DNA of 35,877 nucleotides, taken from positions 1-35,877 of the IMG/VR virus record IMGVR_UViG_3300025458_000009. One strand, written 5' to 3'. Both the position numbers and the translations under genes were made by a program. This DNA comes from a virus. Lineage: Duplodnaviria; Caudoviricetes. Below the pieces are notes generated by a model. That model worked only from the letters and a program-made list of their open reading frames with translations. It ran no database searches and was not told where the DNA came from. Below, in pieces: positions 1 to 35,877 of this stretch (the stretch's first letter is position 1; each line of letters starts with the position of its first letter).

Positions 1-804
1 AAGATCTTCTACCGGGTGACCACGGTCGCTACGGATGCCACCACACTCAGCGGTTACGTTGAGTCCGACCTGGAGCAGTGCGAGCCCGCCAACAACGTCC
101 AAGTCGAACGCATGGACTATATCTGGCGGGAGGCTGTCAGACGGAACCACTGGATCCTCCAGCAAGGCGGGGAGCGGGTGAAGATCTTCATCCGCAAGAC
201 CAGCGGCGAGCCCTGTGACTGCACCATCGACCCGCAGCTACGGGATTACAGCCAGCAGCCCTCCAACCGCTGTGAGGTTTGCTACGGGACAGGCTACGTT
301 GGGGGCTACGAGGGCCCCTTTGATACCATCATCGCCCCGGACGACGCTGAGAGGCGGGTCACACAGTCTGAGAGGGGCAGGCACGTAGAGCACACCTACG
401 AAGTGTTCATGGGACCGTCCCCGGTCGTGACCCAGCGGGACTTCATCGTCAAGCAGACGAATGAGCGGTACAGCATCGGACCGTCCCGCCGCCCCACGAA
501 CAGAGGGAACCTGCTCCAACAGCACTTCAATATCCGGTACCTCGACGAGGGCGACATCAAGTACAAGGTGCCCATCGATGGCGTCGATACATTGACGTGG
601 CCTGAGACTCGCTACGGCTTCCGTCCCTACCCGTTCCTGTCTGTGGACGGAGAGGGCTACACACCACCTTCCACTGCACCGGACGCCCCGCCCTATCCCG
701 AAGGCCCTGATGCCCAGATCCCGATGGAGACGGACAAGGCTGGTTGGGACAAGAGCAAGGAGCAGCGAGGCCGGACCCCCGTCTGGGAGAACCAGAACGA
801 GTAA
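1..804 (+). CDS. Phage neck/head-tail connector protein with Cys zinc-finger (5' partial)
   Basis: Frame is open from base 1 (KIFYRVTT...), so the true start is probably upstream. CDC...CEVCYGTGYVGGY motif followed by a beta-rich segment (SPVVTQRDFIVKQTNERY). Lies upstream of tail terminator and sheath, as neck genes do in large myoviruses. Confidence 0.6.
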   Translation, partial: KIFYRVTTVATDATTLSGYVESDLEQCEPANNVQVERMDYIWREAVRRNHWILQQGGERVKIFIRKTSGEPCDCTIDPQLRDYSQQPSNRCEVCYGTGYVGGYEGPFDTIIAPDDAERRVTQSERGRHVEHTYEVFMGPSPVVTQRDFIVKQTNERYSIGPSRRPTNRGNLLQQHFNIRYLDEGDIKYKVPIDGVDTLTWPETRYGFRPYPFLSVDGEGYTPPSTAPDAPPYPEGPDAQIPMETDKAGWDKSKEQRGRTPVWENQNE

Positions 805-813
805 GGGGGTGCC

Positions 814-1440
814 ATGGCCAAGATGAAAGCCACAGTAGAGGGACGAGTCAGGGGCACCTACGGGAAGCCATGGTCCCGCATGGCCAACATCCCGGTCACT
901 TCCAAGATGCTCCACACCATCGGCAAGTGCATGGCCAAGGTGTTTGCAGAGGAAGCGGTCAAGGACTTCCAGAAACGGGGCTGGTCGCAGAAGGACCCCT
1001 CGGGAGGTGGCCGTCTCAAGGATTCCTTCGGGTACAAGCTCAAGGGCCGTAGCACGGTGGAGATCACTTGCACCTTCTACGGGGTCGCTGAACTGGCCAA
1101 CGAGGACATCCCGGCACACCCCATGCCGTGGCTCACACAGCACGCCAAGGATGCTCACCCGGCCAAGTACAAGCTCTCACAGGCGGAGCGGGACGCCAAG
1201 ATGAAGAAGGGCGGTAGGGTGTCACAGGGGACGAGACGTCCCTTGGTGGTCCCGATCCAGACCGGAGGGGGCGTCATTTTCCGCACCGCACCCCTGAAGT
1301 TCACGAATGCGTGGGTTCACCCGGGGATCGCCAAGTTCACTTTCACCCAGCGGGCCGTCCGGCGATCCAAGGAGGAATGCATGAGGGTCCTCCGTGACGC
1401 CGTGGCGGACTACATGAGGGCAGGAGACCCGACGTCATGA
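814..1440 (+). CDS. Basic virion morphogenesis / tail-completion-type protein (putative)
   Basis: ATG after GGGGG SD-like tract. Very K/R-rich, with GRLKDSF and HPG..KFTFTQRA segments reminiscent of HK97-gp10/Mu-gpG-like proteins. Position after the neck gene. Confidence 0.45.
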   Translation: MAKMKATVEGRVRGTYGKPWSRMANIPVTSKMLHTIGKCMAKVFAEEAVKDFQKRGWSQKDPSGGGRLKDSFGYKLKGRSTVEITCTFYGVAELANEDIPAHPMPWLTQHAKDAHPAKYKLSQAERDAKMKKGGRVSQGTRRPLVVPIQTGGGVIFRTAPLKFTNAWVHPGIAKFTFTQRAVRRSKEECMRVLRDAVADYMRAGDPTS

Positions 1441-2042
1441 AAGAAGCCCGGATCACATGTAAGACGAGGACGGTGAAGATCGCCGACCTGGACATCGACA
1501 TGGTCAGAGGCGAGGTGGTGTTCATCCCTGTGGAGACGGCGAGCGCCTCTACGGATCTGCGGGTCATGCAGGGTGCCAAGGCCGTAGAGGTGTTCTACGT
1601 CCAGCGAAGCCAAGAAACACGGCAACACGCCCCCTCCGCCCCACCTGGCCGAGGCACCCCCCCGAAGAAGCGTAAGGCCATCGTGACCGTCAAAGGGCAC
1701 GAGATCGATGAGGACGCCCTCGCCGACAAGCTGATGGAGCGGCTGATGCCCTTCGTGGGCCAGCGGGTCTCTGGGGATGTCATGGAACGGATGCAGGCCA
1801 CCCTGGATGATTCCATGCAACAGATCCGGCAGGCCCTTCAGGGAACTGTAGGAGTCCGTCCAGGTGTGTCCCCCGGTACAATGGTAGATGCCCCCGAGAT
1901 TGCCTTTATCCCGGAAGGCATAGTAGGGGCCGTAGAGGGCACCGTCGAAGTACAAGAGGCGGAGTCAGAGGGATCCGGTGGGGTGGATGACGCCGCAGCG
2001 GCCTTGAAGGCGGCCCGTAAGCAGAAGAAGGAGACTCCATGA
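1437..2042 (+). CDS. Hypothetical protein, translationally coupled to the actin-like gene (candidate adaptor)
   Basis: ATGA overlaps at both ends and SD GGAG. Beta-rich N-terminus, Pro/Lys linker (PSAPPGRGTPPKKRK), helical middle, acidic tail ending in amphipathic VDDAAAALKAARKQKK. Confidence 0.75.
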   Translation: MKEARITCKTRTVKIADLDIDMVRGEVVFIPVETASASTDLRVMQGAKAVEVFYVQRSQETRQHAPSAPPGRGTPPKKRKAIVTVKGHEIDEDALADKLMERLMPFVGQRVSGDVMERMQATLDDSMQQIRQALQGTVGVRPGVSPGTMVDAPEIAFIPEGIVGAVEGTVEVQEAESEGSGGVDDAAAALKAARKQKKETP

Positions 2043-3061
2043 GCGACGATACCAAGAAGACAGCGGTGATTCCGGGCATCGGCCTGGACATCGGCACCAT
2101 GAACCTCGTGTCCGCCCGCAGAGGCGACAAGGGCATCACGACCAAGCGGATGCGGGACGTGTTCCTGGACCTGCCCACGTCGGCGAAGAAGATGCTCAAG
2201 CTCTCCGCCACCAGCTTCGTAGAGCGTGAGGACGACGTGCTGATCCTCGGCGACGCTGCTTTGGAACTGGCCAACGTGTTCGGACAGGAGGCCCGTCGGC
2301 CTTTGTCCGCTGGCATCGTGTCGGCGACAGAGTCCGAGAGCCTGGACGTGCTGGGCCTTCTCATCAAGGAGGTCCTGGGACCTCCTGCCGTGCCGGACGA
2401 GGTGTGCTACTACTCTGTCCCTGCGGAGCCCATCGACCAGCCGGACAGGGACATCATCTATCACCGGGAGGTGTTCCGCCGCATCGTGACGGAGTGCGGG
2501 TACAAGCCCTTCCCGGCCAACGAAGGCATGGGGATCATCTTCGCCGAGACGGCGAAGGAAGGGTTCTCCGGCGTGGCCCTTTCGTTCGGGAGCGGCATGA
2601 CCAACGTCGCCCTGGCGATCAATACCATCGAGGGCCTGATCTTCTCTGTGGCCCGTGGCGGTGACTGGATCGACCGTGGGGCCGCCAAGTCCGTAGGAGC
2701 GACGCAGGCCCGTGCCTGTGCGGCCAAGGAGAAGGGGATCGACCTGACCAAGCCGCAGGACAGGCTGGAAGAGGCCATCGCCCACTACTACCGGGCCCAC
2801 ATCGACTACGTGCTGGACCAGATCGGCCTCCGGTTCAAGTCCATTGAGGGCAAGTTCGACCTGCCCCGTGCGATCCCCGTGATCGTGTCCGGCGGGACGA
2901 GCCTCGCTGGTGGGTTCATGGAGTTCTTCACCAAGGTCTTCAATGAGCGGCGCAAGCGGTTCCCCATCGAGGTCAGTGAGATCCGACAGGCGGGCGAGCC
3001 CTTGAACGCTGTGGCCCACGGTCTGCTCATCCAGGCGATGCAGGAACACGAGGAGGACTGA
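2039..3061 (+). CDS. Actin-fold (ASKHA) ATPase, volactin-like
   Basis: SD AAGGAG. Phosphate-1 GLDIGTMN (~2081-2104), NEG, phosphate-2 SFGSGMT (~2582-2602), ARGGDWID, adenosine motif VSGGTS, C-terminal PLNAVAHG. The motif set matches my recollection of haloarchaeal volactin rather than MreB, FtsA or ParM. Confidence 0.85.
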   Translation: MSDDTKKTAVIPGIGLDIGTMNLVSARRGDKGITTKRMRDVFLDLPTSAKKMLKLSATSFVEREDDVLILGDAALELANVFGQEARRPLSAGIVSATESESLDVLGLLIKEVLGPPAVPDEVCYYSVPAEPIDQPDRDIIYHREVFRRIVTECGYKPFPANEGMGIIFAETAKEGFSGVALSFGSGMTNVALAINTIEGLIFSVARGGDWIDRGAAKSVGATQARACAAKEKGIDLTKPQDRLEEAIAHYYRAHIDYVLDQIGLRFKSIEGKFDLPRAIPVIVSGGTSLAGGFMEFFTKVFNERRKRFPIEVSEIRQAGEPLNAVAHGLLIQAMQEHEED

Positions 3062-3062
3062 G

Positions 3063-3257
3063 ATGAGCACCACCCACGAGGAACTCCGGCACGCCATCAT
3101 GGAACTGTGGCAGATAGACCTTGAGCCCAAGGCCAAGGCGGACACCTTGCGTTTCCACCTTGGACTGACCCCCAAGGTCGTAGAAGCCTTCGAACTGGCC
3201 CTAGACGGGCAGGGCACGGCGCAGGACGTGGTCGACGCCTTGGACGGAGTGACCTGA
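3063..3257 (+). CDS. Small hypothetical protein (64 aa)
   Basis: SD GAGGAGG directly upstream; GC3-rich codons; TGATG coupling to the next ORF. Confidence 0.65.
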   Translation: MSTTHEELRHAIMELWQIDLEPKAKADTLRFHLGLTPKVVEAFELALDGQGTAQDVVDALDGVT

Positions 3258-3430
3258 TGAGCAGCAACCCCTTCTACGACCCCGAAGCCGCCCTGAGAGA
3301 CCTGGAGTTGTTCCACGGGGACAAGATGAACCCGCCCAAGCCGCCCCCGAAGGCGAGGTGGACGGAAGAGATGGAACAGGATTTCCAGGCGTTCCACGGG
3401 GACAGGGAGAAGCCGTGTATTTCCAACTGA
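3257..3430 (+). CDS. Small hypothetical protein (57 aa, MSSNPFYDPEAALRDLELFHGDK...), below the ORF-track cutoff
   Basis: TGATG overlap with the previous stop and GGAG upstream. Open to TGA at 3428-3430. Contains a twice-repeated DxxxFHGD(K/R) motif. Confidence 0.55.
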   Translation: MSSNPFYDPEAALRDLELFHGDKMNPPKPPPKARWTEEMEQDFQAFHGDREKPCISN

Positions 3431-3438
3431 CAGAGGCG

Positions 3439-4286
3439 AACCCGGTAACGGGGCTATACCTTCCGTTAGCTGGAGATACACCGGAGGCTCTTATGCCGCC
3501 CCGCAAGCATGCACTGCTCACAAAAGAGGTTCTGTTAGACCTGTATTTTGACCAGAAGTTCTCGATGCCTCGGATTGCTGAGATGCGGGGTGTTCCATAT
3601 AGCGTCGTGAGGGCTTCTTTTCGAGCCTGTGGGCTTCGCTGGCGGACCAAGTCGGAAGCACGGGCTGGACGTTCCTGGAATGAGGCCACTAAGGCTAAGA
3701 TTTCTGCGGCGCATCTCGGGCGTAAGGATTCCCCTGAGACAGCGGCCAAGAAGAGGGCTGCACTAGCCCGGGTGTGTGCATGGACAGTAGGGGTTCCTTA
3801 CGATGATCCCCGAAGGGTTCGGCAAAGGAAGGCCGTGGCTGATGCCATGCGAAGGCCCGAAGTTCGGGAACGTTGTTCTATTGTGCGGACAAAAATGATC
3901 CAGTCCGGGCGCTACTATTCAAGGGGGTACTACCAGTCCCCGAAAGCAGGCCGGGTTTATTACATGTCGGGTTGGGAGCTTCGGCGGTACAAGGAGTTTG
4001 ATGCAGATCCTTGCGTTGCCTGTTACTCGGTGCAGCCTTGTTCCATCCCTTACTTGTGGGACGGTAGTACCCATCGGTACATCCCGGATGTTTTGGTCGA
4101 GTACGTGGATGGGAGCAAGGTATTGGAGGAGATCAAGCCCTTACAGATAGTGGAACGGGATGCTCAAGGTAGCGGTCGGATTGCAGTGAAGTTGCGTGCT
4201 GGAGAAACCTTTGCACAACAACAAGGTTGGGGCTGGCGGCTCTTCTCCTATGGGGTTGCCTGATGTATTTTGCCCTCACCGAGGCG
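3439..4286 (+). mobile_element. Homing-endonuclease-like insertion (848 bp) at the 5' end of the tail terminator gene
   Basis: Bounded by GAGGCG direct repeats (3433-3438, 4281-4286). Flanked by two versions of the same N-terminus: GTG-YFQLTEA (3415-3438) and MYFALTEA (4263-4286). Atypical composition. Confidence 0.75.
3493..4263 (+). CDS. Free-standing endonuclease: HTH + NUMOD3-like repeats + TnsA_N/T4-gp4-like PD-(D/E)xK domain
   Basis: SD GGAGG before ATG 3493; alternative in-frame GTG at 3415. NUMOD3-like GRSWNEATKAKISAAHLGRKDSPETAAKKRAA. C-terminal YxSxWE...IPY...RYIPDVLVEY...LEEIKP. Many T/A-ending codons compared with the flanking genes. Confidence 0.85.
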   Translation: MPPRKHALLTKEVLLDLYFDQKFSMPRIAEMRGVPYSVVRASFRACGLRWRTKSEARAGRSWNEATKAKISAAHLGRKDSPETAAKKRAALARVCAWTVGVPYDDPRRVRQRKAVADAMRRPEVRERCSIVRTKMIQSGRYYSRGYYQSPKAGRVYYMSGWELRRYKEFDADPCVACYSVQPCSIPYLWDGSTHRYIPDVLVEYVDGSKVLEEIKPLQIVERDAQGSGRIAVKLRAGETFAQQQGWGWRLFSYGVA

Positions 4287-5462
4287 ATGAAAAGGCGGTT
4301 CGTCCTTGAGATGCGCCGCTTCTGGGCCAGTCACCCCAAGTACCGGGACATCGTCGATCACATCCAGGGGAAGTACTCCTTCCGGGAGCGTCCTCAGTAC
4401 GGGATCATCGTCAAGACGTCCGGCGGCAACAGGGTGGACCTGTCAGCGGACAACTACATCGGCGTCATCAACGCCTACCCGTACCTGGCCAAGGTCGGGG
4501 CCTATGCGGGCCTCTCAGTTGAGTGGGTTCGTGAGGACTCCCTGGCCATTCAGAAGAACGGCGGCCTGTTCCCGTCCCTCCCTGGCGTCTACTTCATGGA
4601 GATCACAGGGGCCAACGAGTTCTACGTGGACCCGCTCCTGGACGTGTACGCCGAACCCGTAACGATGGTCGACACCATCACGGGGCAACTCCAGAATGCG
4701 CCCCTGACAGGCACCCTCCGCCTGTTTGAGATGCCCGCCGCCTATCAGTTGGTCGAGGGCACGAACTACACGCTGACGTTAGACCCCGCAGGCAAGCCTA
4801 CAGGGGAGATCATCCTGGCGCAGGCCCTGACAGGTGGCCGGACGTTGACCGCCGACTACAGGCACGCTGCGGCCTCTACAGGCCCTCATGAGTTCCACCC
4901 TATGTTCGCCAACAACACCGCCATCCCTGGCGTCGTCCTGGCGTTCGGGGAACGGAGCGAGGTGGGGGACAGGTTGGCGGTGGTCATTCAGGACATGAGG
5001 CGGCCCGCCTGTTTGGCTTACGGTGGCCAGTGGGAGTTGACCCTCGACTTTGAGGTGATGTCCCGGGACGTATACGCACAGCAGCAGATCGCTGATATGA
5101 CCGTGATCTACCTGTGGGGGGTCCTACGGGCTGCCATGTCGTCAGAAGGCCTGGAGATGACGGAACTGTCCTTGGGCGGAGAGTCGGAGGAGATCTACGA
5201 CGACAACGCCGATGACTACTTCTACAACTCGACCTTCAGTCTGACGGTGCGGACCAACTGGGAGATCTACGTTCCCCTCAACATCTTCCTCCGCCAAGCC
5301 TCCTTCATGACACTAGAGCAATCACAGGCCGTGGCCGCCATGACGGACGACCAGGTGGCCTCGTTCAACAATAACCTCCGCATGGTGGAGAACTTGGGGC
5401 TGCAACGGTTCGGTGATCCGTTCTTCAGCGATAGGTCCTACACCTACGAGGTCATCCGGTGA
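4263..5462 (+). CDS. Tail terminator / sheath stabilizer (T4 gp15-like position)
   Basis: Start at TGATG 4263 (MYFALTEAMKRRF). C-terminal YGGQWELTLDFEVMSRDVYAQQQIADM pattern typical of tail-completion folds. Lies just upstream of the sheath. Confidence 0.6.
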   Translation: MYFALTEAMKRRFVLEMRRFWASHPKYRDIVDHIQGKYSFRERPQYGIIVKTSGGNRVDLSADNYIGVINAYPYLAKVGAYAGLSVEWVREDSLAIQKNGGLFPSLPGVYFMEITGANEFYVDPLLDVYAEPVTMVDTITGQLQNAPLTGTLRLFEMPAAYQLVEGTNYTLTLDPAGKPTGEIILAQALTGGRTLTADYRHAAASTGPHEFHPMFANNTAIPGVVLAFGERSEVGDRLAVVIQDMRRPACLAYGGQWELTLDFEVMSRDVYAQQQIADMTVIYLWGVLRAAMSSEGLEMTELSLGGESEEIYDDNADDYFYNSTFSLTVRTNWEIYVPLNIFLRQASFMTLEQSQAVAAMTDDQVASFNNNLRMVENLGLQRFGDPFFSDRSYTYEVIR

Positions 5463-5530
5463 TGTGGCACCCGAACGCCTACATGCGGCCCGGATGTAGC
5501 GCCCCATGCGAAGAATATGAGGAGGCAGCC

Positions 5531-5992
5531 ATGCCCCGGTTCGAATTTCAGTGTGAGTGCGGCGTCCGCTTTGAGGAGTCCGCCAAGTCCAAGGAGCACA
5601 GCACCCCGAAGCCTTGCCCCGAGTGTGGGACATTGGCTCCCCGCTGGATGCCCGAGGACGTCTCCGGTGTGTTCAACCCTGGCATGGACGGCACCCCCGG
5701 ACCCCAGAATACAGGGGTCGCCGAGATCGATACGGTGGCCGACCGGGCCATCGGCGAGTCCGCACAGCAGGGCTGGCAGGTCGCCGAAAAGCGGGTGGCG
5801 GACAAGCGGGAGATCATGGAAGAGACCGGCGTGGACGGGAAGGACCTATCCAAGAACCCCGACGGGTCCTACGGCGTTCTGAAGCCGGAGGAGCGGGGCG
5901 TCCACGACAGGGCACAGGCCATCAATAGTCTGGCTATGAAGCGCCTACAAGAGAGGAGGCAGAGTTCCTCTCCACCGACCGACGAGCGGTGA
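5531..5992 (+). CDS. FmdB-like zinc-ribbon protein
   Basis: SD GAGGAGG; N-terminal MPRFEFQCECG..FE...CPECG motif. Confidence 0.8.
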   Translation: MPRFEFQCECGVRFEESAKSKEHSTPKPCPECGTLAPRWMPEDVSGVFNPGMDGTPGPQNTGVAEIDTVADRAIGESAQQGWQVAEKRVADKREIMEETGVDGKDLSKNPDGSYGVLKPEERGVHDRAQAINSLAMKRLQERRQSSSPPTDER

Positions 5993-6095
5993 CCCGGGTA
6001 CGCACGGGCTAGACAGACGGGACGACAGACGGACCACTTACTTGGGCTGACGTTCCGCCCCTTCGAGGGCTGGTCAATGTGGACTGAGAAACCAA
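5981..6095 (+). promoter_or_regulatory. Conserved leader element, copy A (upstream of sheath)
   Basis: Shares ordered blocks with 13738-13866: GACGA..CGG.G, small hairpin ending GGGC, AGACAGACGGGACG (14 bp exact), TTG.GCTGA, GC hairpin, TGGT.A, ATGTG.ACTG. Confidence 0.6.
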
Positions 6096-6149
6096 CGGAC
6101 ACGGTGGTTGAACTGGAACCCGCTCCCGCGGCTTGAAGAGAGGTGCTAC

Positions 6150-9100
6150 ATGGCTTTCCCCGGATCCGCTTATGCTCCCCCTGGTGTTTTCACCCAGACA
6201 GAGTTCGAGAATCCTCTGGGTGCAGCCCTCCAGACCCTGAAGATCCCGGTCTTCATTGGAGAGGGCAGCGAACTACTCGTCCAGGAGAACCTGGAGGTGG
6301 TCCGTGGCTCCTCGTCCACCATCGACCAGCGCAGGGTTGATGAGGACATGACCGGACGGGCCGTTGCCAGCGTGTCCCAGACGGGACAGGTGACGCTCGG
6401 CGCTTTCAACGGTGTTCTGGACAAGATCCAGGTCCGACACTACCCCCTCGTGACGGGTGACGGTACGGGCACCACGACGAACAGCCGTGGCGACGTGACC
6501 GTGACTCTGGACGGCGAGCCCATCGTTGTCCGGGCAGTGACAGGAGCGACCGGCATCGTGCAGTTGGCGCAGGCCCCACAGCCTGGTCAGCAGGTCCTCT
6601 GCACGTACTACTACAACCGCACAGACACCTTGATCACGGACGACCTGTCCGATCAGGTGGACCCCGACCCGGCGGTCGTGCAGGGCCAGTCTGGCCTCTA
6701 CGACACGGATTCGCCCGGTAGCGTGGGCGGTGGCAGCGGTGTGGCAGAGACGGTTGACCTCCACGGTGACATCACGGACGCCAACGGCGCTGTGATCGTG
6801 GAGAACAACAACGTCCTGAACCTGGTGATCGATTCCACGACCTACCCCATCGTCATCCCGCCCCGCAGTGACTACACGATGGCTCAGATCGCTGCGGCGA
6901 TCACGGCGGCCAACGTAGGCACGCTGACGGCCTCGACGTTCACGAACAACTTTGGGCAGAGCGCCCTGCTCCTGAACGCCGACCACAGCATCGTAGTCAA
7001 CGAGGGCACGGCCAACGCCCTCCTCGGGCTCCTGACGGGGCAGGCGGACGCACGGGTCGCCACGTTCTACACCTTCCAGGGTCCCATCGTGGACGGCTCC
7101 AACGGCGGTGTGACGACGACCGACCCCTCGCACGTCACCGTCAAGGTCAACGGCACGCAGGTGATCCCGACCTCGGTCAGCGGTTCCACCCGCGCCGTGA
7201 CGCTGCCCCAGGCCCCCATCGCCGGGGCGACTGTGGCCATCACGTACTACTTCAACGCATGGCAGGACACGTTCGACTACCTGGCCAACATCAATGTCCA
7301 GGCCGTCACTCAGTGTGGCGACGTGCCGAACGGTTCGGGCTACACGCAGGCCAGCGACTTCATTCTCCAGGACGACAAGATCCTCTGGGGAACGGCGGTT
7401 ACGGTCGAGAGCGGCGTCAACTCGGTGGGTTCGGAGCGTTTCGACGACACCCAGGTGACCGGCACCCTGATCGACAACCGTACCTTCATGTCCGCCTGCA
7501 CCGCCGTGACAACCTCGAGCGGCGGCTCCTCCGTGGCAAGCGTCCGGGAGTTCACCCTGCCCTTGAGCCCCACGACGGGTAACGGCAGGAACACGCCTCT
7601 CGGGACGAGCCTCTTCCAGACGGTCAGCAACGGGCGCATCGACCTTCCGACCAACCGCCCCGACCTGGTAACCGCCTACTGGGGCTTCGACATGCAGGAC
7701 GCCCTCGACAGGGGTCCCGTCCAGGTCACGAAGGTCGAGGGCAACGTCATCACGCTGGACGAGAGTGTGCCGGTTGGGGCGACGGTGTTCGCCACGTTCT
7801 GGTACAACCAGCTTACGGACAACACCTACACCCTGACCTGTCTGAACCCTGGCCTGTCCGGGGCTGGCACCTACACGGTGGAAGACAGCGGCAGCAACGA
7901 CGTGTACGGGCCCATCTTCAACACCGGGACGAAGAGTGCGAACCTGATCGGTGTGACCATCGAGTTCCCCTCCGGTTCCGAGTTGAAGCCTGACCTGCGC
8001 TACGAGAGCGTGTCCGACGACGACTTTGAAGGCCCGGTCGAGGAGATCGTCACGGTCGAGTTCGGTAGCCGTGTGGCTGGTCCCGCCAAGTACACCGTAC
8101 CTGGCTACGGCCCCTACGAGTTCATCCCGGCCTTCTCGGACTTCTTCCGGGTTGCGATCCGCAGCACGGACATCTCGAACAGTGCCGGTCTGGACCTGAT
8201 GGACCCCTCGGGTTGGAACTCGGGCTTCTTCGCCAGCCTCCTGAGCGACGAGATCGATTACACGGGTGGCACCGGAGCCACCGTGGGCCAGTCCTACGAC
8301 GTGACGGCCTCCGAAGAGTTCATCATCACCACGGACGACGCCGACGTGCCGGTCAAGACGGGCACAGGGACGAACGTGGACATCAGCTTCTTCGCTGACG
8401 CCATCAACGAGGCCGCGGCAGGCCACACGGGTACGGCGGACGGTGGCGGGGTGGCTTCCGTAACCCTTGACCCGCTGTCCCGGTCTGACATCGACGACTT
8501 CTACGTGGGCTGGCGGGTGGTCATGGGCATGGGTGCCGCAGCGGCGGGCGACGCCCTTGCGGTCACCGCCTACAACGGCACCACCGGCGTAGCGACCATG
8601 GCAGCCAACTGGTCCGCACCGCCCATCATCACCGACCGCTACACGATCTTCAGGCCGGAGAACAGGGCGAGCCTCCAGACGGCGACCGCCTTCGACGGCC
8701 CGGTCGTGATCGTAGCCGACAGCCACGATCAGCTTGTGTTCCGCTACGTGGGCGACGTGTCCGGTCTGGGGGTAGTCAGCACGCTGACCCTGGCCGTGGG
8801 CACCTACGACACCCCGAACGCCCTGGCCGCACAGGTGCAGACGCAGATCGACGCAGCCATCGCCGGTTACGCCGCAGCGTTCGCCGGGGCCAACATCGAG
8901 TGCATCGCCAACTCGGACGCGAAGCTCGAGTTCCGCATCCAGCCCGCTGGTACGGACAGCGTTGCCTTCCTTCAGTTCCTGGATGCCGACACCGCCGCAG
9001 AGGACTTCGCTGTCCTGGCCGGTTTGGACACGGCAGCCGCAGTGTTCGGCGGGCAGGCGACCCTGGTCCACGGCCCCATCGCTCGGACCTACGAAGTGGC

Positions 9101-11426
9101 AGGGCCGGAGAAGCTGTACGACCGCCTGGTCCTCCGTAACCGGATCCTTCCGGGCTACGGTGGCAGCATGCACCCCGCCAACGTCCTGGAGCAGACGCTC
9201 CTGACGGTCAAGAGCGGCAACACCAAGGCCGGTATCAGCACGGGCGACTATGGCACCGCAGGGGCCGTGGCAACCGTCAGGGCCGCCACGGCGGTCGGCA
9301 CGATGGGCTTCTCGGGCGGTATGGACGCCAACGGTGAGCCCCTGGTCACGTTGTACGACGGGACGGGGACCATCGCCGCCAACGACGAGTTCAGCTTTGA
9401 GGTTGACGGTGTGCCGGTCACGGCGGCCTTCACCTCCACCCCTGCGGGCACGGCGACGCCTCTGGGTCCGGCAAGCGGAACGAGCAACGGCTCGATCCTC
9501 GACCAGATCATCGACGCCATCGCCGCAGTACCGGGCGCACCGTTCGGGGCCGCCCCCGCAGTGTTCGCCGACTTCCTCGTCCGGCAGGAAGGTGCGGGTA
9601 TCCGCATCACCTCCCAGCGGTTCGATAGTGCCAGCCGCATCACCATCGGGTCTGGGAGCGCCAACAGCGCCCTCGGGTTCACGGCGGGCGCAGTCAGCCT
9701 GCGGGTGCAGCCGACGGCCCGTCTGGTGGCCAGTGCGTTGATGAACAACTACAACACGGGCTCCTTTGCCGATTGGATGGCCTTCACGGCTGGCGGTCTG
9801 GCGACTGAGTTCGGTTCCTCGGCCTTGGCCTCTGTGGAGATCGACGCCGCCGGTCAGGAGTACCTCTACATGCAGGACGCCCCGGTCATCGTGGGCAACC
9901 TGGGAGCCTCCTCGACGGTTCAGGTTCTGGACACCCTCCAGAGCATCGCCAACGCCCTGCGGTACGACACGGGGCTTGGGGCGGTATCGGGTGCCGGAGC
10001 GGTAGGCGAAGCAGCCCTCGACGGCTACTTCGTGATTTCCTCGAACCCCAACGGTTCGGGTTCCGCCAATGACTCGATCCTGAACAATGGGGTCGGACAG
10101 GACGGCATCGTAGGTCAGACCTACCGGGACAAGGTGACGGGCCTCACCTTCACCATCCTCCCGAGGGGCTGGAGCACCAACCAGAACGGACCCTGGATCA
10201 GCTACCCGACGGCGGCTGCCACGTTCCGCATCGAGTGCTCGAAGACCTTCACCTGTGACGCCAACATCCCGCACAACGCCCTGCCTGGGACGGAGTTGCG
10301 GGTGGACAATACGGTCGGCGTGACGGCGGGCGACACCTGCCTGACCAAGACCTACGAGCGTGGCGGCCAAGAGCCCGCCATCGGCGACCTGTACTACGTG
10401 ACCTACAACTACACGAAGCCCAGCTTCGACACGGCCTTCTACACGAAGATCAGCAGCATTGAGGCGGCCTACGGTGCGGCCACGCCGGACAACCCGGTCA
10501 GCCTCGCCGCCTACCTGGCCATCCTCAACGGGGCGGTCCTCGTAGGGGTCAAGCAGGTACAGAAGGAAGAGGGCACGGAGCAGGCCAGCCTCGCCAGCTA
10601 CGTGGCCGCCATCGAGGAACTGGAGGGCGTCCTGCCAGGTCAGGCCCTGCCGGACATCATCACCCCGCTCAGGGGTGACAGCACCTCGCTGTACCAGATC
10701 CTCAAGCGTTCCAACGAGATCATGTCCAGCGTGCGCTACCGCAGCGAGCGGACGAGCATCTTGGGCGTGAGCGCCGGGACTACCCCGGAGCAGGTCGGGG
10801 ACATGGCGAGGACGCTGGCCTCGACCCGTATGCGGATCGTGTACCCGGACATCGTTGTCCTGACCCTTCAGGATCAGTTCAACAACACCAAGGAGTATCT
10901 GATCGACGGGACCTACGTGGCAGCCGCCCTGGCCGGTTCGGTTGTGAGCCCCAACGTGGACGTAGCGACCCCGTGGACGGGACGCCGCCTCGTAGGCTTC
11001 ACGCAGACCGGGCGCAAGCTGGACGCCGTGCAGCAGAACATCGTGGCAACCAAGGGTGTCACGGTCATGGAAGACCGGCCTCCGTACCTCCGGGTACGCC
11101 ACGGGCTGACGACCAACATGGCCAACATCCTGACCAAGATCCCGACGGTCATTCAGATCGCCGACGAGGTGCAGCGCCAGTCCAGGCAGACCCTGGAGGG
11201 CTTCATCGGGATCAAGTTCCTGCCGGGGATCCTGTCCCAGATCGAGGGACGGCTGGCGATGATGATGAAGGCCCTCGTGGCCGCCCAGATCATCAGCGCC
11301 TACCAGAACATCAAGGCCAACGTAGCCTCGGACGACCCGACGGTTGCTGAGGTGCAGGCGTACTACGCCCCGGTGTTCCCGCTCCTCTACATCCTCCTGA
11401 CGTTCCACCTCCGCAGCAGCCTGTAG
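6150..11426 (+). CDS. Contractile tail sheath protein, very large (~1758 aa)
   Basis: SD GAGAGG before ATG 6150. N-terminal YAPPGVFT and C-terminal sheath core (YVAAALAG...HGLTT...IADEVQRQSRQTLEGFIG...YAPVFPLLYILLTF). Central region of >1000 aa of inserted beta-rich domains. Confidence 0.9.
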   Translation: MAFPGSAYAPPGVFTQTEFENPLGAALQTLKIPVFIGEGSELLVQENLEVVRGSSSTIDQRRVDEDMTGRAVASVSQTGQVTLGAFNGVLDKIQVRHYPLVTGDGTGTTTNSRGDVTVTLDGEPIVVRAVTGATGIVQLAQAPQPGQQVLCTYYYNRTDTLITDDLSDQVDPDPAVVQGQSGLYDTDSPGSVGGGSGVAETVDLHGDITDANGAVIVENNNVLNLVIDSTTYPIVIPPRSDYTMAQIAAAITAANVGTLTASTFTNNFGQSALLLNADHSIVVNEGTANALLGLLTGQADARVATFYTFQGPIVDGSNGGVTTTDPSHVTVKVNGTQVIPTSVSGSTRAVTLPQAPIAGATVAITYYFNAWQDTFDYLANINVQAVTQCGDVPNGSGYTQASDFILQDDKILWGTAVTVESGVNSVGSERFDDTQVTGTLIDNRTFMSACTAVTTSSGGSSVASVREFTLPLSPTTGNGRNTPLGTSLFQTVSNGRIDLPTNRPDLVTAYWGFDMQDALDRGPVQVTKVEGNVITLDESVPVGATVFATFWYNQLTDNTYTLTCLNPGLSGAGTYTVEDSGSNDVYGPIFNTGTKSANLIGVTIEFPSGSELKPDLRYESVSDDDFEGPVEEIVTVEFGSRVAGPAKYTVPGYGPYEFIPAFSDFFRVAIRSTDISNSAGLDLMDPSGWNSGFFASLLSDEIDYTGGTGATVGQSYDVTASEEFIITTDDADVPVKTGTGTNVDISFFADAINEAAAGHTGTADGGGVASVTLDPLSRSDIDDFYVGWRVVMGMGAAAAGDALAVTAYNGTTGVATMAANWSAPPIITDRYTIFRPENRASLQTATAFDGPVVIVADSHDQLVFRYVGDVSGLGVVSTLTLAVGTYDTPNALAAQVQTQIDAAIAGYAAAFAGANIECIANSDAKLEFRIQPAGTDSVAFLQFLDADTAAEDFAVLAGLDTAAAVFGGQATLVHGPIARTYEVAGPEKLYDRLVLRNRILPGYGGSMHPANVLEQTLLTVKSGNTKAGISTGDYGTAGAVATVRAATAVGTMGFSGGMDANGEPLVTLYDGTGTIAANDEFSFEVDGVPVTAAFTSTPAGTATPLGPASGTSNGSILDQIIDAIAAVPGAPFGAAPAVFADFLVRQEGAGIRITSQRFDSASRITIGSGSANSALGFTAGAVSLRVQPTARLVASALMNNYNTGSFADWMAFTAGGLATEFGSSALASVEIDAAGQEYLYMQDAPVIVGNLGASSTVQVLDTLQSIANALRYDTGLGAVSGAGAVGEAALDGYFVISSNPNGSGSANDSILNNGVGQDGIVGQTYRDKVTGLTFTILPRGWSTNQNGPWISYPTAAATFRIECSKTFTCDANIPHNALPGTELRVDNTVGVTAGDTCLTKTYERGGQEPAIGDLYYVTYNYTKPSFDTAFYTKISSIEAAYGAATPDNPVSLAAYLAILNGAVLVGVKQVQKEEGTEQASLASYVAAIEELEGVLPGQALPDIITPLRGDSTSLYQILKRSNEIMSSVRYRSERTSILGVSAGTTPEQVGDMARTLASTRMRIVYPDIVVLTLQDQFNNTKEYLIDGTYVAAALAGSVVSPNVDVATPWTGRRLVGFTQTGRKLDAVQQNIVATKGVTVMEDRPPYLRVRHGLTTNMANILTKIPTVIQIADEVQRQSRQTLEGFIGIKFLPGILSQIEGRLAMMMKALVAAQIISAYQNIKANVASDDPTVAEVQAYYAPVFPLLYILLTFHLRSSL

Positions 11427-11436
11427 GACTACGGGC

Positions 11437-11471
11437 GGCCCCGTCTACGAACGGGACGGGGCCACCTTTTT
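11437..11471 (+). terminator. Probable rho-independent terminator after sheath
   Basis: Perfect 9-bp stem GGCCCCGTC/GACGGGGCC (11437-11445 / 11455-11463) followed by ACCTTTTT. Confidence 0.65.
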
Positions 11472-11520
11472 ATAGGAGACCGACATGAACGAGAAAGACC
11501 TGATCGCCTCTTGGGGCCCT
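11472..11520 (+). repeat. 49-bp imperfect direct repeat, copy 1 (RBS + first 12 codons)
   Basis: ATAGGAG....GACATG.AC.AGAAAGACCTGATCGCCTC.TGGGG.CC; 19-bp exact core at 11492-11510 matching 11844-11862. Confidence 0.9.
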
Positions 11521-11820
11521 ACCATCAAGACCGCCTCTTCGGCTCCGGTGACCCGCATCCGTAAGGTCATCTTCGAGGAGTTGAAGAAGATCAAGAAGAC
11601 CGTCCAGACGGGCCTCCCGAAGGGTTCCGTTGTGGAGGACCCGGACTTCGAGGACGGCATCCTCACCGTTGAGGTCGAGGTGAAGGGTGGGGACGGGATC
11701 GATCAGAACGCTGTGAAGCGGTTGGTCGGAAACCTCGTCGGAGGTAACCCTTCCAAGGTGACCCCGTTCAAGGATCTTGCCTCCAAGGGGAACATCCGCA
11801 TCCAGTGCGAGTGGAAGTAG
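11485..11820 (+). CDS. Hypothetical protein (111 aa) with shared leader MNEKDLIASWGP
   Basis: SD AGGAG; phage-like codon usage; N-terminus shared with the next ORF. Confidence 0.8.
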   Translation: MNEKDLIASWGPTIKTASSAPVTRIRKVIFEELKKIKKTVQTGLPKGSVVEDPDFEDGILTVEVEVKGGDGIDQNAVKRLVGNLVGGNPSKVTPFKDLASKGNIRIQCEWK

Positions 11821-11823
11821 GAC

Positions 11824-11872
11824 ATAGGAGCCTGACATGGACCAGAAAGACCTGATCGCCTCGTGGGGTCCG
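11824..11872 (+). repeat. 49-bp imperfect direct repeat, copy 2
   Basis: Matches 11472-11520. Confidence 0.9.
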
Positions 11873-12181
11873 ATGACGAGGATGGCGGGCAAGAAGAGCC
11901 CCCTTGTCAGGTTGAATGCGGCCAAAAGAGAGGCTGCGAAGCTCGTGGGTGATGCACACAACGCCATCCGCACGGATGCCCTGCGGGTTCTCCCCCACGG
12001 TTCGACTTGCAGCATCTCCGCCACACGGTACGGGGTGATGTTGCAGATCAGTGTCCCAGAGGCGGAGGGTGAGAACGCTCTGAAGGCTATCCGTAAGCTG
12101 TTCGGGACTGCTCCTGTGGACGGTATTCAGCCCATGCCCAAGCCTGGGCGCGCCTCGTACAACCTCAACTACACCCGCTAG
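11837..12181 (+). CDS. Hypothetical protein (114 aa) with shared leader MDQKDLIASWGP
   Basis: SD AGGAG; basic protein; N-terminus shared with the previous ORF. Confidence 0.8.
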   Translation: MDQKDLIASWGPMTRMAGKKSPLVRLNAAKREAAKLVGDAHNAIRTDALRVLPHGSTCSISATRYGVMLQISVPEAEGENALKAIRKLFGTAPVDGIQPMPKPGRASYNLNYTR

Positions 12182-12389
12182 AAGCAGGACAGCCCCGGTC
12201 CCACCGCCTGCAAAGCCGGGAACCAGGGCCGTTGCCCCACTGTGTTGCGTGAGCCATCCCGTTAGAACCCCCCACCCGTAGCCACGCCAGTCAACGAGAT
12301 AACCCGGCGTAGCTCCCGACCGTGTCCGGTCACCCGTGGTGGGTGGCCTGACGGGGCGTCGTCCCCCAGATCAGCGGTGCAGCCCTGTG

Positions 12390-12572
12390 CTACCAGGACT
12401 TCTGGTCGGCGAGCACGCCCTTGCGGACGTCGTCCAACTCGCCCTTGAGGCCCTGAAGCGTCTTGCGGAGGCGGGTGCCCGCCGCCTTCTGCTCCTTGTC
12501 GTGGCGCTCTGCGTCGCCCTTGGCCTCTTCCAGCTTGCCGATGATCTTGTCGATGGCTTCGGTCGCTTTCAT
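12390..12572 (-). CDS. Histone H1-like (Hc1 N-terminal family) small helical protein, 60 aa
   Basis: SD GGAGG on the minus strand. Two-helix pattern with DAERHDKEQKAAGTRLRK...VRK resembles the GNKAAGTRARK/KAAAQRVR motif of Hc1-like proteins. Only convincing minus-strand gene in the window. Confidence 0.7.
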   Translation of the reverse strand: MKATEAIDKIIGKLEEAKGDAERHDKEQKAAGTRLRKTLQGLKGELDDVRKGVLADQKSW

Positions 12573-12823
12573 GGAACCCTCCAGTTGTGATGCCCGTTAT
12601 GGGCCGTCGTTCTACTTCTCTACCCATCAACTCCAGAAAAGAACCCCATACGGGCCGAGAATCGACATGGCCTGCCCCGATATTCCGCCTCTTGAACATC
12701 CTAGATAGGGTTGGGTGGCTTTGTTTGCCCCCTACCCGCTCCTCCCTCGGGGCTCGTTGGATAGCCTATAACGACCCTGTAGTGAGAAGAGTCGCCGCAC
12801 CCGGCACTGACAGGAGGTCCCTC

Positions 12824-13696
12824 ATGGCGAACCAGACCATCTCTGGTGGGAACAAAGACAACAACCCGCAGTCGGGCGTAGGTGGCACGTCCTACATGTA
12901 CGACTTCGGCACGTCACCGAACACCAGGACGGCGGTCTCTCAGAAAGTACGCATCCTGACTCCCCACTACGGGAACACACAGGCGATGCACCAGATGGGG
13001 GTTATCTCGACGTTCAACCCGACTGAGTCCCGGACCATCGAGCCGGTACGAGGCATCGGGTTCGGGGATCAGGTTGCTGAACTGGTGCCGTCCGTCACGG
13101 AGCCCATGACGGGTTCCTTCGAGCGTGCGCTCCTGTACCTGTGCAACCTCTGGCAGGCTACGGGTTACGCCGCAGGCGTGGACGGCCCGGTGCGCTCTCT
13201 GAAGCACCACCGCTGGCCCTTCGACATCGAGCAGCAGCTTGTGTTCAGCACCCTGGCCGACGCAGACCTGGGTGAAGCCAACACGGGCATGGGTGGCGAT
13301 CCGGGTACGTTCCAGGGCGGCGTGAAGGCCCTGAGCTTCCCCGAGGTCACGAAGGATTCGGCTCGTGCGGACTACGCCGGGGGCAACCCGGGCGACCGTG
13401 GCCACAGCGCCATCATCACGATCCACGAGGCTTGCTGGTTCAACTCATGGTCGACCAGCTTCGCCAAGGACGCCGGAATGATCATGGAGACGGGCGACGT
13501 CACCATCTCCGACGTCCACGACTTCGCAAGCGTCTACGGGGAGTTCCTGGCGACAGGTAACGACCCGACCCTCGGCCAGTTGGGCTCAATCCGATTCGCT
13601 GAGAACGGCTTCACCATCGCCCAGGCGGGGCGTGGGGCCGGTGGCGGCGGCTCGCAGAGCCTCTTCGCCTCCGAGGCCGTTGACGTTTCCGTCTAG
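12824..13696 (+). CDS. Tail tube protein (290 aa)
   Basis: SD AGGAGG before ATG 12824. GVISTFNPTESRTIEPVRGIG..VAELVP, WPFDIEQQ and ACWFNSWSTSF...IMETGDV are myovirus tube-like. Lies between sheath and chaperones/TMP. Confidence 0.85.
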   Translation: MANQTISGGNKDNNPQSGVGGTSYMYDFGTSPNTRTAVSQKVRILTPHYGNTQAMHQMGVISTFNPTESRTIEPVRGIGFGDQVAELVPSVTEPMTGSFERALLYLCNLWQATGYAAGVDGPVRSLKHHRWPFDIEQQLVFSTLADADLGEANTGMGGDPGTFQGGVKALSFPEVTKDSARADYAGGNPGDRGHSAIITIHEACWFNSWSTSFAKDAGMIMETGDVTISDVHDFASVYGEFLATGNDPTLGQLGSIRFAENGFTIAQAGRGAGGGGSQSLFASEAVDVSV

Positions 13697-13697
13697 C

Positions 13698-13726
13698 CGG
13701 ACAGGCTAGGCTGGTAAGATGATACT
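13698..13726 (+). promoter_or_regulatory. Possible sigma70-type promoter upstream of leader copy B
   Basis: CGGACA-17 bp-GATACT, with an overlapping extended -10 TGGTAAGAT (13712-13720), in an intergenic region. Weak match. Confidence 0.25.
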
Positions 13727-13737
13727 GCCAAGGGCGT

Positions 13738-13866
13738 GACGAAACGGAGCAGCCCAGTGGGCAGACAGACAGACGGGACGGACTGACAGAACCTTTTGCG
13801 CTGAACCCCACCCCTGCTGATGCGGGGGTTGGTTAGACCTATGCGGATGTGAACTGCCAGACCTAT
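13738..13866 (+). promoter_or_regulatory. Conserved leader element, copy B (upstream of tail chaperone/TMP block)
   Basis: AGACAGACGGGACG at 13767-13780, TTGCGCTGAAC at 13796-13806, CCCC/GGGG hairpin, ATGTGAACTG at 13847-13856; colinear with copy A. Confidence 0.6.
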
Positions 13867-13922
13867 CCCCTTTGTGCTGTTCAAGGCCCCTGCGAGTTGC
13901 TTCCTGACAAAGAGGGAAGCAC

Positions 13923-15158
13923 ATGGATCTGACACTTGAAGCCTTGGAACAGGCACTCTCCCCCATCACTGAGATCGGTACTGAAGAACTGACGTTCACC
14001 GTCAGCGGTACTGAGGTTTCCCTGCGGGTTATGTCGCCGGAGGAAGAGGGGGAGGTCCAACGGTATTCGGCTGGGCCTATGCCGGAGAATCCTTCCGCCG
14101 ATGAGGTCATGTCCTACCTGGAGCGGTTCAAGGTTGCTGTCCTCTCACACGCTATCGTTCAGATCGGCACCATGAACCTCCGGGACGTCAAGTTCGTGGA
14201 GACCCCCGAGAAGCTGGACAACGACAAGCCGGTCAAGGTCGCCAAGCACCTGGCCATGCGAGGGATTCTGGACAAGTGGCCTGGTGGGATGCGGACTACC
14301 GTGTTCCTCCGCTACTACGATCTGCTGGAACAGTTCGAGCGCAGGGTCGATGCAGCCATCGACTATGAGCCCCCGGACCTTGATGCCGAGATCGAGCGGG
14401 TTGAGGCCCACCTCAAGAAGCTCAAGGAGGCCAAGGAGCGCAAGTCCAAGGATGCCCAGGAGGGGTTCGCAAACCAGGTCAAGATGGTCGCAGAGGAAGC
14501 ACGGGCCGGGAAGGATGCCAAGAAGGCCCACCGCCAGAAGGCTGTAGAGGCGGCCCTGGGCACCCCACAGCCTGAACCGGCCCCCGAACCCCCACAGGTG
14601 GAAGAGCCTCCCCAGGAGGCCGCACAGCCCGCCACAGGGACACGGCAGCCCATCACTCCTGCCAGCGCCGTGCCTCCGGCACCCCCGGAACCGGCTCCGC
14701 CCGTCGAAGAGCCCCCTGCGCCACAGGAGGAGCCCGTCGTGGAAGAGCCCGTCGCCGAGGAGAAGCCTGCTGCCCCGCTACCGCCTCCGCCCGCCGACGA
14801 TTCCTTCGTGGACATGTCGGACCCGGACGCCATGCAGCAGGAAGCGGCACGGGAGACAGCCCGCCTCATGGAAATGCGCCGGACAGTTGGGAAGGGCGCA
14901 CCCACATCGAACCCTTCGGCACTGACAGCAGTGCATGATGCCGTCCGTGCGAGATCAGCGGAGCCGGACCCGGGGATCGATGCGGCGGAACAGATCGGCG
15001 AGCAGGACGGCAAGCCCGTGTTCAGGGCACCGGCTCAGGAACTGACCCGGACAGCGCACGCAGATCCACGGTCAGCCCCGCCTGTTCAGATCGATGCACC
15101 GGCACAGATGGATGCTTCTCGTAACCCGAGGTTCAAGGCCCCGCCCAAGGGACCGTAA
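13923..15158 (+). CDS. Probable tail assembly chaperone with coiled coil and Pro/Glu-rich linker
   Basis: Follows the tube gene. N-terminal VSLRVMSPEEE...LSHAIVQIG pattern, coiled coil, long PEPAPEPP low-complexity region, ends NPRFKAPP. Confidence 0.6.
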   Translation: MDLTLEALEQALSPITEIGTEELTFTVSGTEVSLRVMSPEEEGEVQRYSAGPMPENPSADEVMSYLERFKVAVLSHAIVQIGTMNLRDVKFVETPEKLDNDKPVKVAKHLAMRGILDKWPGGMRTTVFLRYYDLLEQFERRVDAAIDYEPPDLDAEIERVEAHLKKLKEAKERKSKDAQEGFANQVKMVAEEARAGKDAKKAHRQKAVEAALGTPQPEPAPEPPQVEEPPQEAAQPATGTRQPITPASAVPPAPPEPAPPVEEPPAPQEEPVVEEPVAEEKPAAPLPPPPADDSFVDMSDPDAMQQEAARETARLMEMRRTVGKGAPTSNPSALTAVHDAVRARSAEPDPGIDAAEQIGEQDGKPVFRAPAQELTRTAHADPRSAPPVQIDAPAQMDASRNPRFKAPPKGP

Positions 15159-15167
15159 TGGAGGAGC

Positions 15168-16361
15168 ATGCCCACCGACCTGCCGACGACGACCTCTTCA
15201 CAGCGAGCGCCCCTCTACGAGGACGTGGAGAGTCTGCTGATGATGGGGTTCCTCTCCAACCCGGTAACGGTCAACGGGCTCCGTCTCAGTCTCCGGTCCC
15301 TGGGACCTGGCGACAGATTCCTCCTGCACACGAGGGCTGCGGGCACCCCTGACAAGCAGTGGAAGTGCTGGATGGTGGCCTCCTCCGTCTGGATGGTAGA
15401 CGGCTACTGCATCCTCGGTGAACCCCACGCAGCCCCTGCCATCTGGAAGAAGATTCAGGCGCTCCCCCCGTCTGCCCTGGAGATGTTGTTCAGCATCGTT
15501 CAAGGGCTTTTCGCCCGACAGGACAGGGCTATCGGGGCTGTTGAGCCCTACACCTACGAGACCGCCTCCAGGTACTTGTGGCGCTCCACGGCTGGCCGGT
15601 TCCGTCCGGGCGTGCCTGGTGCTGAAAAGCTGGGGTCGAACCACGTCCAACAGATGTGGGCCTTCTACAACCGGGTAGAGGACACCAAACAGTCTCAGGA
15701 TGCGGTGTGGGAGGGCCAGAAGTTCGTCGCCTCCACGATGTCCTCTGGGGTCAAGAAGGTCGATCAGAAGGACAGGCAGCGGACACAGCAGGAGACAGAG
15801 CGCCGTCAGCGTGTCCAAGACCTGTTCTACTACAAGCACATCGGGATCATTTCGGACGACCCGGAGAAGAAAGGCGAGGATCCCCGGCTGGCGGGCGTCA
15901 CTCACGCCAACACCCCCGACGAACTGGCGGACGAGATGCGTCGTTGGGTACAGGGGGATGAGGACATCCACGACCAGGTGGTCAGCGCCTACAAGCGTGC
16001 GGTTGTAGCCCAGCACACACAGCAGAAAGAGGAGCAGGAGAAGCGGGCAGCGGCGTACCGGGAACAGTTGGAGCATTTCCAGGGGCCGTCCACACAGCTT
16101 GTCGGCTACACGGCGGCACAGTTGCAGGAGATCGTCAAAGATCGGAGCCCGGGAGCGCCTGGTGTTCGCTTTATTGCTGAAGGGGGCCAAGGAGGTCGAG
16201 ATTACCTCTATGAGAAGTACCTAGAGAGGGAGCCTGATGCCGGTTTGCTTTCTACTCAACAGGGCAGAGTGGTCAGGCAAGGGGCTCCGTCCCTGTTGGA
16301 AAAGGTGGCCGAAAGGCAGCTTCAGTTTGGCAGGTCGGTTGATGATGAGCCCACGGAGTAA
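15168..16361 (+). CDS. Probable second tail assembly chaperone
   Basis: SD GAGGAG; directly precedes TMP; LSLRSL...VASSVWMVDG and NHVQQMWAFYNRVED motifs. Confidence 0.55.
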   Translation: MPTDLPTTTSSQRAPLYEDVESLLMMGFLSNPVTVNGLRLSLRSLGPGDRFLLHTRAAGTPDKQWKCWMVASSVWMVDGYCILGEPHAAPAIWKKIQALPPSALEMLFSIVQGLFARQDRAIGAVEPYTYETASRYLWRSTAGRFRPGVPGAEKLGSNHVQQMWAFYNRVEDTKQSQDAVWEGQKFVASTMSSGVKKVDQKDRQRTQQETERRQRVQDLFYYKHIGIISDDPEKKGEDPRLAGVTHANTPDELADEMRRWVQGDEDIHDQVVSAYKRAVVAQHTQQKEEQEKRAAAYREQLEHFQGPSTQLVGYTAAQLQEIVKDRSPGAPGVRFIAEGGQGGRDYLYEKYLEREPDAGLLSTQQGRVVRQGAPSLLEKVAERQLQFGRSVDDEPTE

Positions 16362-16364
16362 CTA

Positions 16365-19300
16365 ATGCCGCCTTCTGCGAATGACATCGTCGTCCGGGTC
16401 ATACCGGACATCCAGGCTGCCGGGGGTTCGATCTCCTCGCAGTTCAAGAAGGTCGCCAACCCGATCAAGAAGATCGTCGGCGACGCCCTTGGGGAAGCCC
16501 TGGATACGGCGTGGTCCCCCCGTGCGCTTGGCAAGGTCCAGAAGAACCTCGCCAAGATCGAGGTGGAGGCGGTCAAGGCAAGGGAAACAGCTTCCATCAA
16601 GGCTGCCGCCATCGACCGCCGCCTCCGTAAGAAGCACCTCGGTGAGGATGAGAAGATCCGCCTCCAATCGGCCAAGAAAGAGGCGAATCTGGAGGCCAAG
16701 AACCTTGAAGACCGCCTGAAGAAAGAGGCTGGTGCGGTTTCCGCCGCCGCAAAGCGCAGCAAGGACGCTGAGACACAACTGAAGGCTATGGGCGCAGAGG
16801 TTTCTAAACTCTCCTCCGCCTCCGCAGAACGCTTCGGAGAGTCCCTGGCCGGTGCGTTTGCAGACCTTTCCTCCGGGGATCTTGGGAACATGTCCGGTCT
16901 CATCAAGAAGATCGGTGAGGGCACGAAGAAGCAGGGCTTGAACGCACAGGCCAAAGCCGACACCGGTGAAGCGGGCAAGCTCATGGGCACCTTGGGCGGG
17001 TTCCTGACCAAGATCGGCCCTGCTCTGATCGCCATCGGGGCTATTGCTGGAGGGCTGGCCGCCATCGCCAAGCTCATCATGGACGTAGATGAGAAGGCGA
17101 AGGACCTCAACAAGACCATGCTCGAATCTGGGCTGACCGGGTTGGAGGTGGCGGGTGCTCTCGATGATGTGGAGGCCGGGTTCACCAAGATCCGCAAAGC
17201 GTTCACGGACTTCAACCTCAACCGGATCTGGGGCACAACGCCAGAGGACCACATCAAGATCCTTGGGGCCTACTCTGAAGCGGGGTTCACGTTCAAGGAG
17301 GTCACGAAGGGAGCCGCCAATGCCGCAGAGGAGATGGAACGACTCCAGGATGCCACCATCATGACCCTCAAGTATTCCAAGCTCCTCGGTGCAGGCACGG
17401 ACGAGATGGCTGGCAACATCGGCATGTGGATGGAGGAGTTGGGCAAGGACATGAAGTCCGTAGAAGAAGGACTCGGGGCGATCACCATCGCCGCACGGGG
17501 GTCGGGCTTCGGCGTGAAGCGCTTCTACGGGATGGTCCTACAAGCTACCTCTGGCATGTCCATGTACAACGTCCGGTTGGCTGAGACCGCTGCCATGCTG
17601 TCCATGATCACCAAGATCCTCGGCCCGCAGCGTGGCGGGGCCTTTGTTGAGGGGCTCACCAAGGGCTTCAGCGAGGAAGGCTACCAGGACAGGATGAAGC
17701 GGACCAAGCTTGTTGGATCGGGCAAGGTCAAAGATGAACTAGGGGGGGCCGCAAGCCGGATAGGTAAGGACCTGCTGCGGGGGATGGATACAGGGAAGAT
17801 CGCGGGGCTACAGGCGGCAGCCAAGGCCGCAGGGTTGGACGTGAACCTGGTAGGCAAGTCCACAGAGGACCAGACCAAAGCCCTTGTCGCTGCCCTGACT
17901 ACAGCGGGGCCGAAGAAGACCGCCGCCTTTATTGCGGATGCGGAAGAGCATATCGGGTTGGATCAGACCAGGAAGCTGGAAGACCTGGCGAAGCTCTCAG
18001 CAGGGATCAAAGGCGGCCTTGCTGACGTGGCTCACGCTATGAGCGGGTTCGATATGGGCGGCAAGCTGGCGATCCTGCTCAACGGTGTGGCAGCCAAGTT
18101 CTCTAAGCCGATCTACGAATTGCAGGGGCTGGAGCGTGTGGGTGCCGCCGAAATGATGGGCATGTCCGTTGAGCAGTTCGATGAACTCCAGAGGATCAGC
18201 GGACGCCTGCACAGCAACTTTGAGAACACACAGAAGCAGGCCAAGCGAGATGCTGCACAGGGAAAGGAATCCTCCGAAGCTGTCATCAAGCAGCAGATCG
18301 AAACGCAGGGCATCTTCGCAGAGGGTGGCAAGGTTTGGGCTGCCATTCTGGATCAGGACGGGGAGATCGCACGGGACGAGAACGGCAAGATCATCAAGGA
18401 AGAGATCAAGAATGTCGGGGACTACATGCAGACACAGGGCAAGCTCTTGGAGCAAGCCGTGGCGTCTGAGTTGGACGAGCAGACCCGGCTGTCCGTGAAG
18501 ATCGCTTCCGCAACCACGGCGATGAGCCACACGATGAGCGTCGGGGTAGCCTCTGTTCTGGAAGGCATCTACAGTGCGATCACCTCCATCAAGGAATGGC
18601 TGTTCGGGGATAAGGACGAGAAGGTTGTCGCTGAAGTTGTCGACCGGGCACTTCAGGGGGTCGAGAAGAGTCTTCGGGAGGGCCAAGAGGCTGTCCGCAT
18701 GTCGGAGGCTTTGATCGATTCGTATCGGGACTTGATGCAGGCGGACCCCAAGAACAAGGCCAAGCACAAGAAGGACCTGGAGCTAGAAACGGCGGCCCTT
18801 GCAGCGATGCAGGCACAAGTAGCGGCGTACACGGCGCAGAAGGAGTCCCTGCGAGGTGAAGGGTATATAGGGAGTAAGCCCGCCGGTTGGTCCAGTACCG
18901 AGTGGCAGACACAACGGGGGAAGATGCTCAAGGGTATCGCATCCGGTGGCAGGGAGGACCCAATGGCTGCGGGACAGAGCCTCCAGTCCATGTCTGTTCA
19001 GCATGCCGGGATGGCCTCACAATGGGGTCCTTTGGTTCAGAAACTGGCCTCCCAGGGCAACCGTAAGGCCCAGGAGGCAGTGTCGGGCATGGAATACATC
19101 CCGGGGGCAGAGATCCCGACCCCGAAGGGAGGCTGGACAGCCCCCATGGAGTGGAAGAAAGAGGACCTGACCATGTTGGCGGAGGCCCTTGGGGTGGGGT
19201 TCCAGCAACAGTGGCTCACCCCGATTGCGGACATGCAGGGAGAGGTGTTCCAGTTCCTTGTGAAAGGTAAGGGGACCAAGATCGAAGGGCAGGGAGCGGA

Positions 19301-19910
19301 AGCTGTGGGTGAGTCCGCTTTCGGGGAAGCCTTCTTGAAGGACGCCGGGGAAGGGACGGAGTACCAGGCCGCCCTACTCAGGTTGGAGGAGCAGAAGGAA
19401 TCCCGCAGGTCGGTTCGCCGGGGGGAGTTCAAGGCCGACACACAGGACGCTACGAAGACGGGAGTCCTAGCGGCCATGGAGGACATCGAAAACCAGAAGA
19501 AGAAGGAGCAGGCCAGCCGGATAGGGGCATCACTCAGGGCAATCACAGACGGCGGGTCCCAGGCTTACTGGGAGGAGGCTGCAGAGGCCCTCATGAAGGG
19601 TCAGATGTCCGACGAGGTGAGGGCAACCTTGTTGCCACACAAGGGCCGCATCGGTGAGTTGATGGGGAACACGAACATCCCGGGTTTGCTGGGGGGCAAG
19701 ACGGACGACATGGTGTTGCAGATCGGGGCTGGCGGCGTGAAGTTCGCACAGCGGGTCGACAACAACGACGTCGGTGTGTTCGCCAAGCCTGGAGGGGCCA
19801 TCTCCAAGGGCGGCGCTGGCGGTTCCGTCAACGTGTTCCACCTTTACAACGACGGCCCTGGCGTCATGAAGTCCATCGAGAAGGCCCAGCGGGCCGGGGT
19901 TCTGGGTTAA
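16365..19910 (+). CDS. Tape measure protein (1181 aa)
   Basis: Ala/Gly/Lys-rich helical protein with coiled coils and a hydrophobic segment (KIGPALIAIGAIAGGLAAIAKLI); canonical position after the chaperones. Confidence 0.85.
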   Translation: MPPSANDIVVRVIPDIQAAGGSISSQFKKVANPIKKIVGDALGEALDTAWSPRALGKVQKNLAKIEVEAVKARETASIKAAAIDRRLRKKHLGEDEKIRLQSAKKEANLEAKNLEDRLKKEAGAVSAAAKRSKDAETQLKAMGAEVSKLSSASAERFGESLAGAFADLSSGDLGNMSGLIKKIGEGTKKQGLNAQAKADTGEAGKLMGTLGGFLTKIGPALIAIGAIAGGLAAIAKLIMDVDEKAKDLNKTMLESGLTGLEVAGALDDVEAGFTKIRKAFTDFNLNRIWGTTPEDHIKILGAYSEAGFTFKEVTKGAANAAEEMERLQDATIMTLKYSKLLGAGTDEMAGNIGMWMEELGKDMKSVEEGLGAITIAARGSGFGVKRFYGMVLQATSGMSMYNVRLAETAAMLSMITKILGPQRGGAFVEGLTKGFSEEGYQDRMKRTKLVGSGKVKDELGGAASRIGKDLLRGMDTGKIAGLQAAAKAAGLDVNLVGKSTEDQTKALVAALTTAGPKKTAAFIADAEEHIGLDQTRKLEDLAKLSAGIKGGLADVAHAMSGFDMGGKLAILLNGVAAKFSKPIYELQGLERVGAAEMMGMSVEQFDELQRISGRLHSNFENTQKQAKRDAAQGKESSEAVIKQQIETQGIFAEGGKVWAAILDQDGEIARDENGKIIKEEIKNVGDYMQTQGKLLEQAVASELDEQTRLSVKIASATTAMSHTMSVGVASVLEGIYSAITSIKEWLFGDKDEKVVAEVVDRALQGVEKSLREGQEAVRMSEALIDSYRDLMQADPKNKAKHKKDLELETAALAAMQAQVAAYTAQKESLRGEGYIGSKPAGWSSTEWQTQRGKMLKGIASGGREDPMAAGQSLQSMSVQHAGMASQWGPLVQKLASQGNRKAQEAVSGMEYIPGAEIPTPKGGWTAPMEWKKEDLTMLAEALGVGFQQQWLTPIADMQGEVFQFLVKGKGTKIEGQGAEAVGESAFGEAFLKDAGEGTEYQAALLRLEEQKESRRSVRRGEFKADTQDATKTGVLAAMEDIENQKKKEQASRIGASLRAITDGGSQAYWEEAAEALMKGQMSDEVRATLLPHKGRIGELMGNTNIPGLLGGKTDDMVLQIGAGGVKFAQRVDNNDVGVFAKPGGAISKGGAGGSVNVFHLYNDGPGVMKSIEKAQRAGVLG

Positions 19911-19913
19911 GCC

Positions 19914-20681
19914 ATGCCGTTGGGACACCGCACCAATGTCACGCCCGTTTTCCGGTCGGCGTTCAAGTCGAAGGACGATGAGTTCGATACCAACAAGGGG
20001 ACCAAGCCAGTCGTGTTCGACATCCTTGCCCCGGACCATGAGACCAGCATCCTCCCGGACGGCTTGGCGATGGTCCTGCACGTCAACCCAAGCTCGATGA
20101 GCCTCAATTACACGAAGATGATTGAGCGGATCCAGACGAAGGGCGGCTTCGTTGAGCAGCACTGGGGCGAGGGCGTCGATGGGATCGACTTCAACATGGC
20201 CACGGGCGGGTTCAAGCGGGTCTTCTCTGGCCTGTCCAACGTGACGGGCGGCCCTGGTGCCTACGACGCCAAGGGCACCCGGCGGGAGACCATCGCCTAC
20301 GACAAGTACCTGGACATGCTGGCCTTGTTCCACAACAACGGCAGCGTCTATGACGCCTCCGGCAAGATCGTGTTCCAGGGCATGATCAAGATCACCTTCG
20401 ACGGTGGCATCTACTTCGGGTGGTTCTCAGACTTCAACGTCACGGAAGCCGCCGAGAAGCCTTACCAGTTTGCGTTGACTACCAAGTTCACCATCGACCA
20501 CGAGGTCCAGCGGTTCCGCACGTTGCCTTACAACCGGGGCCTCGTACCCGGGGCCACAGGTATGCGTGACGTAGACCCCGCTTCGATTGTGCCCACGACC
20601 ACCCAGATCACGAATGAGCGGCTGGCAGGGAGCCTTGGCGGGCGTATCGGGGGCATTCTGTCCGGGGAGGGTCTGAAATGA
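19914..20681 (+). CDS. Tail tube initiator / baseplate tube-cap protein (gp48/gp54-like)
   Basis: LHVNPSSMSLNYTK..ERIQTKGGFVEQHWG and YFGWFSDFNVTEAAEKPYQF motifs; immediately after TMP. Confidence 0.65.
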   Translation: MPLGHRTNVTPVFRSAFKSKDDEFDTNKGTKPVVFDILAPDHETSILPDGLAMVLHVNPSSMSLNYTKMIERIQTKGGFVEQHWGEGVDGIDFNMATGGFKRVFSGLSNVTGGPGAYDAKGTRRETIAYDKYLDMLALFHNNGSVYDASGKIVFQGMIKITFDGGIYFGWFSDFNVTEAAEKPYQFALTTKFTIDHEVQRFRTLPYNRGLVPGATGMRDVDPASIVPTTTQITNERLAGSLGGRIGGILSGEGLK

Positions 20682-21988
20682 CAGTTCCCATCGGACAACG
20701 AGGGGCTATCCCTTCACCCAAGACGATCAGCGGGGACAACTACGGGGATCGACGCCTTCAGCAGGTTTCAAGGGCCGTAACGGACCCTCCGCCCCCGGAC
20801 GCATTCAGCGGACTGAGGAGCGGACCCGAACTGTCCCTCGAGTTGGAGGCCGCACGGGCGACCCCGCTTTCGTTGGAGGACAGCCTCCTGCGGAACCTCT
20901 CCCCGTTCATGTTCCAGGTGGAACCCCCGATGGTCTTTGGGGAGGACGCTGGGTTCACGGACAAGCCAAGGAACGCCTTCAACCCGGCCATGTACGGTGA
21001 GGCCGGGAACACAGGCATCACGTCGTTCCAGGCGGCCCGTGCCAAGCTCTCCCAGACAGGCATCGTGGGGATCAGCTACCAGGCGCAGGGGGCTCAGGAG
21101 TACGTCACACAGAACGCAGCCAGCAAGTCCTCCCAGACAGCCGCTGACGGTACGACTACGGACGTTGACGGTACAGGGGGCCAGAAGTTCGGGCAGCCCG
21201 CTATCGCCGATCTCTACACGGCTGTGGACATCGCCCAACAGTTGTCAGCGATCCTCAACACGCCGCCGCTTGTCCTGTTGATCAACCCGCAGAACATGGC
21301 GATCTCGTACACGAAGATTCAGCAGTACCAGGACCGTTCCAGGCACGGTTACATCTTCCATGCGTGGGGAGAGGACCAGCCTAAGCTCTCCATCACTGCT
21401 CGCTGCGGTGCGTTCCTGTCCGGCGGGAGAGGCGTCCAGTTCGCCAGTAAGCGGGACTCGAAGGCGTGGCAGAACCTGATGACCGCCTTCCAATTCTACA
21501 AGAACAACGGGTACATCTACGACACGGTCGGCAAGTCGAACGCCCACCTGTTCGTGGGTGCCCTGTCCATTCACTACGACGGGTGGATCTACTACGGCAA
21601 CATGGAATCCTTCTCCTACAGCTACGAGGAGGACAAGCAGAACGGTGGCATCGAGTTCACCATGGAGTTCACCGTGTCCTCCATGACGGACACGTCGCAG
21701 CCCTCCTTTGCCGTGACGCCTATGAAGTCCCCCACGGTGAGCCTGACCGACTCACGGTATATCAGGGATCCTTCACAGCGGGGGCACGAGGGGCCTGGGG
21801 TGTACTCGGTGGACCTGTTCACCAGCAAGCCCAACGTGTCCGTGCAGGGAAGAGTCATCGCCGGGTACAGCGGGGACACCGTGGACGTGGCGGAAGCAGA
21901 GCGTCCGACGGAGATCAACCCCAGTTCAAACGGGTTCCAACCTCCTGAGACACAAGAGGAAACCGAAGTGGCACAGGTGGAGGTCTAG
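20678..21988 (+). CDS. Second tube-initiator paralog (gp48/gp54-like)
   Basis: LLINPQNMAISYTK...YIFHAWGE, FYKNNGYIYD and YYGNMESFSYSYEE align by eye to the previous gene (FHNNGSVYD). Confidence 0.65.
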   Translation: MTVPIGQRGAIPSPKTISGDNYGDRRLQQVSRAVTDPPPPDAFSGLRSGPELSLELEAARATPLSLEDSLLRNLSPFMFQVEPPMVFGEDAGFTDKPRNAFNPAMYGEAGNTGITSFQAARAKLSQTGIVGISYQAQGAQEYVTQNAASKSSQTAADGTTTDVDGTGGQKFGQPAIADLYTAVDIAQQLSAILNTPPLVLLINPQNMAISYTKIQQYQDRSRHGYIFHAWGEDQPKLSITARCGAFLSGGRGVQFASKRDSKAWQNLMTAFQFYKNNGYIYDTVGKSNAHLFVGALSIHYDGWIYYGNMESFSYSYEEDKQNGGIEFTMEFTVSSMTDTSQPSFAVTPMKSPTVSLTDSRYIRDPSQRGHEGPGVYSVDLFTSKPNVSVQGRVIAGYSGDTVDVAEAERPTEINPSSNGFQPPETQEETEVAQVEV

Positions 21989-24900
21989 TGGGTATCGAGC
22001 ATCGTCCATACGTCGGGACGTGGCAGATGGAGGGGCGCAAGCTCGTCCAGCACACCCCTGATGCCCTGGTCTACATTAACGGAGACCTGACGATCCCGGG
22101 TTGCCCCAAGTGCAACGGACGGATTGACATCCAGAAGTTCGTCACTGAGGTCTCCGTGGACGGGGGTACAGAACCTGGTGCGGCCTCTGCCAGCTTCACT
22201 ATGTCCGTTCCGTTCGCCACCAACGAGTCCCTGTTCCGGGACGCCCGGGCGCTCATCCGCCCGGGCCTGGAGGTCACGGTCTACGAGCGGGGCTACTTCC
22301 CTGTGAAGGGCCTGTACTCGAATCTCGGGGATCCCCGTAACCTGGAGAACCCGCCCGAAGGTGGGGGTTTTGACGCCTCCGGCCAGGTGCTTGTTGAACA
22401 GGCGACCCTCGACGAGGACATGATCGCCAAGTGGAAGGGTCGGGGCATGGACGCCCTTGACCAGGGCGGCAGTGTCGGCGAGTCCGCCGTCTACAGTGCG
22501 GCGGCCATGGAGGTCGTAGAGCAGTACTGGCGGCAGAAGTACCCCGCAGGACGTGTGGAGGTGCGGAGCAGCTACCGGGGCGGTGAGGAATCCAACCACG
22601 GCACAGGGGCAGCCACCGACTACGTCGTCAAGACGGGCCAAGGCGGGGCCGAAGTCCCACCCGCAGAGGTCTGGGCCGGACAGAAGAAGCTCGCCGCTGA
22701 TGGCAAGATCCCCGACGGCGGTCACGGCATGTACGTGAACCCTAAGACGGGCAGGCGCACCTCCACGAACCACTATGACTACCGGGGCTCCTACGGCTTC
22801 AAAGAGGGTGAACCCTCGATGTCGTGGATGCGGATCGATACGAACGGGGACGGCAAGGCCGACATGTCCACGGAGCGCAGTTGGGGTGGGGGCACCGGGG
22901 GCGCTATCGGGTGGCTCAACACCAACGGCATGGGGGAGCAGGCCGACTACTTTAATGGTGCGTGGGGGTCTGACAGCGGACTCCCCGGCACTGACGGCAT
23001 CCCCTCCCTCGACCAGGTGATGAGCACGGCCACGGAACAAGTAGACGGTACGATGGGTCCTCCGGCCCCCGTGACTCCCACGTCGGCGGACTTTGAGCCC
23101 TCCTTGCTGGAGGAGCTAGGGCTTGCAGGGCAGGGGCTTGAGGACGTGCTGGCCTACCCCTACTACCACGTCTTCCATGGGGTGGTGACACAGGTGGGGA
23201 CGGCCCGCTCTGGCCCGACCAAGACGATCAGCGTCCAGTGTGCCTCGATGCTGCACTTCTGGCAGTACCAGAGGGTGAGTACGAACGCCTCCCTGTTCGG
23301 TGCCCGACCTCAGAACTCAAAGCTCAAGGTGAGCCTGGTGGGCCACAACTTCACCGGGATGCACCCCTACGAGATCATCTACACGCTCCACAACGACGTG
23401 GGCGGTGCTGCGGCGGGTGTCTCGTGGGCACTCTCACAGTCCACGAACCAGGACGCATCAGGGATCACGGGTGACTCCCTGTTCAGCCTCAACTTGAAGT
23501 ACTGGGAGCAGCGTTTCCAGAACCGACAGGTGAAGCTCCGGTTGCACGGTGCCAGCGGAGAGTTGTTCAACGCCGCACAGGCCGATTGGCTGTCCCGCAC
23601 GAAGAGCAGTGAGCTTACAGGCTTGATGAAGCATAGGTTCAACCCCACAGGAGGGTCGGCCAACAAGGGCGTGATGCAACAGTCAGAGGCCCTGGGCTTG
23701 CGTAGCTCCGGCCTCCTGGACGCCCTTCAGTTCTCCCGACGGTCAGCCCCCGGTGGGGTGGACGGCACGTACCCCCGGTTTGAGATGAACCTCGGGGAGA
23801 TGCAGGCTTTCACGGCGGACATAGGGAACTACGGGCAGGTCCAACTGTTCGAATCCACCTACGAGTCCAAGCACGACATCGCCGTTGCCGTCTGTGAGAT
23901 CACAGGCTTTGAGTTCTTCCAAGACGTCGACGGCGACTTCGTGTTCAAGCCGCCGATGTACAACCTGGACACCTCGTCGAGCCGGGTCTATCGGATCGAG
24001 GACATCGACATCATCTCGATCAACTTCGACGAGAAGGAGCCCGAGTTCACTTACGTCACAGGCAAGGGGCCGGGGTTCAAGAACACCCTGGGCACTGGCC
24101 TGGAGGGCGAGTGGGGCGTTCAGGGACAGTACATCGATTACCGGCTGGTGGCCCAGTTCGGATGGCGGCCCCTCGACTTTGAGGTCGCCTACTTCAACGA
24201 CAGCAAGAGCCTGTTTTTCGCCTCCGTCAACCGTATGGACATCGCCAACGCAGCGATCAACTCGGCGAGCGTCACGATCCCGTTGCGCCCGGAGTTGAGG
24301 CCCGGTTACCCGGTCTTCATCCCGTACCTGGACTGCTTCTACTACTGCAACAGCTTTGCCCACAGCTTCAGCGTGGGCGGCCAGTGTACGACGGCCCTTC
24401 AGTTGATCGGCAAGCGGGCCAAGTTCTACGCCCCGGGCTACCCGAACAAGACGGGGATAGAAGCCATTGACCTGTCGAACACGTACCTCCCGCAGAAGCC
24501 CTTGGAGGTCCTGGACGGGAACAACAGCCCGAGGCTGTCCGGGTTCCCGAACGTCGTGATGGCGCTCGACCCCACACAGATCAACCCGCTCTTCTTCGTT
24601 GTGGGTGAGGACATTGACGACATCGCCAATGATTTCACGCTCCAGGCGTTGCTCAACATGGCGGTCAAGGTGGGGGCCCTGAACACGGACGACCCCTCCA
24701 ACCCTGGCCCGAAGTATTGGATCAAAGTGGATGCGACCCGGAACAAGTACTTCTGGTTTGAGGGGCCCTCCGGGTATGCGGCGTCCGCCACGTCCACATC
24801 GAAGCCTGACGGTGCCATCGATCTCAAGGCGGCGGCGGAGGGGTACGAGGCCGCACAGAAGAAGATCACCAAGGCGGTAGACACCAAGGTGGGGGAGAAA

Positions 24901-27216
24901 GCTCCCCTGGACTATGCCCTCACCCTCAAGCGGGCGGAGCAGCGCTCCTTGAACGTGGACGACCCGGACGACAAGAAAAAGAAGGCGGCCCTGAAGCGTC
25001 AGAAGGCGCTCAAGAAAGAGATCACCGCCATCGAGACCAAGCTCAAGAAGATCGACGTGGCTTACGACCAGGCCGCCCGGGCCTACGGGGACAAGATCGG
25101 GGACAGCACGAAGACAGGGGTTGACGACCTGTTGAAGCTCGTCCGTAGCGTCGGCAAGGGCTACCTGACAGACCCGCAGTTTGGTGGCCAGAGCATGGGG
25201 GATTCCACCTCCACGACCAACCTCCTCGACATGTTGGGCGACAAGAAGGCGGTCTTTACGAACGGCCAGTTGCCGGGTTCCTACCGCTACTACTCTGCAT
25301 CGCACCCGGACCCGCAGCACCAGGGCCAGATGGAGCCCAGTTTCCACGTCAAGAAGGCTCAGGACGAGCAGGCTCTCAAGTTCAAGGCCGCCTACCTGGA
25401 GTCTATCTGGCAGGGAGAAGAGGTCACGGGCTATGTGGATCCCCCACAGGCACGGGCCGGTACGAAGCAGCCGGAGGCCGAGTTCGGCATTGTCCGGCCT
25501 ACACGGGGCATCCGTGTCCTGACAAACAACCCGGTCGCCCCGCAGGGTGAAGTTGTGCCCACGAGCGAGGTCCGGGAGTTGATGTTCGCCACGCACGACG
25601 TGGCTCACGTCCGCAAGGCTACCAGCACGAAGAAGCGGGCTGAGAGGTTCGAGTGGACGAACACGATGCAGACGGCCTTGCAGAACCAGGCCACGAACAA
25701 CAAGGACTCGCAGACGACCCGGACCACAGTCGGGGACGTGTTCACGGACTGGTTCAACGCCACGATCCGGGACAGTTGGGTCCCTACGTCCACGGAGGCC
25801 GCACAAGCAGAGTTGTATGACGCTGTGCCGGGGTCCGAGACCGCTCCAAACTTCCCGACGCTGATCGCCCCTGAGTCCATCACGATTCTGGGATCCGCCA
25901 TCGACGTAGACGAGGTCATAGATGACCATCAGTTCAGCGGGGCCGGGGACCAGGAGGGCACAGCCCTGTACCCGGGAGCCCCTAAGGACTCCTTGGACAC
26001 CTTCTGGAACAAGGCCGCCAAAGCCTATGGGACGGCCATCTGGGGCCTCTTGGTGGTGGCACGGGGGCAGTGGGAGAACGATATGGAGGCTCAGGGGTTC
26101 TCCATTGAGGATCGCTTGACCGTCCTGACCGCTTTCACGACGGCTTTCAACAGTAAGATCGGGGCAAAGTCCCCGCCGACGCCCAAGAAGAAGGGCAGCC
26201 CGAAGGCGTTGCCTGGTTCCTTGCGGAAGATGATGCAGTCCCCGGTGTTCCCTGTGTCCGATGCCTCTGGTTACGAGGTCATCGGCTCCTACCGTTACGG
26301 CAGGGACCTGGACATCGCCCCTGACGGTGCGTGGGCAGCCCTGGCAGAGCAGGACCCCTTGCAGTTCCTCAGTTCCGCTATGGTCGCCCAGGTTGTCGAC
26401 GTCCTGGTGAAGGGCAAGAAGCTCTACGAGGACGATGTGACCATCCTCAAGGACGGCACGAAGAAGGTCGTCCGCAAGGAGATCGGCGGGTCGACCGCAG
26501 CCACTGAGGTGGAGCGCCGTGTCCTGGCGCAGTTGCGGGCCCAGTTGACGGACGAGCAGATCCTGGACCTGGGCTTTGCCATCAAGACGGGCGACCCGAA
26601 CGTCCTCCAGTTGAACATGGCCAACTTCCTGGCCTCCAAGGCCAAGGACGGGGTCATGAAGCTCCCCGTTCAGAACGCTGCCCTCTCTCTGGCCGATCTG
26701 AACCTCCAGGTAGGGCAGAACGTCTGCGGTTGCCGCATGGCCTCGGCGGACGTGCTCCTGGCTGCCGCCGGTCAGGAACAGTTCGTACAGTTCATCGAGC
26801 CGGGTGTCATGGTTCCGCAGGGGTACGGTGATGGGACGCAGGACAAGGCTACTCAGTGGCTAATCTCCACGGCGGCGCAGTCCTCTGTGGACTGGCAACT
26901 CTCACAGGACGCTCTTCGGGGAGTCCTGCCGGACAGGTCCCCCGTCAGCCTCCTGGAGACCATCCAGAACCTCGGCGACCAGTTTGCGGAGGGGCAGGCT
27001 AACGTGGACAGGGCTGTTGAGGACGTGAAAACGGCTGCCAGTGCGGTAAAGCAGGCGGGCCTGGACGTAGGGGAGCACGCCAAGGACGCCTTCTACGATA
27101 GTTGGAGAGAAGGGGACACCCCGGAGCAGTTCAACGCTGAGGTTGAGGAGATCCGAAAGCAACAGGCAGCCAAGGCCGCCCAACCTGGCGGTGCTGATGA
27201 AGAGAGGGAACGCTGA
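21988..27216 (+). CDS. Baseplate hub protein (gp27/gpD-like) with inserted M15-type metallopeptidase domain
   Basis: GTG start with SD GGAGG. Hub motifs HVFHGVVTQV...ISVQCASMLHF, FEFFQDVDGDFVFKPPMYN, ASVTIPLRPELRPGYPV. LAS-type SYR...SNHGTGAATD...HYDYR at ~22560-22785. Confidence 0.75.
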   Translation: MGIEHRPYVGTWQMEGRKLVQHTPDALVYINGDLTIPGCPKCNGRIDIQKFVTEVSVDGGTEPGAASASFTMSVPFATNESLFRDARALIRPGLEVTVYERGYFPVKGLYSNLGDPRNLENPPEGGGFDASGQVLVEQATLDEDMIAKWKGRGMDALDQGGSVGESAVYSAAAMEVVEQYWRQKYPAGRVEVRSSYRGGEESNHGTGAATDYVVKTGQGGAEVPPAEVWAGQKKLAADGKIPDGGHGMYVNPKTGRRTSTNHYDYRGSYGFKEGEPSMSWMRIDTNGDGKADMSTERSWGGGTGGAIGWLNTNGMGEQADYFNGAWGSDSGLPGTDGIPSLDQVMSTATEQVDGTMGPPAPVTPTSADFEPSLLEELGLAGQGLEDVLAYPYYHVFHGVVTQVGTARSGPTKTISVQCASMLHFWQYQRVSTNASLFGARPQNSKLKVSLVGHNFTGMHPYEIIYTLHNDVGGAAAGVSWALSQSTNQDASGITGDSLFSLNLKYWEQRFQNRQVKLRLHGASGELFNAAQADWLSRTKSSELTGLMKHRFNPTGGSANKGVMQQSEALGLRSSGLLDALQFSRRSAPGGVDGTYPRFEMNLGEMQAFTADIGNYGQVQLFESTYESKHDIAVAVCEITGFEFFQDVDGDFVFKPPMYNLDTSSSRVYRIEDIDIISINFDEKEPEFTYVTGKGPGFKNTLGTGLEGEWGVQGQYIDYRLVAQFGWRPLDFEVAYFNDSKSLFFASVNRMDIANAAINSASVTIPLRPELRPGYPVFIPYLDCFYYCNSFAHSFSVGGQCTTALQLIGKRAKFYAPGYPNKTGIEAIDLSNTYLPQKPLEVLDGNNSPRLSGFPNVVMALDPTQINPLFFVVGEDIDDIANDFTLQALLNMAVKVGALNTDDPSNPGPKYWIKVDATRNKYFWFEGPSGYAASATSTSKPDGAIDLKAAAEGYEAAQKKITKAVDTKVGEKAPLDYALTLKRAEQRSLNVDDPDDKKKKAALKRQKALKKEITAIETKLKKIDVAYDQAARAYGDKIGDSTKTGVDDLLKLVRSVGKGYLTDPQFGGQSMGDSTSTTNLLDMLGDKKAVFTNGQLPGSYRYYSASHPDPQHQGQMEPSFHVKKAQDEQALKFKAAYLESIWQGEEVTGYVDPPQARAGTKQPEAEFGIVRPTRGIRVLTNNPVAPQGEVVPTSEVRELMFATHDVAHVRKATSTKKRAERFEWTNTMQTALQNQATNNKDSQTTRTTVGDVFTDWFNATIRDSWVPTSTEAAQAELYDAVPGSETAPNFPTLIAPESITILGSAIDVDEVIDDHQFSGAGDQEGTALYPGAPKDSLDTFWNKAAKAYGTAIWGLLVVARGQWENDMEAQGFSIEDRLTVLTAFTTAFNSKIGAKSPPTPKKKGSPKALPGSLRKMMQSPVFPVSDASGYEVIGSYRYGRDLDIAPDGAWAALAEQDPLQFLSSAMVAQVVDVLVKGKKLYEDDVTILKDGTKKVVRKEIGGSTAATEVERRVLAQLRAQLTDEQILDLGFAIKTGDPNVLQLNMANFLASKAKDGVMKLPVQNAALSLADLNLQVGQNVCGCRMASADVLLAAAGQEQFVQFIEPGVMVPQGYGDGTQDKATQWLISTAAQSSVDWQLSQDALRGVLPDRSPVSLLETIQNLGDQFAEGQANVDRAVEDVKTAASAVKQAGLDVGEHAKDAFYDSWREGDTPEQFNAEVEEIRKQQAAKAAQPGGADEERER

Positions 27217-29642
27217 TGGCTGACACGATCACCAGAAGGCGGCCCGTTTCGGTCTTGGACACGGTTTCTCGTGGGTCCATGCTCACGTCGACCGCCAAGG
27301 CCCGAAAGGACAAGGAGAAGGGTCGCCCGGAGTCCAACTGGGGTCTCGGTATCGCCGAGGTCGCCAGCATCGACTACGAGGAGTTCTACGTCACCCTGCG
27401 GACGATCACGGGTACGTCCGACACCTTTGAGCGTGTGCCCGTCCCGATGACCTTCCCGGGTGCCGGTGCCCGCCACTTCCTCGGGGCGATGCCCGAAGTC
27501 GGGGACCTCGCCGTCGTAGACTGGATCGCCGAATCCACCTCCCGCTCTGAGATGACTAAGACCCCGGTCATCGTGGGTTGGGCCGTCCCTGGCGTCTGGC
27601 CGGGGCGTGACTGGCTGACCACGTCGGACTTTGAGATCGACGAGTACGACATGGATGCGCCCAAGGAGCGACAGGCTTCTCCGGCGCTTCGCCGCATCCG
27701 CCACAAGCTCCGGCACATTCAACCTGGCATGATCGTGGGCTCCTCGGCTCAGGGTGCCGACATGGTGCTGGACGAGGGTGTCCTGTTCTCCAACCGCAGG
27801 GGCAACGAGTTCCGTTTGAGGGACCAGGACCAGGCGGCCATCACCCGTGCGCTACAGAAGTTCGACGTGCTGGCCGGTGCTCGTGTCTATGCCGGGATGG
27901 TGCAGCGTGACGCCACCTTCCTCGCCCCGGACATGGTGAGCGACGGCAGGATCTGGGACGGACCTCTCCAGGCTATCGGCAACATGCCGGTCGCCGAGTG
28001 GGACCTCCCGAACGATCTCATGAACAAGGAGGGCTTCCTCACCCCGGCCCGTCCCATGCAGCGGTCAGCCCTCTCAGCCGAGGACGGCTACCTGGGCCGG
28101 ACGGGAATCCAGTACGAAGGTTCCATCGACCCGTACCAGTTCCTCCAGTTGGGCGGGATTGTGGACGAAACCGGGTACGTGGTGGGCGACCGCTTCGTGT
28201 CCGACGCCATCTACGGTGGCAAGTCTCTGTTCAGAGTGGCCTCACAGCGGCAGGACAACGCCGTCCTGGACCCGGACGCTCCGACCCTGACCGAGTACCG
28301 CATCGAGGTCACGCACACCTCTGACGGCAGGCTGCCTGTTTCAGAGCAGACCGACGGTTTCGACTCCGAACGGCTGCCGCAGCAACCTGGCGAGGTGCCC
28401 GGGCCGAACCCCAATGCTCCCTTCATGGAGTTCGTTATGGGGTCCGTTGTGGGCAACGACCCCTACTCTCAGATGGGCCGTTCCATGTACGGGCTGCCCA
28501 TCAAGGCTGTGGTCTTTGATGGGCCAAACGCCAACCCCCGCCTGGAGGCGGCCAACGTCACGGTCGCTGGGTCAGGTGTAAGTCCGACTCCGCTGGGAGA
28601 GCAGGCGGCGTCTCTGTTCCGTATCAACCCGCCGTTGCCGGACGGGGCACCGCAGACCTTTGTGTCCTACAACAAGAAGGGCCAGCTTAAGGCGGCCATC
28701 GGTGGGCCGGTCAACGAGAACTCTGCCGAAGTCTACATGCAGGGCGGCCTCAAGCTGGGCATCGGTGGAGCTTTTGAGTTCCTGCTCCAGGGACACACGC
28801 ACATCGGCACCCTGTCCAAGTCCAGCCTGTTCCTGACGGCGGAGGACGGCGCTGTCCGTATCTTCGGGGCCGGACCTATCCGGGACCAGTCCGCAGAGGT
28901 AGAGCGCACGACGGGAACCGGGAACGGAGAGGGCGACCTTCCCTCCGTGGACATCGAGGCGCTCACTAACATGCGCCTCAAGGCCGGACAGGCCGTGTTC
29001 ATCCAGGGTGACCGCCTTGCGACGAGCACCACCTCTGCCAGTATCAGGGCGCACCAGGACCTGACCCTCGACGGCGTCAAGCGGGTCGCCATCACGACTG
29101 AGCAGTTCCAGAAGACGGTGGCCGCCAAGGCGTCCGAGTCCTACAGCGGCCCGAAGCTGTTCCTTCCCACGTTCGCCCCGTTGCACGAGCGCACCTACAC
29201 GCCGCCTTACCCGGGCATCGTGTGTGAGGCCGTGACCTACGTGTTCGGCGACCGGGAGGAGACCTTCTACCTCGGGAACCACAAGACCACGATGCTCATC
29301 GGCAACATGTCCTATGAGACGAACCTCGGGACGTGGAAAGCCCGGGCGGTCACCTCTCAGATGGAGATGGGACCTACCGGGATCACGGCCTCCGCTCTGG
29401 TCGGGAACGTGTCCATGCAGGCCACAGCAGGCACGCTGACGGTGCAGGGGCTGGCAGGGGCCAACCTGGTAGCTACCGCAGGGCAAGCACAGGTGAGGGG
29501 CGCTACGGGCGTGTACCTGGGCGCTCCTCTGTACGGACCTGACGCTGGCCCCATAATCTGCGCGGGGTCCTTGGAGCCCTTCACGAATCTCCCCTTCGCA
29601 ACTTGGGGTTTGGGAGCTAAGGCTCATGTCATCGGTAGTTAG
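27216..29642 (+). CDS. Central spike protein (gp5/VgrG/gpV-like)
   Basis: N-terminal OB-fold-like AEVASIDYE...GAMPEVGDLAVVDW; C-terminal beta-helix-like small-residue repeats; TGATG coupling to the hub. Confidence 0.7.
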   Translation: MADTITRRRPVSVLDTVSRGSMLTSTAKARKDKEKGRPESNWGLGIAEVASIDYEEFYVTLRTITGTSDTFERVPVPMTFPGAGARHFLGAMPEVGDLAVVDWIAESTSRSEMTKTPVIVGWAVPGVWPGRDWLTTSDFEIDEYDMDAPKERQASPALRRIRHKLRHIQPGMIVGSSAQGADMVLDEGVLFSNRRGNEFRLRDQDQAAITRALQKFDVLAGARVYAGMVQRDATFLAPDMVSDGRIWDGPLQAIGNMPVAEWDLPNDLMNKEGFLTPARPMQRSALSAEDGYLGRTGIQYEGSIDPYQFLQLGGIVDETGYVVGDRFVSDAIYGGKSLFRVASQRQDNAVLDPDAPTLTEYRIEVTHTSDGRLPVSEQTDGFDSERLPQQPGEVPGPNPNAPFMEFVMGSVVGNDPYSQMGRSMYGLPIKAVVFDGPNANPRLEAANVTVAGSGVSPTPLGEQAASLFRINPPLPDGAPQTFVSYNKKGQLKAAIGGPVNENSAEVYMQGGLKLGIGGAFEFLLQGHTHIGTLSKSSLFLTAEDGAVRIFGAGPIRDQSAEVERTTGTGNGEGDLPSVDIEALTNMRLKAGQAVFIQGDRLATSTTSASIRAHQDLTLDGVKRVAITTEQFQKTVAAKASESYSGPKLFLPTFAPLHERTYTPPYPGIVCEAVTYVFGDREETFYLGNHKTTMLIGNMSYETNLGTWKARAVTSQMEMGPTGITASALVGNVSMQATAGTLTVQGLAGANLVATAGQAQVRGATGVYLGAPLYGPDAGPIICAGSLEPFTNLPFATWGLGAKAHVIGS

Positions 29643-30453
29643 GTTATGAGGCTATGCTCCATAGGATAAGTTTGTGGTTGGGGTAAAGATGGGCGCACGA
29701 AAATTCAAAGTAGACGAGATGGTGGGGCAGAAGTTTGGGTTCCTGACACTGAAGGGTCCCGCAGATCCCGTTAAGGGCCGAGCACAGGCGACTTTCCTGT
29801 GTGGTTGTGGGGCTGTTACCGTGAAGGGCCTATCCCGGGTGGTGAGTGGGCACACAAAGAGTTGTGGTTGCGCCAGGGGTGCCTCTTGGAGGGCACTTAC
29901 CTTGGAAGAGATGAGAGGCAAGCGGTTTGGCAGGCTGGTGGTGGTCGGAAGGAATCCTACAGGAACTTCTGTAGGTGGGACTCGTTGGGATTGTCTTTGT
30001 GATTGTGGGAATGGGAAGACAGTGGCCCTTTCAAACCTGCACAATGGCACGACCCAGAGTTGTGGATGTTTTGCATTAGAATCCTCCTCTAGGAACGGGA
30101 AGAAAAGGAAAGGGGTACGAGCGCATAACTGGAAAGGTGTGGGGGATATTTCCGCTTCCTTTTGGGGTCAGATCCTGAATGGTGCTCAGACTCGAAATTT
30201 GGCGTGTACGATCTCACACCAATATGTGTGGGATTTGTTCCTGCAACAAAACAGGAAATGCGCTCTGACAGGGGTTTCTCTTCGATTCCCTCTGATAGGG
30301 GAGCGTTCCGGTACCGCATCCCTTGATAGGGTAGACAGTACGAAGGGGTACGAGGCCGGGAACGTGCAGTGGTTAGACAAGCGTGTTCAGCAAATGAAAT
30401 GGAACTTGAAACAAGAAGAATTCTTGGCTCTTTGCCGTGCTATCACAGAGCAT
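29613..30453 (+). mobile_element. Homing-endonuclease-like insertion (841 bp) at the 3' end of the spike gene
   Basis: Flanked by two versions of the spike C-terminus: GAKAHVIGS* (29613-29642) and GAKGHIVGA* (30454-30483). GGAGC.AAGG repeat at both junctions. AT-richer than its flanks. Confidence 0.75.
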
Positions 30454-30483
30454 GGAGCGAAGGGTCACATTGTGGGGGCGTAA
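29689..30483 (+). CDS. HNH-family (DRID-type) endonuclease with two CxCG...SCGC modules
   Basis: GQKFGFLT..CGCG..TKSCGC and GKRFGRLVV..WDCLCDCGN..TQSCGC repeats; QNRKCALTG...SLDRVDSTKGYEAGNVQW. Start is 29689 (ATG) or 29674 (GTG). Confidence 0.85.
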   Translation: MGARKFKVDEMVGQKFGFLTLKGPADPVKGRAQATFLCGCGAVTVKGLSRVVSGHTKSCGCARGASWRALTLEEMRGKRFGRLVVVGRNPTGTSVGGTRWDCLCDCGNGKTVALSNLHNGTTQSCGCFALESSSRNGKKRKGVRAHNWKGVGDISASFWGQILNGAQTRNLACTISHQYVWDLFLQQNRKCALTGVSLRFPLIGERSGTASLDRVDSTKGYEAGNVQWLDKRVQQMKWNLKQEEFLALCRAITEHGAKGHIVGA

Positions 30484-31091
30484 TGGCATTGGCCCCGCCT
30501 GTCATTCAGAGCGCTCTATTGAGCGTCCGGGCGGCGGCACCGCATCCCTTTGCAGGGATCAACTTTGACCGTTTGGCCTTGGGGATCGGCCTGGCCGTGT
30601 CCCAGTGGGGAGTCGGCCAGCCTCAGAACCTGGCTCTCTTCGGGGCGGCCACGGGACTTGCCGGTGTGGGGGCGATCAACCCGCTCACAACACGGCTGGT
30701 GGTTCCCCCGACGGTGGGTTTGATGCAGAGCGCCCTGGCAGGGGCCGGAATGGTGGGCCCATTGTCACAGAGCCTTGCGGTTGTGGTGACATTGGGGATC
30801 TCACAGGCGTTCTCCACGTCCGGCCAGTACGCAGGGGTTTCCCCGACGGTGGCCGTTGGAGCCGACATTTCCAAGGTCACGGTGGCCAATGGTCCCTCGC
30901 TCATTGGTATCTTGAATGCGAACCTCAGTGCCGTTCTCGGTCCTGGGCCAGCCCTTGGCTTTATGACGACAGGTTTGGGGATGGGGATCGCCTCTTTGCT
31001 GCTCCAGGGAACGGGAGCAGGTCCTGTGACGGGGACTCCGGTTGTCCCTCCCGTCGCGTCTGGCGGGGTAACGAATTCGGTGGTGGTGTAA
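30483..31091 (+). CDS. Hydrophobic Gly/Ala/Val-rich protein (202 aa), candidate spike tip
   Basis: TAATG-coupled start at 30483; only about 6 charged residues; three internal pseudo-repeats; lies at the PAAR/gp5.4 position after the spike. Confidence 0.55.
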   Translation: MALAPPVIQSALLSVRAAAPHPFAGINFDRLALGIGLAVSQWGVGQPQNLALFGAATGLAGVGAINPLTTRLVVPPTVGLMQSALAGAGMVGPLSQSLAVVVTLGISQAFSTSGQYAGVSPTVAVGADISKVTVANGPSLIGILNANLSAVLGPGPALGFMTTGLGMGIASLLLQGTGAGPVTGTPVVPPVASGGVTNSVVV

Positions 31092-31092
31092 G

Positions 31093-34000
31093 ATGGGATT
31101 CTCCTTCGACGGTTTCGTACTACGGCCTCCCCGCATCTCGCCGGTCAACTCCAAGTACACGGGCGAGCCGGACAACGGCGTGATCCGTGTCCCGATGGAA
31201 GTCCCCCCGGTGTACGACATCAGCGGGACTTCGCCGGACTTCATCGACGCTTACGCCGATCAGTACAGGGCCGCCGTCCTGGATGGCCCTGGCTCAAGCC
31301 CGCAGGAGTACCTGTTCTGGGCTCAGAACACGGCGCAGCTTGCTGTGGCCGATGATCCTAGCTGGTGGACGGAACTCGGACAGGGAACCTTCCCGGCTGG
31401 CAGCCTCTCGGTTCTGGACACGACACCGGCTCCACAGAAACCGCCCCTGAAGGGCGCTGGGTGGTTCTATGACGGCACGAGTAGGGTTGTCGTTGCGGAT
31501 GACGGCGGGCGTAGCCTGGGGGCTATCCTGTGGCTTGTGGTGGCCCGTGGGGACGTAGACGACTACGACGATGAGGGCTGGGTAGACCCGGATAACCCTG
31601 CCTCCCCTCGTGCGGGAGATAACCCGTACCTGGCCTTTGAGATCGCCACGGGGGATCAGAACCCTGTGGCTGGGACGGCGGACCTGACAGCGGCGCAGTT
31701 GACGCTGCTGGACGGTGGCCTTTCGCAAGAGCGTGGTGACCAGATCATGGGCGTCCGGTACACGGTCGGCACCGTCAAGATGTGGTGGACCCGCAACGAC
31801 CGCTACGAGACCCGGTTCGGGTGGAGCGACACCACTCAGCGGTGGGAACCCTACAAGGGTTCGTCGCCACGGGACCTGGGGCGGCTGTACCTCGACCAGA
31901 CCTACAAGATGGACCCCAAGGTGGCGAACCTGCCGGTGAACTCGGAGCTTCCGGGTACGTCGGTGGTGGACGCCTACGCCATGATCCGCCTGGGTCCGTC
32001 CCCGAGCCTTGCCCTGCCGGTGGAGGACATCGTTGTCCGGCCCAACACGGAGGTGGCGGGTGGGTTCGACTTCACCGCTTACCCGGACTTCAACGCTGTT
32101 ATGGGGCAGACCAACGGCATCCTGGAGTTCAACCCGAGCTTCGCCGAGCAGCACGCAGGCAAGACGGTCTGGTACTGCTTCAAGACCTTCACAGAGACCG
32201 ATGAGGGCCTCGTGGGGCAGCTTCTGGACGCCCTCACGGATCCTCTGTTCCTTTCGCCGATCCCCGGGCCGACGGACAGGCCCCTGCTTCGGTTGGGGAA
32301 CCGCACGTACCTGACGCCGACGCTCTTGGACACCGACGCTGACCAGGACGCTCACGGGGATCCCGCAGAGGGTGAGGTGTCCGTGTCGCTGTCCACTGGC
32401 CGCATCCGGTTGGCCCCTGGCGACATGGCCAAGTCCGACCCGGACGATGCGGCGGCCTTCGACAAGCATTTCTTCGGCGAGGACGTCATCTATGACGGGG
32501 TGGCCCTCAATCAGGTGCCGCAGCCCACGAAGGCCCCGGTGCAGCTTGTGGACGACGCAGGCGTGCCCTCAACGGCAGGCTCAGGGGACCTGTTCATCCC
32601 GCTGGCGGTGACGCTGCCCAACGACAACTACTCCACCGACCTGACCCGCAGAGGGCTGGGTGTCTCTGGCATCATCAACGCCCCGGACGAGACGGGGGCG
32701 CTTCCCATCTCCCCGGGCACAGTCCCGGGCATCCGGCCTGGTGGCGACACGCTGACAGGCGTTTGGACGGGGATGGTGCGGCAGGTTGAGGACGGTGTCG
32801 GTGACACCATCATCTTCGCCACGCAGAGTGCGGCACAGATCCTTGTCGTAGATCGGGAGCAGGATCTCCCTGATCGATCCTACAAGGTGGCGAAGGGGAC
32901 GGCTTACGTGTCCCGGCAGGCCCACGGTGCGGGCACACTGTCCAAGGTCCAGTTGAGCCGTGACGACTTGCGGGACTGGGACGGCGAGGCCGTCTACTTC
33001 TTGCAGGCGTCGCTGACGCCCGCCACGTACACGAGGCTGCCCCGTGTGCTTTCCCGGAACCGGGATCTGTTCCGGTTCGATGGCACCGAGATCCTGTACT
33101 TCAACGTCGACACCGTTGACTACACCTGGCTGGCCTCGGCCCTTCCGGCGGCGTCCTTCTACACGCCGGATCAGGTAGCGGCGAGCATCAACACGGCGAT
33201 CACCGGCACGGGTAGCGCCTACGCCTTGAATGGCCGCCTCGTCATCGAGGGCGACGACACTGTGGAGATCGGCTGGGGCACCGCCACGGACAAGGATCTC
33301 TCCGGGGCAGCCATCCTGGGCTTCATGCCTGGTTGGCGTGTCCAGGGCGGCACCACCAACTGGCTGACGGACTCCGGGGTCTCCTTGGGGCTCAACCGCA
33401 GCCCGGTGAACATGGCGAGGACGAACGCCACGCCGGACCTGGCCGCATCTGACAGGATGGAGGACAGGACACTCACAAAGAACATCCAGGCGACACCGTT
33501 CTTTTTCTTGGACGCTCCGCCCTTGCAGGACGTGGCCGGGATCGATGACGGGGTGTTCTTCAACCTCCAGTCCATGATCACTGAGGGAGAGAGCGTCACC
33601 ATCGTGAACCGCCCTCTCCAGCACTACTCCGACATCATCCACCGCTTCGGGCAGCGGAAGTTCGACTGGGTGGATGACGACTCCATCGAGGGCAACGTGG
33701 AGAGGTCCACGTCCGTTCTCGGGTTCGGGTTCAGCAACATCGTGCCTGAGTCGATGCTTGGCGCACCTGGCATCGGCGGTGGGTTCCTGATCTCCCCCGA
33801 CGGGGGCCCCTCTGTGTTCCAAGACTCAGACACAGATTACGTGCTCCCGGACGACGGCATCTCCGGGCAGGCCATCCTGGTGGAACGGTTCGGAGCCCGT
33901 GCCATGTCGGGCGCTCAGGGCGCTATGACGGCGGGGAGCACCACGTTCTCAGACCCCGACGGGGACTTCACGAACGTGCAGCCTGGATACCGCCTGAAGG

Positions 34001-35877
34001 TGCTGTCCGGGGACAACGCCGGGTCCTACGTGGTGGCCGAAGTGCTGACGGGCACCAGCCTGCGGGTGAGTCCGGCGGCCCTGGCTACGACAAGTACCCC
34101 GGTCGTCTGGTCCTTGTACGAGGGCTACACCCGTGACGTGTACGACCCCTCGCTGGCGGCGGACTTCGTGTACCAGACCTTCAACCACCTCCCCGAGGAG
34201 CCCTTCCAGGTGCGGCTCCTGTCCCCGTTGGGGGATGTGCCGACCGACCAGGTGAACAACCGCCTCAAGGCCAACATGGAGGGGGCCCTGGAGAGTGGGC
34301 GGCCCATCGAACTCCGCTACGGCCTGACAGTGGCAACCTCGACCAACACGGCGAGCCTCACTCCTCTGACACAGGCGGAGCTTGGCCCCGTGGCGAACAA
34401 CAGCCTGGAGGTGCCGGACACGGGATCGACCAGGTTCACGACCGAGAAGTTCTCCATCCGGGTGGGCACCGAGTCCTACTACCACGGGGCACTCTTGACA
34501 GGGGTGGCCTCGTTTAGTGCCGACCCGGGCGGCGGTTCTGGCATCGAGTACCTCACAGCGGCAGGCAGTGACGGTGACATCGGGCTCCTGAAATTCGGGT
34601 CAAACGTCCTGGTGTCGTATGCCACAGCGCCCGTCTGGTACGTGGAGGAGTTCTCTGACCCCTCTGACCTGACGGCCCTGGCTGCTGAGTACAACCCCAA
34701 CACGGGCTACCTCAACCTCCCAGAGGCGGACGTGACGGCCTGGGCAGGCACACGGGCCTACTTCGTGGAGCGGATGATCACGGAGGGCCGTGAGGACGTG
34801 TCCCTGTCACCGCAGGTCGGCACTTTCGCCTTCAACAGCCCCGTCCCCGAGGGCTGCGCCGTGGAAGCGCAGTACTGGCGGGCGGACCTGGAAGGCCGCA
34901 AGGTCGGCGACGAGGTCGTGGAGTTCCTGCCCGTCCCCGTCCGCAACGAGGCGGCCCAGCGGGTGTCCGACAAGGTATTCTACTTCAACACCACTCAGAA
35001 CACGGTGCTCCAGGCCATTGATCCCATCGTCTACTTGGGGCCGGTGCAGCAGAACTTCGGGACGCAGGACTGCATCATCGACTTCCCGACTGACATGGCC
35101 GGGGTGGGGCGGATCACGTTCCTGGCGCAGACCATCCCGGCCCACGTCGACGTCATGGTGTCCTACTGGGTCTTCGAGGCTCAGGGCGGCGAACGGGCCT
35201 ACGAGACCAGCCAGAAGCCGGTTTACAGGCCGCCCTTCTTCATCAAGGAGAACCTCGACCGCTTCGGCCTCCGGGGTGATAGGACGGCGGACTTCGTAGC
35301 GGGACAGTTGCTCCGGTTCGGTGAGGACTGTTTCTACGTCCGGGCCGTGGACTACTGGCCGGACGACGACATCACCGGCATCGACATCTTCCCGTCGACC
35401 GTCACTGAGGTAGGCACGAGGGCCCCGGCGAACGACGTCATCTCCGTGATGACCTTGGACCCCGTGACCACCATCGTGGACCCGGACGGAACTCCCGTGG
35501 CTACGACCGCCCCGGCAGGCTTCATGTTCCCCGTGGACCTGGCGACGTTCCCCTTTGAGCCTGTCAGCAAGGGCCAGAAGGCCATCACGTTCACCGGAGA
35601 CCTGACGTCCTTTGCCATCCCGGGCCACATCTTTGAGATCGGGGGCTACCCCTTCACCATCTCGGAGGTGGGCCTCAACGATGACGGCACACGCACGAAG
35701 GTTTCGGTGACCGCTGGGTTCCAGGCGGCGTTCGACGTGTCTAACAGCCCGACGGTGAAGCTCTCCTACCGGCCCATCTACGCCCCGGACACCAGAGACA
35801 TTCTGGGGTTGGGTGCCTTGCTGGAGAGTGAGGAGTCTGAGCTTGTCGTATATGGGGAGAGCAGCGGTGGCGTGACA
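31093..35877 (+). CDS. Giant baseplate/tail-associated structural protein (>=1595 aa, 3' partial; absent from ORF track)
   Basis: ATG at 31093 (MGFSFDGFVLRPPRISPVNSKYTGEPDNG...). No in-frame stop in the stretches I translated, and the track lists no closed ORF in this frame. Strong GC3 bias; acidic, beta-rich, with recurring xTGxIxF modules. Confidence 0.85.
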   Translation, partial: MGFSFDGFVLRPPRISPVNSKYTGEPDNGVIRVPMEVPPVYDISGTSPDFIDAYADQYRAAVLDGPGSSPQEYLFWAQNTAQLAVADDPSWWTELGQGTFPAGSLSVLDTTPAPQKPPLKGAGWFYDGTSRVVVADDGGRSLGAILWLVVARGDVDDYDDEGWVDPDNPASPRAGDNPYLAFEIATGDQNPVAGTADLTAAQLTLLDGGLSQERGDQIMGVRYTVGTVKMWWTRNDRYETRFGWSDTTQRWEPYKGSSPRDLGRLYLDQTYKMDPKVANLPVNSELPGTSVVDAYAMIRLGPSPSLALPVEDIVVRPNTEVAGGFDFTAYPDFNAVMGQTNGILEFNPSFAEQHAGKTVWYCFKTFTETDEGLVGQLLDALTDPLFLSPIPGPTDRPLLRLGNRTYLTPTLLDTDADQDAHGDPAEGEVSVSLSTGRIRLAPGDMAKSDPDDAAAFDKHFFGEDVIYDGVALNQVPQPTKAPVQLVDDAGVPSTAGSGDLFIPLAVTLPNDNYSTDLTRRGLGVSGIINAPDETGALPISPGTVPGIRPGGDTLTGVWTGMVRQVEDGVGDTIIFATQSAAQILVVDREQDLPDRSYKVAKGTAYVSRQAHGAGTLSKVQLSRDDLRDWDGEAVYFLQASLTPATYTRLPRVLSRNRDLFRFDGTEILYFNVDTVDYTWLASALPAASFYTPDQVAASINTAITGTGSAYALNGRLVIEGDDTVEIGWGTATDKDLSGAAILGFMPGWRVQGGTTNWLTDSGVSLGLNRSPVNMARTNATPDLAASDRMEDRTLTKNIQATPFFFLDAPPLQDVAGIDDGVFFNLQSMITEGESVTIVNRPLQHYSDIIHRFGQRKFDWVDDDSIEGNVERSTSVLGFGFSNIVPESMLGAPGIGGGFLISPDGGPSVFQDSDTDYVLPDDGISGQAILVERFGARAMSGAQGAMTAGSTTFSDPDGDFTNVQPGYRLKVLSGDNAGSYVVAEVLTGTSLRVSPAALATTSTPVVWSLYEGYTRDVYDPSLAADFVYQTFNHLPEEPFQVRLLSPLGDVPTDQVNNRLKANMEGALESGRPIELRYGLTVATSTNTASLTPLTQAELGPVANNSLEVPDTGSTRFTTEKFSIRVGTESYYHGALLTGVASFSADPGGGSGIEYLTAAGSDGDIGLLKFGSNVLVSYATAPVWYVEEFSDPSDLTALAAEYNPNTGYLNLPEADVTAWAGTRAYFVERMITEGREDVSLSPQVGTFAFNSPVPEGCAVEAQYWRADLEGRKVGDEVVEFLPVPVRNEAAQRVSDKVFYFNTTQNTVLQAIDPIVYLGPVQQNFGTQDCIIDFPTDMAGVGRITFLAQTIPAHVDVMVSYWVFEAQGGERAYETSQKPVYRPPFFIKENLDRFGLRGDRTADFVAGQLLRFGEDCFYVRAVDYWPDDDITGIDIFPSTVTEVGTRAPANDVISVMTLDPVTTIVDPDGTPVATTAPAGFMFPVDLATFPFEPVSKGQKAITFTGDLTSFAIPGHIFEIGGYPFTISEVGLNDDGTRTKVSVTAGFQAAFDVSNSPTVKLSYRPIYAPDTRDILGLGALLESEESELVVYGESSGGVT

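Follow-up and report, generated by a model that had tools for sequence, protein, structure and literature searches.

A conserved two-unit RNA leader family before the tail sheath and tail assembly chaperone genes of jumbo phages, with a candidate role as a protein-bound translational operator

The window, that is, the whole stretch of 35,877 nucleotides analysed here, covers, according to its gene annotation, tail genes of a large phage with a contractile tail; the genomes of its relatives reach 380-620 kb. It contains, in this order, a volactin-like gene, a head-closure-like gene, a zinc-ribbon gene, the tail sheath gene, a putative tube-like gene (so called from its position alone) and a long operon starting at 13923 (Table 1). 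Two leaders are considered: copy A, before the sheath gene, and copy B, at the head of the long operon. The final codons of the zinc-ribbon gene overlap the promoter-like site and the first hairpin of leader A. The predicted structure of the first gene of the operon matched the HK97 tail assembly chaperone 2ob9 (Z 8.0, rmsd 3.5, 99 aligned, the next unrelated rows being below 5), and Foldseek found a Rhodococcus phage tail assembly chaperone (E 1.1e-05) and other viral ones. On this predicted structure, copy B precedes a gene for a tail assembly chaperone (TAC).

Other features of the region were also noted. The phage volactin-family actin gene (2039-3061; PF25216, E 4e-72) has remained close to the sheath gene in many relatives. 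Directly after the sheath terminator (11485-12181) there is a pair of small paralogous genes whose starts are almost identical (88% over 48 nt), and an HNH/endonuclease VII-like gene is found within the tail operon (29674-30483). In L005 (9700-10000), L034 and L068, an inserted ORF, by eye likely a homing endonuclease, separates leader A from the sheath start. A recurrent promoter-like motif, (YAATA)-N6-CTATA-N8-14-GTAG, precedes late genes of the clade, including both window sites of Table 1. Metatranscriptome contigs from three RNA runs (share 0.05-0.06) gave scattered pieces of 150-400 nt only, leader A being uncovered; in RNA run X19, 23 changes, all of them C>T, were seen at 6290-6714 and 10181-10334, probably as a library chemistry artefact.

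Table 1. Features in and around leader copies A and B (positions within the window)
Position	Strand	Feature	Basis or remark
5531..5992	+	Zinc-ribbon (FmdB-like) gene	Pfam PF09723, E 5.9e-08, just under cut-off; translation
5923..5953	+	Putative late promoter CAATA-N6-CTATG-N10-AAGAG	Similar sites in relatives
5951..5972	+	Predicted 5' hairpin H0 of copy A	Fold; not a conserved anti-SD
5993..6008	+	Helix H1 of unit 1, copy A	Bulged-U type in many relatives; bulge absent here
6011..6040	+	NRAY tract 1, copy A; contains the 14-mer	Sequence; repeat spacing
6041..6049	+	Box M1, copy A, CUUGGGCUG	Invariant G, C, U (35 aligned modules)
6055..6073	+	Bulged-U hairpin P2, copy A (CC-G ... C-U-GG)	Covariation
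6074..6106	+	NRAY tract 2, copy A; contains ATGTGGACTG	Repeat spacing
6107..6115	+	Box M2, copy A, GUUGAACUG	Overlooked by the earlier note
6120..6131	+	Predicted small hairpin H3	Fold
6138..6143	+	Shine-Dalgarno (SD) of the sheath gene	Sequestered no more than controls
6150..11426	+	Tail sheath gene, 1758 aa	phrog_2839, E 8.3e-30; tblastn to annotated sheath of Tunturi_5
11437..11463	+	Terminator-like hairpin 3' of the sheath gene	In 10/40 relatives, so not conserved
12764..12782	+	Promoter-like site GCCTATA-N8-GTAG, 5' of the tube-like gene (ATG 12824)	Read from sequence
13713..13720	+	Putative sigma-70-like -10 site of leader B, GGTAAGAT	Recurs in B relatives; missed by two-hexamer scan
13746..13762	+	Copy B, long-range helix P1, 5' arm; its outer part is the anti-anti-SD	Pairing tests
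13763..13803	+	Copy B, tract 1 and box M1 (13795-13803)	Repeat spacing; sequence
13808..13832	+	Copy B, bulged-U hairpin P2 (CC-A ... U-U-GG)	Covariation
13833..13879	+	Copy B, tract 2 and box M2 (13871-13879)	Repeat spacing; sequence
13886..13904	+	Copy B, 3' arm of P1	13896-13904 = anti-SD strand common to both folds
13912..13921	+	Copy B, SD strand, pairs with anti-SD in OFF fold	Fold
13923..15158	+	Tail assembly chaperone gene (TAC; N-terminal 160 aa)	AF2 pLDDT 83

Relatives were collected by sheath searches (56 viral and 57 metagenome loci) and with a chaperone profile (46 loci), used instead of the single chaperone protein, which had matched itself alone. After deduplication, 64 A and 42 B leaders were parsed; a box and a bulged hairpin were recognised in 49 of these 106, of which 35 were kept and 14 dropped as doubtful parses, and L030 was left out of the record-level searches. 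The full module occurs mostly within one clade of 29 rows (SH-aLRT 99, in a quick tree), and many outer relatives have short leaders without it.

Sequence comparison indicates that each leader consists of two tandem units, each of them comprising a helix, an NRAY tract of 31-39 nt and a box, YUUGNGCU. An earlier note on this DNA had described conserved blocks in both leaders, and these are present, although several structural details have been corrected. Thus, the shared 14-mer (6011-6024 and 13767-13780), the TTG(G/C)GCTG block (now box M1 of each copy) and the ATGTG(G/A)ACTG block were verified, as was the terminator-like hairpin after the sheath, but the block GACGA(G/AA)CGG is, by eye, not kept in relatives. 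The short GCCC..GGGC hairpin belongs, in copy B, to the 5' arm of a long-range helix; the second tract and second box of each leader had been overlooked; and the extent given for leader A, 5981..6149, marks a real element, whose start, however, is probably near 5955. The tract described as a GAC repeat also exists, but its unit is the 4-nt NRAY and not a GAC triplet. In the tracts of the kept leaders, RAY follows RAY at a spacing of 4 in 170 cases, compared with 14 in shuffled sequences; the values are 16 versus 15 for a spacing of 3, and 20 versus 14 for a spacing of 5. Taking into account this period of 4 nt, the tract is not TRAP-like, as had been suggested. The TRAP operator, likewise a series of periodic single-stranded repeats, is formed by (G/U)AG triplets, or NAG units, at a 5-nt period.

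The first letter of the repeat is free, and the tracts are A-rich and U-poor. The distance from the hairpin to the second box was 31-39 nt in all 31 leaders with a scored second box, and the G, C and U of the box are invariant in the 35 aligned modules. Pairing between boxes and tracts was considered as the main structure and dropped: M1 with tract 2 was no better than shuffles (-4.9/-6.1 versus -6.6/-6.3), and M2 with tract 1 slightly better in copy B (-8.4 versus -6.9). When the two leaders were shuffled with their dinucleotides kept, a common run of 14 appeared in 1 of 2000 trials (a post hoc comparison); by itself, this match is unremarkable window-wide, since the window holds 42 repeated 14-mers. 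As copy A moreover folds no better than shuffles (z +0.52), the case rests on the relatives.

Two types of divergent leader were found. The sheath leaders L053, L054, L112-L116, L136 and L153 are reduced, having a GUGAGCUUU box, an unbulged hairpin and a second box without a tract, and belong to a clade in which the phage protein DUF5659, discussed below, is unmatched. Variant tracts with a period of 5-6 nt and a CG-closed hairpin are present in the leaders of the DUF5659 gene in L245, L250, L254, L257, L259 and L261, and in the sheath leaders L036 and L038.

The conserved hairpin, P2, has the form CC-N-stem-N'-U(bulge)-GG. The earlier note had recognised, in both leaders, GC hairpins of changed sequence and kept pairing, but not the outer CC/GG pairs or the bulge. 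In an alignment of 52 hits, fitted to the model and made of related sequences, which inflates the signal, 99.6% of 254 cells were paired and 41 had changed on both sides (0/500 shuffles), with slid controls being paired in 34-62%. The pair above the bulge is G-C in copy A and A-U in copy B of the window, and all four Watson-Crick types occur among relatives (UA 13, GC 9, CG 9, GU 2, UG 1 and AU 1 in 35 hand-kept modules); the bulge base is U in 31 modules and C in 4, and the loops vary freely. Internal wobbles comprise eight G-U and no A-C, so that the conserved entity is the + strand RNA. This is almost certainly a real RNA element, and the claim of a cis-acting RNA made in the earlier note is supported by the covariation of P2 and by the strand that its wobbles fix.

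A covariance model was trained on 11 sequences (10 B and 1 A), and the search that the earlier note had proposed was run with it. The two sites found in the window are copies A and B. Both copies are the top two matches in the complete genome G001, where, as in the window, there are no further copies; in G002 only B is matched, and in G003 and G004 nothing is matched under E 0.3. In 31 further records, with matches placed by tblastn or by the coordinates of the loci, 14/14 at E<0.02 (four of them training sequences or their twins) and 21/22 at E<0.05 fell in A or B leaders. A pattern scan placed 10 of 13 viral matches in these leaders. In bacterial genomes it gave 21 matches, of which 19 have no tract and not one adjoins a gene for a sheath, a chaperone, a tube-like protein or DUF5659; they are read as chance rather than as true copies. 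The leader of the tube-like gene has no module and no covariance-model match. On these sequence matches, copies A and B are members of a family of RNA leaders that is conserved within a clade of jumbo phages, and the module is not a general late-gene signal.

The earlier note had recognised no known RNA family, and this was borne out: cmscan against Rfam 15 gave no match in the window at the gathering score, and the best match over six loci (E 2.4) lay outside the leader. Kink-turns have a 3-nt bulge followed by GA and, on the opposite strand, a GA that precedes the C-stem; here, GG-NNN-GA occurs in 21/35 modules but GA before CC in only 2/35. The tracts are not GGA-specific as CsrA/Rsm sites are (AGA 118, GGA 93, CGA 63, UGA 61), and no phage CsrA, Hfq or NusB was detected in the five records searched. 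In the literature searched by topic, no description of the family was found; there was no match in the tables of PMC10690425, a study of about 8,500 DNA-virus candidates that may have the motif among the unnamed ones, nor in the main text of bioRxiv 10.64898/2026.10.21.760802. Thus, the leader family is uncatalogued, fails every named family tested, and, from its sequence, would work like a protein-bound translational operator of the gp32/Com kind.

The two copies differ in their relation to the ribosome-binding site (RBS). In copy A, the opening cost of the RBS is 6.2, and is lowered by the upstream leader in just 1/28 leaders; no conserved long-range pairing was found (own arms better in 16/27, anti-SD in 2/27), and an anti-SD switch through H0 was ruled out, since the H0 pairing is not conserved. 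As judged from these predictions, copy A has no conserved switch, its units are open and its ribosome site is free. Copy B folds better than shuffles (z -3.60), and its predicted switching was analysed in the B leaders that carry the module (n=29, without the divergent L035 and L128). In these, the RBS is covered by a fold of the final 55 nt, with a median local opening cost of 12.7 kcal/mol (at least 5 in 29/29), compared with 5.6 kcal/mol in control starts (n=83); in the full leader this median falls to 6.9 kcal/mol, the cost being lower in 27/29. The arms of the helix P1 pair better with their own partners than with foreign ones in 26/29 (-28.9 versus -21.8), although this is not the case for copy B of the window itself (-24.6 versus -25.2), and P1 and the SD hairpin overlap by at least 4 nt in 28/29. 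RNAalifold recovered the outer P1 unprompted from 17 leaders, with two compensated pairs and a weak total consensus energy (-1.93), and the anti-SD duplex test, run on truncated segments, was significant in only 11/29. Two competing folds, one with a hidden and one with a free RBS, as expected of a protein-responsive switch, are therefore predicted in copy B and not in copy A, and copy B is predicted to be a switch in which the outer part of P1 captures the anti-SD strand from the SD. Control by the leader probably acts on translation.

In the lineages lacking module B, a sigma-70-like site and one hairpin lie 5' of the chaperone gene, which starts with GTG or TTG (L044, L047, L048, L053, L054, L116, L153 and L160); module-bearers start with ATG.

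Such a system might operate without a dedicated protein, the unpaired tracts of about 36 nt acting as ribosome standby or S1 landing sites and copy B as a folding-kinetics switch in which P1 forms before the SD hairpin. The constant length of the tracts (31-39 nt), their A-rich, U-poor composition, the small difference between the ON and OFF folds of B (0.2-11 kcal/mol) and the open RBS of copy A all agree with this idea. However, it would need neither a strict 4-nt period, nor an invariant box, nor the repetition of the bulged hairpin before the DUF5659 gene, and we regard it as improbable.

This last hairpin draws attention to DUF5659 (PF18903), present in G001-G004 and not in G005. Its gene is located 12-32 kb upstream of the sheath, and hence that of the window's phage would lie outside this fragment. 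A single bulged hairpin ends 0-16 nt before the DUF5659 SD, often just after a late-promoter-like site; similar TATA-N-GTAG/AGAG sites precede the sheath, tube-like and DUF5659 genes of relatives, a strict regular expression retrieving only 15/64 A leaders. The strict hairpin was found in 11 of 64 distinct DUF5659 leaders, versus a shuffle mean of 2.2 (maximum 5) and 10/367 control SD sites, and a loose one in 21 of 64 (shuffle mean 9.6, maximum 17); the other 53 leaders fail the strict test, DUF5659 being widespread. When records are compared, the hairpin precedes the DUF5659 ribosome site in 12/17 module-bearing records and in 0/12 others, counts that are not independent, as module-bearers are largely one clade and DUF5659-less records two lineages, and in which G009, G010 and G016 are fragments and "no module" means, for G026 and G028-G033, absence of a model match only. 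In G003, G006, G007 and G019 the gene lacks the hairpin, and in G018 the hairpin is identical (19 nt) to that of its own copy B. It resembles the MS2/PP7 coat hairpins in being a bulged hairpin by an SD, but here the bulge is U instead of A and the loop is not conserved.

DUF5659 was matched in 22 of 31 records. It is unmatched in the near-complete G005 (92% complete) and G008 (90%), both devoid of tract and bulged hairpin; in the fragments G009, G010 and G016, which lack them where seen; in Tunturi_5 and G022; and in the module-bearing fragments G012 and G021, which end before the expected place. Box M persists where DUF5659 is unmatched, and thus a second factor probably reads it. The protein is modelled as beta-alpha-beta-beta-alpha-alpha (pLDDT 85), with conserved R, K and Y residues and a nearly neutral net charge (median +1). 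Fold searches gave nothing at E<=0.001 with Foldseek and a best Z of 3.9, which does not imply a new fold; the best PDB sequence match had E 0.63, the Atlas returned DUF5659 clusters only, a trimer prediction scored 0.02, and the literature search yielded no paper on 'DUF5659'. In G001, a second divergent DUF5659-like gene (L181:779-1090), recognised by eye and without a Pfam match, lies two ORFs downstream, possibly encoding a partner subunit. From its co-occurrence with the module, DUF5659 is the likely candidate binder of the leader.

The survival of box M without DUF5659 also means that a universal factor may read it, the obvious candidate being a NusG paralog, and leads to the antitermination proposed in the earlier note. 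According to this proposal, the promoter-near box M and hairpin would load the NusG paralog or host Nus factors in a nut/LoaP-like manner, perhaps coupling a ribosome. An NGN+KOW NusG paralog, a feature shared with LoaP systems and encoded outside the window fragment, exists in G001, G002 and G004 and in 20/31 records (7/7 near-complete), with or without the module. In G001 (L306:575-1836, 31.4-32.7 kb), L304 and L305, a conserved operon encodes a dnaX-like protein, this paralog (about 190 aa) and a double sigma-region-4 protein. The order box-spacer-hairpin mirrors lambda nut, in which, as in rrn boxA-boxB and Bacillus LoaP leaders, a promoter-near box is followed by a spacer and a hairpin, with a NusG paralog in the case of LoaP (PMC2724277, PMC12691694 and PMC7819879). 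The box positions G2, C5 and U6 coincide with boxA, whose mutations boxA5 and boxA16 affect G2 and C5 (PMC2724277); LoaP requires a small leader hairpin (PMC12691694); and copy B heads an operon of more than 22 kb.

Against this, only G2, C5 and U6 of the (C/U)GCUCUU(U)A boxA are kept, with CUUU in 7/70 boxes and U4 in 3/70, and, compared with the nut and boxA sites (PMC2724277, PMC7819879), the leader box lacks CUUUA. Terminator-like sites were found in 0/35 leaders, the post-sheath one is restricted to 10/40 relatives, and those in the B operon equal shuffles (13 versus 13.1, both strands). The conserved part is the stem-bulge and the loop is free, whereas LoaP uses a UNCG loop (PMC12691694). 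Leaders of the LoaP type also have an intrinsic terminator. Phages with neither tract nor bulged hairpin (G005, G008-G010) retain the NusG paralog, NusB is absent in 5/5 records, the tail gene after the sheath is preceded by a promoter-like site of its own, and the folds that link copy B to its SD are left unexplained. Taken together, antitermination is less likely than translational control, and we consider it unlikely.

Another binder or role has also to be weighed: the adjacent zinc-ribbon protein might act as Com of phage Mu does, a tail protein might regulate itself, or the leader might serve mRNA stability or localisation. A CxC..CxxC gene lies directly upstream of A, and Com is a zinc-finger translational activator (PMC6483171). 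However, the zinc-ribbon gene also occurs in relatives that lack the module (L053, L054, L113, L115, L116 and L136), and autoregulation by the product is disfavoured by the two different products behind A and B. This set of options is very improbable.

The reading to which we give a slight preference over all others combined is consequently that of a translational operator to which a phage protein, most likely DUF5659, would bind, and the multimeric RNA-binding protein for tail output suggested in the earlier note comes close to it, except for the TRAP-like repeat; that interpretation is thus partly supported overall. Its nearest relative is the T4 gene 32 operator, where a phage protein binds cooperatively to a structured nucleation site and the unstructured repeats that follow it (PMC3014915). 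Here, in contrast, the nucleation site would be a bulged hairpin and not a pseudoknot, the repeat is NRAY and not UUAA(A), the arrangement is doubled, the tracts do not extend over the RBS but stop 35-55 nt short of the start codon, and other genes would be controlled. Copy B resembles Mu Com-mom, in which a small phage protein binds an upstream hairpin and is proposed to open a start-hiding structure (PMC6483171), but in our case a long-range anti-anti-SD helix surrounds two units, the candidate binder has no zinc finger, and copy A is uninhibited.

It can be proposed that DUF5659, produced from a late promoter, would recognise the bulged hairpin and spread along the 4-nt repeats. On copy B, it would hold the long helix and open the chaperone ribosome site, with the late switch-on of an mRNA made from a host-type promoter; on copy A, it would raise or steady sheath translation without a switch; and on its own mRNA it would block the ribosome. 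We infer in this scheme the promoters, the binding and its agent, as well as the sign of control and the function of A; these last two are its weakest steps, activation being moderately favoured as the sign. In a more speculative, rather unlikely extension, DUF5659 would be an RNA-binding protein of a type not described before and would govern a new kind of phage regulon, nucleating on the bulged-U helix and polymerising on a stretch of fixed length with about nine 4-nt repeats; a two-fold symmetric RNA loop would measure its concentration and flip the long-range helix. The stoichiometry of the tail would then follow from one part used in three ways, open before the sheath gene, clasped before the chaperone operon and single before its own gene, and the NusG paralog would read the box, thereby linking this control to transcription.

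To our knowledge, the timing and balance of the hundreds of tail subunits of phages of 400-500 kb are little understood. The analysis defines an RNA family, predicts an ON/OFF switch for the chaperone operon and puts forward two candidate proteins, DUF5659 and the NusG paralog. All parts are small and could be studied in vitro or in E. coli, with no need for the uncultured host. If the proposal is true, a compact protein-triggered translational ON switch would be at hand, which would also be a useful synthetic part.
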